A stretch of 64,000 bases of DNA, taken from contig JBNKTW010000071.1 in the NCBI GenBank assembly GCA_050298295.1, forward strand, positions 7,092-71,091, given 5' to 3'. Below the pieces are notes generated by a model, which saw nothing but the letters and a program-made list of their open reading frames with translations, was not told the DNA's origin and did no database searches. Made by a program: the position numbers and the translations under genes. Shown one piece after another: positions 1 to 64,000 of the stretch. Origin of the DNA: Rhodomicrobiaceae bacterium. GTDB lineage: Bacteria > Pseudomonadota > Alphaproteobacteria > Rhizobiales > Rhodomicrobiaceae. The number at the start of each line of letters is the position of its first letter. Position 1 is the first letter of the stretch.

Positions 1-230
1 GTCGTCATGCTATTGGTGAAGTCGCCAACGAAATACCCGATGAGGCCGGACTCGCCCGGAGCGTACTGCTCAAGCCTGATGCCGATCGCCATCAGCCCCG
101 CGACCAGGAACGCGGCCATCGAACCGGCCAGGTAGAGAATGCCAACACGCTTGTGGTCCGTGGTAAAGATCCAAGCGCCTATCCCCCCGCCGGAATGGGC
201 GGGCGCATCGCTGTAAGAAGCTGCCGTCAT
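1..230 (-). CDS. coxA: Heme-copper (cytochrome c) oxidase subunit I, N-terminal part; gene runs off the window
   Basis: Manual translation from ATG at 230: MTAASYSDAPAHSGGGIGAWIFTTDHKRVGILYLAGS..., containing the TTDHKxIGxLY motif of subunit I. Directly follows subunit II. Confidence 0.9.
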   Translation of the reverse strand, partial: MTAASYSDAPAHSGGGIGAWIFTTDHKRVGILYLAGSMAAFLVAGLMAIGIRLEQYAPGESGLIGYFVGDFTNSMT

Positions 231-248
231 AACTCTTTCCCTTCCAAC

Positions 249-1001
249 CTACTTGCCCGCCGTTCCGTCCAGGGACTGGCTTGCGAATTTCAAGGAACCC
301 GCGGCAGCGCTCTTCTGCTTGGCAAGCCATTGCTCGAACTCAGCCTTCGGCAGCGCTCTCACCGTCGCCACCATCTGCGAATGGCCGGTTCCGCAAAACT
401 CCACGCAATCGACCTTCGTTTCCTTCGGCTCATCCGGGTAGAACCACAGGTAGGTGATGCGGCCGGGGATGAGGTCTTCCTTCAGCCGGTACTCGGTCAA
501 GCCGAAGGAGTGGATCACGTCGTCCGCGGTCATGCGCAGGACGACCGGCTTGCCCACCTCGACGACGAGTTCGCTGCCGGTGACGCCGTTGCCGTAGTCG
601 AATTCGAAGTACCACTGGCGGCCCGTCACCTTCACTTCGACGGCGTTCTTGGGCACGATGCGCTGCACGTTCCAGAGCGTCCAGCCCTTGCCGAACAGCA
701 GAAGGTCGTCCGCGAGGAACAGCGCGCAAGGAATGAGGATCCAGCCCCATTGCGCCGCCGTGCCCAGGCGCACCGGTTCGCCAACCTGGTCCGGCGACTT
801 CGCACGGTAACGGATCATCATGTAAATGGCCGCCAGGCCGAACGGAATGCCGATCAGCAGGAGGTCATACAGCACTTCCAGCCAGATTTCGTTCCACAAG
901 TGCGTCGGGCTTATGATTTTGCCCTCGGCCGCCAGCGCGGGAACAGCCGACGCCGCCAGCGCCAGGGAACCCAGCAGCAGTCTCTTAGGCCACGTGTTCA
1001 T
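249..1001 (-). CDS. coxB: Cytochrome c oxidase subunit II (CuA)
   Basis: Signal peptide, two TM helices, QWYFEFDY, DVIHSF and the CuA motif CVEFCGTGHSQM. Confidence 0.95.
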   Translation of the reverse strand: MNTWPKRLLLGSLALAASAVPALAAEGKIISPTHLWNEIWLEVLYDLLLIGIPFGLAAIYMMIRYRAKSPDQVGEPVRLGTAAQWGWILIPCALFLADDLLLFGKGWTLWNVQRIVPKNAVEVKVTGRQWYFEFDYGNGVTGSELVVEVGKPVVLRMTADDVIHSFGLTEYRLKEDLIPGRITYLWFYPDEPKETKVDCVEFCGTGHSQMVATVRALPKAEFEQWLAKQKSAAAGSLKFASQSLDGTAGK

Positions 1002-1848
1002 GTTTCGCCCCTTTCATAGCTCTCCCCCTTTTTCTGATTTTGTAGAAGACCATCGAACCGGACAGCGTCAGCAGGCCTGACAGCAGCGCTCCAACACCGA
1101 CATACAAGGGGATGTTGAGCTGATATTTGCCATCCTTGAAGTTGTAGCTGTAGCAAAGCGCCAGCACGAGACTGCTGAAATCGGTGGGCTTGATGTGATC
1201 CAGATTTGCGTCGAGGATCGCGAGTTCAACATCGCGCGAACTGGCGTCTTGCTGATAAAGAACCCGGGCCAGCTTGCCCTCCGGCGAGAAGAACAGGTAC
1301 GCTCCTGGGTGAAGGAACGACTTGTCCTGCGGCGACCAGAAGAACTTGAAGCCAACCCTGTCAGTTTGCTTCTTCAAGCTCTCTTCGCTCTTGAAGGTGG
1401 CGAACGTCCACGCGCCCGCCTGCCCGGGCGTCAAGTCCAGCTTTTCCCTGAACGCCGAGGCCGTCTTTACGGTGTCGTGCCGGTCGAAGGACACGGTGAG
1501 GATGCGGAAGTCCTCCCCCGGCTTCACGGCCGTCACATCCTTCAAAAGCCCGGCAAGGTCCTGGTTGATGACAGAGCAGGTTCCGTCGCAGGTGTAGTAG
1601 GACAGAACCAGGATGAACGGCTTGCCCAGCATCTCCTCCCAGCGGAAAGCGCGCCCCCGGTCATCGGTCAGCTCCGTGCCGGGATCAACCTTGTTCCCGA
1701 GCACGGCCCTCTGATCAATTGTCATCAGCCTGGGATCAATGTCGGAGGCGGGCGGGTGCCACCACTGGCCGGACGCCGGCCCCGCGCCCAGGCTCAGGGT
1801 GAGCGCGGCTCCGGTCAACGCGGCTATGCAGGAAAGCGCACGGCGCAT
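985..1848 (-). CDS. SCO1/SenC family copper chaperone with C-terminal TM extension
   Basis: Start MRRALSC at 1848, inside ORF 985..2094. CxxxC (CDGTC), downstream His (FLHP), C-terminal LCYSYNFKDGKY plus TM helix. Stop overlaps the coxB start. Confidence 0.88.
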   Translation of the reverse strand: MRRALSCIAALTGAALTLSLGAGPASGQWWHPPASDIDPRLMTIDQRAVLGNKVDPGTELTDDRGRAFRWEEMLGKPFILVLSYYTCDGTCSVINQDLAGLLKDVTAVKPGEDFRILTVSFDRHDTVKTASAFREKLDLTPGQAGAWTFATFKSEESLKKQTDRVGFKFFWSPQDKSFLHPGAYLFFSPEGKLARVLYQQDASSRDVELAILDANLDHIKPTDFSSLVLALCYSYNFKDGKYQLNIPLYVGVGALLSGLLTLSGSMVFYKIRKRGRAMKGAKHEHVA

Positions 1849-1865
1849 CGTCACTCTCCCCGGGC

Positions 1866-2645
1866 CTACCAGTAGTAAATCTGGGACGCGACGAAGAACC
1901 AGACCACGTCGACGAAGTGCCAGTACACGCCGGCCAGGTTCACGAGCGTCTTGTGCGGGCGCCCGAACATCGAGCCGAACAGGATCACGATGAAGGCGAG
2001 CAGGCCTAGCGCGACGTGCGTGGCGTGAAAGCCGGTCAGCGAGTAAAACGGCGTCGAATACTGGTTCGTGCCGGGCTTGAAGCCATCGGCCCACAGATGC
2101 GTATACTCGTAGGCCGTGCAGCCTACGAAGGACGCGCCGAGAATGATCGAAAGCAGCAGCCAGAAAGTGAAGCCGCCGCGGCCTTCCTCGTAAGCCTTCT
2201 CCGCCTTATGGTAAGTGAGGCTCGAAGTGACCAGGATCACCGTCATGATGAGCGGCAGCACCTTGTTGATTTCGGGCGTGCCGGCGGGCGGCCAGGGCTG
2301 ATCGACCATGCCGGTCGAGACGCGCAGCGTCCAGTAGCTCGCGAAAAGGCCAAGGAAGATCAGGATTTCGCCGAAGATGAACAGGCTGAGCCCAAGGCTG
2401 TTGAGCGCGGGCGCGGTCGGCTGCCCCATTTCGCTCATCCATTTGGCGATGCCCGCGAGAGCCAGCGGGACCATCAGGCCGGCGCAAACGATTGCGGGCA
2501 GCTTCGCCTCGTAAACGAAGTATGCCGTAAATGCGAGAGTGAAGCACAAAGCCGCGAGCGAGATCGCCGCCGGCGCCCAGCTCCATTCCCAATGATGGGC
2601 CTGTCCATGTCCATGCCCGTGTGCGTCTGCTGCAGGTATCGCCAT
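1866..2645 (-). CDS. coxC: Cytochrome c oxidase subunit III
   Basis: GEILIF, TGFHATHV and YWHFVDVVW motifs; multiple TM helices. Confidence 0.93.
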   Translation of the reverse strand: MAIPAADAHGHGHGQAHHWEWSWAPAAISLAALCFTLAFTAYFVYEAKLPAIVCAGLMVPLALAGIAKWMSEMGQPTAPALNSLGLSLFIFGEILIFLGLFASYWTLRVSTGMVDQPWPPAGTPEINKVLPLIMTVILVTSSLTYHKAEKAYEEGRGGFTFWLLLSIILGASFVGCTAYEYTHLWADGFKPGTNQYSTPFYSLTGFHATHVALGLLAFIVILFGSMFGRPHKTLVNLAGVYWHFVDVVWFFVASQIYYW

Positions 2646-2801
2646 GACTTCGCTCTCCCCGTTCCCCTTCCGTTGCTCTCACACTTCAGCCCTGAGCCGT
2701 GTAACGGACGCCCCCCGGCCTAGCCGCGCCGCGCCCGGAATAGGCAGCCGCGCGCCTTGCTTCCCCACCATCCCCGCATGTCCTGAAACCGCGGCCGCGC
2801 C

Positions 2802-3722
2802 CTAAAAGGCGCCGGCAAGCAGCGCCACGAACAAGGCGAACAGATAGAAGATGGAGAAGCCGAACAGTTTGTATGCCGCCCGGATGCGGCGCTCCGTTTC
2901 CTGCTCGCGCCGGATTGCGAACGCCCGGACCAGGAAGGCCGCGCCCAGCACGGCCGCGAGAGCCGCATAGGCGATGCCCGCGATCCCGAGCAGCGGCGGC
3001 AGGAAGGATGCCGCCACCAGCAGGACGGCGTAGATGGATATCTGGCGGGCTGTCTCGTCGGCCCCCGCCACCACGGGCAGCATCGGGATGTTCGCGCGCT
3101 CGTAGTCCGAAGAGCGGCAGATCGCGAGCGCCCAGAAATGCGGCGGCGTCCAAAGAAAGATGATGAGGAACAGCGATAGCGCGCCAAGGCCTGCGCTTCC
3201 GGTTACGGCCGCCCAGCCGATGACCGGCGGCAAGGCGCCGGCGGCACCGCCAAGCACGATGTTCTGGGCCGTCCTGCGCTTCAGGAACATGGTGTAGAAC
3301 GGCACGTAAATGGCGATGGTCAGCGCCAGCAGCGCCGCGGCGGCGGGATTGACCAGGAGGCCCAGCGTGAGGACGGACAGGACCGAGAGCAGAACCCCGG
3401 TGAATAGCGCGTCCCGCGCCGCAATCCGGTTGGCCGGGATGGGCCGGCCCGCGGTCCGCTGCATGACGCCGTCGATATCGGCGTCGTACCACATGTTCAG
3501 CGCGCCGCATCCGCCAGCACCCGCCGCCATGCAGATGAGCGCCGCCGCCGCGCGGGTTGCATCGATATGGCCGGGGGCTACCGCCATCCCCACAGCGCCG
3601 GTAAAGACCACCAGCGACATGACGCGGGGCTTGAGCAGCGCCAAATGATCCGGAACACGGCCGGCGAGGCCGCCTGGCCTGCGCAACTCGCGGTCAGCTA
3701 CTACCTTGACCAACCCGGACAT
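2802..3722 (-). CDS. ctaB: Protoheme IX farnesyltransferase (heme o synthase)
   Basis: LLKPRVMSLV, NMWYDADIDGVMQRTAGRP, WTPPHFWAL motifs. Start taken at MSGLVK (3722). Confidence 0.96.
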   Translation of the reverse strand: MSGLVKVVADRELRRPGGLAGRVPDHLALLKPRVMSLVVFTGAVGMAVAPGHIDATRAAAALICMAAGAGGCGALNMWYDADIDGVMQRTAGRPIPANRIAARDALFTGVLLSVLSVLTLGLLVNPAAAALLALTIAIYVPFYTMFLKRRTAQNIVLGGAAGALPPVIGWAAVTGSAGLGALSLFLIIFLWTPPHFWALAICRSSDYERANIPMLPVVAGADETARQISIYAVLLVAASFLPPLLGIAGIAYAALAAVLGAAFLVRAFAIRREQETERRIRAAYKLFGFSIFYLFALFVALLAGAF

Positions 3723-3829
3723 CGCCCCCCCGTCCGTTTCCACCCTGTTTTCTTTTTTCCGGCCTGGCGCCGGTTGGGGCATTTTGCCGCCCCTTTAGGG
3801 CAGATTGTCGCATTTTTGACAATAGGGTG

Positions 3830-3843
3830 TTGATATATGTCAA
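3830..3843. promoter_or_regulatory. FNR/FnrL/FixK-type box upstream of ctaB
   Basis: TTGATATATGTCAA, 9/10 match to TTGAT-N4-ATCAA. Confidence 0.75.
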
Positions 3844-4008
3844 CGTCAGACGTTTTTGGAGACTTTTTTGCTTAACCCTTTGTCTAGTCAAAAACCGCTC
3901 TGGCCTGTGCATTTATAGGCTTATGATGCTGTGCTATATGGACTATTTAGCGCGCACATGAACTTAACCGCGACGCACCGGTGCAACGCCCTCACCTCAA
4001 ACTGCGCT

Positions 4009-4022
4009 TTGATATGCGTCAA
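4009..4022. promoter_or_regulatory. Second FNR/FnrL/FixK-type box upstream of the cytochrome c gene
   Basis: TTGATATGCGTCAA, 9/10 match to TTGAT-N4-ATCAA. Confidence 0.7.
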
Positions 4023-4204
4023 CCCTGGACAAGCGCGGCCTTTTGATTTTCATTATTCATTGCGTAGCTGAGGGCAGTTTCCGTGCCGCTTTTGCCTTTC
4101 TAGCCTTCGCCAAAGCAAACCGGGGGGTAGGGACTTGCGGCGCGCCAACGTGAGCGGAATACATCTATTCTTCCTTCCATAACAATAACGCGCGGAGGCA
4201 AATC

Positions 4205-4852
4205 ATGAGGAATACCGGCTTGCGGCTGGCGCTGTCGGCGGGGTTTTTGGCAGCCATTTTACCCGCTGCCAGTAGCGCGCAGGACAGCAGCGAGAAACAA
4301 ATCATCGAGGCGAAGGTCCGTTACTGCAAGGATTGCCACGGCCGGCAGGCCCAGGGTTTCCCAGGCGCCAATCCCGTACCGAGGCTCGCAGGACAGCCCC
4401 TCGCCTATCTTCAAGCCCGGGCGGAAATCATCAGCGGGCACAAGCGCGACAATCCCACGGCCGACACCTTCATGGGCCCGGCCATGGCGAGCATGAAGCC
4501 CGAAAGCCGCACGGCCGTGTTCGAGCATTTCACCACGCTCAATCCCCCTCCCGCCGCCCCAGGCCCGAAGAACCTGGCCGCGGCCGGAAAAAAGATATAC
4601 GACGGCGGCGATCCACAAGCCGGTGTGCCCGCTTGTGCGAGCTGCCATGGCCCGGATGGCAAGGGCTCCGGGCCGGTCCCCCGCGTGGCAGGCCAAATCT
4701 ATCCTTATGCGGTGAAGGTGCTGACAAAGTGGGCTACCATCAACCGGGAGCATGAGAAGAATGGCACCACAGAAGTGAAATCGGCCCGCGAGCATACACT
4801 GCCGCCGCAGCAGATCGATCAGGTTGCGTCTTACATAAGCAACATGAAGTAA
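4205..4852 (+). CDS. Periplasmic diheme cytochrome c4-like protein
   Basis: Signal peptide, two CxxCH motifs (CKDCH, CASCH), PRLAGQ motifs. Confidence 0.92.
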   Translation: MRNTGLRLALSAGFLAAILPAASSAQDSSEKQIIEAKVRYCKDCHGRQAQGFPGANPVPRLAGQPLAYLQARAEIISGHKRDNPTADTFMGPAMASMKPESRTAVFEHFTTLNPPPAAPGPKNLAAAGKKIYDGGDPQAGVPACASCHGPDGKGSGPVPRVAGQIYPYAVKVLTKWATINREHEKNGTTEVKSAREHTLPPQQIDQVASYISNMK

Positions 4853-5406
4853 GGCCCGCCGGGGCGGCCAGTCCGCCGGCGTCCGCGAAGCACATGTGCT
4901 GGCGCGGCCGCCAGCGGCTGCCCGCCGGACCGCCCGGCGGCCTTGCCGCAACGCGTTACCGCAAGTTGAAGCGCACCGCCGCTTCGGCCCCTACGCTATC
5001 TTCCGGCAATCCATCCGGCGGCGGCGGGAACGGGTTCGAACGCTGGAGAAGGCCCAGGGTTTTCCGGCACGGCGCCGCATGGCCGGTGCCGGTTGATGTT
5101 CACAGATGAAAGTCCAGACGTCAGGTTGCGTAATCGGCATCCTTGATGTGCTGGTCCGGAAGGAGGTCCCCAAGGAGCACCGCAAGTTTCAGTAGCGGCT
5201 CGACGAGCTGGTAGCGGAATTGACGCACGCGCAGGCTCGGAAGATGATCGCGGCGCTCCAGCAGCGCTGGCGTATGCAGTTTTCTGCCGTCAGGCAATGG
5301 AAAATGGGTGGAAGCCTCTGCGGTTATTGGGTGCGGGGTTGACGCGCGCCCCCCGCCTCCACATAGTCCCCCGCATTCGCAACACTTTGAAACGAAACGC
5401 AAGACA

Positions 5407-7005
5407 ATGACCGCCGCCGCGCACACCCCCGCAGAGCTTGCCGCAAACTCCAAGGCCTGGCCCTTCGAAGAAGCCCGCAAGCTCCTGAAACGGCTTGAAA
5501 AGCGCGGCCCCGGCGGCGAGGTGCTGTTCGAGACCGGCTACGGCCCCTCGGGCCTCCCGCATATCGGCACATTCGGCGAGGTGGCGCGCACCTCCATGGT
5601 GCGGCACGCGCTGCAAACACTGCGCCCGGATGTGAAGACGCGGCTCGTATGCTTCTCCGACGACATGGACGGGCTGCGCAAGGTGCCAACCAATGTGCCG
5701 AACCAGGAACTGCTGGCGAAGTATTTAGAGAAGCCGCTGACGCAAGTGCCCGACCCGTTCGGCACGCACGATAGCTTCGGCGCGCATAATAACGCGCGGC
5801 TGCACGCCTTCCTGGACAGCTTCGGTTTCGAATATGAGTTCCTGTCCTCGACGGAATGCTATAAGTCCGGCCGCTTCGACGAGACGCTCCTGCGGATGCT
5901 GGAAGCATATGACAAGGTGATGGAAATCATCCTGCCGACGCTTGGGCCGGACCGCCGCGAGACCTATTCGCCGTTCCTGCCGGTTTCGCCCACGACCGGC
6001 AAAGTGCTTCAAGTGCCCGTCGAGAAGCGCGACCTCAAGAAGGGCACGATCACCTTCACCGATCCGGACACCAGGAAGAAGCTGGAGCTGCCGGTCACGG
6101 GCGGGCATGTGAAGTGCCAGTGGAAGGCCGACTGGGCCATGCGCTGGGTCGCGCTTGGCGTCGATTACGAGATGGCGGGCAAGGATCTGATCGACAGTGT
6201 TACGCTCTCGTCCAAGATCTGCCGCGCGCTGGGCGGTACGCCGCCGGAGGGCTTCAATTACGAGCTGTTCCTTGACGACAAGGGGCAGAAAATCTCGAAG
6301 TCGAAGGGCAACGGCATCGCGGTGGAGGAATGGCTGGCCTACGCCACGCCCGAAAGCCTCAGCCTTTATATGTTCCAGAAGCCCAAGACGGCGAAACGGC
6401 TCTATTTCGATGTGATCCCGAAGGCCGTGGACGACTATTTCGGCTACCTTGGCAGCTACCAGCAGGAAAGCCCGCAAAAGCAGCTCGAAAACCCGGTCTG
6501 GCACATCCATAACGGCACGCCGCCGCGGCATTCCGTGCCGGTGAGCTTCGGGCTGCTGCTAAACCTCGTCAGCGCATCGAATGCGCATACGGCGGATATT
6601 CTCTGGCAGTTTGTGAAGAACTACGCGCCGGAAGCGAACGCGGAGGATTTCCCGGAGCTGGACCGGCTGATCGGCTTCGCCATCCGTTATTTCGAGGAGC
6701 GCGAGAAGCCGTTCAAGGTCTACCGTGCGCCAACGGAGCTGGAGCGGAAGGCGATGCTTGACTTGCACGGCAGGCTCGCGGAGGCGGACCCATCGCTTAC
6801 CGCCGAGGAACTGCAAGGCATCGTCTACGAAGTTGGCAAATCCTACCCGTTCGAAAACCTGCGCGACTGGTTCAAGGCGCTGTACGAGGTGCTGTTCGGC
6901 GAAAGCCAGGGGCCGCGCTTCGGCTCGTTCATCAAGGCTTACGGTATCGAGAACACGCGCGCGCTGATTGCGGGGCGGCTCCAGCACGCCGAAGCGGCGG
7001 TGTAG
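5407..7005 (+). CDS. lysK: Lysine--tRNA ligase, class I
   Basis: [27 protein letters not shown] (HIGH-like), KISKSKGN. Start at MTAAAH (5407). Confidence 0.97.
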
Positions 7006-7008
7006 GCG

Positions 7009-7515
7009 ATGCCCGCGGCCACGATCTACAAGCTCCTGACGCGCGGGGAATGGGAGGCGGCGCAGGCCGCTGGCGTCTATCGTGGATCGGCGCACGATGC
7101 GCGCGACGGCTTCATCCATTTCTCCACCGCCGCGCAACTCGCGGGGACGGCGCGGAAGTATTTCGCCGGCGTCCCCGGTCTGGTCCTGCTTGCGGTGGAT
7201 GTCGAGGCCCTGAAGAAGCCCCCATCCTGTCCTTCTCCCCAAGGAGAGAAGGGACGCCCGAACTGCCCGCGGCCTGACTCCCTCTCCCATCCGCAAGCGG
7301 ATGCGGACACTTTGGAGAAGCAAGCTCACCAAGGCGAGCTTGCGCGGGAGAGGGCTGGGGTGAGGGGGGATATCCTCTGTTGGGAGCCCGCGCGCGATGG
7401 CGATCTCTTCCCCCACCTTTACGAGGATTTGCCCATTTCCGCAGTGAGAAGCATAATTGCCATACCCCTCGGTGCGGACGGCATTCCCATTCTTCCTGAC
7501 AGGCTTCAGCCATGA
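7009..7515 (+). CDS. DUF952 family protein carrying an in-frame ~52-aa repeat-derived insertion
   Basis: IYKL, DGFIHFST and WEPARDGDLFPHLY motifs; usual position upstream of pyrD; residues ~69-120 are encoded by a palindromic repeat. Confidence 0.9.
   Translation: MPAATIYKLLTRGEWEAAQAAGVYRGSAHDARDGFIHFSTAAQLAGTARKYFAGVPGLVLLAVDVEALKKPPSCPSPQGEKGRPNCPRPDSLSHPQADADTLEKQAHQGELARERAGVRGDILCWEPARDGDLFPHLYEDLPISAVRSIIAIPLGADGIPILPDRLQP
7216..7368. repeat. REP/REPIN-like palindromic element (CCCTCTCCC..GGGAGAGGG family) inside the DUF952 gene
   Basis: CCCCCATCCTGTCCTTCTCCC-CAA-GGAGAGAAGG ... CCCTCTCCC-[two hairpins]-GGGAGAGGGCTGGGGTGAGGGGG; the ends are inverted relative to each other. Confidence 0.85.
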
Positions 7516-8579
7516 ACCGCCTTTGGTCCGCGGCGCAAACCGGCCTATTCCTGCTTGATCCCGAAACAGCGCATGAGATGTCGCTCCGGGCGCTCGAAGC
7601 CGGCATCTACCCGCGCCCCTGCAAACCGGACGATCCGCGCCTTGGCCAAACGCTGTTTGGCCAAACTATCCCCAACCCCATCGGCGTGGCGGCCGGCTAC
7701 GACAAAGACGCGCGCGTCTACAACGCGCTGCTCGCAATGGGCTTCGGTTTCGTGGAGGCCGGCACGCTCACCCCCAAGCCGCAGCCCGGCAATCCGCGCC
7801 CGCGCTCGTTCCGGCTCATCCGCGAACGGGCGATCATCAACCGCATGGGCTTCAACAATGCGGGCCAGACGGCGGCGCAGCTTCGCCTCGCCAGCCGGCC
7901 GCCCAAGGGCGTTCTCGGCATCAATATCGGCGCGAACCGCGACGGCGCCGATCCCATCGCGGACTACGTGGCCGGCGTGCGTGCGCTTGGCCCGCTGGCG
8001 TCCTATCTCGCCATCAACATCTCCTCGCCGAACACGCCGGGCTTGCGCGATCTACAAGCGCCGGAACGTCTCGGCGCCTTGCTGGCGGCTGTTATGGAAG
8101 CGCGGGCGAGCCTGCCGCACCCCGTGCCGGTGCTGGTGAAGCTGGCCCCGGACCTCCACAGCGACGATATTGCGCCCACGATGGCCTGCCTTCTCGCGCA
8201 CAAGGTTGACGGCGCGATCCTCACCAATACCACGCTTTCGCGCGACGGCGTGGAGGCCAGCCCGCATGGCGGCGAAGCCGGCGGGCTTTCCGGCCGGCCG
8301 CTGTTCGCGCGCTCCACGCGCTTCCTCGCTAGGTGCTATCTCGCTACCGGGGGCAAGCTGCCGCTGATCGGCGTAGGCGGCATCGACTCCGCTGAAACCG
8401 CGCTCGCCAAAATCCGCGCCGGCGCCTCGCTGATCCAGCTCTACACCGGCCTCGTCTATGGCGGCCCCGCACTGTTAACGGATATAAAAACCGCCTTGCT
8501 GGGGGAGATCGCGAGAGCGGCCACCCCGCTGGCAAGCTTGGTTGGCTCGGAAGCGGAGCGCTGGGCCGGACCGGCGTAA
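7512..8579 (+). CDS. pyrD: Dihydroorotate dehydrogenase (quinone), class 2
   Basis: NPIGVAAGYDKD, GTLTPKPQPGNPRPR, INRMGFNN, NISSPNTPGLR, GGLSG motifs. Confidence 0.97.
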   Translation: MNRLWSAAQTGLFLLDPETAHEMSLRALEAGIYPRPCKPDDPRLGQTLFGQTIPNPIGVAAGYDKDARVYNALLAMGFGFVEAGTLTPKPQPGNPRPRSFRLIRERAIINRMGFNNAGQTAAQLRLASRPPKGVLGINIGANRDGADPIADYVAGVRALGPLASYLAINISSPNTPGLRDLQAPERLGALLAAVMEARASLPHPVPVLVKLAPDLHSDDIAPTMACLLAHKVDGAILTNTTLSRDGVEASPHGGEAGGLSGRPLFARSTRFLARCYLATGGKLPLIGVGGIDSAETALAKIRAGASLIQLYTGLVYGGPALLTDIKTALLGEIARAATPLASLVGSEAERWAGPA

Positions 8580-8611
8580 TACCGGCCGCCAGAAACAGTG
8601 ACCGCTTCACT

Positions 8612-8694
8612 GTCATTCCCGCGAAAGCGGGAATCGAGGCCAAAACAACGCACTATCCCGTGAACAGGTCGGTCCCCGCTTTCGCGGGAGCGAC
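8612..8694. repeat. REP doublet, GTCATTCCCGCGAAAGCGGGAATC family
   Basis: GTCATTCCCGCGAAAGCGGGAATC ... GTCCCCGCTTTCGCGGGAGCGAC, an inverted pair of hairpins between convergent pyrD and trxA. Confidence 0.85.
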
Positions 8695-8826
8695 GCCAAA
8701 TCGCGGGCAATTTTCCTCTATTTTAGCGCGGATGCGCAGGCGCGGGGATGACGGCGCCAGAGCGAGTGCTACTTCCGGCGGCTTGTGAGCACGCCGGTGA
8801 ACGTTCCTGGTATAAGGGACGCGGTA

Positions 8827-9147
8827 TCAGGTGACGGCCCCGGTAAGCCACGCCTTTAGCTGCTGCTTGGGGAGAGCGCCAACCTTCTGGTCCGCAACCT
8901 GCCCGTTTTTGAACAGAAGAAGGGACGGAATGCCGCGGATATTGTACGCCTGAGCGGTTCCGGGATTGTTGTCGACGTCGAGCTTGACCACCTTCAGCTT
9001 GCCGGCAAGCTCGGTGGACAGTTCCTCCAGGATCGGTGCAATATCCTGGCAGGGGCGGCACCACACGGCCCAAAAATCCACCAGCACAGGCATGTCCGCC
9101 TTCTTGACCTCGCTGTCGAATGTCGCATCTGTTACGGCAGTGACCAT
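8827..9147 (-). CDS. trxA: Thioredoxin
   Basis: [27 protein letters not shown]; 106 aa. Confidence 0.93.
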
Positions 9148-9323
9148 GGATACCCCTATATTTGCGCGGCGCGTGGCCGCATTTCGTTAGCAGGAAATAA
9201 AGAAACGCAAGCGATGACGTCAAGATGTGGGATCTTGCTCAATGCGATTGCGCCGTTAGATAAGCAGCCGGGCCCGCCTGGGAAAAGCGCGAATTCCGCG
9301 CTTTCCAGGCGTTTTCCAGGCCG

Positions 9324-11501
9324 CTAGTTGTTCCAATACCGGAACGGATCTCCACTGCGGTGCTCCGGTGCCGGCCGGCGGCTGGCTTGGGCGCGTGGAT
9401 GCGCCCAGCTCGCGGGTTCCCCACCCCTGTGTTCCGCGGAAGTAGAGGGCGCCGAAGGCGGGGCAGGCTCGGATGCAACCCGCACTGGCTTCCCCTCAAG
9501 CGCAGCGGCCACGCGGCTGTCGAGCCCATAGAGGTCGTGATAGTAGCGAACCCGGCCTGTGTCATCCACCTTGGCGGTGAAATAGACGATGTGCACTGGG
9601 ACCGGTTTCCTTAGCGCAATCTCGCGGGTCCGGCCGGACGCGACTATTTTTTTGATTTGCTCGCCCGAGTAGCCCTTGTCACGGGCCAGCAGCACCTCGG
9701 CGAAATGAAGCGGGTTTTGCGTGCGCATACAGCCATGGCTGAAGGCGCGCTGGCCGTTGCCGAAAAGTTCGCGGTTTACCGTGTCGTGCATGTACACATC
9801 GTGCTTGTTGGGGAAGCGGAATTTCACCTGCCCTAGCACGTTCTTCGCGCCCGCGCCCTGCGTGAACGTGTACCGCCGGATGTCCACCCGCGACCAATCG
9901 ACCGAATCGGGATTGACGGGCTTGCCGTGCAGGGTAACGCGGAGCCCTCCCATACGCTGCAGAACCTCGCTGCTGCCGCCGCCGGCAATGGCACCGAAGC
10001 CGAAAAGGCCGCCGCCCCCGCCGCCGCCGCTGCTGCGAAGCCGCGGCGCTATCTCGTTGACCTTGATACCTTCGGGCACGCCCCATTCGGGGTTGAAGAT
10101 TACGAATCGCATCGACGCGGAGAAGCTCGGTGTGGGCGTTTTGGGCTTGCCAACCACGATCTTCTCCTGCAGCACCATTTTGCCGTGGTCGTAAATGCGG
10201 GCGTATTGCTCCGTGATGCTGTCCCAGACGTAGAACTCGCCGAGGTGTTCCGGCATCCAGCGCCAGCGCTCCATGTTCACCAGGAGGCGCATCCGCTTCG
10301 CCTCCACGCTGCCGCCTCCGTCCTCATCACCGCCGCCGCTGGCCGCCTTATTCAGCGACGCTCGCAGCTTGCGGTCAATAATGCCGGTGATTTCGAGGCC
10401 TTGTTCTTTCTGATAAAGGTTCACGGCTTCGAGCAGTTCTTCGTCGTAGACCGTTTCCTTGGACCCTTGCGCGCTGACGCCCAGGCGCTTGCGCACGAGC
10501 GCGATCTGCCGGTTATCGTCGCCCGGCTTGAAGTCAGGGCCGGACGGGATGCGCGGGGACAGGCCGCTGCCCGATCCCTTGCCCATGAGCGCGAGATAGG
10601 CTTGGCGCAGGCGCTTGAACTGCTCGTGCTTCGGATGCAGGCCACGCAAATAGGCGTCCGCCGAGCTGGCGCCGGATATGCCTTCCAGGACTGATTTGGG
10701 GTCGTAGATGTGGGGACGCCTGTCCATCATCGGGCTGATGGAAGGCGGGTTGAGCCGGCCGCCGCGGGCATACCGCGCATATTTGAGCACGGCCAGGCTC
10801 ATCTTGACCTCGGCCTTGGCACGTTTTTCCACGCTTGACGAACCGCCAGGATTCGATGGGACCGGGAACGCGGATGCTTCCAGGCCCCAGTCATCAGCGT
10901 TCCGGATTTCGCGGATGGCCTTGTGTGCCTTGTGATTGAAGCCTTCCTTGGAAAGCCAGATTGGCTGCCCCTTGTTCTCTGTGTAGTAGGCCTTGGCTCC
11001 GTCAATGTCGTTCTTTGGGCCGTTCGCCTTGTCCAAATCCGCGAGAATTTGCTTGCCGAGCGGATCCATCTCGGGCTCGGATGCTTTTGCGGTGTCCGCC
11101 GGCTTTTTCGCCTCCCCAGCGCCAGGCGCTTTCGGGGCCGGGTCATTCGACTCGGGAGGCGTCAGGGGATCGGGGGCGGCAGGGTCTGGCTCCGCGTCCA
11201 GGGCGATAGCAGGGGCCGGTTGCGCGGGCTTTTTTTCTTTCTTTTGCGCTGGATTGGCGCTGGCGGCTGCACCCGGCCCGGCCGAAGGCGCTGGCTTTGC
11301 GGGTTCTCCCTCTTTTTTCTTTTCCGGAGTGTTTGCTTGCGGCTGCGCATGTGCGGCAGGATTAGCGCCAGCCGCGCCCGCTGCATTCGCGACCGCGGCG
11401 GCCTGCACCCCGGGCGTTCCCACAGCCTGCGCCATGGCGAGGTGCGGGACGCTGGCAAAACATGCGGCCAACCCCAAGCGAAACACTGTCCTTGCTATCA
11501 T
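9324..11501 (-). CDS. L,D-transpeptidase, YcbB/LdtD-like, with peptidoglycan-binding domain
   Basis: VNMERWRW, IVVGK, NPEWGVP, GQVKFRFPN, YMHDT and SHGCMR (catalytic Cys); Pro/Ala-rich N-terminus after a signal peptide. Confidence 0.92.
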   Translation of the reverse strand: MIARTVFRLGLAACFASVPHLAMAQAVGTPGVQAAAVANAAGAAGANPAAHAQPQANTPEKKKEGEPAKPAPSAGPGAAASANPAQKKEKKPAQPAPAIALDAEPDPAAPDPLTPPESNDPAPKAPGAGEAKKPADTAKASEPEMDPLGKQILADLDKANGPKNDIDGAKAYYTENKGQPIWLSKEGFNHKAHKAIREIRNADDWGLEASAFPVPSNPGGSSSVEKRAKAEVKMSLAVLKYARYARGGRLNPPSISPMMDRRPHIYDPKSVLEGISGASSADAYLRGLHPKHEQFKRLRQAYLALMGKGSGSGLSPRIPSGPDFKPGDDNRQIALVRKRLGVSAQGSKETVYDEELLEAVNLYQKEQGLEITGIIDRKLRASLNKAASGGGDEDGGGSVEAKRMRLLVNMERWRWMPEHLGEFYVWDSITEQYARIYDHGKMVLQEKIVVGKPKTPTPSFSASMRFVIFNPEWGVPEGIKVNEIAPRLRSSGGGGGGGLFGFGAIAGGGSSEVLQRMGGLRVTLHGKPVNPDSVDWSRVDIRRYTFTQGAGAKNVLGQVKFRFPNKHDVYMHDTVNRELFGNGQRAFSHGCMRTQNPLHFAEVLLARDKGYSGEQIKKIVASGRTREIALRKPVPVHIVYFTAKVDDTGRVRYYHDLYGLDSRVAAALEGKPVRVASEPAPPSAPSTSAEHRGGEPASWAHPRAQASRRPAPEHRSGDPFRYWNN

Positions 11502-11850
11502 TCCAAACCTCTATTGCCTCCTGGAGGGTATCTATCTAGAAGGCCGTTCGGGTTTAAGCTTCCTGGCCCGCCGCAAAAAACTAGAAAGCTATGTCTCTGA
11601 CGGGCATGGCTTCGCGCGCCGTTGCTGGCGTTTGCTGACGTGCGCAGGTTATGTTGTAAACGGTCCAGACGCAAGCCCGGTTAACATTTGACCCGCTTCC
11701 TTGAAGATCGCTAAAACCTTGCTTCGCAAGCCTTCCGGCATAAATTGACGTTGGAGGATAGCACCTTCGCCCAACCGCGGGCTTGACCGCCCGGCTGGGC
11801 AGTGCTTTGGCTGATCCAAACACAATGCTGCCCTTTTCCTGGAGACCTGG

Positions 11851-12240
11851 ATGCGTTCCTTCTTCCGCGCGAAAATTCACCGTGCGACCGTGACACAGGC
11901 GGACCTCGACTACGAAGGCAGCTTGTCCATCGACCGCGACCTCATGGACGCGGCGGATATCGCGGAGTTCGAGGAAGTGCACGTCTGGAACGTGACGCGC
12001 GGCACAAGGCTCACCACCTACGCGATCGAAGCAGAGCGTGGCAGCGGCATCATCTGCGTTAACGGGGCGGCTGCGCATCTCGTCCACGCCGGCGACCTGG
12101 TCATCATCGCGACCTATCATCTGGTGGCACGCGCCGGAGATGCGCCGGCCCCCGTCGTGGTGCGGGTGGACGAAAAGAACCGCATCATTGGGACCGGGCC
12201 CGAGGTGGCCGGGCCCAGGACCGCGCCGGAGCGCGGGTGA
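11851..12240 (+). CDS. panD: Aspartate 1-decarboxylase
   Basis: [13 protein letters not shown] cleavage site, RLTTYAI, NGAAAHL. Confidence 0.96.
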
Positions 12241-12633
12241 CTCCCGGTTAACCTCATTCGCTGGCATTTGGCTGCGAGCCTTTTCGTGTGTGCTTCTTTG
12301 TGCAACGCGTCATCTGTTCGCGCCGTTTTGCGCGAAAGGTTTAGGGTGCACCTAATGTGCTGAATTGCACGGATATAGTTTGGCAATTCCACGCCGCTTC
12401 CGGGGCAAAAATGCGCCATTTTGGGGCCAAGCCTATCCCGCGCGGTTTGAGGCTTGTGTCCACGCGGCGGCATGGTGTGCCCGGCAGAGGCACGCAGGAT
12501 AGCTCCCTGAACGGAACGCAGTGCTCAACCAGTAAAGTGTCAATCCCCAGTTCCAGGATGATGATGGCGGACAGGAACGAGCTTCCGGCCGTCCTCACCA
12601 AGCGCCTGCGGCGTTTGTGACTGTAGCCAACAT

Positions 12634-13014
12634 CTAGAATGTATCGAGAGGCGTTCGCTCGCGAGCAGGCTGGATCTCCACGCTTTCGCCACAACCGCAC
12701 GCGCCAATCTGGTTCGGGTTGTTGAACACGAAGCGCGAGGAGAGCTTATCGGTCTTGTAATCCATCTCGGTGCCGAGCAGGAACAGGATCGCGGACGGGT
12801 CGATCAGGATGCGCACGCCCTTCTCCTCAACCACCTCGTCGTTCGCGCCGGCCTCCGCGGCATACTCGATGGTGTATTCCATACCCGCGCAGCCGCCCTT
12901 CTTCACGCCCAGCCGCAACCCCGCCACCGGCGTTTCCGGGCGCGCCATGATGGCTTTCAGGCGTTCGGCCGCAGCGTCGGTCAGGGTTATGATCTTCGGT
13001 CTGGGCCTCGTCAT
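12634..13014 (-). CDS. sufA: Fe-S cluster assembly A-type carrier (SufA/IscA/HesB)
   Basis: GGCAG and CGCGES motifs; last gene of the suf operon. Confidence 0.93.
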   Translation of the reverse strand: MTRPRPKIITLTDAAAERLKAIMARPETPVAGLRLGVKKGGCAGMEYTIEYAAEAGANDEVVEEKGVRILIDPSAILFLLGTEMDYKTDKLSSRFVFNNPNQIGACGCGESVEIQPARERTPLDTF

Positions 13015-13029
13015 TCAGTGCTTCCCCGG

Positions 13030-13521
13030 TCAGAATATGTTCAACGCGATGCGCGCCTCGTCTGACATGCGCGACGGGTCCCAAGGCGGCATGAACACCA
13101 GCGACACCCGCGCGACGCTCACGCCCCGCACCGCGTTGACCGCGCTTTCGACCCAGGCCGGCATGTCGCCCGCCACCGGGCAGCCGGGCGCGGTGAGCGT
13201 CATCTCGATGTCGACCTCGCGGTTATCGTTGATGTCCACCCTGTAGATGAGGCCCAGCTCGTAGATATCAACGGGGATCTCCGGGTCGTAGACCGTCTTC
13301 AGCGCCCCGATGATGTCCATGGTGAGCCGCTCCAGCTCCTCCTCGGGGATCGGGGCTCCGGACTTGAAATCCTTCGCCACCTCGACCGTGTGCTGGCAAG
13401 GCTCCGGCATATGATGGTCCGGGCCGTGGTGATGCGGCTCGTGGTGCGCGGGCGGAGCTTGCGGCGCATCCCAGGGCGCGGGGTCAACCAGCGTTTTTCT
13501 TTCGTTCATCGATTCCGTCAT
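13030..13521 (-). CDS. sufT: SUF system Fe-S assembly protein (SufT/DUF59) with His-rich N-terminus
   Basis: VYDPEIPVDIYELGLIY, MTLTAPGCPVA, PPWDPSRMS; ATG overlaps the sufS stop. Confidence 0.92.
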   Translation of the reverse strand: MTESMNERKTLVDPAPWDAPQAPPAHHEPHHHGPDHHMPEPCQHTVEVAKDFKSGAPIPEEELERLTMDIIGALKTVYDPEIPVDIYELGLIYRVDINDNREVDIEMTLTAPGCPVAGDMPAWVESAVNAVRGVSVARVSLVFMPPWDPSRMSDEARIALNIF

Positions 13522-14762
13522 TTGAAGATCCGCTCCGCTTTCAGTAATGCCTCCGCCAGTGCGTCCACCTCGGCGCGCGTATTGTAGAGCCCGAACGACG
13601 CCCTGCAAGTAGCCGTTACGCCAAAGCGGGCGAGCAACGGCTCCGCGCAATGCGTGCCGGCCCTGACCGCAATGCCCGATTGATCCAGGACCGTGGCGAT
13701 ATCGTGGGGGTGCGCGCCTTCCATGGTGAAGGAGACGATCGGCCCCTTGTCCGGCGCCTGGCCTATCATTCTGAGCGAATTGATTGGCCGCAGGCGCTCC
13801 TCCGCATAACGGCGCAGATCGTTCTCATGGGCGCGGACGCGGGCCTTGCCGATGCCGTCCACATAGTCGAGCGCTGCCGTGAGCGCCGCCGCCTCGGCGA
13901 TGGGCGGGGTGCCGGCCTCGAATCGGTAGGGTGGATCGTTGTAGCTGACCGTGTCCATTGTTACGGTCTCGATCATCTCGCCGCCGCCGAGGAATGGCGG
14001 CATGGCCTGAAGATGCTCCGCCTTGCCGTAAAGCGCGCCGATGCCACTCGGGCCGTATAGCTTGTGGCCCGTGATGGCGTAGAAATCGCAATCTATGTCC
14101 TGCACATCCACATCGAGGTGAACCGCGCCCTGGCTGCCGTCCACCAGCACATAAGCGCCATGCGCGTGCGCGATCCCGCACACCTCCTTCACCGGCGCGG
14201 AGGTGCCCAGCACGTTCGACATGTGCGTGATCCCGACCATCTTGGTGCGCGGGGTAATCGCGGCCTCGAAATCCTCCAGCCGGAACTCGCCGTCATCCGT
14301 TACAGGCACCCATTTGATGACGGCGCCGCGCCGCTCGCGATGGAAGTGCCACGGGATGATGTTGGAATGGTGCTCCATAACGGAGAGCACGATCTCGTCG
14401 CCGGGGCCTATCACCATGCCGCCGAAGGACTGCGCCGCGAGGTTAATCGCCTCGGTGGCGTTCTTCGTGAAGATGATTTGCTTCGGGTCCGGCGCGTTCA
14501 GGAACTTCGCCACCCGCGTGCGCGCGCCTTCATACGCATCGGTCGCGGCGTTGGCGAGGTAGTGTAAGCCCCTGTGCACATTGGCATATTCGTGCGCGTA
14601 CGCCTTCACCAGCGCATCGAGCACGGCCTGCGGCTTCTGCGCGCTTGCCGCGTTGTCGAGATAGACCAGCGGCTTGCCGTACACCTTGAGCGACAGCGCC
14701 GGGAAGTCGCGCCGGATGGCCTCCACGTCATAGGTGGCGGGCTCTTTTTCAATTACCGTCAT
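13518..14762 (-). CDS. sufS: Cysteine desulfurase SufS
   Basis: YLDNAASAQKP, HSNIIPW, TGHKLYGP, RAGTHCA motifs. Confidence 0.96.
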   Translation of the reverse strand: MTVIEKEPATYDVEAIRRDFPALSLKVYGKPLVYLDNAASAQKPQAVLDALVKAYAHEYANVHRGLHYLANAATDAYEGARTRVAKFLNAPDPKQIIFTKNATEAINLAAQSFGGMVIGPGDEIVLSVMEHHSNIIPWHFHRERRGAVIKWVPVTDDGEFRLEDFEAAITPRTKMVGITHMSNVLGTSAPVKEVCGIAHAHGAYVLVDGSQGAVHLDVDVQDIDCDFYAITGHKLYGPSGIGALYGKAEHLQAMPPFLGGGEMIETVTMDTVSYNDPPYRFEAGTPPIAEAAALTAALDYVDGIGKARVRAHENDLRRYAEERLRPINSLRMIGQAPDKGPIVSFTMEGAHPHDIATVLDQSGIAVRAGTHCAEPLLARFGVTATCRASFGLYNTRAEVDALAEALLKAERIFK

Positions 14763-14777
14763 GGTAGCACCCCGCTC

Positions 14778-14866
14778 TCATGGCCGGGCTTGACCCGGCC
14801 ATCCAGAGCAACATGGACAACGTTTGTTTTGAGGGGCTGGATGGCCGGGTCGGGCCCGGCCATGAC
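14778..14866. repeat. REP doublet, TCATGGCCGGGCTTGACCCGGCCATCCA family
   Basis: TCATGGCCGGGCTTGACCCGGCCATCCA ... TGGATGGCCGGGTCGGGCCCGGCCATGAC between sufD and sufS. Confidence 0.88.
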
Positions 14867-14867
14867 A

Positions 14868-16187
14868 CTAGGAAAGCCACGCATCCACCTTCTCCTGCAA
14901 CGCGGCGCGCAAGCTCTCGTTGCCGATCTTGTCCAGCGCCTCGCCGACGAACGCCGCTATCAAAAGCGCCCGCGCCTCCGGCTCTGGAAGGCCGCGCGCC
15001 CGCAGATAGAACATCAGATCCCCGTCAATCTGCCCCGCCGTCGAGCCGTGGCCGCACGCCACGTCATCGGCGAAAATCTCAAGCTCGGGCTTGGAGTCGA
15101 ACTCGGCATCGTTGGAGAGCAGGAGCGCATTGGCCATCTGCTTGCCGTCGGTCTTCTGCGCCCCGCGCTGCACGATCACCTTGCCCTGGAACACGCCGCG
15201 CGCGCGCCCGTCCAGCACGGCCTTCACCAGCTCGCGGCTTTCGCAAGCCTCCGCCGCGTGATCGACCACCAGCGTGAAATCCGCGTGCGCCCGCTCGCGC
15301 AGCATCATCGCGCCGGCGTAGTGGCAGCGCGCGTGCCGGCCGTCGAAACGGATGTGCATCTGCGCCCGCGTGAGCGCGCCGTCCACCGTCACTTGCAGCG
15401 GCTCGTAATGCGTCCGCTCCTCCAGCGCCACGGAAACCGAAGCAAGCTGCTTCGCGCCGCCGGTTACGCGGACATGGCTGACGCGGGCGTTGCACCCGGC
15501 CATAAGCCGCATATACGACAGCGCCTGGGACTCGCCCAAAGCCGCGTGCGTTTCGATGAGCTGGACTTCGGCGCGGTCGCCAATCGCAACCGTGCTGAGG
15601 GTTGCGGCAAGCTTCGGCGTCCCTTCACTCACAATGAAAATCAAATGGATGGGCTTTTCGAGCCGCGTGCCGGACGCAACCGAGAGAAGCGCGCCATCGG
15701 TTGCGAAGGCGGCGGCCAGCGCCGCAATCACATCGCGCCCAGCCCCGGCTTGAGTCCCGAGCCCGGCGCAGGAGACCTCTTCGAGCGCAAGGCGGAGCGG
15801 CTCGAACGTCACCCCAGGCGCATCCTGCACGCTCGAAAGATCGGGCCGGAACAGTCCGTCCACGAACACGGCGCGATAGGCGTCCAACTGGGCGAGCGCC
15901 TTGCCAATCGCGGCCTCGACGTTCACGCCGGCCGCCACCACGGGCGTAAGCCCCGCCAGCGGATGGACTTCCGGCATTAGCGTGCGCAGGTCGGTGTATT
16001 TCCATTCCTCGACGCGGCGGTGCGGCAGGCCCTGCGAGGCGAACAGATCCAGCGCCGCCTCGCGCTTTTCGCGCACGTTTGCGTGGCGCGCGCCGGGCAG
16101 CTTGTCCGCAACGCTGGCGTAGAGGTCGAGATAGCGCTGCTCCGCCGCAGTGGGCGCGGGGCGGGCTTTGGTTGGTTGGATCGTCAT
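14868..16187 (-). CDS. sufD: Fe-S cluster assembly protein SufD
   Basis: LPHRRVEEWKYTDL, VFQGKVIV, KPELEIFADDVACGHG. Confidence 0.95.
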   Translation of the reverse strand: MTIQPTKARPAPTAAEQRYLDLYASVADKLPGARHANVREKREAALDLFASQGLPHRRVEEWKYTDLRTLMPEVHPLAGLTPVVAAGVNVEAAIGKALAQLDAYRAVFVDGLFRPDLSSVQDAPGVTFEPLRLALEEVSCAGLGTQAGAGRDVIAALAAAFATDGALLSVASGTRLEKPIHLIFIVSEGTPKLAATLSTVAIGDRAEVQLIETHAALGESQALSYMRLMAGCNARVSHVRVTGGAKQLASVSVALEERTHYEPLQVTVDGALTRAQMHIRFDGRHARCHYAGAMMLRERAHADFTLVVDHAAEACESRELVKAVLDGRARGVFQGKVIVQRGAQKTDGKQMANALLLSNDAEFDSKPELEIFADDVACGHGSTAGQIDGDLMFYLRARGLPEPEARALLIAAFVGEALDKIGNESLRAALQEKVDAWLS

Positions 16188-16196
16188 CGCCGCCCC

Positions 16197-16952
16197 TTAA
16201 GCCGCTTCCGCGCCGTAGCCTGCGTAGCCGGATTCCTCAAGCTCCACCGCCAGCTCCTTGCCGCCCGAGCGCAAAATCTGTCCGCGAGCCATCACATGCA
16301 CCTTGTCCGGCACGATGTAGTTCAGGAGCCGCTGATAATGGGTGATGACGAGGATCGAGCGCTCCGGCGACCGCAGCCGGTTCACCCCCTCCGCGGCGAT
16401 GCGGATCGCGTCGATGTCGAGGCCGGAGTCCATCTCGTCGAGGATGAGCAGGCTGGGCTTGAGCAGCGCCATCTGCAGCACCTCGTTGCGCTTTTTCTCG
16501 CCGCCCGAAAAGCCGGTGTTCAGCGGGCGCTTCAGCATATCCATCGAAATGCCGAGTTCACCGGCCGCCGCCTTCACCACGCGCATGAATTCGGGGATGG
16601 AGATTTCGCTCTCGCCGCGCGCCTTGCGATGCGCATTCATGGCGGCGCGCAGGAAGGTCAGCGAGGCAACGCCCGGAATCTCTATCGGATATTGGAAGGA
16701 CAGAAACACGCCGGCGTGTGCGCGTTCGTCGGGACTCATTTCCAGGAGGTTCTTGCCGTCCCAGGTGATCGAACCGCCCGTGACCTCGTAATCCTCCTTG
16801 CCGGAAATGACATAGGACAGCGTGGACTTGCCCGAGCCATTCGGCCCCATGATCGCGTGCACCTCGCCTCTGGGCACGGTGAGGCTGAAACCCTTCAGTA
16901 TTTCCTTGCCGTCGATTTCGGCGCGCAGGTCTTTGATTTCGAGCATTCCCAT
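16197..16952 (-). CDS. sufC: Fe-S cluster assembly ATPase SufC
   Basis: MGPNGSGKST, FQYPIEIPG, FSGGEKKRNE, LDEMDSGLD. Start at MGMLEIK (16952) or at 16946. Confidence 0.96.
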   Translation of the reverse strand: MGMLEIKDLRAEIDGKEILKGFSLTVPRGEVHAIMGPNGSGKSTLSYVISGKEDYEVTGGSITWDGKNLLEMSPDERAHAGVFLSFQYPIEIPGVASLTFLRAAMNAHRKARGESEISIPEFMRVVKAAAGELGISMDMLKRPLNTGFSGGEKKRNEVLQMALLKPSLLILDEMDSGLDIDAIRIAAEGVNRLRSPERSILVITHYQRLLNYIVPDKVHVMARGQILRSGGKELAVELEESGYAGYGAEAA

Positions 16953-16954
16953 TC

Positions 16955-17215
16955 CTATCTTTTTTCTTCGTCCGCGCCCCAGCGCCACCGCCAGGCCCCG
17001 TCCGTTTTCTTCCAGGATATCCAAATAAATAGCACCGTGGCGGCGGCCGTGGCCGTGAGCGCGATGAGGCGCGCCTGCCCGCCGCCGAAGCCGGCTTCGA
17101 GCATCTTCATAATCCCTATGAGCGCGGCCACGAAGGCAACGGTCAGCAGCCATCCCTGCCATGTCGCAGGCGTGGCGCCGTAACCATAGCGTTTTGGGCG
17201 GAACCAGTAGCTCAC
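16955..17215 (-). CDS. Small membrane protein (WFRPKRYGYGATPxxWxGW type), unknown function
   Basis: GTG start overlapping the upstream stop; two hydrophobic helices; Trp-rich ends. Confidence 0.7.
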   Translation of the reverse strand: MSYWFRPKRYGYGATPATWQGWLLTVAFVAALIGIMKMLEAGFGGGQARLIALTATAAATVLFIWISWKKTDGAWRWRWGADEEKR

Positions 17216-17433
17216 AATGGCTTCCTCCAGCGCCGTATCGGGCCAACGCCCCAGAAAAAGGCCCGGATGAACAGCGCAACGGTGACGGCCAGGGTTGCGA
17301 ACCGGGTCAACGGCCAGCCGCTGAACAGGCCGTGGGCCAGCGCGAAGGCCAGCACCGCGAACAGCGCCGCCGCGATCCAGGCTTTCCAGTCCCATGCCGG
17401 CTCGAAATCCTTGCGCCTATATCCGTAGCTCAT
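17212..17433 (-). CDS. Small hypothetical membrane protein
   Basis: 73 aa, two hydrophobic segments, translationally coupled on both sides. Confidence 0.65.
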   Translation of the reverse strand: MSYGYRRKDFEPAWDWKAWIAAALFAVLAFALAHGLFSGWPLTRFATLAVTVALFIRAFFWGVGPIRRWRKPL

Positions 17434-17789
17434 GAGGCCCTCCGCACCAAAACGAGACCCAGGATTAGAGTAAACGGCAGAACGATGAGATGCCGGACGG
17501 CGGCGGAGTAGCCCACGGCTTTGCCCGCAATCGCGAAATCGCCGAGCGGCACGATGGAGGCCAGCAGCAGCACCACGCCCAGCGGCTTCGCGGCGCGCAT
17601 CGCCGCCAGCGCGATGACAGCGAGCCCTATGGCCAGCTCGCGCGTGCCCATCAGTGGCGTGAGCCCGATATCGGCCAGATGCGACGGGTCGATCCCGAAC
17701 GCTTGCACCGCGCCGAACGGCGAGACGATCAGCGCGGCGCCGATCAGGCTCAGAAACGCACCCAGCAATGCAGCAAGTATCAACGCCAT
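17430..17789 (-). CDS. DUF4267-like membrane protein
   Basis: Four hydrophobic helices with GxRELxxG and PxGD motifs. Confidence 0.7.
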   Translation of the reverse strand: MALILAALLGAFLSLIGAALIVSPFGAVQAFGIDPSHLADIGLTPLMGTRELAIGLAVIALAAMRAAKPLGVVLLLASIVPLGDFAIAGKAVGYSAAVRHLIVLPFTLILGLVLVRRAS

Positions 17790-18199
17790 TATTGATATTT
17801 CCCTTTCAGCATCGTCCCCTCTCCCACAGGGAGAGGGACAGGGTGAGGGGTTGCACCCTTCGTTATTCTGACAATCTCAGCCAAGACCCCTTCGATATTC
17901 TCCAGCACTTCGTTATTCCAGAACCGCAGAACCTGAATTCCGGCCCCCTGCAGGACTGCGGTCCTATTCATATCCCATTCCGTCTGGCTGGCGTGCTGGC
18001 CGCCGTCGAGTTCCACAACCAGGTTCGCGGCTTCGCAGAAGAAATCCGCGTAGAAGCCAAAGAGCGGAACCTGGCGGCGGAACTTCAGGCCTTCGAGCTG
18101 GCGATTTCGCAGGTGCCGCCAGAGCTTACGCTCAGCGTCAGTGCCCGCGCCGCGTAACTCGCGGGCTCCGCCTGTTTTACGCTTTGCCAGACTCTCCAA
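17789..18199 (-). CDS. DUF559 / Vsr-like endonuclease domain protein
   Basis: ARELR, TDAERKLW, KFRRQ, YADF, VVELDGGQH, VLRFWNNEV motifs. Confidence 0.92.
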   Translation of the reverse strand: MESLAKRKTGGARELRGAGTDAERKLWRHLRNRQLEGLKFRRQVPLFGFYADFFCEAANLVVELDGGQHASQTEWDMNRTAVLQGAGIQVLRFWNNEVLENIEGVLAEIVRITKGATPHPVPLPVGEGTMLKGKYQ

Positions 18200-18241
18200 C
18201 CCTGTAACCCCTCACCCTGTCCCTCTCCCACTGGGAGAGGG
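17817..18241. mobile_element. Putative DUF559 element bounded by 36-bp hairpin inverted repeats
   Basis: Left 17817-17852 (reverse complement) and right 18206-18241 both read AACCCCTCACCCTGTCCCTCTCCC-NNN-GGGAGAGGG, 34/36 identical. Mobility is inferred. Confidence 0.65.
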
Positions 18242-18251
18242 CACGCTGTTG

Positions 18252-19739
18252 CTAACCTACGCTGCCTTCGAGGCTGATGGAGATGAGTTTCTGCGTTTCG
18301 GCCAGGAACTCCATCGGGAGCTGTTGCAGCACGTCGCGGACGAAGCCGTTCACGATCAGCGTCACCGCCTCCTCTTCGGAAAGCCCGCGCTGCAGGCAAT
18401 AGAAGAGCTGGTCATCGGAGATTTTCGAGGTGGTTGCCTCGTGCTCGAACTGGGCGCTGGCGTTCTTCGCCTCGATATAGGGCACGGTGTGCGCACCGCA
18501 TTTATCGCCGATCAAGAGGCTGTCGCATTGCGTGAAGTTGCGGGCGCCGGTAGCGCGGCGGTGCGCCGAGACGAGCCCGCGATAGGTGTTGTCCGAGTGG
18601 CCGGCCGAGATGCCCTTCGAGATGATGCGGCTCGACGTGTTCTTGCCGAGATGCACCATCTTGGTGCCGCTGTCCACCTGCTGGTAGCCGTTCGACACGG
18701 CGATGGAATAGAACTCGCCCCGGCTGTTGTCGCCGCGCAGGATGCAGCTCGGATATTTCCAGGTGATGGCAGAGCCGGTCTCGACCTGCGTCCAGGAAAT
18801 CTTCGAGTTGCGGCCCCGGCAATCGCCGCGCTTGGTCACGAAATTATAAATACCGCCCTTGCCTTCCTTGTCGCCGGGATACCAGTTCTGCACGGTCGAG
18901 TATTTGATCTCGGCGTCGTCGAGCGCGATCAGCTCGACCACGGCGGCGTGAAGCTGGTTCTCGTCGCGCATCGGCGCGGTGCAGCCTTCGAGGTAGCTCA
19001 CATAAGCGCCCTTGTCCGCGATGATGAGTGTGCGCTCGAACTGGCCGGTCTGCTTCTCGTTGATGCGGAAGTAGGTGGAAAGCTCCATCGGGCAGCGCAC
19101 GCCTTCGGGCACGTAGACGAAGGAGCCGTCGGAGTAGACCGCCGAGTTGAGCGTTGCGAAATAGTTGTCGCTGGTGGGCACCACGCTGCCGAGATACTTG
19201 CGCACCAGTTCGGGATATTCGCGCACGGCCTCGGAGATCGAACAGAAAATCACGCCGGCCTTGGCCAGCTCTTCCTTGAAGGTCGTCACCACGGAAACGC
19301 TGTCGAACACCGCGTCCACCGCCACGCGCGGCCCATCCACGCGCGCGCCCTCGACGCCCGCAAGCACGGCCTGCTCCTTCAGCGGAATGCCAAGCTTCTC
19401 ATAGGTGCGCAGAAGCTCGGGATCGACCTCGTCCAGGCTCTTGGGCGCGGCCGCCGTTTTCGGCGCGGCGTAATAATACAGGTCTTCGTAGTCGATCTTC
19501 GGATAGTGCACGCGCGCCCATTTGGGCTCTTCCATCGTGCGCCAGCGCTGGTACGCCTCAAGCCGCCATTCGAGCAGCCATTCGGGCTCGCCCTTCTTGG
19601 CGGAGATGAAGCGGACGATGTCCTCGCTGAGGCCCTTCGGCGCTTTGTCGCTTTCGATATCGGTCGTGAAGCCGTATTTGTACTTGTCGACGTCAATCTC
19701 GTGGACGCGATGGACTGTCTCCGTTACTGGCGTAGCCAT
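18252..19739 (-). CDS. sufB: Fe-S cluster assembly protein SufB
   Basis: [38 protein letters not shown]. Confidence 0.97.
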
Positions 19740-19786
19740 GTTTTCTCCTATGGCTCATCGCAGGCCCGCCCGCGATGTTACAAACG

Positions 19787-20980
19787 TTACACAGCAGGCC
19801 CGGCTTCATAACTTCCGCCTGCACTGCTGCAAATCCCGTGCCGTGCCTCCCGGCGTTCGCAAATCCTTGAAAGCACGGTTAAAAACCGTTCGATATCCGC
19901 TTCCGCCGTGGTCCAGCCGGTGGAAACGCGGATCGCGCTGCGGGCGAGTTCCTTCGGCACGCCCATCGCCGCCAGCACATGCGACCGCTCAACCTTGCCC
20001 GAAGAGCAGGCCGAGCCCGAGCTTACCGCGACTCCCTCCAGGTCGAAGGCGATGAGCATGGTCTCCGCGCTCCTGCCCGGCACCGCGAAGCAGGTGGTGT
20101 TCGGCAGCCGGCCGGCGCCTTCCGCCGCAGCGCCCGTAATACCCGCCGAAGGCAAGCCGAAAATGACCGCATCCGGCGCAATGTCACGAATGCCGCATTC
20201 CAGCTTGTCCCGCAAGGCCTTGGTTCTGGCCGCAAATCCGGCCTGCTCCGCTACGGCTACTTCCAGCGCGGCGGCCAGCCCGGCAATCGCCGGCACGTTC
20301 TCCGTGCCCGAACGCTGGCGGCGCTCCTGCCCGCCGCCCTTCAGCAGTGGCGCCGGCGCGAAACCGGGATCGCGGACGATCGCGGCCCCCGCGCCCTTCG
20401 GCCCGCCGAACTTGTGCGCCGAGAAGAACAGCACATCCGCATCCTTGAGTTCGTGAAGCGGCAAGCGCCCGATGGCCTGCACCGCGTCGCAGATCAGCAC
20501 AGCCCCTTTCGAATGCACCGCTTTCGCGATTTCCGCAATCCGCTGGATAACGCCAGTCTCGTTATTCGCCGCCTGCCCTGCCACAACCGACCCTGGAGCA
20601 GCATCAAGCGTGGCCAGGTCAAGCGTTCCGTCTTCAAGGACGGGAACGGCGCGGCACCTGTCTTGCACGAAGCGATGGCCGGAGAGAACGCAAGGGTGCT
20701 CGACAGCGGAGACCGCGAGCGTTTCATCGCCGCGCGGCTGCAAGAGCCAATTCGCGGCCTCGGTTCCGCCGCTGGTGAAATAAACGCCGGCCGCGTCAGC
20801 CTCGAACAGCGCGGCAACCGTCTCGCGCGCGTCTTCGACGATCCGGCGCGCGGCGCGGCCCTCGCCGTGGATCGACGAGGGGTTGCCGGCGCAATCGAAC
20901 GCCGCAATCATCGCGGCGCGTGCCTCCGGGCGCAGCGGCGATGTTGCATTATGGTCGAGATAGGCGCGCGGCGGCCTCAT
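19787..20980 (-). CDS. Cysteine desulfurase, NifS/IscS-like
   Basis: YLDHNATSP, FTSGGTEA, SAHKFGGPKG, RSGTEN, SGSACSSG. ATG overlaps the Rrf2 gene stop. Confidence 0.93.
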   Translation of the reverse strand: MRPPRAYLDHNATSPLRPEARAAMIAAFDCAGNPSSIHGEGRAARRIVEDARETVAALFEADAAGVYFTSGGTEAANWLLQPRGDETLAVSAVEHPCVLSGHRFVQDRCRAVPVLEDGTLDLATLDAAPGSVVAGQAANNETGVIQRIAEIAKAVHSKGAVLICDAVQAIGRLPLHELKDADVLFFSAHKFGGPKGAGAAIVRDPGFAPAPLLKGGGQERRQRSGTENVPAIAGLAAALEVAVAEQAGFAARTKALRDKLECGIRDIAPDAVIFGLPSAGITGAAAEGAGRLPNTTCFAVPGRSAETMLIAFDLEGVAVSSGSACSSGKVERSHVLAAMGVPKELARSAIRVSTGWTTAEADIERFLTVLSRICERREARHGICSSAGGSYEAGPAV

Positions 20981-21450
20981 GGCGCACCCTCCGCTCCCAC
21001 CGCGAGCTTGCACAGCGAAAGCTCCTCCCGCTGCGGCACCGAATAACGGCCGGAAACCACGTCGCCCAGGGTCGCGGTGGCGAGGAACTGCTCGATATGC
21101 GCGGTAAGCGCGTCCCAGAGAAAATGCGTACTGCAGCGATTTTCGGCCACGCAGCCGTTCTCGCGCTCGTTCTCGCACCGCGTCATCTTGAGCGGTTCGT
21201 CCACCGCCGACATGATCTCGCAAATGCTGATCTGATAAGCGTCGCGGCCCAGCACATAGCCGCCGCCCGGCCCGCGCACCGATTGAACCAGTCCGCCGCG
21301 CCGGAGCTTCATGAATAGCTGCTCCAAATAGGCGAGCGATAGCGAAAGCTTCGCCGCCACGTCCCCAAGCGAGCGCGGCTTCGAATCGCCTTGCTTAGCG
21401 ATCTCGGCCATCGCCATGACGGCATAACGCCCCTTGGTGCTCAGCAGCAT
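20977..21450 (-). CDS. iscR: Rrf2 family regulator, IscR-like
   Basis: LSTKGRYAV, YLEQLF, SVRGPGGGY; three Cys plus His (C..C..CSTH); heads the suf operon. Confidence 0.9.
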   Translation of the reverse strand: MLLSTKGRYAVMAMAEIAKQGDSKPRSLGDVAAKLSLSLAYLEQLFMKLRRGGLVQSVRGPGGGYVLGRDAYQISICEIMSAVDEPLKMTRCENERENGCVAENRCSTHFLWDALTAHIEQFLATATLGDVVSGRYSVPQREELSLCKLAVGAEGAP

Positions 21451-21586
21451 TTACAACGCCTCCTCAAGCCGCCGCGTGAAGGTAATGGAAATTTGCGTTC
21501 GCGTTATGATATGCGTGGTCGAATCCCGCTCTTTGCCCGAATCAGGTTCGTCCAGGCTCGCGGTTCTCCAGAGCTTAATAGATATG

Positions 21587-21611
21587 ATTTCCGACTGCCG
21601 CAGTCAAGTAT
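21587..21611. promoter_or_regulatory. IscR type-1-like operator upstream of iscR
   Basis: Minus strand ATACTTGACT-GCGGC-AGTCGGAAAT, a GACT-N5-AGTC dyad overlapping a TTGACT -35-like hexamer. Confidence 0.7.
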
Positions 21612-21659
21612 TCCGCCGCAAGCATGGCGGCAGTCTCCGCCAAGAAGAGGTTCCAGCAT

Positions 21660-22385
21660 ATGCCTGAAGTGATCATCAACGGGCCGGCCGGCCGCATCGA
21701 AGGACGCTACCATCACGAGTCCAAGCCCGGCGCTCCGATCGCGATCATCCTTCACCCGCACCCGCAATTTGGCGGGACCATGAACAATCAGATCGTCTAC
21801 AGCCTTTATTACACCTTCGTGAAGCGGGGCTATTCGGTGCTGCGCTTCAATTTCCGGGGCGTGGGCCGCAGCCAGGGCATGTTCGATCAGGGGCCGGGAG
21901 AACTTTCCGACGCGGCGACCGCGCTCGACTGGCTCCAGCTCGCCAATCCGGACGCGAAATCCTGCTGGATCGCGGGCGTTTCCTTTGGCGCCTGGATCGC
22001 CATGCAGCTCCTGATGCGCCGGCCGGAGATCGACGGCTTCATCTCGGTGGCGCCGCCTGCCAATCTCTACGATTTCAGCTTCCTGGCGCCGTGCCCCTCC
22101 TCCGGCCTGATGATCAACGGCGACCGCGACCGCGTCGTTCCGGTCAGCGCCGTGAAAACGCTAGTGGACAAGCTCAAGACGCAGCGCGGCATCGTGGTCA
22201 GCCACGAGATCGTGCCCGGCGCGAACCACTTCTTCGAGGACAAGGTCGAAGACCTTACCCTGGCGGTGGAGCGCTATCTCGAAAAGCGCGCCCAGATCCA
22301 GGCAAAACCGGGCCGCAAGGAAAAGCTGCCGCCGCCCCCGCCGGTGGAGGAAATCGAGGACGTGGAGCTGGACGAGGAGGAATAG
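21660..22385 (+). CDS. Alpha/beta hydrolase conserved next to iscR in Alphaproteobacteria
   Basis: HPHPQFGGTMNN, AGVSFGAW, GANHFF. Confidence 0.92.
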   Translation: MPEVIINGPAGRIEGRYHHESKPGAPIAIILHPHPQFGGTMNNQIVYSLYYTFVKRGYSVLRFNFRGVGRSQGMFDQGPGELSDAATALDWLQLANPDAKSCWIAGVSFGAWIAMQLLMRRPEIDGFISVAPPANLYDFSFLAPCPSSGLMINGDRDRVVPVSAVKTLVDKLKTQRGIVVSHEIVPGANHFFEDKVEDLTLAVERYLEKRAQIQAKPGRKEKLPPPPPVEEIEDVELDEEE

Positions 22386-22644
22386 CCGGCGTGCGCTGGA
22401 AAGGCGAAGTTTGGAATGCGTAGCGGGAAGGGCCGCTGAGCGGATAGCCAAAGACAGCGCCTCTACTTCGCAGCCTTTGCGGGGTGTGCGGCGGCGCGAT
22501 CCGGCCTCGCCCCGCCGGTCAGGCGCGGATGACGGTGCGTTTGCGGCGTCCCTCCAGGTTAAGGAACCGTATATTTCGCGTAAAGCCGCATCATGGTAAA
22601 TTCCGGTATGGTAAACGCGCGAATCCCGCGCGCTAAATATCCGA

Positions 22645-22728
22645 ATTTCGGCGCATTTTTACTTGTTTTCGCGCGATTTCTACGGTTCAAAAAACCCGTT
22701 AAATATAATTTAATATTTGAAATTAACC
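22645..22728 (-). repeat. 84-bp intergenic element, copy A (GGTTAAT-N15-ATATTTAA plus phased A-tracts)
   Basis: Ungapped manual alignment to 39669-39752 and 55649-55733. Confidence 0.8.
22698..22713 (-). promoter_or_regulatory. CtrA consensus box
   Basis: Minus strand TTAA-ATTATAT-TTAAC = TTAA-N7-TTAAC. Confidence 0.6.
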
Positions 22729-22973
22729 ATGATTGGCGTCTCAAATCTCGTGCGTGGCGGTGCCGGCGCTAAAATAACAGCAGCGATATCAATAACATAG
22801 CAGCTTAATCGTTATTCAAGACAAACCTGCTATATTTCTTCAAAATCGAGCGCACCCATTCCAACGCTGGAAAAGGGGGCGGGAAAACTGTAAAGACGGT
22901 TAAGGTAGCGTTACCTGGACAGGCTGCGATACGGCCGGGCAGGCCTGACGCCAGGTTAGCGATTGGGGGCTTT

Positions 22974-24119
22974 ATGGCGTACAACCTGCTTGTTCTCGGG
23001 CCGATGCAGCATCGCGTTGGCGACAACATCCTCCGCGATTCCAACACCGCGCGCATCGGCGAAATTCTCGGCCAGATGTCGCAGGCGCTTGGCGAGGGCG
23101 GGCGGCAGCCCTTCCGCGTCGTGACGCCGGAAGACCCCAGCCAGCCGGCTATCGTCGAACTCGTCTTGAGCGAGATCGAGAAGGCCGATCTCGTGGTTCT
23201 CGACCTGACGGGCAGCCGGCCGAGCGTGGCCTACGAAGCCGGAATCATCCACGCGCTTGGCATTCCGCACATCTTCGTCACCGAAGACGAGGAGACTTCG
23301 TTCTACTTCTCGTCGGTGCGCGTGATCCGCGGCTTGCAGCTTGGCTCCGATTTCAATCCCGCCAATCCAGGGCCGAGCCATGGCGAGCTGTTCGCCAGGC
23401 TCAAGACGTTCCTGAGTGACGCCAACGCCAGGGCCGATATGGCCGGCAATATTCTCACCGCTCATTTCGAAGGCCTGCCCATCATTGATCTGGCCGGGCC
23501 TGCCGGGATGGCCGCGAGCTATTACACCAACGCGGTGCGGCGCTTCATCCGGCCCGGCGGTTTCGCGGGCAGGGAATGCAAGCTCATGCTGAAGGAAGAG
23601 CGATCCGCGCGCTTTGGCAAAGGAACCGTCACATCCACGCGCACGGTTCCCGCGACCGTCAAGGCGCTTATTGCCGTGGAGCCGCCCGCCAAGCTTGTCA
23701 GGAGCTTTTTCGAGGACGACAAGGCGCTTAAGGCGGAGCTGAAGGGACTGGGCATCGAGCTGGAGCGGGCAACAATCGCCGGCGATGATCCGCTCGACAA
23801 GCGCGACTATGGCGGCTGGTTCGACGCGAAGGGCATCGCGCGCGGCGCCACGGTCTGCATCGAGATCCCGACTATTGTTTACCCTTTGACGGAGTCGCCG
23901 AGGATTTTACGGCTCAAGAAACACCGGGCCAAGTTCGAGGGCGAGCAGCGGCAAATCATGCAGGAGGTGGAGGAGCGCGCGCTCGAAAAACTGCTGGCCT
24001 CGTTCAAACGCAACCTTCTTTATCACATTGATATGGAACACGAAGCCACCAAGAGCGGTTTCCATTACGTGCCGCTGTCCGGCCTCCCCGCCCTGCTGCG
24101 GCAGGTGGGAGCGCTGTAG
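22974..24119 (+). CDS. Nucleoside 2-deoxyribosyltransferase-like domain fused to a prokaryotic STING-like domain
   Basis: N-term IEKADLVVLDLTGSRPSVAYEAGIIHALGIP (NDT-like, YE). C-term PAGMAASYYTNAV, KRDY, EIPTIV, EERALEKLLASFKRNL (STING-like motifs in the expected order). Confidence 0.75.
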   Translation: MAYNLLVLGPMQHRVGDNILRDSNTARIGEILGQMSQALGEGGRQPFRVVTPEDPSQPAIVELVLSEIEKADLVVLDLTGSRPSVAYEAGIIHALGIPHIFVTEDEETSFYFSSVRVIRGLQLGSDFNPANPGPSHGELFARLKTFLSDANARADMAGNILTAHFEGLPIIDLAGPAGMAASYYTNAVRRFIRPGGFAGRECKLMLKEERSARFGKGTVTSTRTVPATVKALIAVEPPAKLVRSFFEDDKALKAELKGLGIELERATIAGDDPLDKRDYGGWFDAKGIARGATVCIEIPTIVYPLTESPRILRLKKHRAKFEGEQRQIMQEVEERALEKLLASFKRNLLYHIDMEHEATKSGFHYVPLSGLPALLRQVGAL

Positions 24120-24371
24120 CCGCGGGGGCTGACCCATGCAAAAAAAGCATGGCTTGGGTGTCACAGCAAAGTGCCTAAATTATATGCAATTTGGCTGGGC
24201 TGTTTACATCTCTGTATACAATGCAATAAGATTGCGCTGACCGGTTTGAAAATTTCTGGTTAAAAGCCGGAGGATCATCCGCCGCGAATAAGATATTGTG
24301 CAGTGCATCGGGGCCGCAGAGTGAAGGAACAGCAGCAGGGCCGGCCAGCTCAGACACGGCCGGGAAGCGAC

Positions 24372-25343
24372 GTGTTGGACCTGAACCTGAGGTCTCTCGA
24401 CACCTTCGTGCAAATAGCGGAAAGCGGCGGCATGAGTTCCGCGGCCCGCCGGATGAAGCTTACTCAGTCGGCTGTCAGCCAGATCATCCAGAGTCTTGAG
24501 CGCTCGCTCGATGTGGCTCTCTTCGACCGCAAGGTCCGCCCCATCGCCCTGACGCCTTCGGGTGTTATACTTCTGGAGAAAGCCCGCGGGTTGCTGCTTG
24601 CAGCGCGCGAGGCGATCAGGAGCGTGAAGGAGCCGGAAACGGCGGCTTTCCCAAAGCTCAATCTTTGCCTGGTCGAGAGTATCACGGCCACCATCGGGCC
24701 AGGTTTTGCCCGGGATATTCAAGGGTTTGCCGATCTTTGGTCGGTGCATACGGGCTTGCCTAGCCAGCATAGCCGCGCGCTGCTTGCGCGGGAGGCGGAC
24801 ATCGTGCTGACCCCAGATCCCCTGGAAGAACACCCGAATATCGAGCGGTACGAGATCCTGAAAGAGCCGTTCTTCATTGCCTTGCCGAAGGATTTTGCCG
24901 GGGATTCAGTGAACCTGCCGGCGCTTGCCGCGCAGCACGACCTCATCCGGTTCAGCGCGCGCACTATGATGGGACGCCAAGTGGGGCGGCATCTGGAGCG
25001 GCTCAAGGCGGACACCACCGGCCGGCTGGAATTCGACAGCGCCACCGCTATCCTGGCGATGGTTACGGCCGGCCTCGGCTGGGCCGTCATCACCCCCCTC
25101 TGCGCGCTCCTGGGGCGGGCCTTCTGGTCCGAGGTCAGGTTTGTGCCGATGCCCGGTCCGGCGCTTCACCGCCGGCTCTACGTCGTCGCCCGGCATGGAG
25201 AGTTTGGCGACATCCCAAGGCGGATCGCCAATGCCGCCATCGAGCGGAACCGGAAATCCTTGCACAATCATTTCGCCGATTATCCGTGGATCCTCGAAGG
25301 TTGCACAATCCCCGATTTCATCGGCACCACCAGCCGAACCTGA
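24372..25343 (+). CDS. LysR family transcriptional regulator
   Basis: HTH (SSAARRMKLTQSAVSQ, LFDRKVRPIALT) plus substrate-binding domain; GTG start approximate. Confidence 0.92.
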   Translation: MLDLNLRSLDTFVQIAESGGMSSAARRMKLTQSAVSQIIQSLERSLDVALFDRKVRPIALTPSGVILLEKARGLLLAAREAIRSVKEPETAAFPKLNLCLVESITATIGPGFARDIQGFADLWSVHTGLPSQHSRALLAREADIVLTPDPLEEHPNIERYEILKEPFFIALPKDFAGDSVNLPALAAQHDLIRFSARTMMGRQVGRHLERLKADTTGRLEFDSATAILAMVTAGLGWAVITPLCALLGRAFWSEVRFVPMPGPALHRRLYVVARHGEFGDIPRRIANAAIERNRKSLHNHFADYPWILEGCTIPDFIGTTSRT

Positions 25344-25450
25344 AGCAATCGCCACGGCGTCCTGGGCTGAGACCGGGCGGCACCGCCATGCCCCGCCATG
25401 CGTCTCATGGGGTGAAGCCACGGTTCTGGCAGCGGAAAACAGCCGTCAGC

Positions 25451-26149
25451 TCAGGCGACTGCCTCATAGCGCCGCGTCAGCTCGCCGCCGGCAAGAAACG
25501 CCTCCAAGGCCGGGAAGCTGTTCACCACCGCTTTCGCCCCGCTTCGCTTGAGATCGGCCGCCGCATGGTAGCCCCAGCTCACGCCGATGCCTGGCACGTT
25601 CGCGCATGTGGCCATGATCATGTCGAAGGAGGTGTCGCCGATCATAACGGTTGTTTCCGGGCTGGCGCCTGTTTCCTCCATGGCCTGCAGAAGCATTGCC
25701 GGATGCGGCTTCGACGGGGCGTTGTCCGCGGTCTGCACCGTCACGAACATGCCGTGCAGGCCGTTCTGCCCGATAAGGCGGTCTACACCGCGGCGGGATT
25801 TTCCGGTGGCAAGGCCGAGCAAGACGTTGCTCTTCGCCGCGAGGCTGAAAAGCAGGGAAGCCGCGCCCTCGAACAGGGGCTCTTCCCATTCCGGCTGGCG
25901 GCGCAGGTTCATGCACCATTCGCGGTAGGAGCGGGCAAGCCCGTTTCTGGCATCCGGGTACAGGTCCGGCGCCAGCATGTTCATGGCTTCGGGAATGGAA
26001 AGGCCTACGGTGCGTAAAATACCGGAGCGCTCCGGCACGGGAAGGCCCGCGTCCTGGAAGGTCCGGCGCATGGCCTCCACGATCAGCCGCTGGCTATCGG
26101 CGAGGGTACCGTCGCAGTCAAAAACAATAAGATTGGGTGCCAATGTCAT
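25451..26149 (-). CDS. HAD-IA family hydrolase (phosphoglycolate phosphatase-like)
   Basis: FDCDGTL, ATGKS, SKPHP, MIGDTSFD. Confidence 0.92.
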   Translation of the reverse strand: MTLAPNLIVFDCDGTLADSQRLIVEAMRRTFQDAGLPVPERSGILRTVGLSIPEAMNMLAPDLYPDARNGLARSYREWCMNLRRQPEWEEPLFEGAASLLFSLAAKSNVLLGLATGKSRRGVDRLIGQNGLHGMFVTVQTADNAPSKPHPAMLLQAMEETGASPETTVMIGDTSFDMIMATCANVPGIGVSWGYHAAADLKRSGAKAVVNSFPALEAFLAGGELTRRYEAVA

Positions 26150-26258
26150 TTCGAACCATCGCCTAACTCTGGCGGTGCACCGTTTCATAGCGCAACACCA
26201 GCAATGCTGAACCGCCCCGGTTGGGTTGCGCAGATTGTATCAGAACTGCAACCCTGGG

Positions 26259-27269
26259 TTAAACCCGGGCTGACATCTTGCCCCCCGGACTTTCGTAGGG
26301 CTGTGCATCGAACCCCAGAAGCTCGAATGTTCCCGCCATGTGCGGAGGGAGCGGCGCGGAGATGTCAAGATCTCCGATTTTCGCGTCCTTTAGTGTCAGG
26401 CGCCGGGCATGAAGGTGCAATTTGTTCTCAATCCCGTCCATTGGCATTTCGGCTATTTGCCCATATTTCTGGTCGCCTAAAATGGGAGTGCCCAGAATAT
26501 CCATGTGGGCGCGGAGCTGGTGCTGGCGGCCCGTTACGGGCTTCAGCGACAGCCAGGCGAGCTTCTGCGCCGCCCGGTCGATCACCGAATAATAGGTGGT
26601 GGCGTGCTGGGCCAAGTCCTGCTCGCCGGGTCTTGCCTTGCGCACACGGTCCCCCTCCGGCCCCGCCGCCTTCACGAGCGGAGCCTCAACCTTGCCTTGC
26701 GGCGGCTTAGGCACGCCGCGAACGATGGCCCAATAGATTTTCTGCACCGAACGCGTCTGGAACAGCCGGCCGAGGCGCGCCGCCGTTTGCCGGTCCTTCG
26801 CCACCACGAGAATGCCGGAAGTGTCGCGGTCGAGCCGGTGCACGAGGCGCGGGCGTTCGCCGCCGAAGCGATCCGCCATGCCCGCGAGCAGGCCATCGAT
26901 ATGGCGCTTGGTGTTCGTGCCGCCCTGCACCGCGATGCCGAACGGCTTGTTGAGCACGGCGATGTACTCGTTCTCGAACACGATCATGCGCTCGATAAAG
27001 TCGCGATCGGCCTTGGAGAGGCCGGGCGGTGGCTTGAGCGATGGCGCGGGCGCAGCCTCGGGCGCGGCGAAATGCGTGGGGATGCGGACTTCCTGGCCCG
27101 TGGACAGCCGCGCATCCGCCTTCATGCGCCCGCCATCGACACGGACCTGGCCCGTGCGCACGAGCTTCTGAACCAGCGTATGCGGCAGCGACGGATAGTA
27201 TTTCTTCAGCCAGCGGTCGAGACGGAGCCCGTCGTCGTCCGCCCTGACAGCGCGTTTCTCGATGCTCAT
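26259..27269 (-). CDS. rluC: RluA family pseudouridine synthase (RluC-like)
   Basis: S4 domain (RLDRW..RTGQVRVDG), HRLDRDTSG, TGRQHQLR, LHLHA. Confidence 0.9.
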   Translation of the reverse strand: MSIEKRAVRADDDGLRLDRWLKKYYPSLPHTLVQKLVRTGQVRVDGGRMKADARLSTGQEVRIPTHFAAPEAAPAPSLKPPPGLSKADRDFIERMIVFENEYIAVLNKPFGIAVQGGTNTKRHIDGLLAGMADRFGGERPRLVHRLDRDTSGILVVAKDRQTAARLGRLFQTRSVQKIYWAIVRGVPKPPQGKVEAPLVKAAGPEGDRVRKARPGEQDLAQHATTYYSVIDRAAQKLAWLSLKPVTGRQHQLRAHMDILGTPILGDQKYGQIAEMPMDGIENKLHLHARRLTLKDAKIGDLDISAPLPPHMAGTFELLGFDAQPYESPGGKMSARV

Positions 27270-27332
27270 GCCGGCAGTTTGGCTAGGCCGCGCGCAAAGT
27301 AAAGGAAAAGGATGAGCGCCCCCCGGCAGGGG

Positions 27333-28268
27333 CTAAAGCGGGAGCGGTTTGCGGAACCTTTGGGGAAGGACCGCTCTTTCGCGTTCGATCACGGCCCTGA
27401 CTTCACTGAAACGCTCGGTCCGGGCGAGCGCTTGGCCGAAACGCATATTCCTTACGATGCTGGGAGCGTCGAAAGTCCAATACTGGATCATGAGCGGATT
27501 GATGAAAAGCTCGCTTCCCCTGGTGCGGCGGGTGGCGTGGTAATCCCCAAATTCTCCGCGTAAGGCGCTCGCGATCGAATTGCAGACAATGCTCTCGTGC
27601 CTGGGCTGACGTTCGTTGGCGTAGTCCACAAGGCTGAGGAAGGCTTCGGCCTCGGGCGTACCCGGAGAGAGCGAAAACGCACCGAGAAACCCGCCTTGGC
27701 GGATGAGCTGAGCGGTATTCTCCAGAAAGGCATGATGCGAAACCCCGTGGAAGTGGTCGATGCCAAACCCGATGGCGGCAAGCATGGCCTTGCCGCCGCC
27801 AGCCACGCAAGCCGCGACTAAGGACACGGCATCCTCTTCTATAGTTCCAAGCCCAGGCTCATCGCCGAAAATCACGCTGTCCGTTCCGCCGTCGATCAAC
27901 AGGATCACGTCTATCCCGTGACGGTTCAGGATATGTCTGTATGCCTCCGCCAAACGCCGTGCGCCGGTTTTTTCAAATGCATAGACCGGGGCCGTGCGGC
28001 CCTGTCGTGCCAGCCATTCGGCCAGCCATTTTTCTGGAAAGTATGGAATATCCTTGGCTTCCGCACCGATGCGCCAAACCGCTGGTGCAATCTTCTCGCC
28101 TCCGCAAAGCCAAAGGGTCGTAAAGGAGAGATTCGCGAATACGACCTCCTTTCCAGCATCCATGAGGCAAAGGCCTATAGGAACGCCGGAGAATACATCG
28201 AACCCTCCTCCGCAACCCGCGATTAAAATACGCTTTGACTCGCCCAGCCGTCTTAGGAACGGAGTCAT
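27333..28268 (-). CDS. DUF1152 family protein
   Basis: IAGCGGGFDVFSG, EKWLAEW, DGGTDS, EDAVSL, LFINPLM. Confidence 0.8.
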   Translation of the reverse strand: MTPFLRRLGESKRILIAGCGGGFDVFSGVPIGLCLMDAGKEVVFANLSFTTLWLCGGEKIAPAVWRIGAEAKDIPYFPEKWLAEWLARQGRTAPVYAFEKTGARRLAEAYRHILNRHGIDVILLIDGGTDSVIFGDEPGLGTIEEDAVSLVAACVAGGGKAMLAAIGFGIDHFHGVSHHAFLENTAQLIRQGGFLGAFSLSPGTPEAEAFLSLVDYANERQPRHESIVCNSIASALRGEFGDYHATRRTRGSELFINPLMIQYWTFDAPSIVRNMRFGQALARTERFSEVRAVIERERAVLPQRFRKPLPL

Positions 28269-28412
28269 TACCGGACTTCCCCCCTGCTTACCCAGACAAT
28301 GCCCGCCTCCGCTGCTGCCTCGCAGCCTCAATAGAGCCGCGGTAAATCCCGCACGCCCGCTGGTGCGGCAAACGGGAACGCTGCGGGATGCTCCCCTTGG
28401 GTAGCTATACCG

Positions 28413-28913
28413 CTATTTACCCTCGTCAAAGGGATGCAGCTCCACCTCGGCCACGGCCACCGCGGCATTAAGCCCGGTCTGGCCCTGGATGCTGAGCGGC
28501 TGCAGCGAGATGGTGTTGTCCGATCCGCCGGCCAGCACATGCGCGCCGCCGCCGATAACCGCTGAAGCGTCCGCCGACACGCCGTAATACTTGCCCGCGA
28601 GTGCGCCGGAGGCAACGCCGCGCGATGGCGCAAGTACGGTCCAGGTCAGATATGCGGTGTTGGTGACGCCAAGGTCGAGGCCGTATTTGTTGATCGAGCC
28701 CACATAGCGCTCGCCTTCGTCGCCGGGGCTTGTCCGGAATACGCAGCGCAGCTCCCGCGTGGAACCGAAGATAAAGCCGGCCCCGCCCTTCACGCCGCAG
28801 GTGAGCAGCCCGATCTCGACCCTTTCTCCCGCAGTGGCGCCGGATGCAAATGCCGCACCTATGGCCATGGCCGTAATTGTAATCGTTTTTAGTAATTTCC
28901 CGGACATCTTCAC
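28413..28913 (-). CDS. DUF992 family secreted protein
   Basis: Signal peptide; GLLTC, FIFGSTRELRC, GALAGKYYG, LQPLSIQGQTGLN. Confidence 0.85.
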   Translation of the reverse strand: MKMSGKLLKTITITAMAIGAAFASGATAGERVEIGLLTCGVKGGAGFIFGSTRELRCVFRTSPGDEGERYVGSINKYGLDLGVTNTAYLTWTVLAPSRGVASGALAGKYYGVSADASAVIGGGAHVLAGGSDNTISLQPLSIQGQTGLNAAVAVAEVELHPFDEGK

Positions 28914-29035
28914 CTCCCAGGCTCCCTCATGCCCGGCTTAGCACTGCCTTAGTAAAAAGAAAACACTGGCCGGTACTTTGAAACAACAAAATAGCGTCAT
29001 CCCGTGCGCGGTGGCGCGCACGGGATGGGGGGCAA

Positions 29036-32000
29036 CTACTTCTCTGGCAGCAGCTTGCCATCGTCCCGCAGCACGACGTAGATCGCGGGGATAACAAGCA
29101 CCGTCAGCAGGGTCGACGAGGCGAGCCCGAACAGGAGCGAGATCGCCAAGCCCTGGAAGATCGGGTCGGCCAGGATCACGGCCGCGCCGATCATGGCGGC
29201 CAGCGCCGTGAGCAGGATCGGCTTGAACCGGATCGCGCCGGCCTCCAGCAGCACCTTCCGCAACGGCGTGTCCGCGTCCCGCCGCTCGCGGATGAAGTCC
29301 ACGAGCAGGATCGAGTTGCGCACAATGATGCCCGCCAGCGCGATGAAGCCGATCATCGAGGTTGCGGTGAACGGCGCGCCGAATATCCAATGCCCCAGCA
29401 TGATGCCGATCAGCGTCAGCGGAACCGGCGTCAGGATCACCAGCGGCAGCTTGAACGAGCCGAACTGCCCAACCACGATGAAGTAGATGCCCATGATGGC
29501 GATGGCGAAGGCCGCGCCCATGTCGCGGAAGGTGACGTAGGTCACTTCCCACTCGCCGTCCCAAAGCAGCGCCGGCTTCGATTCGTCGTCCGGCTGGCCA
29601 TGCAGAATGATCTCCGGTTTCTCGCCGGGGCCCCACTTCGCGTTCTTGATCGCATTATCCACCGCGAGCATGCCATAGATGGGTGCTTCATAAGCGCCGG
29701 CAAGCTCCGCCGTTACCATCTCGGCAGGGCGGCCGTTGTGCCGGAAGATCGGGTAGGAAGACCGCTCTTTCGACAGGCTCACCACATCGCCCATCTCGAC
29801 GATGGAGCGGTTGCCGGGGATGGCGTTGGCCGGAACCGGCGTGGAGAGCGTGTGCTGCGAGACCGACAGCTCTTTCTTCGGCAGGGCGATGGCGATCTCC
29901 ACCGGATGGCGGCCTTCGCCGCGGTAGGAGTAGCCCACCGGCACGCCGGAGAGATAAGCCTGGATCGTGTCGTAGACATCTTTCTGCTCGACTTTGAAGT
30001 ATTCGAGCTTGTCCTGGTCGATGGCCACGCGAAGCCTTTCGGCCGGCACGCCGAAGCTGTCGTCCACATCCACAATAAAGGGGATGCTTTCGAAGATCTT
30101 CCGGACCTTCGCGGCGGTCGCGCGGCGCGCCTCGGGCGTCGGGCCGTAAATCTCCGCCAAGAGCGTCGAGAGCACCGGCGGTCCAGGCGGAACCTCGACC
30201 ACCTTCAGCGCCGTGTGCGGCGGCAGCTTAAGGCTCTTCAGCCGCTTGCGGACATCGAGCGCGATCTGATGGCTTGTGCGGCTCCGCTCCGCTTTGGGTG
30301 TCAGATTGAGCTGCAAGTCGCCCTGCTCGGGGTTGGACCGGAGGTAATAGTGACGCACGAGGCCGTTGAAATTGAACGGTGCGGCCGTGCCGGCGTAAGA
30401 CTGGATCGTGGTCAGCTCCGGCAGGGTCTTGATGCGCGCGGCCGCCTCTTGCAGGATGCGGTCGGTCTCCTCAAGCGAAGAGCCCTTCGGCAGGTCGATT
30501 ACAACTTGCATCTCCGACTTGTTGTCGAAGGGCAGGAGCTTCACCGTCACTGCCTTGAAATAGAAGAGCGTCAAGGACAGGAGCGTGGCCACGCCAACGG
30601 CGATGAGAAACCGCAGCGCGGTCTTACGCGTCCGCAGGATGGGCCGCGCGGTGGCCAGGTAGGCGCGCGCGAGAATGCCGCCGCCCTCGTCATGGCCGTG
30701 GCCGCCCACGTCCTTTTTGCCGAAGCGCACCATCAGCCACGGCGTCACCATTACCGCCACGAAGAACGAGAAGATCATGGCGGCCGACGCGTTGGCCGGG
30801 ATCGGGCTCATATATGGCCCCATCAGTCCCGAGACGAATAGCATCGGCAAGAGCGCCACCACCACGGTAAGCGTGGCGATGATCGTCGGGTTGCCCACCT
30901 CCGCCACGGCCTCGATGGCCGCCTGCGTCCGGCTGCGCCCGTCGTGCATCGCCCAGTGACGCGCGATGTTCTCGATCACGACGATGGCGTCATCGACCAG
31001 AATGCCGATGGAGAAGATCAGCGCGAACAGGCTCACCCGGTTGATGGTGTAGCCCATGATCCAGGAGGCGAAGAGCGTAAGCAGGATCGTGGTTGGGATC
31101 ACGATGAAGACGACGAAGCCTTCGCGCCAGCCGATCGTAAACACGATCAGCGCTACGATGGAGACTGTCGCAAGCCCCAGGTGGAACAGCAGCTCGTCGG
31201 CCTTGTCGCTCGCGGTCGCGCCGTAGTTGCGCGTGACCTCCACGTTAATGTCGCTGGGGATGGCGTTCCCGCGCAGAAGCTCAAGTTTCTGGATGAGCTT
31301 GTCCGCGATATCGACCGCGTTGGCGCCGGCCCGCTTGGCGATGGCGACGGAGACGGAGGGAACGCGGACCAGCTTGCCATTGGGCCCTTTGCTGAAGTTC
31401 CAGGACTTCTGCTCCAGCGGCTTGCCGCCGATCACGATGTTGGCCACGTCGCGCACATAGACGGGGCGGCCGTCGCGGGTCGTGAGCAGCAGGAGCCCGA
31501 TATCGGGGATGCCATGCAGCGTTTGCCCCGCCACCACGGGCACGGAGTGATCGCGGTCGCGGATCTCGCCAGCCTGGAACGAGCGGTTCGCCGACTTCAC
31601 CTTGTCAACGAGCTGCGCCAGCGTGACGCCATAGAGCGAAAGCTTCTCGGGATCGGGCTCGACGCGGATCTGATCGGGCGTGCCGCCGACAAGATAGGTG
31701 AGGCCGGTGTTGTCCACCTTGGCTAGTTCGATCCGAAGGTTCTCCGCCAGATGATAAAGCGCGCTCGGCGTCCAGCGGTCCGCGGCCTCGGGTTTCGGCG
31801 AGAGCGTCAGGGAGAGGATGGCCACATCGTCGATGCCGCGGCCCACGATAAGCGGCTCGGGGATGCCGATGGGGATGCGGTCGAGATTGGCGCGGACCTT
31901 GTCGTGCACGCGCAGGATCGCTTCGTCCGCCTTCGTGCCCACGAGGAAGCGCGCCGTCACCAGCACCCGGTCGTCATAGGTGTAGCTGTAGACGTGCTCG

Positions 32001-32245
32001 ACACCGTTGATCGCCTTCACGATGGTCTCAAGCGGCTCGGTTACAAGCCGCATGGCATCCTGGGCCTTGAGGCCGTCGGCGCGGACCTGGATGTCCACCA
32101 TCGGCACGGAGATCTGTGGTTCCTCCTCGCGCGGCAGCATGACCAGCGCGATGCTGCCCAAGGCCAGGGCGGAAAGCAGGAGAAGGGGCGTCAGCTTGGA
32201 GGAGATGAACGCCTTGGTGAGGTTTCCGGAGATGCCCAGCTTCAT
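29036..32245 (-). CDS. RND efflux transporter permease (AcrB/D/F family)
   Basis: 1069 aa; GILVDDAIVVIEN, GIIVRNSILLVDF, RFKPILLT. Confidence 0.95.
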   Translation of the reverse strand: MKLGISGNLTKAFISSKLTPLLLLSALALGSIALVMLPREEEPQISVPMVDIQVRADGLKAQDAMRLVTEPLETIVKAINGVEHVYSYTYDDRVLVTARFLVGTKADEAILRVHDKVRANLDRIPIGIPEPLIVGRGIDDVAILSLTLSPKPEAADRWTPSALYHLAENLRIELAKVDNTGLTYLVGGTPDQIRVEPDPEKLSLYGVTLAQLVDKVKSANRSFQAGEIRDRDHSVPVVAGQTLHGIPDIGLLLLTTRDGRPVYVRDVANIVIGGKPLEQKSWNFSKGPNGKLVRVPSVSVAIAKRAGANAVDIADKLIQKLELLRGNAIPSDINVEVTRNYGATASDKADELLFHLGLATVSIVALIVFTIGWREGFVVFIVIPTTILLTLFASWIMGYTINRVSLFALIFSIGILVDDAIVVIENIARHWAMHDGRSRTQAAIEAVAEVGNPTIIATLTVVVALLPMLFVSGLMGPYMSPIPANASAAMIFSFFVAVMVTPWLMVRFGKKDVGGHGHDEGGGILARAYLATARPILRTRKTALRFLIAVGVATLLSLTLFYFKAVTVKLLPFDNKSEMQVVIDLPKGSSLEETDRILQEAAARIKTLPELTTIQSYAGTAAPFNFNGLVRHYYLRSNPEQGDLQLNLTPKAERSRTSHQIALDVRKRLKSLKLPPHTALKVVEVPPGPPVLSTLLAEIYGPTPEARRATAAKVRKIFESIPFIVDVDDSFGVPAERLRVAIDQDKLEYFKVEQKDVYDTIQAYLSGVPVGYSYRGEGRHPVEIAIALPKKELSVSQHTLSTPVPANAIPGNRSIVEMGDVVSLSKERSSYPIFRHNGRPAEMVTAELAGAYEAPIYGMLAVDNAIKNAKWGPGEKPEIILHGQPDDESKPALLWDGEWEVTYVTFRDMGAAFAIAIMGIYFIVVGQFGSFKLPLVILTPVPLTLIGIMLGHWIFGAPFTATSMIGFIALAGIIVRNSILLVDFIRERRDADTPLRKVLLEAGAIRFKPILLTALAAMIGAAVILADPIFQGLAISLLFGLASSTLLTVLVIPAIYVVLRDDGKLLPEK

Positions 32246-33303
32246 GGCTTCACCAGCCTGTCGCCGGCCCGCAAGCCGCCAAGCACCTCAATGAAGTCCG
32301 AGCCTCCCTCCTCAGCCCGTGCGGGCTGGCCGGGCTGGACGACCACATCCATTGTCTTGCCGTCCTTCCCTTGAAGCCGGACATAGTCAAGTCCGAAATG
32401 CCTGAACAGATAGGCGCGTGGCACGATGATGGTCCGCCGCTTGCCGCCCGAGATCCAGACGAGAACCCGTTCGCCCACGAAGTATTTACCAAGGCCATCG
32501 GCTTTCGCGTCCGCGATGACGCGGCCGTCCTGCAACTCGGGATAGACGAGCGTGATGATGCCCTTACGAACCGGGGCATCGCTGGTTGTGGACAGCTCGC
32601 GGCCGGCGACGATCACGGGATCGCCCTTCTTGATGAAGCGCGCGTGGCGCTCCGGCAGTTCAAGCCGCAGCACATAATCATTGGCCGCGATCTTGGCGAT
32701 GGTCTCGCCCGGCATGACCACGGAGCCGACCGTAACGGGAATGGTCAGAACACGGCCGTTGGCGGGCGCCAGCACATCGCCTTCCTTGACCTGCTGGGTT
32801 ATCACTTGGCGCTCGGCTTCCGCCGATTTGAGCGCGTTCGCAGCAACCTCGGACGCCGCCCGCGCCTGGTCGAGCTTGGCGCTGGCCGCGTACCCCTTCT
32901 TGGCAAGCTGCTGCTGACGCTCCAGCTCTGCCCGCGCGGTTTTGGCGCGCGACCTGAGCCCGACGATTAGTGCATCGAGCGCCCGCATCCGAAGCGCGAG
33001 CTTCTCATCGGTGACGGTAGCAAGCACATCGCCCATCTTCACCTCGGAGCCCTTGTTGATGGCAAGCGAGGCGACGGTGCCGCCGGTGCGCACCCGGGCG
33101 TTAATTTCGTCGGTGCTGCGGACGGTGCCGAACACCGCCTTGAGATCGTCGATGGAACGTTCCTTCACCACGAACGTATCGGCTGCCGTGGCCACGCCGG
33201 AAATGCCGGCCAGAATTAGAGCGGATAACACGCCGGCAATCGCCTGGCGGTTAGCAGCAAGAAATTGGATAGTGCGGGCACTTTTTGTCACGCCGGTCTC
33301 CAT
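32242..33303 (-). CDS. RND efflux periplasmic adaptor (MFP)
   Basis: Lipoyl/coiled-coil pattern, APANGRV, overlap with the RND start. Confidence 0.92.
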   Translation of the reverse strand: METGVTKSARTIQFLAANRQAIAGVLSALILAGISGVATAADTFVVKERSIDDLKAVFGTVRSTDEINARVRTGGTVASLAINKGSEVKMGDVLATVTDEKLALRMRALDALIVGLRSRAKTARAELERQQQLAKKGYAASAKLDQARAASEVAANALKSAEAERQVITQQVKEGDVLAPANGRVLTIPVTVGSVVMPGETIAKIAANDYVLRLELPERHARFIKKGDPVIVAGRELSTTSDAPVRKGIITLVYPELQDGRVIADAKADGLGKYFVGERVLVWISGGKRRTIIVPRAYLFRHFGLDYVRLQGKDGKTMDVVVQPGQPARAEEGGSDFIEVLGGLRAGDRLVKP

Positions 33304-33447
33304 TGGGGGAATTTTGCCGGAATTTAGGCGAGGAGCGTTCTGCCGTCTGTGACTTAGTCACTGCTGCACCCTTTTACCACAAAAAGGCTGAGCGAATCCT
33401 GTGCATTAAGGCCCGGTGCTCCGGGCGCCCTCCCACCGGCGGCGCGC

Positions 33448-34746
33448 TTAACGTCTCGCTTCCATTGCAATCATGGTGAACGTTGCCAGCACGACGGCGA
33501 TATTTTTGGTCAGCGGTCCCAGCGGCTCGATCCAGGCTTCCGGCACGGCGAAGCAGGCGAGGATCGTGAAAACGGCGATGGTTGCGAGCTGAAGCAGGCC
33601 GGTCAAAACGGGCCTGACATTGAAGAAAAGCATGAGCCCGAGCGCCCCGTCCACCGCCGCTCCGCCATAAATGAGGGCCAAGGATTGCCAGCCGGAGACG
33701 CCGAGCCCCGCCACCATCGCCATGCTCTTTTCGAGCGGATAGACGAAGGCCGATACGATGGCCGTGGCGACCCAGATGATGGCAAGGCCGATGCGCAGCG
33801 CCGGCCGCAGGAAGAACAGGCGCGCGTGCCAGAGCGCCGCCTCGGTGGAAGGCTCCGAAGCGAGCGCCGCGCCAAGCTCGCGCGGCGTCCAGCAGAGGGC
33901 CTCGGACAGGGGCTCTACGGGGGCAGAGTTGCCGCGCTTGAGCATGGCAAGGCTGTCCCGCGACAGCGCGTCGAAACCGAGAAGCCGCGCGAGCGGGATC
34001 GAAGCCCGAAGCGCCCATTCCGGCACAGGAAACGCGTGCGCCGGCGCAAGCCCCAGCCATCGCCGCAGCGCTTGCGTCAGCCCGTCCGTGGTCATTGGCG
34101 CGGGGCCAACCAGATCCAGCACGGGCGGCGCGGCTTCCTTCCGCTCAATGAGCAGCCGCACAGCAACCACGAGATCCGCGATGTGGACCGGTTGAACCCG
34201 CCAGGTTCCGTCGCCAAGGCGCGGCGGCCACGGCAGGGCCGCTAGCGCCGCGAATAACGCCGTGCTCTGCCCGCCCTGGCCAATCACGAGCGAAGGCCGG
34301 ACGACGGTCCAGCCGGAGAGGCCATGCTCTCGCGCGAACTGCATACAGCGCTGGTCCGCCGCCGCCTTCGTCAGGTGGAATTGCGTCTCCGCCCCCTCGC
34401 CCGCGCCGAGCGCCGAAATCTGGATGAGTTTGGGAATTTTCAGCGCCGCGCAGGCTTCGAACAGCGCGGCGGGACCGGTGATATGAACCTGCTCGAAGCT
34501 GTTCGCGCCGTGCCCTTTAAAAATTCCGGCGGCATTGATGACGGCGTCCACATTCGCAAGCCGCGCGCGCCAATCGCCGGCGCTGTCCTTCGCGAAGTCG
34601 CAAGCGGCGGCCTCCGCATTGGGAAAAAGGCGCTGGAGCCGGTCTGGGCCGCGCCCGCAGGCAACCACCTCGTGGCCCGCGTCCTGCAGCGCCGCCGCGA
34701 TCCTGCCGCCAATAAAGCCGCCCGCCCCGGCAATCAGAATGCGCAT
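33448..34746 (-). CDS. NAD(P)-dependent SDR/epimerase with C-terminal DoxX-like membrane domain
   Basis: GAGGFIG, RPSLVIG, QPVHIADL; C-terminal TM helices ending PLGPLTKN. Confidence 0.85.
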   Translation of the reverse strand: MRILIAGAGGFIGGRIAAALQDAGHEVVACGRGPDRLQRLFPNAEAAACDFAKDSAGDWRARLANVDAVINAAGIFKGHGANSFEQVHITGPAALFEACAALKIPKLIQISALGAGEGAETQFHLTKAAADQRCMQFAREHGLSGWTVVRPSLVIGQGGQSTALFAALAALPWPPRLGDGTWRVQPVHIADLVVAVRLLIERKEAAPPVLDLVGPAPMTTDGLTQALRRWLGLAPAHAFPVPEWALRASIPLARLLGFDALSRDSLAMLKRGNSAPVEPLSEALCWTPRELGAALASEPSTEAALWHARLFFLRPALRIGLAIIWVATAIVSAFVYPLEKSMAMVAGLGVSGWQSLALIYGGAAVDGALGLMLFFNVRPVLTGLLQLATIAVFTILACFAVPEAWIEPLGPLTKNIAVVLATFTMIAMEARR

Positions 34747-34814
34747 CCTCTCCCCCGAATTGTCATCGCGAGGCAGCCTTGGCGGCCGGGAGTCCGCCCG
34801 GCAAGGGAACCGCT

Positions 34815-35396
34815 TTATAGGCTGATTTTCTTGGCTGCACGAAGCCCGAGCACGAGGGATGCTACCGTGATAGCCGGCATCGCGCCGCTCATGGCAAGGT
34901 TCAAAGCCTCGCGGTAGGGCATACGCTCGACTTCGATAATCTCGGTCGGGTCATGGTGCGGGGCGGAGACCGCCGACACGTTCTCCGCCAGCACCGTGTG
35001 GCAGAAATTGGTGTGGCTCGCCGCGTTGACGGCAAGCTTCGAAACGGGCGTGAGCGATCCGGTGGCCTGGTAGCCAGTCTCTTCGAGAAGCTCACGGGCC
35101 GCCGCTTCGAGCACAGGCTCGCCCGCCTCGATGCCGCCCGCGGGCAGCCCTAGCGCAATGCGCTGCAGCCCGTGCCGGTATTGGCGCACCAGGATCAGAT
35201 GATCCTCGGCGTCGAGGGCGACGACGTGCACCCAATCCGGGTATTCCACCACGTAAAAGGGAGATATTTCAAAACCTTCCGCCGTAACGCAATCGTCTGC
35301 GCGTACTGACATCCAGGGACTGCGTATCACATGCTTCGAACTCCTCACCGTCCATGGCTTAAGCTTACTATTCACAATCTTCTCCCCAAACTCCAT
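34815..35396 (-). CDS. NUDIX hydrolase (ADP-ribose pyrophosphatase-like)
   Basis: Nudix box GGIEAGEPVLEAAARELLEETG; QYRH. Confidence 0.92.
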   Translation of the reverse strand: MEFGEKIVNSKLKPWTVRSSKHVIRSPWMSVRADDCVTAEGFEISPFYVVEYPDWVHVVALDAEDHLILVRQYRHGLQRIALGLPAGGIEAGEPVLEAAARELLEETGYQATGSLTPVSKLAVNAASHTNFCHTVLAENVSAVSAPHHDPTEIIEVERMPYREALNLAMSGAMPAITVASLVLGLRAAKKISL

Positions 35397-35632
35397 GCTT
35401 CAGCACTGCGCAAACGCGCACCAGACGCGGGCACAGCCAATAATGCGGCCATCACGGGAAAGTATCAACATAATGGCTTATACTGGCAGGCGTAGCCACA
35501 CCATCCGGTGGCGGAAACCGTCGCACAGCAGGAATCCGAAACAAGCTAATAAGCGCCAAAACACGCACGCAGCGCCTGTCCAGCGCCGCGGCGATGTCAC
35601 CGGCGGGTAGAGCCCCGTCCCTGCTCCAGCCC

Positions 35633-36274
35633 TTAAGCGGACTGGAAAAGGCTAGGCCCTTCGAGAACCGGCTCGTCGCGCACCTGCGGCGTCTTGGCGG
35701 ACCCCACGCTGAGGAACGAGAAGAACCGCCGCCGCCGGTGCTCTTTCTGGTCGCGCTCCTGCTTCTTGAGGTGCTGCGCGAGCGCGAGATAGGGATTGGC
35801 AAGCTCGCTGTCGTCAGCCGCCCCCTTGGCGATCCGGTGCCAGATCACGCCAAGCGGACGCCGGGTCTTGACCTCGATGGCGCCGATAACCATCACGGCG
35901 ACATAGGGCAGGATCTTTTGCAGCGCTCCGGCGTCCATGGACAGAACCTTGGTCCGGTTCTCGACGATCTTCTTGACGCGGGCGTCGCGCACAAAAAGGT
36001 ATTCGATCACCCGCTCGCCTTCTTTTTGCACCTGGCCGTGCCCGAAGATGCGCGGATCGTCGAGGAAGCGGTCGTACCGGCGCGAGCCCAGGAACTCCAG
36101 AACCGACAACAGCCCTTCCGGCGTCTGCGCGCGCTTTTCGATGGCCTTGGCCATCGGCGGGATGAAATACCGGACAGCTTGCGCCATCAGCTCATCCGTA
36201 AAGCCGAAAGCCTGCCCCATGTTCGAGAATGCGCGGCCGCCCTGCGCGCTTGCGATGATTTGAAAAAGCTTCAT
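35633..36274 (-). CDS. DUF937-like protein
   Basis: SAQGG..MGQAFG N-terminus and G..V..YLF, ..LQKILP pattern. Confidence 0.65.
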   Translation of the reverse strand: MKLFQIIASAQGGRAFSNMGQAFGFTDELMAQAVRYFIPPMAKAIEKRAQTPEGLLSVLEFLGSRRYDRFLDDPRIFGHGQVQKEGERVIEYLFVRDARVKKIVENRTKVLSMDAGALQKILPYVAVMVIGAIEVKTRRPLGVIWHRIAKGAADDSELANPYLALAQHLKKQERDQKEHRRRRFFSFLSVGSAKTPQVRDEPVLEGPSLFQSA

Positions 36275-36624
36275 AGCTCGCCTCGTTCCGCCTGATTGGC
36301 TCGCGAGGCGATCATGCGCCTCTTAAGCCGGTCCCCCTGGGAAACTCGCTCTACGCACCAACGCCATCCTTCTCGGCCTTTGAAATTGCAGCCGAATCAC
36401 TAAGCACTAATAAATTGTAAACAATTTCGCCCCCTTGCGAACGGCTATCTCGCCGGTTCGCCTCAAATCCATCACACCCGTTGCAGAACTACATCACAAC
36501 CGGCAAGTGGGAACAAAGCACACTTCGGTGGTTCCAGGCTTTCGCAGCCGTAGTGAAGGAGGCGGACACAGCACCTCCGGGGGCAGCCGGCGTCCGCATT
36601 GGCTGGGAGGCTTCCTAACCGGAA

Positions 36625-37521
36625 TTAGAACGACCATTCGCGCGACTTCGCGACAAGGAAGTCGCGGAAGGCATTGACGCGCTTGGTATCTTTCAGGTCT
36701 TCCGGATAGACGAAGAACGTATCGAACACCGGCATTTCCATGTTTTCCAGGACGTGGACCAGGCGCTGATCGTCCTTCGCGAGATAGTCCGGGAGCACGG
36801 CCACGCCGATGCCGTGCACGACCGCCTCGCGCAGCGCGACAAGGCTGTTGATCCGGAGCGCCGGCTCGCGCGGCCCCTTGCCGTCGCGGTTTGCCGTCTC
36901 AAGCCAATTCATCTCCTTGAACGGGCTCGGCACCGGCACGCCGTAGGTCAGAATGCGGTGGTTGTCGAGATCGCCAGGAGACTGCGGCTTGCCATGGCGC
37001 TTCACATACTCATGCGAGGCGTAGATGTGGTAATGCGCGGTGAACAGCCTGCGCCGCACGAGATCCTGCTGGGTGGGAGCGCCGAACCAGATCGCCACAT
37101 CCGCTTCGCGCATGGTGAGATTGATGATCTCGTCGCCAAGCAGGAGGTTGAGCTGGATATCCGGATAGAGCTTCATGAACTCGTTCAGGCGCGGCGTGAG
37201 CCAGCCCGTGCCGAACGCCTGCGTCGTCGCCACCCTTAGCTCGCCGCTGGGCTTGCCCCGCGAATCCGCGAGCAGGATTTGCGTTGTCGCAAGCTTGTGC
37301 AGCACGTCCTGCGCGGTCCGGTAGAGCAGTTCGCCTTGCTCGGTCAGCACCAGGCCGCGCGCATGGCGGTGGAACAGGGGAACGTTCAAGTCCCGTTCCA
37401 GCGCGCTGATGTGGCGGCTGACAGCGGACTGGCTGATGGCCAGCGCCTCGCCCGCGTGCGTGAAGCTTCCCGCCTCGGCGGCGGCATGAAAAATGCGCAG
37501 CTTGTCCCAATCCAAGGGCAC
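36625..37521 (-). CDS. lsrB: LysR regulator, LsrB/VtlR-like
   Basis: LDWDKLRIFHAAAEAGSFTHA; downstream of trxB and divergent from lrp, as for rhizobial lsrB/vtlR. Confidence 0.8.
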   Translation of the reverse strand: MPLDWDKLRIFHAAAEAGSFTHAGEALAISQSAVSRHISALERDLNVPLFHRHARGLVLTEQGELLYRTAQDVLHKLATTQILLADSRGKPSGELRVATTQAFGTGWLTPRLNEFMKLYPDIQLNLLLGDEIINLTMREADVAIWFGAPTQQDLVRRRLFTAHYHIYASHEYVKRHGKPQSPGDLDNHRILTYGVPVPSPFKEMNWLETANRDGKGPREPALRINSLVALREAVVHGIGVAVLPDYLAKDDQRLVHVLENMEMPVFDTFFVYPEDLKDTKRVNAFRDFLVAKSREWSF

Positions 37522-37548
37522 GGCTTTTGCCTCCAGGACTCCAGGCCC

Positions 37549-38511
37549 CTAGCTGGCGGCCTCAGCCTGCGTTTCCGAGCTTGCCAGATAGCGTTCGGCG
37601 TCCAGGGCGGCCATGCAGCCCATGCCGGCAGCGGTGACGGCCTGGCGGTAGGTGTCGTCGGTCACGTCGCCCGCGGCGAACACGCCCGGTACATTTGTAG
37701 CAGCGGATTTGGCGGCGGTCACGATATAACCCGAGGGCTTCATCTCCACCTGCCCCTTGAATATGCCGGTAGCGGGGGCGTGGCCGATGGCGATGAACAC
37801 GCCATCCACGGCAAGCTCGCTAACCGCGCCGCTCTTTACGTCGCGCAGCTTTACGCCGGTGACGCCTTTCGGGTTCTCGCCTCCCACTACCTCCTCCAGC
37901 GTGGCGTTCCAGACCACCTTCACCTTCGGATTCGCGAACAGCCTCTGCTGCAGGATCTTCTCGGCGCGGAGCGAATCCCGGCGGTGGATCACCGTCACGG
38001 AGCGGGCGAAATTGGTGAGGAATATCGCCTCCTCGACCGCGGAATTGCCGCCGCCGATGACCGCAACGTCCTTGCCCCTATAGAAGAAGCCGTCGCAGGT
38101 CGCGCAGGCGGATACGCCGTAGCCCTGGAATTTCTGCTCGCTTGGCAGGCCGAGCCAGCGGGCCTGAGCGCCCGTGCAAATGATCACAGCCTTCGCAGTG
38201 TAGGCCGTGCCGGAATCGCCTTGCAGCGTGAACGGCCGCCGCGCAAAGTCCACAGAGACGATGTGATCCTGCACAATTTCCGCGCCCACATGCTGCGCCT
38301 GCGCGCGCATCTGCTCCATGAGCCACGGGCCCTGGATCGCTTCCGCGAAGCCCGGATAATTCTCAACATCGGTGGTTATGGTGAGCTGCCCGCCCGGCTG
38401 TATGCCTTCGATCAGGACCGGCTGCAGCATGGCGCGGGCCGCATAGATCGCCGCCGTGTAGCCCGCCGGGCCGGACCCAACGATAACGAGCTTCGCCTTT
38501 CGCTCCGTCAT
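37549..38511 (-). CDS. trxB: Thioredoxin-disulfide reductase
   Basis: [35 protein letters not shown]. Confidence 0.97.
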
Positions 38512-38735
38512 GGCGATTCCTCTCCCCTTAACCTTATGTGTTGCATCGCACAAGTAAGCTTGCATGGGGTTTTTGCAAGAAGATATGGCTGGGGCGCGGC
38601 GACTGGGCGCGGGGCCGGCGCCCCCATCCGCTCACATTAGAGAAACTTTTCTTCTGAATTTGCATTTTTTGATCTTAATCATTTTTTATCCTGCCCCTGC
38701 CGGTTATTAGAATTGGTTTAGGCTAGAGGGCGCCC

Positions 38736-39236
38736 ATGGCCTCTATACGGACGCTTAACGACGTGAACAAACCCACGAAATTGGATGCCACCGACTGGCG
38801 AATACTGACCGAACTGCAAAGAAATGGACGGATAACCAATGTAGAGCTTGCCAGCCGGGTGGGCCTTTCGGCTCCACCTTGCCTTAGGCGCGTGCGCGAG
38901 CTGGAGCGCGCCGGCGTTATTTCCGGATATCACGCGGCGTTCAACCTGCCCCGGCTCGGGTTCCACCTGACCGCGTTCGCTTACGTGAAGCTCGAAAGCC
39001 AGTCCGAGGCCGACCTGTCGGCGTTCGAAACGCGCACGCGCCAGTGGGAAATCGTGCGCGAGGCGCACATGCTGTCCGGCGAAATCGATTTCCTGCTGAA
39101 GTGCGTGGCCCCCGATGTCGTGACGTTTCAGAACTTTGTCATCCGTGAGCTGACGGCCGCGCCGAACGTCAGTTCGGTGAAAACGGCCATTACGATCAAG
39201 ACCGCGAAGCAGGAGCCGGGCGCGCCACTGGAGTGA
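38736..39236 (+). CDS. Lrp/AsnC family regulator
   Basis: LDATDWRIL, ITNVELASRVGLSAPPCLRRVR, GEIDFLLK. Confidence 0.94.
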   Translation: MASIRTLNDVNKPTKLDATDWRILTELQRNGRITNVELASRVGLSAPPCLRRVRELERAGVISGYHAAFNLPRLGFHLTAFAYVKLESQSEADLSAFETRTRQWEIVREAHMLSGEIDFLLKCVAPDVVTFQNFVIRELTAAPNVSSVKTAITIKTAKQEPGAPLE

Positions 39237-39386
39237 AGGGCGCGGAGAGGCGGAAATCGCCTGCCCCGCTGCCTTCGCCGGCCGCCACGGGCGGCGCCCG
39301 GCAGGCGACGGCAGTTCGTGCGCCGTTTCTGGCGGCTGTGCGCGTTCTTGCTGGCACCGCGCAATCTCCCAAAGGCGCTGCAACGG

Positions 39387-39476
39387 CGTCATCGCGAGGC
39401 GGCCTTGGCCGCCATGGCAATCCATGGCAGCGCCGGCAGCCCGGCCGTGGATTGCTTCGCTTCGCTCGCAATGGCA
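39387..39476. repeat. REP doublet, GTCATTGCGAGCGAAGCGAAGCAATCC family
   Basis: CGTCATCGCGAGGCGGCCTTGGCCGCCATGGCAATCCA ... TGGATTGCTTCGCTTCGCTCGCAATGGC. Confidence 0.8.
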
Positions 39477-39668
39477 GCATTTTCCGCCTCCGCCGTTAAC
39501 GTTTTCCCGGCAGTTTGGGCCGGCGGGTGGTGTCTTCCGGATTTGAAACAATATAGCAGATGCGCCTTACGGAAGCATTAAGCTGTAGACGGAACACTAA
39601 GTTGCTGCGTAGGAACGGATAATATTGCCGCCGCTTTCGCACTGCGCGTGAGCTTAATACATTCTTCA

Positions 39669-39752
39669 GGTTAATCCGCAAGTTGCGGATATATTTAAAG
39701 GGATTCTGCGAACGTGAAATTCGCGCGAAAACACGAAAAAATCACGCGAAAT
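39669..39752 (+). repeat. 84-bp intergenic element, copy B
   Basis: GGTTAAT-N15-ATATTTAAAGGGATTC...TCGCGCGAAAACACGAAAAAATCACGCGAAAT. Confidence 0.8.
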
Positions 39753-39998
39753 ACGCATCCCGAAGCGGTCCCGCCACGCCGTTAACCTTACCGGCATTAA
39801 GCATACCGCGCCGCGTGGCCAGCTTTACCGGATCTCAAGAATTCCTGAGGAACGGAAAAGCGCCGAAAAACAGCCGCAACGATTAAGTGCTGCGGCGGAA
39901 ATGCGAGCTTGCCTGGCCGCGAAAAATGCCGCCCGCCTCCGGCGGGTCTGTTTCGCTTGGCGTCCGTGACAACGCGCAGATTATAAGACGTAAGGATG

Positions 39999-41204
39999 CT
40001 AAGATTCAGGATTTAATGTTCGGGCCAGACGGAAACCCGCATTGCCGCCGCGGCCGACTGGGGCGCCCCAGATGCGGCCCGCCGCGCGGAGGAACCGTGG
40101 ATCGCTGACCCAGGAACCGCCGCGAAGAACACGGAGACTACTGTCTCCCGTTGTCCAGGCGTCACCAGTGCTTTTCAAGCTTTCGGGCTTATCCCAGTAA
40201 CTCCCATGCCAGACATCCTCGCACCATTCCCAGACATTTCCGTGCATGTCGTGCAAGCCGAAGCCGTTGGGCTGCTTCCCGCCCACGGGATGGGTTTCAC
40301 CGCCTGCGTTGGACGAATACCAGGCATGGCGATCCAGATCGCTTTCGTTACCGCCGAAGGAGTAAGCTGCCTCGCTTCCCGCACGGCAAGCGTATTCCCA
40401 TTCCGCCTCACTCAAGAGACGGTAAGGCTGGCCAGTCTTGTCCGAAAGCCACTTTATGTAAGCCTGCGCGTCGTTCCATGAGACGTTGATGACAGGCCGC
40501 CGCCCGTGCCCCCAGCCTCTGTCGCCTGGCTTATGAGAGACGCCCCCCGCCGCAACCGCGGCGTCCCATTCGTCGAACGTCACCGGATACTTTCCCACCG
40601 CGAAGGCTCGTTGGATCGTCACCTTGTGGCGCGGGCGCTCCCTGTCCTCTCCTTCGCCGTCCTTGGAACCCATCATGAAGCTGCCCGCCGGGATCACAAC
40701 CATCTCCGGCCCTGCGTCAAAATCGCGGAAGCTCTTGCCCGGCTTCGGCTTCTGGCGCTCAACTTCCGGCGCGGGCGTTTCCGCTTTGGCCACGGCTTCG
40801 GCGTACACCACTTCGGCATGATTGCTGGGAGCGATCAGCCTCCGCGCCAGCGCGGCGAAGATCTTCGCGCGGTCGCTCACAAGCGTGATGTTCCCCGACG
40901 TGAACGGCATCGGCACCTTGCGCGGATCGAGCGTTTCTTCGCGCACCTGCAAAAGCTTGCCGTGCGCGTCCCCCTCGCTCGCCTCGGACCAGACCCAGCG
41001 AGACGTCACCGAATGCTCCGCCCAGATCACGATCACGGCCTTCGCCGCCGCGATCTGGGTGCGGATCGTCTCGGGGAAGAACCCGTCGTCCGGCAGAAGG
41101 TTCGTATCCCACCAGGTGGTGTAGCCTTCGGCTTCAAGGTCACGCGCAAGCTCCTTGGTGAGCCGGTCGTGCTTCTTCGAGTATGAGATAAAAATATCGG
41201 CCAT
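39999..41204 (-). CDS. TIR domain + formylglycine-generating enzyme (SUMF1/CLec) domain protein; probable DGR-type target
   Basis: DIFISYS..WVWSEA (TIR with Glu); GPEMVVIPAGSFMMG, RLLSEAEWEYACRAG, DMHGNVWEW, RGGSW..GFRLAR. Confidence 0.9.
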   Translation of the reverse strand: MADIFISYSKKHDRLTKELARDLEAEGYTTWWDTNLLPDDGFFPETIRTQIAAAKAVIVIWAEHSVTSRWVWSEASEGDAHGKLLQVREETLDPRKVPMPFTSGNITLVSDRAKIFAALARRLIAPSNHAEVVYAEAVAKAETPAPEVERQKPKPGKSFRDFDAGPEMVVIPAGSFMMGSKDGEGEDRERPRHKVTIQRAFAVGKYPVTFDEWDAAVAAGGVSHKPGDRGWGHGRRPVINVSWNDAQAYIKWLSDKTGQPYRLLSEAEWEYACRAGSEAAYSFGGNESDLDRHAWYSSNAGGETHPVGGKQPNGFGLHDMHGNVWEWCEDVWHGSYWDKPESLKSTGDAWTTGDSSLRVLRGGSWVSDPRFLRAAGRIWGAPVGRGGNAGFRLARTLNPES

Positions 41205-41302
41205 GCCTGCCCCGTCAGCGCCGTTGCCCGCAACAAGATATATAGCAGCGGCGGCGCGGGGCGCAAAGAAGATAGCTAAGCTTTTGCGCTATATGAGGGA
41301 AT

Positions 41303-41404
41303 CCCCCGTCACCCTCTCCCTGTCCCTTACCCACGCAAGCCCGCCAAGGCGAGCTTGCCACTCAGAAGCGTCCATATCCGCAAGCGGATATGGATGGGAG
41401 AGGG
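41303..41404. repeat. REP-like element of the CCCTCTCCC..GGGAGAGGG family with two internal hairpins
   Basis: CCCTCTCCCTGTCCCTTACCC-acg-CAAGCCCGCCAAGGCGAGCTTG-N13-TCCATATCCGCAAGCGGATATGGA-TGGGAGAGGG; matches the right half of the DUF952 insert. Confidence 0.8.
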
Positions 41405-41409
41405 CTCCA

Positions 41410-42423
41410 TCAGGCGGCGCCCGCGCGCAACAGATCGTGGACGTGAATAATGCCCACCGGCGTGCCGCCGCCGTCCACCACGAACAGCGCGGTGATCTGC
41501 GAGGAATTGATGATCTGCAGCGCGGCGCTCGCAAGCGTGCCCGCCGTCACTGTCTTGGGCGAGCGGGTCATGATCTCGCCCGCCGTCTTGCCGAGCAGGT
41601 CCGGCCCCATGTTCCGGCGCAGGTCGCCATCCGTCAGGATGCCGATGAGCCTGCCGCCGCCGTCAACAATGCCGAGGCAGCCGAACGCTTTTTCGGTCAT
41701 CACCACAAGCGCCGTGCTCATCGGTTCGCCGGTTCCCACCACCGGCAGCCGCTCGCCCGTGTGCATGAGGTCGCCGATGTGTTTCAAATTCGCGCCGAGC
41801 TGGCCGCCTGGGTGGAAAACCTTGAAATCGAGCGCGGTGAAGCCGCGGCCTTCCAAGAGCGCGATGGCGAGGCAATCGCCGAGGGCGAGCTGCACCAGCG
41901 CCGATGTCGTGGGCGCAAGCCCGTGCGGGCACGCCTCTTTCACCTGCGGCAGGGCAAGCACGATGTCCGCGGCCCGGCCAAGCGTGCTGTCGCGCCGCGA
42001 GGTCATCGCCACGAGCGGCACCTTGAAGCGCCGCGAATAGGTGATGAGATTGGCAAGCTCGGCCGTTTCGCCCGACCAGGAGAGCGCCAGCACGGCATCG
42101 TTCGCCGTGATCATGCCGAGGTCGCCATGGCTTGCCTCGGCGGGATGAACGAACTGCGCCGGCGAGCCCGTGGACGAAAGCGTCGCGGCGATTTTCTGCC
42201 CGACATGGCCGCTCTTGCCCATGCCGGTGACGATCACCCGGCCTTTGCAGGCGAGCATCAGCTCCACCGCGGCTTCAAAGTCCTTGGCGAGCCCGTTGCC
42301 TAAGGTACCCCCCAGCGCGTTCAGCCCATCAATCGCGCAGGCGATGCTGCGCTCGGCCACGGGCGCGGCCTCAAACCCGGTTGCTGGCTTGCTTCCGGCG
42401 GCCAGCGCGAGAGGCTTTCCCAT
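41410..42423 (-). CDS. kdsD: Arabinose-5-phosphate isomerase (KpsF/GutQ)
   Basis: TGMGKSGHVG, HPAEASHGDLG, APTTS, FHPGG, two CBS domains. Confidence 0.94.
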   Translation of the reverse strand: MGKPLALAAGSKPATGFEAAPVAERSIACAIDGLNALGGTLGNGLAKDFEAAVELMLACKGRVIVTGMGKSGHVGQKIAATLSSTGSPAQFVHPAEASHGDLGMITANDAVLALSWSGETAELANLITYSRRFKVPLVAMTSRRDSTLGRAADIVLALPQVKEACPHGLAPTTSALVQLALGDCLAIALLEGRGFTALDFKVFHPGGQLGANLKHIGDLMHTGERLPVVGTGEPMSTALVVMTEKAFGCLGIVDGGGRLIGILTDGDLRRNMGPDLLGKTAGEIMTRSPKTVTAGTLASAALQIINSSQITALFVVDGGGTPVGIIHVHDLLRAGAA

Positions 42424-42539
42424 TTACATATCCCCCGAAAACCGCGGCGCCTGTATCCGCCAGCGGTTCCCTCCATTCCAGCCCCGAAGGGCTATGCCGT
42501 TGAGACGCCGCCTCTTTTTGCGCGCGGCTCTCCCAAGGC

Positions 42540-43469
42540 TTACTCCGCAGCTTGCTTGGTCTCAAGCTCCGCCGCAAGCCTTTTCAGCTCTTCGCTGAAC
42601 TTTGGGGCAAGGTCGGGGCACGCGAGCGCGAAGGCGACGTTGGCGCTCAAGAAACCCAGCTTGGAGCCGCAATCGTAGCTCTTGCCCTGGTATTTGTAGG
42701 CGAAGAACATCTGGTCCCGCATCAGGGTCTTCATCGCGTCGGTAAGCTGGATCTCTCCGCCGGCGCCGGTGGATTGGTCTTTGAGGATGTCGAAGATTTC
42801 GGGCTGCAGGATGTAGCGGCCCATGATGATGAGGTTCGAGGGGGCCGTGCCCGCCGCCGGCTTCTCGATCATCGACTTGACGCGCCAAAGCCGGTCCTCC
42901 ACCTGGCTTTCGAGCCCCACCACTCCGTAGGAACTGGTCTCTTGGGGTGCAACCTCTTCCACGGCGAGAATGTTGATCTTGGCGTCCGGCCCGTATTTTC
43001 CGGCAAGGCGGTTGTAAACGCCGATCATCTGCTCCAGGCAGCTTTCGCCATTCTGCAGGACGATCACGTCCGGCAGAAGCAGCGCGAACGGTTCCCTGCC
43101 AGCGATATCGTGCGCGCACCAAATCGCATGGCCGAGGCCCAGCGGTTCCTGCTGGCGCGTGAAGCTCGTGGCTCCCGGCAAGGGCAGATTCCGCTCAAGT
43201 TCCCTAAGCTCCTCGGACTTGTTCCGGCGCCGCAGCATCTCTTCCAGCTCGAACTGGTGGTCGAAATGGTCCTCGATCACACCCTTGTTGCGGCCCGTGA
43301 CGAAAATGAAGTGCTCGATGCCGCCAGCCCGCGCCTCGTCGGCCACATGCTGAATGATGGGACGGTCCACGACCGTCAGCATTTCCTTGGGCATGGCCTT
43401 GGTGGCTGGGAGGAAACGGGTGCCAAGGCCTGCAACGGGGAAGATGGCCTTGCGGATCGGTTTGCTCAT
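42540..43469 (-). CDS. galU: UTP--glucose-1-phosphate uridylyltransferase
   Basis: FPVAGLGTRFLPATKAMPKEML, RQQEPLGLGHA, GRYIL, EIQLTDA. Confidence 0.96.
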   Translation of the reverse strand: MSKPIRKAIFPVAGLGTRFLPATKAMPKEMLTVVDRPIIQHVADEARAGGIEHFIFVTGRNKGVIEDHFDHQFELEEMLRRRNKSEELRELERNLPLPGATSFTRQQEPLGLGHAIWCAHDIAGREPFALLLPDVIVLQNGESCLEQMIGVYNRLAGKYGPDAKINILAVEEVAPQETSSYGVVGLESQVEDRLWRVKSMIEKPAAGTAPSNLIIMGRYILQPEIFDILKDQSTGAGGEIQLTDAMKTLMRDQMFFAYKYQGKSYDCGSKLGFLSANVAFALACPDLAPKFSEELKRLAAELETKQAAE

Positions 43470-43836
43470 CGTGGGGATTCCTGGAAGCTTACAGACTGCG
43501 GCAGTGGACAATAAACGGCGGCTGAAAGATGCGCGGCAGAGCTGCATATAACTGATGAACTGAAGGAGTACAGCAGGAATTGCAGCAATTTCTACCAAAT
43601 CGCCGTGAGCCGCACGGCGCGGACCGGGGCCGCCGCGAGGGCCGTTCCAGCGAATACGCCCTCGATTGAGGCAGGCAATCCTCACTTTACTCACAGAAGG
43701 CCGCGCGCCTGCAGCCGGGGCTTGATCCTGTCACGATCTGTAATATAGCTAACAGAGGGACTCTGGGGGAGAATCAGGCTTGAGCTTCAGCATCGGCCGT
43801 GGGGGCAACTTAGAGAGCTTGAAAGGGGGAACGCGC

Positions 43837-45051
43837 GTGCGGTTCGCTGCCTTACTTGCTGTCTTGTTCCTAACGCTCTTCGGCGCCGCGAGCGTTTCCG
43901 CGCAAGGCATCTACTCCTCCAGCTATATTACGCCATTTCCGCAAGGGGACCGCTATCAGATCCGCGTGATCGGCGATTGGTACGGCGCTGGGCTTGCGGC
44001 CGGGCTCCAGGATGCGCTCAAGGGCGAGGCTTCCCTGGAAATTCAAGACGTGAGCCGGTCCAGATATGGCTTGGTGCGTGCCGGCCGGAACGGCCTTTCC
44101 GCCGAAATCGATAAGCTGGTCTCCAGCGGGCCCATTCATATCGCCGTTATTATGATGGGCATGAACGACCGGGTTTCGTTCAGAACGGACTCGGGCCATG
44201 CGCGCCCCGGTACGGCGGAATGGAAGGAGCTGTACGGCAAGGAGGCCGAGAAGCTCATCAAGAAGCTCAGGGCCGCGGGTATCGCGGTGTATTGGGTGGG
44301 CCTGCCGCCGATGAGCAATACGTCGCTCAATGAGTTCGTGGCGCGGCTCAATGACACGATCCGCCAGGCCGTCTACCTGAATGGCGCCAAGTTCGTCGAA
44401 ACGGCCGCCGGTTTCACCGGCCCGGGCGGCAGTTATAGCGCCTGGGGGCCGGACATCTCCGGCCAAACCAAGCGCTTGCGCGATAGCGATGGCTCGGGGC
44501 TGACTCAGGCCGGCTACCGCAAGATTGCAAGTTTCGTCGAGGTTTCCATCCGCCGCGATCTGGCGCAAGCGCGCGCCCAGCGGAATATCCCGCTTGCCGG
44601 CGACGAGGAGGAGCAGGCGCGGGTCGTACCCAATTACGCGCATGGCTCCCGGGCGAAAAGCGGAACCTCGGGGCCGGCTGCCGGCTGGAAGCCGGAGATC
44701 AATGCCAGCAAGCCGGACGCGGCATCCAAGACCGGAGGCCCCGTGGTCAAGGCCAAAGCCGTGGCTTCTGCTCCAGCCGCTACCGGCGTCTCGCGGCGTG
44801 ACCGGGCCGCGTTCGCTGAAACAGGCGGCCAGCCGGGCGAATACATCTTGGCTGACCTTGGCGGCGATTTGACCTCAATCGCGGTGATCACACCCGTGGG
44901 CGATTTGTCGATGCGCGAAATTCAAAGGCAAACGCCGCTCGCGGACCGGCTCTATTTCAGGGTTCTGAGCAAGGGCGAAGCCTTGCCCGCAAAGGAAGGC
45001 CGCGCGGACGATTTCCGCTGGCACGGAGAGGAAAACACTAGAACACAGTAG
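43837..45051 (+). CDS. DUF459/SGNH-fold periplasmic protein
   Basis: Signal peptide, VIGD, MMGMND, VYWVGLPPM, LRDSDG; GTG start approximate. Confidence 0.78.
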   Translation: MRFAALLAVLFLTLFGAASVSAQGIYSSSYITPFPQGDRYQIRVIGDWYGAGLAAGLQDALKGEASLEIQDVSRSRYGLVRAGRNGLSAEIDKLVSSGPIHIAVIMMGMNDRVSFRTDSGHARPGTAEWKELYGKEAEKLIKKLRAAGIAVYWVGLPPMSNTSLNEFVARLNDTIRQAVYLNGAKFVETAAGFTGPGGSYSAWGPDISGQTKRLRDSDGSGLTQAGYRKIASFVEVSIRRDLAQARAQRNIPLAGDEEEQARVVPNYAHGSRAKSGTSGPAAGWKPEINASKPDAASKTGGPVVKAKAVASAPAATGVSRRDRAAFAETGGQPGEYILADLGGDLTSIAVITPVGDLSMREIQRQTPLADRLYFRVLSKGEALPAKEGRADDFRWHGEENTRTQ

Positions 45052-45089
45052 CATCCGCAGGTGCGCTGACCTGTTTCGCAGGAGCTTTT

Positions 45090-46724
45090 ATGCAGGGTCG
45101 TGAGCAAAATGTCTGGAATCTCTCGCGCTCCATCGGCTGCGTAAGCGCGCCGTTGCTGCTAAGTATCCTGCTTTCAGGATGCCTGCCCGGAATGGAATGG
45201 GGGGACGAGGCTGACAACAATCCGGCCGCCCATGCTCAAGGGGCTCCGGCGCTCAACCGCGATTACAAGACGAATTTCCTGTCGCTGAAAATGCCGTCGC
45301 TCGGTATGCAGAACGTGCAGGCTCATCTTATGCCGGACATCGGGCCGGCGATCCTCGGAGCGTTCTCCACGGTCGAAAGCCGCAGGCCCGCCTCCGCCGG
45401 ATCACCAAGCCCGTTCGCCACTCTCACGGAGTCCGGCCTGGGGTTTGGGCCGGTTATCCTGCCTCCATCGAGATCGCTTGCGAACTTCTATTCCGCGCTC
45501 TCGGCGCTTGCATCCAAAAGGCGCACCAAGCCGGTGGCTATCCTGCATCTGGGCGACGACCATATCGCCTACGACCGCTTCTCCGGCCCCTTGCGCGAGC
45601 GTTTGATAAACCGGTTCGGCTCGGCCGGCCGCGGACTGATGATGCCTGGCCTGTTTCCGGTCCGTGGCATGAAAGTCAGCCGGCGCGGGCAATGGCATCT
45701 GGAAAGCTCGGCCGCTGGAGCGGAAGGCCCGTTTGGTATCACGGGTGTCAGGATGACATCGGGCGCAAGCCAGGCGTGGCTCCGTTTCACGTCAACGCCC
45801 GGCACTTTCTCCTGGGCTGAGGTGACGTTCATGACCGGCCCGCGCTTTGGCACGGCTCTAGTTAGTGTGGACGGCGGCATCCAGCTTGTGCCCACGCGGC
45901 GGCCGCGCCTTGGCGAGACAGCGATGCAGGTCACGGCCAAGGGTCGCGAGATCCTGATCAAGCCAAAGGGCGATGGTCCCATCGCGGTCCTTTCCATCGC
46001 AACCGGTAACAACAGGCGGGGTATCTTTTACAGCAGCCTGGGGCTGCCGGGCGCGACCGCGGCGACGCCGGCGAAGTGGTCCCCGGCCTTCCTGGCGAAC
46101 GACCTCAAGAAGCTCAACCCGGATTTGATCCTCATCGAGTACGGTACCCGCGAAGGGTTCGACGACAGATTGGATGTGCGGCAGTACGAAATGCGGTTTG
46201 CCGCCATCATCGAGATGATCAAGGAGAGGGTTCCGAAAGCCTCTATTCTCGTTATCGGGCCGCCCGACGCGGCAAGGCTGCCGGGCTTTGCGAGTTCCAT
46301 GGGAGCGCAAGCTTGCAGGGCTCTCAACCGGCACGAGATTGCGTCCTATGGGCGCATGATCGCGGAAGGCGATGGAAGACTGGCGCGCTGGCACGCTCCG
46401 CCCAAGCTCGATGCCGTGCGCTCGGCGCAGCGGCGGGCCGCGGCGTCGGTGGGCGCTTACTTCTGGGATTGGGCCAGGTATATGGGCGGGGCATGTTCCA
46501 TCCACGCATGGGCATCAGCCACGCCGCGGTTAGCCGAGCGGGACCACATAACGCTGACCAAGGCTGGCGACAGGCGTTCGGCGCGCGCACTTTTCACCGA
46601 GCTTATGACGGGCTACGACGCCTACCAGCGCGAACTTAAGGCAAAAGCCCAGAAAATTGCCGCCGCGGCCAAGCCAGCGCGAAAACACCGCCGGGTGCGG
46701 AAAAAGCGCAAAAAAGTCCGATAG
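45090..46724 (+). CDS. SGNH/GDSL family lipoprotein (O-acetyltransferase/esterase-like)
   Basis: Lipobox LSGC, ILHLGDDH, YGTRE, GPPD, DHITLT. The canonical GDS Ser appears as GDD. Confidence 0.75.
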   Translation: MQGREQNVWNLSRSIGCVSAPLLLSILLSGCLPGMEWGDEADNNPAAHAQGAPALNRDYKTNFLSLKMPSLGMQNVQAHLMPDIGPAILGAFSTVESRRPASAGSPSPFATLTESGLGFGPVILPPSRSLANFYSALSALASKRRTKPVAILHLGDDHIAYDRFSGPLRERLINRFGSAGRGLMMPGLFPVRGMKVSRRGQWHLESSAAGAEGPFGITGVRMTSGASQAWLRFTSTPGTFSWAEVTFMTGPRFGTALVSVDGGIQLVPTRRPRLGETAMQVTAKGREILIKPKGDGPIAVLSIATGNNRRGIFYSSLGLPGATAATPAKWSPAFLANDLKKLNPDLILIEYGTREGFDDRLDVRQYEMRFAAIIEMIKERVPKASILVIGPPDAARLPGFASSMGAQACRALNRHEIASYGRMIAEGDGRLARWHAPPKLDAVRSAQRRAAASVGAYFWDWARYMGGACSIHAWASATPRLAERDHITLTKAGDRRSARALFTELMTGYDAYQRELKAKAQKIAAAAKPARKHRRVRKKRKKVR

Positions 46725-46732
46725 CGCTCAAA

Positions 46733-47257
46733 TCATCCCTGCCTAGTGTCTGGCGATGCCGGCACCCCGCCCCGGCGCCAGGGCCACGCAATGAGCGCAA
46801 GGATGTACGCAAGCACGCCAAGCGCCCAGGGCATCAGGGCAAAGGTTGGGAAGAGAAGGTGGCGGCTACCCGCCTTTTCGATGAAATGCCAGGTTGCCTC
46901 GGGTGCATATATGTAGGTTGCAATGAGCCCTGCCCCCGAAACGGCTGCGAGTGTAAAGCCCACGGTGAGCGATCTCGCGAAGGTGCGTTTGCTGTCAGCT
47001 AAAGCGAATACGGTCAATCCGTAGCCGATTATGATAAGGACACCCGACACCCAGGCTGAAACAGGCACCAGTACGCTTCCCGCCAAACCGATAATAATGC
47101 CCCAGAAAAAGGTAGTCCAAGGAAAGCTATCCTCATCCGTGGGGTAGAAGCGGTCCCGGTCTGGGGGGAAATATATCGCGGGCTCCCCATTCCGCGAGTC
47201 GCCGTTGACGTCGTCGGGCCAGCCGCCATCCCAGTTCGAAGACATGCGCGCCTCCAC
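46733..47257 (-). CDS. Hypothetical membrane protein
   Basis: 174 aa; acidic N-terminus followed by four hydrophobic segments. Confidence 0.6.
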   Translation of the reverse strand: MEARMSSNWDGGWPDDVNGDSRNGEPAIYFPPDRDRFYPTDEDSFPWTTFFWGIIIGLAGSVLVPVSAWVSGVLIIIGYGLTVFALADSKRTFARSLTVGFTLAAVSGAGLIATYIYAPEATWHFIEKAGSRHLLFPTFALMPWALGVLAYILALIAWPWRRGGVPASPDTRQG

Positions 47258-47434
47258 TCAAATATCGCGCGGCTCACCGAAGCTAGCGCGCGTATTCAAG
47301 ATGTAGTTATCAAAAATATAGGTTGAAGGCCTGTAATTGCCGTTTGCGGCGTTTTGCCTGAACATTTGATTTCCTTATAACCGCAGGCGCGCGCTTGCCT
47401 AAACTCAGACGTTACCCGGTCAATGCTTGCACGC

Positions 47435-48067
47435 TTAACGGGCAAGCTCCTTGAGCGCCAGCCGGATAAGGTTTTCGATACGCGGCGGCGGATCGCCTGC
47501 CTTCTGCAGGGCGGCGGCAACGGCGGCGTTCGCCTGAGCCTGCGGGTAGCCAAGATTGAGAAGCGCGGAGACGGCCTCGGTCACAGGCGGGATGGCGCCG
47601 CCCGGCCCGGCAGTATCCGAAGGCGGCGCAACCGCCGTCACGGTTCCGCCAGCGGAGATCGCGGCGGGCGGCGCCTTATCCTTGAGTTCGTTGACGATGC
47701 GCAGCGCCACCTTGGGGCCGACGCCCGGTGCGCGCGCCACCATCGCCCGGTCTTGCAGCGCTATCGCGTGGGCAAGCTGGACGGTATCGAGGGTGCTGAG
47801 GATCGAAAGCGCGACCCTGGAGCCGACGCCTTGCACATTTTGCAGGAGGCGGAACCAGCCCCGCTCGGTTTCGGTCAGGAAGCCGTAGAGCTTGATCGCA
47901 TCCTGCCTGACATGGGTGTCGATGGAAAGCGTCACGGGTTCGCCCGGCGCCGGAAGCGCGGAGAGCGTGCGCGACGAGCAGGCAACCTCATAGCCGACGC
48001 CGCCCACATCGATGATGGCAAGTTCCGCGCCCACGGCGTCGACGGCGCCACGCAATTTCCCGATCAT
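47435..48067 (-). CDS. ruvA: Holliday junction DNA-binding protein RuvA
   Basis: [27 protein letters not shown]. Confidence 0.96.
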
Positions 48068-48194
48068 GCGCTACCCCCATGAAATAACACCGCCGCCCTG
48101 GAAACGGGAGCCTTCGCCGCAACAAACCGGCGCGCCGCTTCAGCCTCCAACGCTAGCGCGAGTCTGGCGTGCGGCGCTCGCGGGCGGGCAGGTT

Positions 48195-48713
48195 TTACAC
48201 AAGTGCCGCGTACTGCGCCGCAATCGCGCGCGCGCGGCGGTGGTGGGCGTGGGTGATGGCGATCGCCAGCGCATCGGCTGCGTCCGCGGTCCCCGGCGAG
48301 GCCTTCGGCAGGAGGTAGCGGATCATGGCGCGGATTTGCGTTTTGTCGGCGTGGCCGGTGCCCGTTACCGTCTTCTTGACCGAGTTGGGCGCGTACTCGG
48401 CGACGCGCAAGCCCATCCGCGCGGGCGCCAGAAGGGCGATGCCTCGCGCCTGGCCGAGCCTCAGCGCCGAGCGCGCATTGCCGTTCACGAAAGTCTCCTC
48501 CACGGCGGCCTCGGCCGGCGCCCAGTCCTTCAGCACGTCCTCCAGCGAGGCGAACAACGAGGCAAGCCTGCCGCCCATCGGCTCGGCGGCGGCTGTCCTG
48601 ATCGTGCCGCAAGCCACGAAAGTCAGACGCGTTTCGTCCCAGTCGACCACCCCCCAGCCAAGATTGCATAGACCCGGATCAAGGCCGATGATGCGCGTCA
48701 GGGGTTTTTGCAT
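48195..48713 (-). CDS. ruvC: Holliday junction resolvase RuvC
   Basis: IIGLDPG, AVEETF, LGQARG, DAADALAIA. Confidence 0.96.
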   Translation of the reverse strand: MQKPLTRIIGLDPGLCNLGWGVVDWDETRLTFVACGTIRTAAAEPMGGRLASLFASLEDVLKDWAPAEAAVEETFVNGNARSALRLGQARGIALLAPARMGLRVAEYAPNSVKKTVTGTGHADKTQIRAMIRYLLPKASPGTADAADALAIAITHAHHRRARAIAAQYAALV

Positions 48714-48826
48714 GGCGGGAGATCCAGGTGCTCGAATCGAATTCGATCAAGGGTTTCCGCTGGATGCGCCGCGGTCAAGCTGAGTTTTGGAGATGGACCG
48801 GCAAGCGGCGCGGTGAATGGAAGCAC

Positions 48827-48861
48827 AAAAAAAGCAAGCGGTGACGGTGAACACCGCTTGC
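48827..48861 (-). terminator. Rho-independent terminator
   Basis: 10-bp stem GCAAGCGGTG/CACCGCTTGC followed by U7 on the minus strand. Confidence 0.8.
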
Positions 48862-48957
48862 CCCCCTCCAAATGCGTGCTGTCAGACCCAATGCGGGCGT
48901 TCGCCACGGAACGGACAGGTGGCGGACCGCGAAGGGTCATTGCAGCTTAGCCGCACG
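48827..48957 (-). ncRNA. Candidate small structured RNA (~130 nt)
   Basis: TTGACG-N17-TATCAA promoter (48964-48992), internal stems and a terminator. Confidence 0.5.
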
Positions 48958-49195
48958 ATTTATTTGATATTTTTTCCGCGGATGCGCGTCAACGGCTGCG
49001 TTTCCGCCAAGCCTGAGACTAGCCGTCACTGTGACAGTTGGGCGACAATTCTTCTAGTTTCAGATCGCGCCTGGGCCTGGCGGGAACGGTTGCGCGGCGG
49101 TGCGGGCGAGCTTCACGGTTGTGTGCTCGTTCCCATTTGGCTTTGCCACCCCCCGGCAAACAAGGTTAACGTCACGCCCCTGCAAGGAGGCCAGC

Positions 49196-51862
49196 ATGAA
49201 AACCGACGTGCCCCAACCAATCTATCTCAAGGACTACGCGCCGCCGGCCTTCCTGGTCGATGAGACGGTGCTGGATTTTACCCTGTCCCCGGAGGAAACG
49301 CGCGTGCGCTCGCGGCTCTCGCTGCGCCCCAACCCGGCCTCGAAGGCTAAGTCCGGCGTTCTGAAGCTCGACGGAGAGATGCTGAAGCTCATCCGCGTTG
49401 CCATTGGCGGCAAGGAGCTGGACGCTTCGCACTATGAGGTCACGGAAAAGTCCCTCATTATCGAAGGCGTGCCGGCCAAGCCGTTCACGCTTGAAATCGA
49501 GACGGTCTGCAACCCCGAGGCCAACAAGGCGCTGTCGGGCCTCTACCGCAGCAGTGGCGTCTATTGCACCCAATGCGAGGCGGAAGGCTTCCGGCGCATC
49601 ACCTACTATCCCGACAGGCCCGACGTGCTGTCGAAGTTCCGCGTGCGCATCGAAGCGGATGCCAAGGAAGCGCCGGTGCTGCTGTCGAACGGCAATCTGA
49701 TCGAAAGCGGCGATGCGGGCGCCGGCCGGCATTACGCGGTTTGGGAAGACCCATTCCCGAAGCCGGCCTATCTGTTCGCGCTGGTGGCCGGCAAACTCGG
49801 CATGGTGCGGGACAGCTTTTACACCCGCTCGCAGCGCAAGGTTGATCTCCGGATCTACGTCGAGCCGGGCAAGGAGGACCGCTGCGGCTGGGCCATGGAG
49901 TCGCTCAAGCGCGCGATGGAGTGGGACGAAAAGCGCTACGGCCTCGAATATGACCTCGACACCTTCATGATCGTGGCCGTCTCCGACTTCAACATGGGGG
50001 CCATGGAGAACAAGGGGCTCAATATTTTCAACGATGCGCTGATCCTGGCCCGCCCGGACACCGCCACGGACTCCGATTATCAGCATATTGAAGGCGTGAT
50101 CGCGCACGAATACTTCCACAACTGGACCGGCGACCGCGTGACCTGCCGCGACTGGTTCCAGCTCTGCCTCAAAGAGGGGCTTACGGTTTTCCGCGATCAG
50201 GAATTTTCGGCGGACATGCGTTCGGCCGTTGTGAAGCGCATCGGGGACGTGCGGGCCCTAAGGAGCGGGCAATTCCCGGAGGACGCCGGCCCGCTCGCCC
50301 ACCCGGTGCGGCCTTCCTCATTCATCGAGATCAGCAACTTTTATACGCGTACCGTCTACAGCAAGGGCGCCGAGCTTTGCCGAATGATGCAGACGGTGCT
50401 CGGGAAGGAGGGCTTCCGGCGGGGGCTCGATCTTTATTTCGAGCGGCATGACGGGCAGGCGGTCACGGTGGAGGATTTCGTCGCCGCGCTGGGGGACGCG
50501 AATGGCACCGACCTTTCAGGCTTCCTGCTTTGGTACAATCAGGCGGGAACACCGGCGCTCGATGCCCGGCTGACCTATTCGGCCGGTCCGCGGACGGCGC
50601 GGCTCACTCTGTCGCAGTCCTATCCGAATGCCGCCGCCGGGGACAAACGCAAGCCGGTTCCCATTCCGGTCAAGCTTGGCCTGCTGGACGCCAATGGCAA
50701 CGAGTTTCCGCTTAAGAGCGGCGGGAAGCCTGTGCCCGACGGCCTGGTGGTTCTGAGGAAAAAGAAGGAGACTTTCACCTTCGAGGATATCGGCGAGCGT
50801 CCCATCCCGTCGCTGCTGCGGGGCTTCTCCGCTCCGGTCAAGCTCAATGGCGGGGTGAGCGATCGTGACATGCTCACGCTGATGCGCTCGGATAGCGACC
50901 TCTTCAACCGCTGGCAAACCGCGCAGGCTTTCGCGCTGAAGCACATGGTGCAAATGGCCCAGGCGATTGCGGAGGGAAAGCCGGCCCGGCCCAATCCGCG
51001 CTTCGTTCAAGCCGCGGGCGCTGCCGCCGGCGATGAAAGCCTCGAACACGCCTACCGCGCGGCCTTCCTGGTTATGCCATCGGAGCCGGACATCGCGCAG
51101 GCGATTGGCGGAAACATAGACCCCGAAGCAATTCATGCCGCCCGCGCGGCGCTGCGCTCGGCGCTGGGCAAGAGCCTGCGCCCGGTTCTCGAAAACCTGT
51201 ATGAGCAGAGCAAGCCGGCCGAGCCCTACTCGCCGGACCCCGATAGTATTGGGCGGCGCGCACTGCGGCACGCGGCGCTGGGCCTGCTTGCGGCGGGCAA
51301 GAGCCGCTTCGGCATCGCCAAAGTGAAGGAGCTCGCGCGCACCGCTTCCAACATGACCGACGCAATGGGGGCGCTTGGCATCCTCTCGCAGCTTGGCGGC
51401 GAACCTTTCGAAGGCGTGCTTCAACGCTTCCACCGGCGCTGGAAGGACGAAGCCCTGGTTATGGACAAGTGGTTTGCCCTCCAAGCAACCGCGCCCGGCC
51501 GCGAAACGCTGAAGCGCGTGGCGGAGCTTGCCTCTCATCCGCTGTTCTCGATCAAGAACCCCAACCGCGCGCGCTCGCTTTACGGCGCGTTCGCGCATGG
51601 CAATCAGGTGCGCTTCAACGACGCCAGCGGGCAGGGCTACGAACTGGTGGCGAATGCGGTGATCGAAATCGACAGCTTTAATCCACAGATTGCTTCGCGG
51701 CTGCTCAGCGCCTTCGAAAGCTGGCGGATTTTGGAGCCCCAGCGCAGGGGCCTCGCGGAAGCCGCGCTGCGGCGTGTGCTCGCCAAAAAGGCAATTTCGC
51801 GGGACCTGTTTGAAATTGCCACAAAAATACTTGGCCAAGAGGCCGGTAAAGTGGCAGCTTAG
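49196..51862 (+). CDS. pepN: Aminopeptidase N
   Basis: TQCEAEGFRRIT, GAMENKGLN, HEYFHNW, LKEG, VYSKGAE. Confidence 0.97.
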   Translation: MKTDVPQPIYLKDYAPPAFLVDETVLDFTLSPEETRVRSRLSLRPNPASKAKSGVLKLDGEMLKLIRVAIGGKELDASHYEVTEKSLIIEGVPAKPFTLEIETVCNPEANKALSGLYRSSGVYCTQCEAEGFRRITYYPDRPDVLSKFRVRIEADAKEAPVLLSNGNLIESGDAGAGRHYAVWEDPFPKPAYLFALVAGKLGMVRDSFYTRSQRKVDLRIYVEPGKEDRCGWAMESLKRAMEWDEKRYGLEYDLDTFMIVAVSDFNMGAMENKGLNIFNDALILARPDTATDSDYQHIEGVIAHEYFHNWTGDRVTCRDWFQLCLKEGLTVFRDQEFSADMRSAVVKRIGDVRALRSGQFPEDAGPLAHPVRPSSFIEISNFYTRTVYSKGAELCRMMQTVLGKEGFRRGLDLYFERHDGQAVTVEDFVAALGDANGTDLSGFLLWYNQAGTPALDARLTYSAGPRTARLTLSQSYPNAAAGDKRKPVPIPVKLGLLDANGNEFPLKSGGKPVPDGLVVLRKKKETFTFEDIGERPIPSLLRGFSAPVKLNGGVSDRDMLTLMRSDSDLFNRWQTAQAFALKHMVQMAQAIAEGKPARPNPRFVQAAGAAAGDESLEHAYRAAFLVMPSEPDIAQAIGGNIDPEAIHAARAALRSALGKSLRPVLENLYEQSKPAEPYSPDPDSIGRRALRHAALGLLAAGKSRFGIAKVKELARTASNMTDAMGALGILSQLGGEPFEGVLQRFHRRWKDEALVMDKWFALQATAPGRETLKRVAELASHPLFSIKNPNRARSLYGAFAHGNQVRFNDASGQGYELVANAVIEIDSFNPQIASRLLSAFESWRILEPQRRGLAEAALRRVLAKKAISRDLFEIATKILGQEAGKVAA

Positions 51863-52087
51863 TCAGGTGTAACCTTAGTTCGATTCGCTCGCGCGGGGCT
51901 TGCGTCCTCCGGCGCCGCCTACCGGAGCGGCGTTAAGCAGCCGCGCGGCGCAATGGATCGTTGGTGTGAGCGCGCGGTATCTACCTTAAGTGGCTGGGCA
52001 CAAGGCTGCGTGGCAAGGTTTTATTAACCAAGACCCGGCAAAGTTAAGATCTCAGTTACGAAGAGTTCAATCCACCGGCAGGACGGC

Positions 52088-53998
52088 ATGGCTATAAATG
52101 CAACGCGCCAGTCATACATCCAGCCCCAGTCCGCTTCAGACGAGCGGCTTCCGGGGGGGAAGAGCCTAGCTTCGAGGGCAGGGCCGCTTTTGGCGAACCT
52201 GCGGCGGAAGGCCGAAACGCACGCTCAGGCTCTGGCGATGGCGCTGGGGTTCCTCGCTTTGCTGCTGCCCGCGGTCAGTGCGTTCAGTCACGGCGTGCTC
52301 GGCGCCGCCAGCAACCTGATAGCGCTGTCCGCCGCCGCGATTGCGCTCGTGCTGGTCTATAAGGCGGGCCGCCGGGACGCCGAGGGGTTTGAAAGCCGGG
52401 CGCAGTATTACAGCACGCAGTCGCAATGCGTCGCGGCCGCGGGCGGCGCGGTTTTGCGCTGGAACCTTGTGGACGGCGAGCTGACCTGGGCGGGTGGGGC
52501 GCAAGGGGTTTTCAGCAACTGCGATGCTCCGGCCAACTTCCGGGATTTGAGCCCATATCTGCACCCCGAGGACTCGGTCTACAATCTCGTCTCGGAGGCG
52601 CTCAAGGCCCATTCCCGCAACGTGTGCTGGACGCTCAGGCTCAAGGATGGCGAGCGCGGCTGGCGCGCCTACAGCCTGCGCGGCCAGATCGACCATGGCG
52701 GCCGGGCCAATCCCGCGCCCGTCTTTTCGGGCGTCTTGCTGCCCCAGGAGACGGCGCACGCCCATACGCCGCCGGAGCAGGGCGGCACTGCGCGCATACG
52801 GGCCATCATAGAGGCGCTGCCGATGGCCTTCGTGGTCTGGGACAGCTCGAAGCGGCTACAGCTTTGCAATCGCAAGTTCCGCCAAATCTACCGGATCGCT
52901 CCAGGGAAGGCGCTCCCCGGAACGCCGTTCGGCGACTTGCAGAACCATGCCAAGGAGCTGTTGCTGCAAGGCCCCACGGACACGGCCGGCGCTCCCGGCC
53001 GTTTCCAGCTTAGTGAAAAGCAGATGGGCGACGGCACTTGGCTGCAGGTTTCTGAATATTGGACGGCTGACGGCGCCATGGTGAGCGTCGGCACGGATAT
53101 CACCGTGCCGAAAGTGAACGAGCAGCGGCTGCTTGAGCGCGAGCGCGAGATGCGCGCGACCGTCGAGATTTACGAGCAGAGCCGCAGGCAGCTCGAAGTG
53201 CAGACACACCAGCTCCGCGCGCTCGCCGAAGGCTACAATGAAGAGAAAATCCGCGCCGAGGCCGCCAACAAGGCGAAATCCGAGTTCCTGGCCAATGTCA
53301 GCCATGAACTGCGCACGCCGCTTAACGCGATCATCGGCTTCTCCGAGATGATGCGCGACCAGGTGCTTGGGCCCATCGGCAACGAGAAATACGAAGACTA
53401 CGCGACGGACATTGCTTCCAGCGGCCAATACCTGCTCGAAATGATCAACGATATTCTCGACATGTCGAAGATCGAGGCGGGCCGCGTGACGATCAAGCCG
53501 GAATGGTTCCCGCTCGCGCCGCTGCTTCAGGAGTGCGCCCGCGTGGTCGAGACGGCGGCCAAGGAGCGCGAGGTCGAAGTCGCGATGGCCGGAAATTCGA
53601 ACGTCCAGGTGCACGCGGATCAGCGCGCGCTCAAGCAGATTTTACTCAATCTGCTGGCGAATGCCGTGAAGTTCAGCCTGGCGGGCGGCAAGGTCGTGCT
53701 CCGGGCCACGAAGTACAAGGGTAACATCCGTATAGCCATCAGCGACACCGGCGTCGGGATCGCCAAGCACGAACTGCCGCGCCTGGGCAAGCCCTTCGAG
53801 CAGGTCGGCAGCCAGCTTACCAAGGAGCACAAGGGCACCGGGCTTGGGCTCGCGATCTCGCGGTCGCTGGCGGAGCTGCATGGCGGCAAGCTCGACATCA
53901 AGAGCAAGCCAGGGGAGGGCACGACCGTCACCTGCGTGCTGCCCGCGCAGGAGGCGAAGTCCGCCGCCAGGGCCTCCGCCACGAAGGCAGCGGCGTGA
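52088..53998 (+). CDS. pleC: PleC-like PAS sensor histidine kinase
   Basis: PAS-like domains, AEAANKAKSEFLANVSHELRTPLNAIIGFSE, HATPase boxes; adjacent to pepN. Confidence 0.8.
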   Translation: MAINATRQSYIQPQSASDERLPGGKSLASRAGPLLANLRRKAETHAQALAMALGFLALLLPAVSAFSHGVLGAASNLIALSAAAIALVLVYKAGRRDAEGFESRAQYYSTQSQCVAAAGGAVLRWNLVDGELTWAGGAQGVFSNCDAPANFRDLSPYLHPEDSVYNLVSEALKAHSRNVCWTLRLKDGERGWRAYSLRGQIDHGGRANPAPVFSGVLLPQETAHAHTPPEQGGTARIRAIIEALPMAFVVWDSSKRLQLCNRKFRQIYRIAPGKALPGTPFGDLQNHAKELLLQGPTDTAGAPGRFQLSEKQMGDGTWLQVSEYWTADGAMVSVGTDITVPKVNEQRLLEREREMRATVEIYEQSRRQLEVQTHQLRALAEGYNEEKIRAEAANKAKSEFLANVSHELRTPLNAIIGFSEMMRDQVLGPIGNEKYEDYATDIASSGQYLLEMINDILDMSKIEAGRVTIKPEWFPLAPLLQECARVVETAAKEREVEVAMAGNSNVQVHADQRALKQILLNLLANAVKFSLAGGKVVLRATKYKGNIRIAISDTGVGIAKHELPRLGKPFEQVGSQLTKEHKGTGLGLAISRSLAELHGGKLDIKSKPGEGTTVTCVLPAQEAKSAARASATKAAA

Positions 53999-54265
53999 GG
54001 CGTGGCTGCTTTGGCAGCTGGACCTGCCCGGCGGGCGGGCAGTGCGTGCCGGAAGCAACACTGGGCCGGCCGCCGCTTGCCCCACCTTGATCTCGCCGCA
54101 AATTATCTTAAATCGAATGCGCCGGGGCGCTGAGCCTCGAACCTCTCTGTACCCTGTTCGCACTAAATTAGCGGAATCAGGGTCTTCTAGCAGTGCCGCA
54201 GCTTCCGCAGGAGAACGGATCGGCGGAAGGCACGCTTGCGGGCACAAACAACGAGTACAGTCAAT

Positions 54266-55480
54266 ATGACCATAAGTGAAGAAGTAGCCGTCCCAAGCGG
54301 TCTCGGCTTGGCCGAACCAGTTCCTTCCCGCGGCGGCCTGGCAATCGCGGAACGCCCGCGAGTAGCGCAGCTCCAGGCCTGGCGGAATTCCTTCAGGGCG
54401 CAGCGCAAGGATAGCCGGTATTACGAGATCGTCGAGAACACGATCTGCCCGGATTTCGATTTCCGCTACTTCCTTATCCAGGACGAATACGGACGCACCA
54501 GAGCCGTACAGCCCTTTTTCGTCCTCGATCAGGACGTACTCGCAGGGCTTGAGCCGCGCTGGCAGAAGCTCGCCGCAAAAATCAGGCGCTTCTGGCCGCG
54601 CTTCCTTTTTATCCGCACGCTGATGGTAGGCTGCGCGGCGGGCGAGGGCCATCTGCCTTCCGGCGCCGCGGCCGCGCAGGAACTCGATGCCGAAGCGCTC
54701 TCCGCCAACATCTGCCGGCTGGCAAGGCAGGAGGGCGCGGGGCTGATCGTGCTCAAGGAATTCCCGGCCCGCTACAGGGACACGCTCTCCGCCTTCCTGA
54801 AGCGCGGCTTCACGCGCATCCCCAGTATGCCCATGACACGGCTCGATATTTCGGGCTTCAAGGACTTCGACGACTACCTGGCCAAGGCCATCAAGAGCAA
54901 GCGGCGCAATGAATTCAGGCGCAAGTTCAAGGCCGCCACGCAGTCCGCGCCCATCGAGCTGGAAGTCGTCCGGGATGCGTCCGGCGTAGTGGATGAAATT
55001 TATCCGCTGTACCTGCAGGTGTATAACCGCTCCAAAATGCAGTTCGAGAAGCTTACGAAGGAATATTTCGCCGAAATCGGGCAAAGAATGCCCGACAAGG
55101 CGCGGTTCTTCCTGTGGCGGCAGAACGGTAAAATCATCGCCTTCGCGCTCAATATGGTAGAAGGTGACACGCTATACGGAGAATACATCGGATTCGACTA
55201 CGAAGTCGCATTGAATATTCACCTCTACTTCTACGTTATGCGCGATATGGTGGCCTGGTCTATCGCGAATGGCTACAAAACCATCCAAAGCAGCGGCTTA
55301 AGTTATGCGCCCAAACTGCAAATGGCGCATGAACTGGCGCCGCTCGACCTCTATGTCCGGCATACCTCGCCGCTGATCAATCCCATCATCAAATTCATCC
55401 TGCCCTGGCTTGAGCCCACGGCCTCGGAACCTTTGCTCAAACAGTTCAAGAATTACGGAGAGCTGTGGGCCAAACCTTAA
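54266..55480 (+). CDS. GNAT-fold (FemAB/BioF2-like) acetyltransferase family protein
   Basis: FDDYL..IKSKRRNEFRRK, YFAEIG, GEYIGFDY, SGLSYAPK pattern. Confidence 0.75.
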   Translation: MTISEEVAVPSGLGLAEPVPSRGGLAIAERPRVAQLQAWRNSFRAQRKDSRYYEIVENTICPDFDFRYFLIQDEYGRTRAVQPFFVLDQDVLAGLEPRWQKLAAKIRRFWPRFLFIRTLMVGCAAGEGHLPSGAAAAQELDAEALSANICRLARQEGAGLIVLKEFPARYRDTLSAFLKRGFTRIPSMPMTRLDISGFKDFDDYLAKAIKSKRRNEFRRKFKAATQSAPIELEVVRDASGVVDEIYPLYLQVYNRSKMQFEKLTKEYFAEIGQRMPDKARFFLWRQNGKIIAFALNMVEGDTLYGEYIGFDYEVALNIHLYFYVMRDMVAWSIANGYKTIQSSGLSYAPKLQMAHELAPLDLYVRHTSPLINPIIKFILPWLEPTASEPLLKQFKNYGELWAKP

Positions 55481-55648
55481 CAGCGCCCGGATGGAGGGCG
55501 GCGGGGCTGGCCTGGCCGCGCCGCTTTCCATGTTGAGACAATCTAGCAGAGATGTTTCAACATGGCGTTAAGCGCATGACGATCGCGCAAGAGGCTGAAT
55601 TGTAAGTGGAAAACCCACCGGTGCGGCGCCTTGGGGGTGAGCAGGGAA

Positions 55649-55733
55649 GGTTAATCCGGAGCCTGCGTTTATATTTAACGGGATTCCGCGCACATGGAAT
55701 TTCGCCCAAAACGCGCAAAAACGCCGCCAAAAT
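55649..55733 (+). repeat. 84/85-bp intergenic element, copy C
   Basis: GGTTAAT-N15-ATATTTAACGGGATTC...TCGCCCAAAACGCGCAAAAACGCCGCCAAAAT. Confidence 0.8.
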
Positions 55734-55965
55734 GCGGGTGCGGAACGCATTCCGATGCCCGATTAACCACGCCCGCGTTAACTATAACCGCCAGCACTGG
55801 AAATTAACCCTCCGGCAATACTTCACAGGACGGTGCAAGTTCCTGCCGCGCGCAAGGAATTATTCACAGGCGCCTGCATAGAATCCGCACATCTGTCTCC
55901 TGCGTTCGAGATAGAACCTTATTCCGGGAGGAGATGTTCACTCCACCCGTTTGTGCGGAGGCGGC

Positions 55966-58900
55966 ATGACGCTTCGACTGATCGTGCAGGAAGAAAACGG
56001 AATCACGCAAGTGATGGAGCGCCTTCCCGGTGTCACGGAAACCGTGCCGTTCGGCGCGCTGGAGTCCTTCGCTTCGCCGCTCACCGCCGCTGATTTCGAA
56101 GATCTGCGCCATTACCTTCAAGACTATGCGAACCCTCCTCTGGCGGAGTGCGCTGGCCGGGGCGAACGTGCGGACCGGGAGCGCCTGACTGCTTACGGAG
56201 AGGCGCTGTATAAAGCCGTATTCGCGGGACGCCCGAGACGGTGCGATGCCTATCTGCGGGCCAAGCTTGCGATCGAGAACCGGAGGGGGGCCGAAGTTGC
56301 GATCAGTTCCAGAGACCCGCGCTTTCTGGTCCTTCCCTGGGAATTGATGAAGGCGCCAGAAGCGCGCGATCCCCTGTCGGTGTGCGTGGACACGTTCGAC
56401 CGCATTCTGCCCGGGGACGAGCCTGCCCTTGAGTTTGCTAGCATAGGACAGGGCTTCAGGGTTTTGATGGTTACCCCACGGCCGGCAGACATAGGCGGTG
56501 AGATATTTCCGGCCGTCGCGCGGCCTCTCCTCCGGCACCTGGAAGCAGCCAAGAACCCGGTGCGGATCGATATTTTACGGCCTCCAAGCTTTGAGGCGTT
56601 CAAGGCGCGGCTCAAGGAGGCGAAAGAAGCCGGCACACCCTATCATGCCGTCCACTTCGAAGGATACGGCCAAACCGGGGAAGGCGGGGACGCCCCAACC
56701 GTCCTTTGCGAAAGACAGGGAGAGGCTCCGCAAAACTATGCAATCTTCGAGCGCGATAACGGCGAGCCGGAGCCGGTTCGCGTCAGGGCGGTTGCCGCGG
56801 CCCTGGCTAGAGGCGATGTGCCGCTGATGATCCTCAGCGCTTGCCGCCCCCGTGAAGCCCAGACGCCGTGTGATGCCACATGCCCTGGCACCTTCATGGC
56901 GATGCAGCTTCTTGAGAGAGGCACACCCTCGGTGGTGGCGATGGGGCATCCTCTTTACTCCGTGGCCGCCGCCGCCTTCATGGCGGCGTTTTACGCGGAG
57001 CTGCTTGCGGGCAGGAGTGTCTCCGAAGCCGTCAATACCGGACGCAAGGCGCTGCGGGAGGAGACCAACCGCCTGCGCCCGAGCCTGAAAGGCAGCACGC
57101 CGCTGCAAGATTGGTTCGTGCCGGTCCATTTCGCCCGCAACTTTCTCCGCCTGCGTCAAGGCGAGGCGGCGCCTGGGCCCGCCTTCCCGGCTGAAGAGAC
57201 GGTAGCCGCCGTGCTGGACGCGGCGGCGTCGGCTGAAAACCGGCCGGCCGGCGACCTTACCGCGGCCGGGGACTTGTTCTTTGGCCGCGATGCGGAATTC
57301 TTCATCCTTGAGCGCGCCATCCGCACCCGCCACATTGCCGTGATCCATGGTTTGGGCGGCACGGGCAAAACCGAGCTGGCCAAGGGCTTCGCCCGCTGGC
57401 TGCAAGCCTCGGGTGGCCTCGGCGATCAGCGGTTCGTGTTCTTCGACAGCTTCGAGCCGGGCCATCAGGCCTTTGGGCTCGATCTGATCGCGAACCAGAT
57501 CATGGCCCGCTTCGGCGAGGCAGAGGCTTGCCGGGCCGCGGAAAACACGAAAGAGCGGGCGGAGCTTGCCTTACAGAAGCTTCGCCAGCATCGCTGCCTG
57601 TTGATCTGGGACAATTTCTCGACCGCGTTCTCCTTGCCCGACCCGAGCGGGAAAATGCAGCCCCTGGACGAAGCTCAGAGAGCCGGGGTGCTATGGTTCC
57701 TCGGCGAGCTTCACGAAAGCCAATCGGCGCTGCTCATCACTTCGCGCACGCGGGAAGAGTGGCTCGGCGGGCCGGAAATGGCGGCGCGCTGCGAGGTTAG
57801 GGGCTTAAACGAGCGCGACGTGCTGCTATACGCGGACCGGCTGCTTGCGCCTTATCCGCAGGCGAGCGCCCGGCGCGTGGCCGATCCCGCCGGCTTTAAG
57901 GCGCTGCTGGATTATTTGGGCGGCCATCCTTTAAGCCTGAAACTCGTACTCCCGCAGCTTTCCCGGTCGTGCGCGGCGGTGCTGCTGGAGGCGCTGAAGA
58001 CTCAGGAGACGCCGCTGGCCGGATTTGGCGCGGAGGAAGGGCACCTCGCATCGCTTGGTGCGAGCCTCTATTATTCCTTCCGCCATTTGACCGGCAAGGA
58101 TCAGACGCGCCTCGTTATTCTCTCTCTCTTCGAGAAAGTGGCGCCGTCGCACATTCTCGGCGCCATGAAGGATGCGCCGGAACAATTCCGGGATCTCGGC
58201 CAGCCGGAATGGGAGGCGCTTCTCGGCCGGCTTACGGATATCGGTCTTCTGACAAACCTTGGCGGCGGCCTCTACCAGCTTCATCCGGCCCTGCCGTCCT
58301 ATCTCGGTGCTCTTTGGAAATCGCAGGCTCAGGCTCCCGCTGACGCCGGCAGGGAACGCGAGGAGGCGCTCAGAAGCCTTATCGCCGCCGCCGCCAGGAT
58401 CGCCGGTCATCTGCACAGGCAGCTCCAGACGGAGGAAGCCCGTCCGGCGCTCGATCAAATCGGCGCCTTGCGGGCAAACTTCTACGCCTTCCTCGCCGCC
58501 GCCGTGGAGCGCCGCCTGTTCGCGGAGGCGCAGACGCTGATTCTGGCGCTAGATCATTATTGGCACAGCGCGGCGCTCGCGCAGGAAGCCCAAACCTGGA
58601 GCGAATACATCATCAAGGCCATCGAGCCCAGGGCGTACCAGGCCCCGGAAACCGGAACCCCGGCGCATGAACTCTGGCTGTCCGTCATGGTCAAGGAGGG
58701 CGACCGCGCGTTTCAGGCTGGCGACCTTGGCAAGGCCGAAGCCATATACCGCCGTATAGCCAGCAGTATCGAGCGGCATGGCGGCGGGAGGCCGGACCGG
58801 AATCTGGCTGACGCATATTACAAGCTCGGCATAGCCGGACAGGAACACGGCCTTCTCGAAGAGGCCGGGGCGTCGGTTGAGAAAGCCCTGGCGATTTTCG

Positions 58901-59769
58901 AGGCGCTGGACTCTCCTATGGATATCGCGCTGTGCTATTACCGGCTTGGGGCGGTGGCGCAGCTTCGCGGGAATCCCGGAGAGGCCGAGGGATGGTACAA
59001 AAAGTCCCTCACCATCCATAATACCCTGGTCGACCAGCCGGAAATGGCCGAAGCCTACCAGAAGCTCGCCCGGGAAGCGCAGGAGTGCGGCCGCCATCAG
59101 GAAGCCGAGGGATGGTATAAGAAATCGCTCGCCATCGAGGAAGCGCTGGGCTGCATGGCCGATAGCTATCATCAGCTTGGCGTGGTGGCGCAGGATCGCG
59201 GCCATCCCGGCGAGGCCGAGGGATGGTACAATAAGTCGCTCTCCGTCTTCGAGATGCTGGGCAACAAGGCGGGCGTGGTCAAGAATTACCACCACCTTGG
59301 CGCTTTGGCGCAAGCGCGCGGCCGTTCCGGCGAGGCCGAAGACTGGTATAGGAAATCCGCCGCCGCCGAGGAGGCGCTGGGCAACCGGCCCGGCGTGGCG
59401 TGGAGCTGCCGGCTGCTTGGCGCCGTGTTGCATGGGCGCGGCCGTTTCGAAGAGGCCCAGGAGTGCTACAGGAAATCCCTCGCCATCGAAGAGGTGCGGG
59501 GCAGCCAGGCGGGCATGGCCGCGGACTTCTATCAGCTCGCCCTGCTGGCGCGGGACCGGGGCTCCTCCGGCGAGGCCCAGGTCTGGGCGATGAAAGCGTT
59601 CGCCATGTTCGATATGCTGGGCGACGAGCTGGACAAGGGCAAGGCGCTCGCGCTCATCGCCGGGCTTAAGACCGCCGCCGATGACGAAGACATGCCGCAA
59701 GGGACGCCGCCGGCCGGACTGCAACAGCCCCCGGCTCAGCCCGCGGAAAGCGGCAAGCCCGCGCCGTGA
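55966..59769 (+). CDS. CHAT (caspase-like) + STAND/NB-ARC-like NTPase + TPR protein
   Basis: LPWELM, RPP, HFEGYG, LSAC, FYAEL, DWFVPV (CHAT); HGLGGTGKTELA (Walker A); LLIWDN (Walker B); GGHPLSL; C-terminal TPR repeats. Confidence 0.88.
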   Translation: MTLRLIVQEENGITQVMERLPGVTETVPFGALESFASPLTAADFEDLRHYLQDYANPPLAECAGRGERADRERLTAYGEALYKAVFAGRPRRCDAYLRAKLAIENRRGAEVAISSRDPRFLVLPWELMKAPEARDPLSVCVDTFDRILPGDEPALEFASIGQGFRVLMVTPRPADIGGEIFPAVARPLLRHLEAAKNPVRIDILRPPSFEAFKARLKEAKEAGTPYHAVHFEGYGQTGEGGDAPTVLCERQGEAPQNYAIFERDNGEPEPVRVRAVAAALARGDVPLMILSACRPREAQTPCDATCPGTFMAMQLLERGTPSVVAMGHPLYSVAAAAFMAAFYAELLAGRSVSEAVNTGRKALREETNRLRPSLKGSTPLQDWFVPVHFARNFLRLRQGEAAPGPAFPAEETVAAVLDAAASAENRPAGDLTAAGDLFFGRDAEFFILERAIRTRHIAVIHGLGGTGKTELAKGFARWLQASGGLGDQRFVFFDSFEPGHQAFGLDLIANQIMARFGEAEACRAAENTKERAELALQKLRQHRCLLIWDNFSTAFSLPDPSGKMQPLDEAQRAGVLWFLGELHESQSALLITSRTREEWLGGPEMAARCEVRGLNERDVLLYADRLLAPYPQASARRVADPAGFKALLDYLGGHPLSLKLVLPQLSRSCAAVLLEALKTQETPLAGFGAEEGHLASLGASLYYSFRHLTGKDQTRLVILSLFEKVAPSHILGAMKDAPEQFRDLGQPEWEALLGRLTDIGLLTNLGGGLYQLHPALPSYLGALWKSQAQAPADAGREREEALRSLIAAAARIAGHLHRQLQTEEARPALDQIGALRANFYAFLAAAVERRLFAEAQTLILALDHYWHSAALAQEAQTWSEYIIKAIEPRAYQAPETGTPAHELWLSVMVKEGDRAFQAGDLGKAEAIYRRIASSIERHGGGRPDRNLADAYYKLGIAGQEHGLLEEAGASVEKALAIFEALDSPMDIALCYYRLGAVAQLRGNPGEAEGWYKKSLTIHNTLVDQPEMAEAYQKLAREAQECGRHQEAEGWYKKSLAIEEALGCMADSYHQLGVVAQDRGHPGEAEGWYNKSLSVFEMLGNKAGVVKNYHHLGALAQARGRSGEAEDWYRKSAAAEEALGNRPGVAWSCRLLGAVLHGRGRFEEAQECYRKSLAIEEVRGSQAGMAADFYQLALLARDRGSSGEAQVWAMKAFAMFDMLGDELDKGKALALIAGLKTAADDEDMPQGTPPAGLQQPPAQPAESGKPAP

Positions 59770-59876
59770 CGGACTTCTGTTGGAGCGCCAAGCGCTTTGA
59801 GCCGAAGTCCGCTTGGTCTGCTGGCTCAACGGCCTTAGGCTATCGCCAATCGCTGGAGCGGCGGTGCCATGGCATC

Positions 59877-61055
59877 TTACGCGTTACAAAGAGCCATTGG
59901 TCTTCCTGCTCCGCGGTTCGTTGTGGCGGCTGTATTGCGCATTCGGCAGAAGCCATCTTTCGGCCTGGAGGCTCTTGCTGATGCTGGTTCCATTTTGACC
60001 AGCTTCAGTGTGCACAGCTCGTGAGACCTGACCGGGGCAAATTTCTGCTTATACAAATTTAGCCCTTCGCTTTCAGAACCACCGATGCACATCTCCTTGT
60101 ACCCCGAATCCAGAAGCCTGCGCGCCGCCTGATAATGCAGATATTCGCAGCAGCCCGGTTCGCTGGTCGCTTGGAGCGCCGCCAAACAGGGAACAGGATC
60201 GTTGTACCTGCGATTATTTTCCCAAAGCCAAAATGCGAGATACTCATTTCCCCTTTTTAGAAAAATACCGTCTACGGGTAGCTCGCGGTTTACGGTAAGG
60301 TTGGCAATAAATTGGTACGGTGCCAAAAGCTCTTCGTAGTCAAACGAGAAATTGGTATCCTCTTTATGGTTTGTCAGCTTATTTTCTACCCAGCGTTCGC
60401 TTATAGACTGGATCGCGTTTACCCTTTCCGTTTCCATCAAGTCACCGAAAACAACCGTATCTATGCCTCGCGCCCTAAATTTGTTCAGCTTATTCCTATA
60501 GGCAGAAAGACGAGGCCCAACAGGATAAGCGGAGCTTTGTAACGAAACATCATAGGATGGAAACATCCAGTCCAACTTGCTCTCGCGATGGACTTCAACT
60601 ACAAAGCCCTTCATTGAGAACTTGCCGCCTGCTATGTCATCCTTACTAATAAAACGTTTGGGGACTCTGGCTATATGAACATTTTCGCATTCATAGATCC
60701 ACTTGCACAACGGAGTACTGTCTCCTCCCTGTAAATTGCTCGCAATGGCATTAATATGCAAATCAAATGAATCTTGATCAGATACGAAAGGCATAAATAG
60801 CAATCGGGTTAAGTTATCATTAGGATGGACACAACCAACAAACTTAATGCCATTCGATTGGAAATACCATAACCCATTTCTACCTGTAAATGCATAGTAC
60901 AGAGGTGACTTCACATAAACATCCTTGGCCTCCGACCTGCTTAGTGACTGTTTTAGGAAAGTGCTACCGTATGCACCAATATTGACTACGTCAATTTCAT
61001 CGCCGCGCCCGAACCTCCTACTGTCTACGTCCCGAAATTCGTTTGCCATCCTCAT
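59877..61055 (-). CDS. Soluble DUF2156 / aminoacyl-phosphatidylglycerol-synthase C-terminal-like (GNAT fold) protein, low GC
   Basis: YxV..G..LSAYRNKLNKF and GGSESEGLNLYKQKFAP patterns; coupled to the XRE gene stop. Confidence 0.55.
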   Translation of the reverse strand: MRMANEFRDVDSRRFGRGDEIDVVNIGAYGSTFLKQSLSRSEAKDVYVKSPLYYAFTGRNGLWYFQSNGIKFVGCVHPNDNLTRLLFMPFVSDQDSFDLHINAIASNLQGGDSTPLCKWIYECENVHIARVPKRFISKDDIAGGKFSMKGFVVEVHRESKLDWMFPSYDVSLQSSAYPVGPRLSAYRNKLNKFRARGIDTVVFGDLMETERVNAIQSISERWVENKLTNHKEDTNFSFDYEELLAPYQFIANLTVNRELPVDGIFLKRGNEYLAFWLWENNRRYNDPVPCLAALQATSEPGCCEYLHYQAARRLLDSGYKEMCIGGSESEGLNLYKQKFAPVRSHELCTLKLVKMEPASARASRPKDGFCRMRNTAATTNRGAGRPMALCNA

Positions 61056-61720
61056 TTTTCTTCTCCGTTTTGGATGGCCCAGATGAATTCGAACATATGC
61101 CGCGATGCTTCAGCGATTGCCTTGCTGTGTACGACAGTGACCGTCACCTGAGGTTCGAATTGCACAACGGCAACGCTTTCGCCGAATATGACGATAGGAG
61201 GAAAATGTCTATTACTTATATCTGCGCCTTTTAACAACCGATACCATGGCATCGGAGCCACGAAAGTCGTTGTATCCGAAAAGTATAATATTTTCTCCTT
61301 TAATCCAGCCAGACGAAGGCGCTCAATATGTTGAGTTAAATAATCTCCAAGAGATTCATCGGCATCGTCTTCCCTTAGGCCATAGATCAATATGTCATCG
61401 ATGCCTGTTTTTTCCTGATACGCAAGGGCGTTGCTATAAATCTCATTAAGCAAACGCCTATTTGCGCCTGGCATGTTGTCATATGATGTCGTAGGCTCCC
61501 TAAAACGTACACCCTCTTGCGGAAGGAATTCCACCTGCCGCTCCTCCAGAACAGTACGCAGCCGCAGCGTCAGGTCGCGCGATGGGTTTCCGCCTCCTTT
61601 TTCAAACGCGATCACAGTACTTCGAGAAAGTCTCGCCGCAGTCGCTAGATCGGTTTGCGACCAGCCAATCAACCCGCGCGCAGCACGAATTTGACGAGGA
61701 GTAACAAGGAAGACATTCAT
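61052..61720 (-). CDS. XRE-family HTH regulator with C-terminal sensor-like domain, low GC
   Basis: TPRQIRAARGLIGWSQTDLATAARLSRSTVIAFEKG followed by a ~140-aa extra domain. Confidence 0.85.
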   Translation of the reverse strand: MNVFLVTPRQIRAARGLIGWSQTDLATAARLSRSTVIAFEKGGGNPSRDLTLRLRTVLEERQVEFLPQEGVRFREPTTSYDNMPGANRRLLNEIYSNALAYQEKTGIDDILIYGLREDDADESLGDYLTQHIERLRLAGLKEKILYFSDTTTFVAPMPWYRLLKGADISNRHFPPIVIFGESVAVVQFEPQVTVTVVHSKAIAEASRHMFEFIWAIQNGEEK

Positions 61721-61964
61721 TGCGAGATCGCAGGTTGCTTTGGTGGTACACACCCTCCCCTCTGAAGGGGTGGGCCTAGTCAAACAAAATGTATCTTAAG
61801 ATCTCACAAAATGTCTAACTTGTCCACCGACCACAAAAAAATTGGCGTATCCAACCAATAACGCGAAAAGATACTGATCGAAGCTAACTCGGTCATCGCA
61901 TTGGCTATCCAGGCAAGGCAATTACATCTTGCCTGGGTTTCTTCATAAAGCTCCTTGGGATCAC

Positions 61965-62315
61965 TCAACCACCAGGTGCTGCAGGTCGCTCTTTGGCCGC
62001 CATGTTAGTTTGCGTATTCGCACACATGGCGACGCTCTGGGACCTCGCTAGCGGATGGATTTCCTGGATGGCGATTGTCAAGAGAATCGCGGCGGCTGCG
62101 ACGATTGCGCACGCTAGCTCTCTTGCTTCCGGCCTCGGATCTTTGAGAAGCAAGTATATGAGCGCTCGAAGCATGGCCAGAGAGATGAACATCAGATGCG
62201 CTGTATCGCTCTGTAAAAAGATCCATAACCTTTTCAGGTCGCTCAAGACCGCAACTGCACAGGACTCGGGCATGAGCATCTTAGCACCTCCTACCTGTTT
62301 GCCTGTGCCCGACAC
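61965..62315 (-). CDS. Possible small hypothetical membrane protein
   Basis: 116-aa ORF with two hydrophobic segments and a GGAGG upstream; no family recognised. Confidence 0.35.
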   Translation of the reverse strand: MSGTGKQVGGAKMLMPESCAVAVLSDLKRLWIFLQSDTAHLMFISLAMLRALIYLLLKDPRPEARELACAIVAAAAILLTIAIQEIHPLARSQSVAMCANTQTNMAAKERPAAPGG

Positions 62316-63035
62316 CTCCTTTCACCTTGCCTTTCTTTTATATTTGTAGTAGCTTGAAAGCCGGTGTGACAAGAGCCGCCGGGCTCGTTGATCATTCTGA
62401 GTGAGGAAGAGGTGGCCGGATTGTTGCTTTCCAGGGCGATCCGGTCCACTTCCGGTATGTTTTGCTGTTGCCTCTATGCCAACAGTGCCTCCTTTCTCCA
62501 GCGCAAGAAAATCAACTCCCAAAAAGAGAAGCTAGGCTCTCAGGCGCCCATTTAGATCTTCTTTTTGCCCCTCAGGCCGTATCTGGTTGAGGTTGGAGTG
62601 CCGGTTGTACGGCTTGCCGTAGCTTGTAAACCTGCTGCGGCTATAAGCGTGCAAGCCTAACGCTCATACCACCTCCCAATGACGCACTCTAAGGATAAGA
62701 GTTACCCTATCTAGAATAGTGAACATCATTTTCGGCAGATTGTCTATACAAATAGTGAAGGTCATTTGGAATAGAGTACACAAATTATCGGCATACTCCC
62801 CATTTTCACTGACAAATTATCACCTTCTAGCCATCTGCCCCAACAATTTGTTTACCGAGGCTAGCCAATATGTTCGCAATTGAAGTGCAAGTCCCCGGAG
62901 TCTATTTACCGTATCTAAGGCTTCTATCCGCAAGTCCTTCCTTGTCAAACACAATTTCCTGAGTGGAATCATACCTCCCTCGCGTCTTCGGTCACACTTG
63001 ACCAGCCCTCTGAAAAATAATGCGGTCCGGTGCCG

Positions 63036-64000
63036 CTATTGCGGCGCGGCTGTTTCCGGCCTGGGGTTCGTGGTCAGGGTCTCAACTCCCGCGTTTGCGC
63101 CCGTCGGCCGCCCCGCAAGCTCTCCTCCCGCCCCTGGCGGCAGGCGCGCGAACGAGATCACCGACAGCACGCCGATTGCGGCGGCGATCCAAAAGGCGAT
63201 GGCGAAATCCCCCCGCGAGATGTCCGGCGCCCCGCGCAAAGCCTGAGCCGCCTGCAGGATCAGCGCGCCGATGGCCACGCCCAGCGATAGCGACACCTGC
63301 TGCGTCACGCTCGCGAAGCCCGTCGCCCGGCTCATCCTGGCCTGCGGGATGTCGGCGTAGGCGAGCGCGTTGATGGCGGTGAATTCGAGCGAGCGGAAGA
63401 AGCCGCCGGCCAGCAGCACCGCGAACATGAGGGCGTGCGGCCAGGCGGCGGTGAAGAAGCCGTTCGCCGCCATGAACGCGGCGCTTATGACGGCGTTCAC
63501 GATCAGCACGCGGCGGAAGCCGAGCGCGCGGATGATGGGTGCGGCGCTCGCCTTCATGACCAGCGCGCCTGTGGCGGCGGCGAAGGTCAACAGGCCCGAC
63601 TGGAACGGCGTCAGCCCGAAGCTCAGCTGCAGCATCAGCGGCAGGAGAAAGGGAACGGCGCCCACGCCGATGCGGAAGAGCGACGCGCCCAGGACGCCCG
63701 CCCGGAAGGTCTGAATCTCAAGCAGCCGTAAGTCGATCATCGGGTTTTCTGTCCGCCTGGCGTGCCAGACATAGGCCGCGCACATGGCGGCGCCCCCCGC
63801 CGTGAGCCCAAATCCAGCCACCAGCGACCCCGCGTTCTCTCCAAGCATCGCCAGGCCAGAGACGAAGGCGGAAAGGCCGAGGCCCGAGAGCACGAAGCCC
63901 CTCCTGTCGAGCGGCGGCACATGCGGCTCGCGGATGTTGGCGATGTATTTCCAGGTGAGCGCCAGCCCCAGCGCGCCAATCGGCAAGTTGATGTAGAAGA
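63036..64000 (-). CDS. MFS transporter, DHA2/EmrB-like; 5' part outside the window
   Basis: FYINLPIG, PMIDLRLL, FLLPLMLQ, GFFRSLEFTA; multiple TM helices. Confidence 0.92.
   Translation of the reverse strand, partial: FYINLPIGALGLALTWKYIANIREPHVPPLDRRGFVLSGLGLSAFVSGLAMLGENAGSLVAGFGLTAGGAAMCAAYVWHARRTENPMIDLRLLEIQTFRAGVLGASLFRIGVGAVPFLLPLMLQLSFGLTPFQSGLLTFAAATGALVMKASAAPIIRALGFRRVLIVNAVISAAFMAANGFFTAAWPHALMFAVLLAGGFFRSLEFTAINALAYADIPQARMSRATGFASVTQQVSLSLGVAIGALILQAAQALRGAPDISRGDFAIAFWIAAAIGVLSVISFARLPPGAGGELAGRPTGANAGVETLTTNPRPETAAPQ

What the first reader, a model, noticed from the sequence alone, without database searches (positions are those of the whole stretch)
39932..40124. TIR-CLec gene ends in a DGR-like variable region, with no reverse transcriptase in the window
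Seen: the 3' codons TGG GTC AGC GAT CCA CGG TTC CTC CGC GCG GCG GGC CGC ATC TGG GGC GCC CCA GTC GGC CGC GGC GGC AAT lie between RGGSW and GFR. Nearly all putative variable codons are NNC/NAT, as expected from A-to-N mutagenesis of an AAC/AAT-rich template. Downstream are short pyrimidine-rich repeats (ATCCTG/ATCTTA/ATCCTTA/GTCTTA) and a GC hairpin CCCGCC-GGA-GGCGGG (39932-39946). Established: FGE-type CLec domains are common DGR targets, and GC hairpins with GRA/GRNA loops follow many variable regions. Inference: a remotely diversified ligand sensor coupled to a TIR domain that retains its catalytic Glu.
Basis: partly seen in the sequence, partly recalled or inferred. Interest (0 to 1): 0.7.

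Follow-up and report, generated by a model that had tools for sequence, protein, structure and literature searches.

The report
TIR–lectin gene with DGR-type variable cassette
A 401-residue bacterial protein joins a TIR "alarm" domain to a lectin-fold sensor whose last ~130 bases look like a retroelement-rewritten hypervariable cassette; the retroelement is not nearby, and this kind of gene is already known in other bacteria.

Summary

**The gene.** Window 39999-41204 (-) encodes TIR_2 plus an FGE-sulfatase (C-type-lectin fold) domain.

**The codons.** The 24 codons between RGGSW and GFR align without gaps to the template repeats (TRs) of eight real DGRs that I found among 153 homologous loci.
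- At all 11 template-Asn positions the window has NNC or NAT codons.
- TGG sits where the templates have AGG.
- Taken alone, this codon signal is modest.

**The strongest evidence.** It comes from the source metagenome. A minor second version of the same 3' gene half is 14-19% diverged in both flanks, mostly at third codon positions.
- Inside 40008-40139 it differs at 26 sites.
- Only 2 of those are third positions.
- Of the 23 differing sites in the 24 codons, 20 fall on adenines of the independent templates (p = 3e-9).

**Downstream features.** GC hairpins with GNA or GNNA loops are enriched after homologs that carry this codon footprint.

**What is missing.** There is no TR or reverse transcriptase in the window or in about 15 kb of extensions. 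The rest of the genome could not be searched.

**Verdict.** Most likely a remote DGR target, less likely a relic. TIR-lectin DGR targets and remote targets are already published, so this is a new member of a known kind.

The parts
39999..41204 (-). TIR-FGE/CLec gene, 401 aa, ATG start, TAG stop
   Evidence: ORF list. Pfam TIR_2 2.7e-14 and FGE-sulfatase 3.1e-56. Identical in MAG GCA_050299395.1 contig JBNKVW010000002.1.
40932..41195 (-). TIR_2 domain (residues 4-91). Glu74 (codon 40983-40985) lies in the SRWVWSE motif.
   Evidence: Pfam. phmmer alignments to Cat1 and RUN1 TIRs put E74 on their W-x-x-E Glu, at weak E-values of 0.07-0.4. Weak PADLOC hits to SAVED-TIR, Ago-TIR and ThsB.
40020..40709 (-). 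FGE-sulfatase (C-type-lectin fold) domain, residues 166-395, without the FGE catalytic cysteines
   Evidence: Pfam. Closest solved chains are PvdO 5hha (1e-47) and the DGR variable protein TvpA 2y3c (2e-27). There is no Cys after RGGSW (translation).
40008..40139 (-). VR-like cassette of about 132 nt, from S-L-R-V-L-R-G-G-S-W to G-F-R-L-A-R-T-L-N-P
   Evidence: Other contigs of the source metagenome match the window at 80-85% over exactly this block. Their differences are confined to first and second positions of about 16 codons. It starts and ends where the VR/TR homology of real DGRs starts and ends.
40038..40109 (-). The 24 codons between RGGSW and GFR. Variable codons are 1-3, 5, 6, 11, 13-16 and 18-23. 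Scaffold codons are P4, L7-R8-A9-A10, R12, P17 and A24.
   Evidence: Gap-free alignment to 8 real TRs. 20 of 23 sites differing from the minor version lie on adenines of at least 4 of 8 independent TRs, Fisher p = 3e-9.
39978..40013 (-). AT- and pyrimidine-rich tail and repeats (AAT CCT GAA TCT TAG CATCCTTAC GTCTTAT AATCT) spanning the stop codon
   Evidence: Read directly. Similar CTTAC / CCTTTAC / CTTAG runs follow the VR but not the TR in 7 of 8 real DGR loci. My simple motif count gives 3 in the window and 0 in most homologs.
39932..39946 (-). GC hairpin CCCGCC-GGA-GGCGGG, followed by CGGCATTTTT (to 39922)
   Evidence: Terminator-like site. Present in the centroid fold. GC hairpins occur after 24 of 48 footprint homologs and 5 of 49 non-footprint homologs. 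GNA or GNNA loops occur after 10 of 48 and 0 of 49.
39873..39896 (-). Second terminator-like hairpin GCCGCAGC-ACTTAATC-GTTGCGGC followed by TGTTTTTCGG

Best explanation
The gene encodes a cytoplasmic two-domain protein. An N-terminal TIR domain is the putative NAD+-consuming or signal-making effector. A C-terminal FGE-type C-type-lectin fold is the ligand-binding sensor.

The last ~132 nt of the gene (40008-40139) are a variable region of the kind written by a diversity-generating retroelement (DGR). In a DGR, a reverse transcriptase copies a template repeat into cDNA, misreads adenines, and the cDNA replaces the cassette. About 16 surface codons are then randomised at their first two positions, while scaffold codons and third positions are reset to the template.

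The template and RT are not within about 80 kb, so this would be a remote (trans) target. The AT-rich tail, the pyrimidine repeats and the GC hairpin just downstream are the likely target-side recognition features. The hairpin may also serve as the terminator.

Shown:
- the domain architecture;
- the codon-level fit to real templates;
- the site-restricted variation between related cassettes in the source metagenome;
- the absence of a local TR and RT.

Inferred:
- that a cognate DGR exists elsewhere in the genome;
- that rewriting is recent or ongoing;
- that ligand binding activates the TIR domain as a defence or conflict sensor.
For: Architecture.

Real DGRs among homologs:
- Eight of 153 homologous loci carry true VR/TR pairs. 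9 of 10 to 24 of 28 mismatches fall on template adenines, and none falls on a VR adenine.
- This also validates the detection method.
- Their TRs read RGGSW-NNN-x-x-N-x-RSA-N-R-N-R(AGG)-N-D-P-x-N-R-NNN-L/I-GFR.
- The window has NNC or NAT at all 11 Asn positions and TGG at the AGG position.

Second version in the source metagenome X1 (547-nt contig, depth 8.2, beside the main path at 20-28):
- It covers 39936-40482.
- Downstream it has 10 differences in 40 nt.
- Upstream it has 23 in 160 nt to about 65 in 343 nt. Of 18 identified upstream differences, 11 are third positions.
- Inside the cassette it has 26 differences, only 2 at third positions, both A<->G.
- Fisher p = 2e-4. P(2 or fewer silent differences) = 2e-4 to 2e-6.

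Other cassettes: two more cassettes in X1 share the scaffold codons and the NNC, NGG and NAT third positions.

Hairpin association.

Literature: remote targets and TIR-CLec targets are documented (PMC7517822; bioRxiv 10.1101/2023.09.22.558884; PMC7159879).
Against: - No TR and no RT in 64 kb, nor in 10 kb to the left and 5.3 kb to the right.
- No TR-like contig was laid on the cassette in X1. This test is nearly blind: the expected TR would be about 82% identical and would share no 31-mer with the VR.
- The dominant cassette is one unbranched contig piece, identical in the MAG and in the Logan assembly.
- The minor version has the same cassette in two samples. So there is no sign of ongoing diversification at the resolution of assembled contigs.
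- The sense-strand adenine excess at differing sites is not significant (p = 0.13).
- The within-gene codon signal alone is modest.
- I reconstructed the minor cassettes by splitting depth sums in read laying tables. They were not read as sequences.
Confidence: 0.55

Rival explanations
1. Relic or orphan VR. The cassette was written by a DGR in an ancestor or donor, the retroelement has since been lost from this lineage, and the sequence is now frozen. The gene works as a fixed-specificity TIR-lectin sensor.
For: - No TR or RT in about 80 kb.
- The dominant cassette is unbranched and identical across assemblies.
- The minor cassette is identical in two samples.
- About 44 of 124 alignable homologs have an 11 of 11 footprint with no TR in the fetched locus, several with full 10-kb flanks.
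Against: Two versions whose flanks differ by 14-19%, mostly at silent sites, are identical at all but two silent sites of the cassette, both A<->G. This implies that at least one was rewritten from a shared template after the flanks diverged. In cyanobacteria most orphan-looking targets do have a TR elsewhere in the genome (PMC7517822).
Confidence: 0.25
2. Ordinary PvdO/FGE-like domain with no retroelement history. On this view RGGSW...GFR is simply the family's conserved C-terminus, the NNC codons reflect GC-rich codon usage and Gly/Asp/Asn-rich loops, and the hairpin is a rho-independent terminator.
For: - The motif frame is the Pfam FGE-sulfatase consensus and is present in all homologs.
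- 12.6 of 24 NNC or NAT codons are expected anyway, against 17 seen.
- The hairpin plus T-run scores as terminator-like, and a second one follows.
- The closest solved relative is PvdO, not a DGR protein.
Against: - It does not explain the block-limited pattern of differences between related cassettes, or its coincidence with adenines of independent TRs.
- Clearly non-DGR subfamilies (NYYPQLLRSAYRYATAPGVRMENA, LYHPRYLRSALRNGFS...) have ATG, GAG, CTG and GTG codons at these positions and lack the hairpins.
Confidence: 0.12
3. Gene conversion between paralogous cassettes, together with diversifying selection on binding-site residues and without reverse transcription.
For: - Many contigs in the metagenome share the exact 30-mers at both ends of the cassette, with depth about 187 and 430 against about 30.
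- One cassette (132-nt contig, depth 30.9) has three third-position differences and a wholly different codon 24, which a single template does not explain.
Against: Selection acting on amino acids would not hold third positions at C, T or G while the first two positions are saturated. It would also not place the variable sites on the adenines of unrelated organisms' TRs. No paralog exists in the window to act as donor.
Confidence: 0.08

Closest known systems
Remote variable proteins of cyanobacterial DGRs with an N-terminal signalling domain and a C-terminal CLec domain (Vallota-Eastman et al. 2020, PMC7517822)
   Same: - The VR lies at the 3' end of a CLec/FGE-fold domain.
- An N-terminal domain, TIR-like in some, is grafted onto the CLec domain.
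- The gene lies far from the RT. In that study 76 of 121 diversified genes were remote.
- The protein is predicted cytosolic.
   Different: - The host appears to be an alphaproteobacterium-like MAG rather than a multicellular cyanobacterium. This is inferred from nearest relatives.
- Here the cognate TR and RT are not identified at all.
- The neighbourhood is housekeeping genes (kpsF, galU, trxB, lrp), not a conflict island.
DGR-diversified antigen-sensor candidates of Thiohalocapsa PB-PSB1 and relatives (Dore et al., bioRxiv 10.1101/2023.09.22.558884). FGS-domain conflict systems (Kaur et al. 2020, PMC7159879).
   Same: An FGE-type CLec sensor carries the VR and is combined with effector domains such as TIR and CHAT. 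The proposed logic is the same: a hypervariable sensor triggers an effector.
   Different: Most of those targets contain a STAND NTPase or belong to MoxR-vWA ternary systems next to the DGR. This protein has only TIR, a 75-residue linker and CLec, with no NTPase and no partner genes in view.
Treponema denticola TvpA (PDB 2y3c) and the Bordetella phage BPP-1 Mtd paradigm
   Same: The FGE-type CLec fold tolerates variation in its C-terminal ~40 residues. The sequence match to TvpA is E = 2.4e-27 over the C-terminal half. A GC hairpin downstream of the VR is a known target-recognition feature in BPP-1 (my own knowledge of Guo et al. 2011, not checked here).
   Different: TvpA is a secreted lipoprotein and Mtd is a phage tail fibre tip. 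Neither carries a TIR domain. Their TR and RT are adjacent or known.
PvdO (PDB 5hha) and non-catalytic FGE-sulfatase domain proteins
   Same: Best overall sequence match (E = 1e-47, full domain). It also lacks the FGE catalytic cysteines.
   Different: PvdO is a periplasmic pyoverdine-maturation protein with no TIR domain and no hypervariable cassette.

Membership tests
DGR target gene (variable protein) | Variable region at the 3' end of a C-type-lectin/FGE-fold (or Ig-like) domain | tested here: met
   The FGE-sulfatase domain reaches residue 395 of 401. The cassette 40008-40139 aligns without gaps with the VRs of 8 real DGR targets.
DGR target gene (variable protein) | Variation confined to sites that are adenines in the template, mostly codon positions 1 and 2 | tested here: met
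   The window was compared with a minor version from the same metagenome. In the whole cassette, 24 of 26 differences are at positions 1 or 2. In the 24 codons, 20 of 23 differences fall on adenines of independent TRs (p = 3e-9). The flanks differ mostly at position 3. The cognate TR itself is unknown, so adenine identity is inferred from other organisms' TRs.
DGR target gene (variable protein) | Cognate template repeat (about 100-150 nt, differing from the VR only at adenines) near the gene | tested here: not met
   None in the 64-kb window (blastn word size 7; TR regex). None in 10 kb to the left or 5.3 kb to the right. The same method found 8 TRs in control loci.
DGR target gene (variable protein) | Cognate template repeat anywhere in the same genome | not testable with these tools
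   Only about 80 kb of MAG GCA_050299395.1 could be fetched. The MAG is not in the species-representative collection (best hit 59%). The laying of contigs in X1 cannot see a TR that is 82% identical or less and shares no 31-mer.
DGR system | DGR-clade reverse transcriptase (with Avd or another accessory gene) | tested here: not met
   tblastn with three real DGR RTs from homolog loci gives no hit in the window (best E = 0.06, short) or in the extensions. No long ORF has a plausible YxDD RT context. The rest of the genome is not testable.
DGR target gene (variable protein) | Target-side cis elements: IMH at the VR 3' end and a GC hairpin or cruciform downstream | tested here: inconclusive
   A hairpin with a GGA loop lies 61 nt after the cassette. 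Such hairpins are enriched after footprint homologs. IMH can only be defined against a TR. The hairpin also fits a terminator.
TIR-domain NADase effectors | TIR fold with the conserved catalytic glutamate | tested here: met
   Pfam TIR_2 at 2.7e-14. E74 aligns with the WxxE Glu of Cat1 and RUN1 (weak E-values). Enzyme activity was not tested.
Formylglycine-generating enzyme (catalytic FGE/SUMF1) | Pair of catalytic cysteines in the C-terminal segment | tested here: not met
   There is no cysteine between RGGSW and the stop codon (translation). The best structural relatives are the non-catalytic PvdO and TvpA. It shares the fold but is not an FGE enzyme.
Rho-independent terminator | GC-rich stem-loop followed by a T-run at the end of a gene | tested here: met
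   Two terminator-like sites at 39946-39932 and 39896-39873. This is a consensus match only. The T-run of the first starts 5 nt after the stem.

The most novel reading that the evidence does not exclude
This is a minimal 'programmable' immune receptor made only of TIR plus a DGR-writable lectin surface, with no NTPase switch. Its cassette is serviced in trans by a retroelement that is not part of this chromosome region, possibly on a mobile element shared between co-existing strains. That would explain why two versions with 14-19% diverged flanks carry cassettes reset to the same template. It would also explain why about a third of homologs across phyla show the footprint and a GNA-loop hairpin with no TR within 10 kb.
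Probability: 0.12. Interest if true: 0.75.

Novelty: new member of a known kind. Interest (0 to 1): 0.45.

Why it matters
DGR-diversified sensors fused to death or alarm effectors are proposed as a prokaryotic counterpart of antigen receptors, but none has a known ligand or a demonstrated trigger mechanism.

A 401-residue TIR-lectin protein with no NTPase and no partner genes would be about the simplest member to test. One can ask whether the lectin surface gates TIR NADase activity, and what it binds.

The comparative by-products may help annotate remote DGR targets when the retroelement is missing from a fragmentary assembly:
- a codon footprint that flags about 40% of alignable FGE-domain homologs;
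- its link to downstream GNA-loop hairpins and pyrimidine repeats.

For specialists the case is expected rather than surprising.

Tried and rejected
- **Codon bias plus terminator.** My first working view was that the finding was only this. The within-gene statistics alone would allow it. I dropped it after the metagenome cassettes were decomposed.
- **TR search.** blastn at word size 7 with the VR and with an inferred template, and a regex for AAY-rich TR motifs, found nothing in the window or extensions.
- **RT search.** A YxDD motif scan and tblastn with real DGR RTs found nothing. One 'RT' candidate from L052 was an antisense frame of the FGE gene and was discarded.
- **Close orthologs.** The genome contigs and metagenome-contig scans gave at most 59% identity, so no ortholog-level VR comparison was possible from them.
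- **Exact-protein look-up** first said 'not on record'. The neighbours led to the MAG contig, which encodes the identical gene.
- **Viral contig pattern scans** for the inferred template and for the cassette tail: 0 hits in three scans.
- **Splitting the cassette into two short read-laying queries** lost the difference tables, because differences near aligned ends are not listed.
- **Other negative results.** Rfam gave no family in the window. No repeats of note lie around the gene. No RNA runs were found. The whole downstream region is not more stable than shuffles, z = +1.2.
- **Sense-strand adenine excess** at differing sites: not significant, p = 0.13.
Full report
**What is there.** The finding lies at the 3' end of a minus-strand gene, window 39999-41204, 401 codons.
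- Pfam assigns TIR_2 to residues 4-91 (2.7e-14) and FGE-sulfatase, a C-type-lectin fold, to residues 166-395 (3.1e-56).
- The neighbours are housekeeping genes: kpsF-like SIS/CBS, galU, trxB, a LysR regulator and an Lrp/AsnC regulator.
- The window is part of NCBI MAG GCA_050299395.1, contig JBNKVW010000002.1. The gene is identical there.
- The source run is SRR36185848, coded X1.

**Local search for the retroelement.**
- The 64 kb contain no repeat of the 3' region (blastn word size 7), no paralog of the gene and no AAY-rich TR motif.
- They contain no ORF with an RT-like YxDD context.
- Three genuine DGR reverse transcriptases taken from homolog loci give no tblastn hit.
- I fetched 10 kb beyond the left edge and 5.3 kb beyond the right edge through flanking proteins. 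These hold neither a TR nor an RT.
- So 'no reverse transcriptase in the window' is confirmed, and the nearest possible DGR is more than 24 kb away on one side and more than 29 kb on the other.

**Controls from homologs.**
- Scans of the genome and metagenome collections returned 160 loci. The best match was 59% identity, so there were no orthologs.
- In 153 loci with a complete C-terminus, the same VR-against-locus blast found eight true VR/TR pairs: L052, L059, L068, L069, L070, L119, L140 and L142.
- In these, 9 of 10 to 24 of 28 mismatches fall on template adenines, and none falls on a VR adenine. The method therefore works, and the family does contain real DGR targets.
- Their TRs share one frame: RGGSW-NNN-x-x-N-x-RSA-N-R-N-R(AGG)-N-D-P-x-N-R-NNN-L/I-GFR.

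**The codon footprint.**
- The window's 24 codons align to that frame without gaps.
- At the 11 positions that are Asn codons in most TRs, the window has GTC AGC GAT TTC GGC ATC GGC GGC GGC GGC AAT. That is 11 of 11 NNY.
- Where the TRs have AGG, the window has TGG.
- Taken alone this is modest evidence. 17 of 24 codons are NNC or NAT, against 47% background (p = 0.015) and 12.6 expected from the amino acids and local codon usage. GGC is the preferred glycine codon.
- Across 124 homologs of equal length, about 50 show 11 of 11. These include 6 of the 8 proven targets; the other two show 10 of 11.
- Conserved orthologous subfamilies carry ATG, GAG, CTG or GTG at these positions. Examples are NYYPQLLRSAYRYATAPGVRMENA, the Janthinobacterium/Massilia LYHPRYLRSALRNGFS type, and RNESELVRAAVR.
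- The window belongs to the footprint class, most of whose members also lack a TR within the fetched flanks.

**Variation in the source metagenome: the key result.**
- Only Logan contigs, not reads, are available for X1.
- The main path over the gene is split into pieces with no differences: 39936-40037, 40013-40136 and 40112-40482, at depth 20-28.
- At 80% likeness three further contigs cover the cassette: 547 nt at depth 8.2, 132 nt at depth 30.9 and 693 nt at depth 10.2.
- Their depths add up uniquely in the difference table, so I could assign each difference to a contig. This reconstruction is my inference.

Codons 11-24 read as follows:

| Cassette | Codons 11-24 |
|---|---|
| Window | GGC CGC ATC TGG GGC GCC CCA GTC GGC CGC GGC GGC AAT GCG |
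| r1 (547 nt) | ATC CGC TTC GGG GAC ACC CCA GGC AAC AGC TAC GGC GAT GCG |
| r3 (693 nt) | TAC CGC TAC AGG AAC ACC CCA GTC TTC CGC AGC AGC TAT GCG |
| r2 (132 nt) | TTC CGC AAC AGG GGT ACC CCA GTC GAC TGG TAC GAC AGT ATC |

- First and second positions are saturated with change. The third positions (C, C, G, C, C, A, C, C, C, C, C, T) and the scaffold codons are fixed in the window, r1 and r3.
- r2 deviates at three third positions and at codon 24.

**The minor version r1.**
- The r1 cassette recurs in another sample of the same study, X7. Fewer competing contigs there let codons 1-10 be read as AGC T(A/G)C TCT CCG CAG GGC CTC CGC GCG GCG. The tail codon is AGG instead of CGA.
- r1 is not just a cassette. 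It aligns from 39936 to 40482 and ends at the same points as the main path.
- Its depth plus that of the main path roughly equals the flanking depth (about 30-36). It is probably a minor allele of the same locus, though this is not proven.
- Downstream of the cassette it has 10 differences in 40 nt.
- Upstream it has 23 in 160 nt to about 65 in 343 nt. Of 18 identified upstream differences, 11 are at third codon positions.
- Inside 40008-40139 it has 26 differences, of which 2 are at third positions, and both are A<->G.
- The contrast gives Fisher p = 2e-4. The chance of two or fewer silent differences in 44 codons at the flank rate is 2e-4 to 2e-6.
- Of the 23 differing sites in the 24 codons, 20 fall on positions that are adenine in at least 4 of the 8 independent TRs (p = 3e-9).
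- This is the pattern expected if both versions were reset from one template after their flanks had diverged. Ordinary divergence with selection on amino acids does not produce it.
- The direct test for sense-strand adenines at differing sites was not significant (p = 0.13).

**Limits of that evidence.**
- No TR-like contig was laid on the cassette. The expected TR would be about 82% identical to this heavily mutated VR and would share no 31-mer with it, so the test is close to blind.
- The dominant cassette is a single unbranched piece, and the minor cassette is the same in two samples.
- Nothing therefore shows ongoing diversification. Logan contigs drop rare variants by construction.

**Downstream features.**
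- The hairpin at 39946-39932 and a second one at 39896-39873 both score as terminator-like. The region as a whole is not unusually stable.
- In 7 of 8 real DGR loci the VR, but not the TR, is followed by CTTAC / CCTTTAC / CTTAG-type pyrimidine repeats. In several this is followed by a short GC hairpin with a GNA or GNNA loop and a T-run. The spacing is +62 and +68 nt in L070 and L068, against +61 nt here.
- Among homologs, a perfect GC-rich hairpin of at least 5 bp lies within 130 nt downstream in 24 of 48 footprint genes and 5 of 49 non-footprint genes (p = 2e-5).
- GNA or GNNA loops occur in 10 of 48 and 0 of 49 respectively (p = 5e-4).

**The protein.**
- Glu74 in SRWVWSE aligns with the catalytic glutamate motif of Cat1 and RUN1 TIR domains, at weak E-values.
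- PADLOC gives only weak TIR-level matches (SAVED-TIR, Ago-TIR, ThsB) and no known system for the whole protein.
- The lectin domain is closest to PvdO (5hha, 1e-47) and to the DGR variable protein TvpA (2y3c, 2e-27). It lacks the FGE cysteines, so it shares the fold but is not an enzyme of that family.
- There is no NTPase domain.

**Comparison with the literature.**
- TIR-like domains grafted onto CLec variable proteins, and remote targets, are described for cyanobacteria. There, 76 of 121 diversified genes were remote (PMC7517822).
- TIR- and CHAT-bearing DGR targets, and the idea of hypermutated antigen sensors, are described for Thiohalocapsa and related clades (10.1101/2023.09.22.558884).
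- FGS-domain conflict systems with a TR 'elsewhere in the genome' are described in PMC7159879.
- This locus is therefore a new member of a known kind. It is unusual mainly for its minimal two-domain build, its housekeeping neighbourhood and its apparent alphaproteobacterial host. The host is inferred from nearest relatives.

**Verdict.**
- Remote DGR target: 0.55. Relic VR: 0.25. Ordinary domain plus terminator: 0.12. Gene conversion: 0.08.
- Interest: 0.45.

Noticed in passing
window 55951-59769 (+), with 59877-61055 (-) and 61052-61783 (-): A 1272-residue CHAT + NACHT + TPR protein (precomputed Pfam hits; PADLOC TPR hit). It lies next to a 392-residue protein with no family hit and an HTH_3 protein with weak RmrA/CapH-like hits. 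This is a conflict-system-like cluster about 15 kb from the TIR-lectin gene. It has TPRs rather than a lectin sensor.
   Followed up: partly
window 39631-39784 and 41325-41401: In the source metagenome these intergenic stretches on either side of the gene reach contig depths of 190-590, against about 33 for the genome. This suggests short repeated elements. The upstream stretch contains the palindrome CATATCCGC-TT-GCGGATATG.
   Followed up: no
window 39900-39913 and 41346-41359: A 14-nt direct repeat (AATGCGAGCTTGCC / AAGGCGAGCTTGCC, 13 of 14) brackets the gene and its first downstream hairpin; the second hairpin (39873-39896) lies outside it. It may be chance.
   Followed up: no
window 40016 joined to 40110: Contigs in X1 (depth 16.8) and X2 (depth 23.1) join RGGSW directly to LNPES*, skipping exactly 93 nt (31 codons) of the variable part. 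This is either a cassette-deleted relative in a more abundant organism or an alignment artefact of short flank matches.
   Followed up: no
L069, L119 and L140, about 100-120 nt downstream of their VRs: A shared element GGGCG-TGCGT(T/A/C)AGC-CGCCC, a stem with a conserved 9-nt loop, follows the VR in three real DGR loci. It is absent from the window.
   Followed up: no
L014, L045, L063, L091 and L094, downstream of footprint-type FGE genes: Hairpins with a recurring stem CAGGGGGC and a 3-nt loop (GAA in L014 and L091, GGA in L063, GCA in L045, TGC in L094) occur in five otherwise unrelated loci that have the VR footprint but no TR within the fetched flanks.
   Followed up: no
L044 10971-12027: The 3' end of the FGE gene is followed by four further copies of an ~86-nt unit spaced about 190 nt apart, 84-85% identical, and not adenine-restricted.
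   Followed up: no
L020 18623-19408: A DGR-type RT lies 8 kb from an FGE gene of the conserved, non-footprint NYYPKLLRSAYRYATAPEVRLNNA type. Proximity to an RT alone therefore does not mark a target.
   Followed up: no
window 39780, 39781 and 39793: The Logan contig of the source run differs from the window at three adjacent sites in the intergenic region. The MAG contig differs at 5 sites in 20.5 kb. This is minor strain or consensus variation.
   Followed up: no
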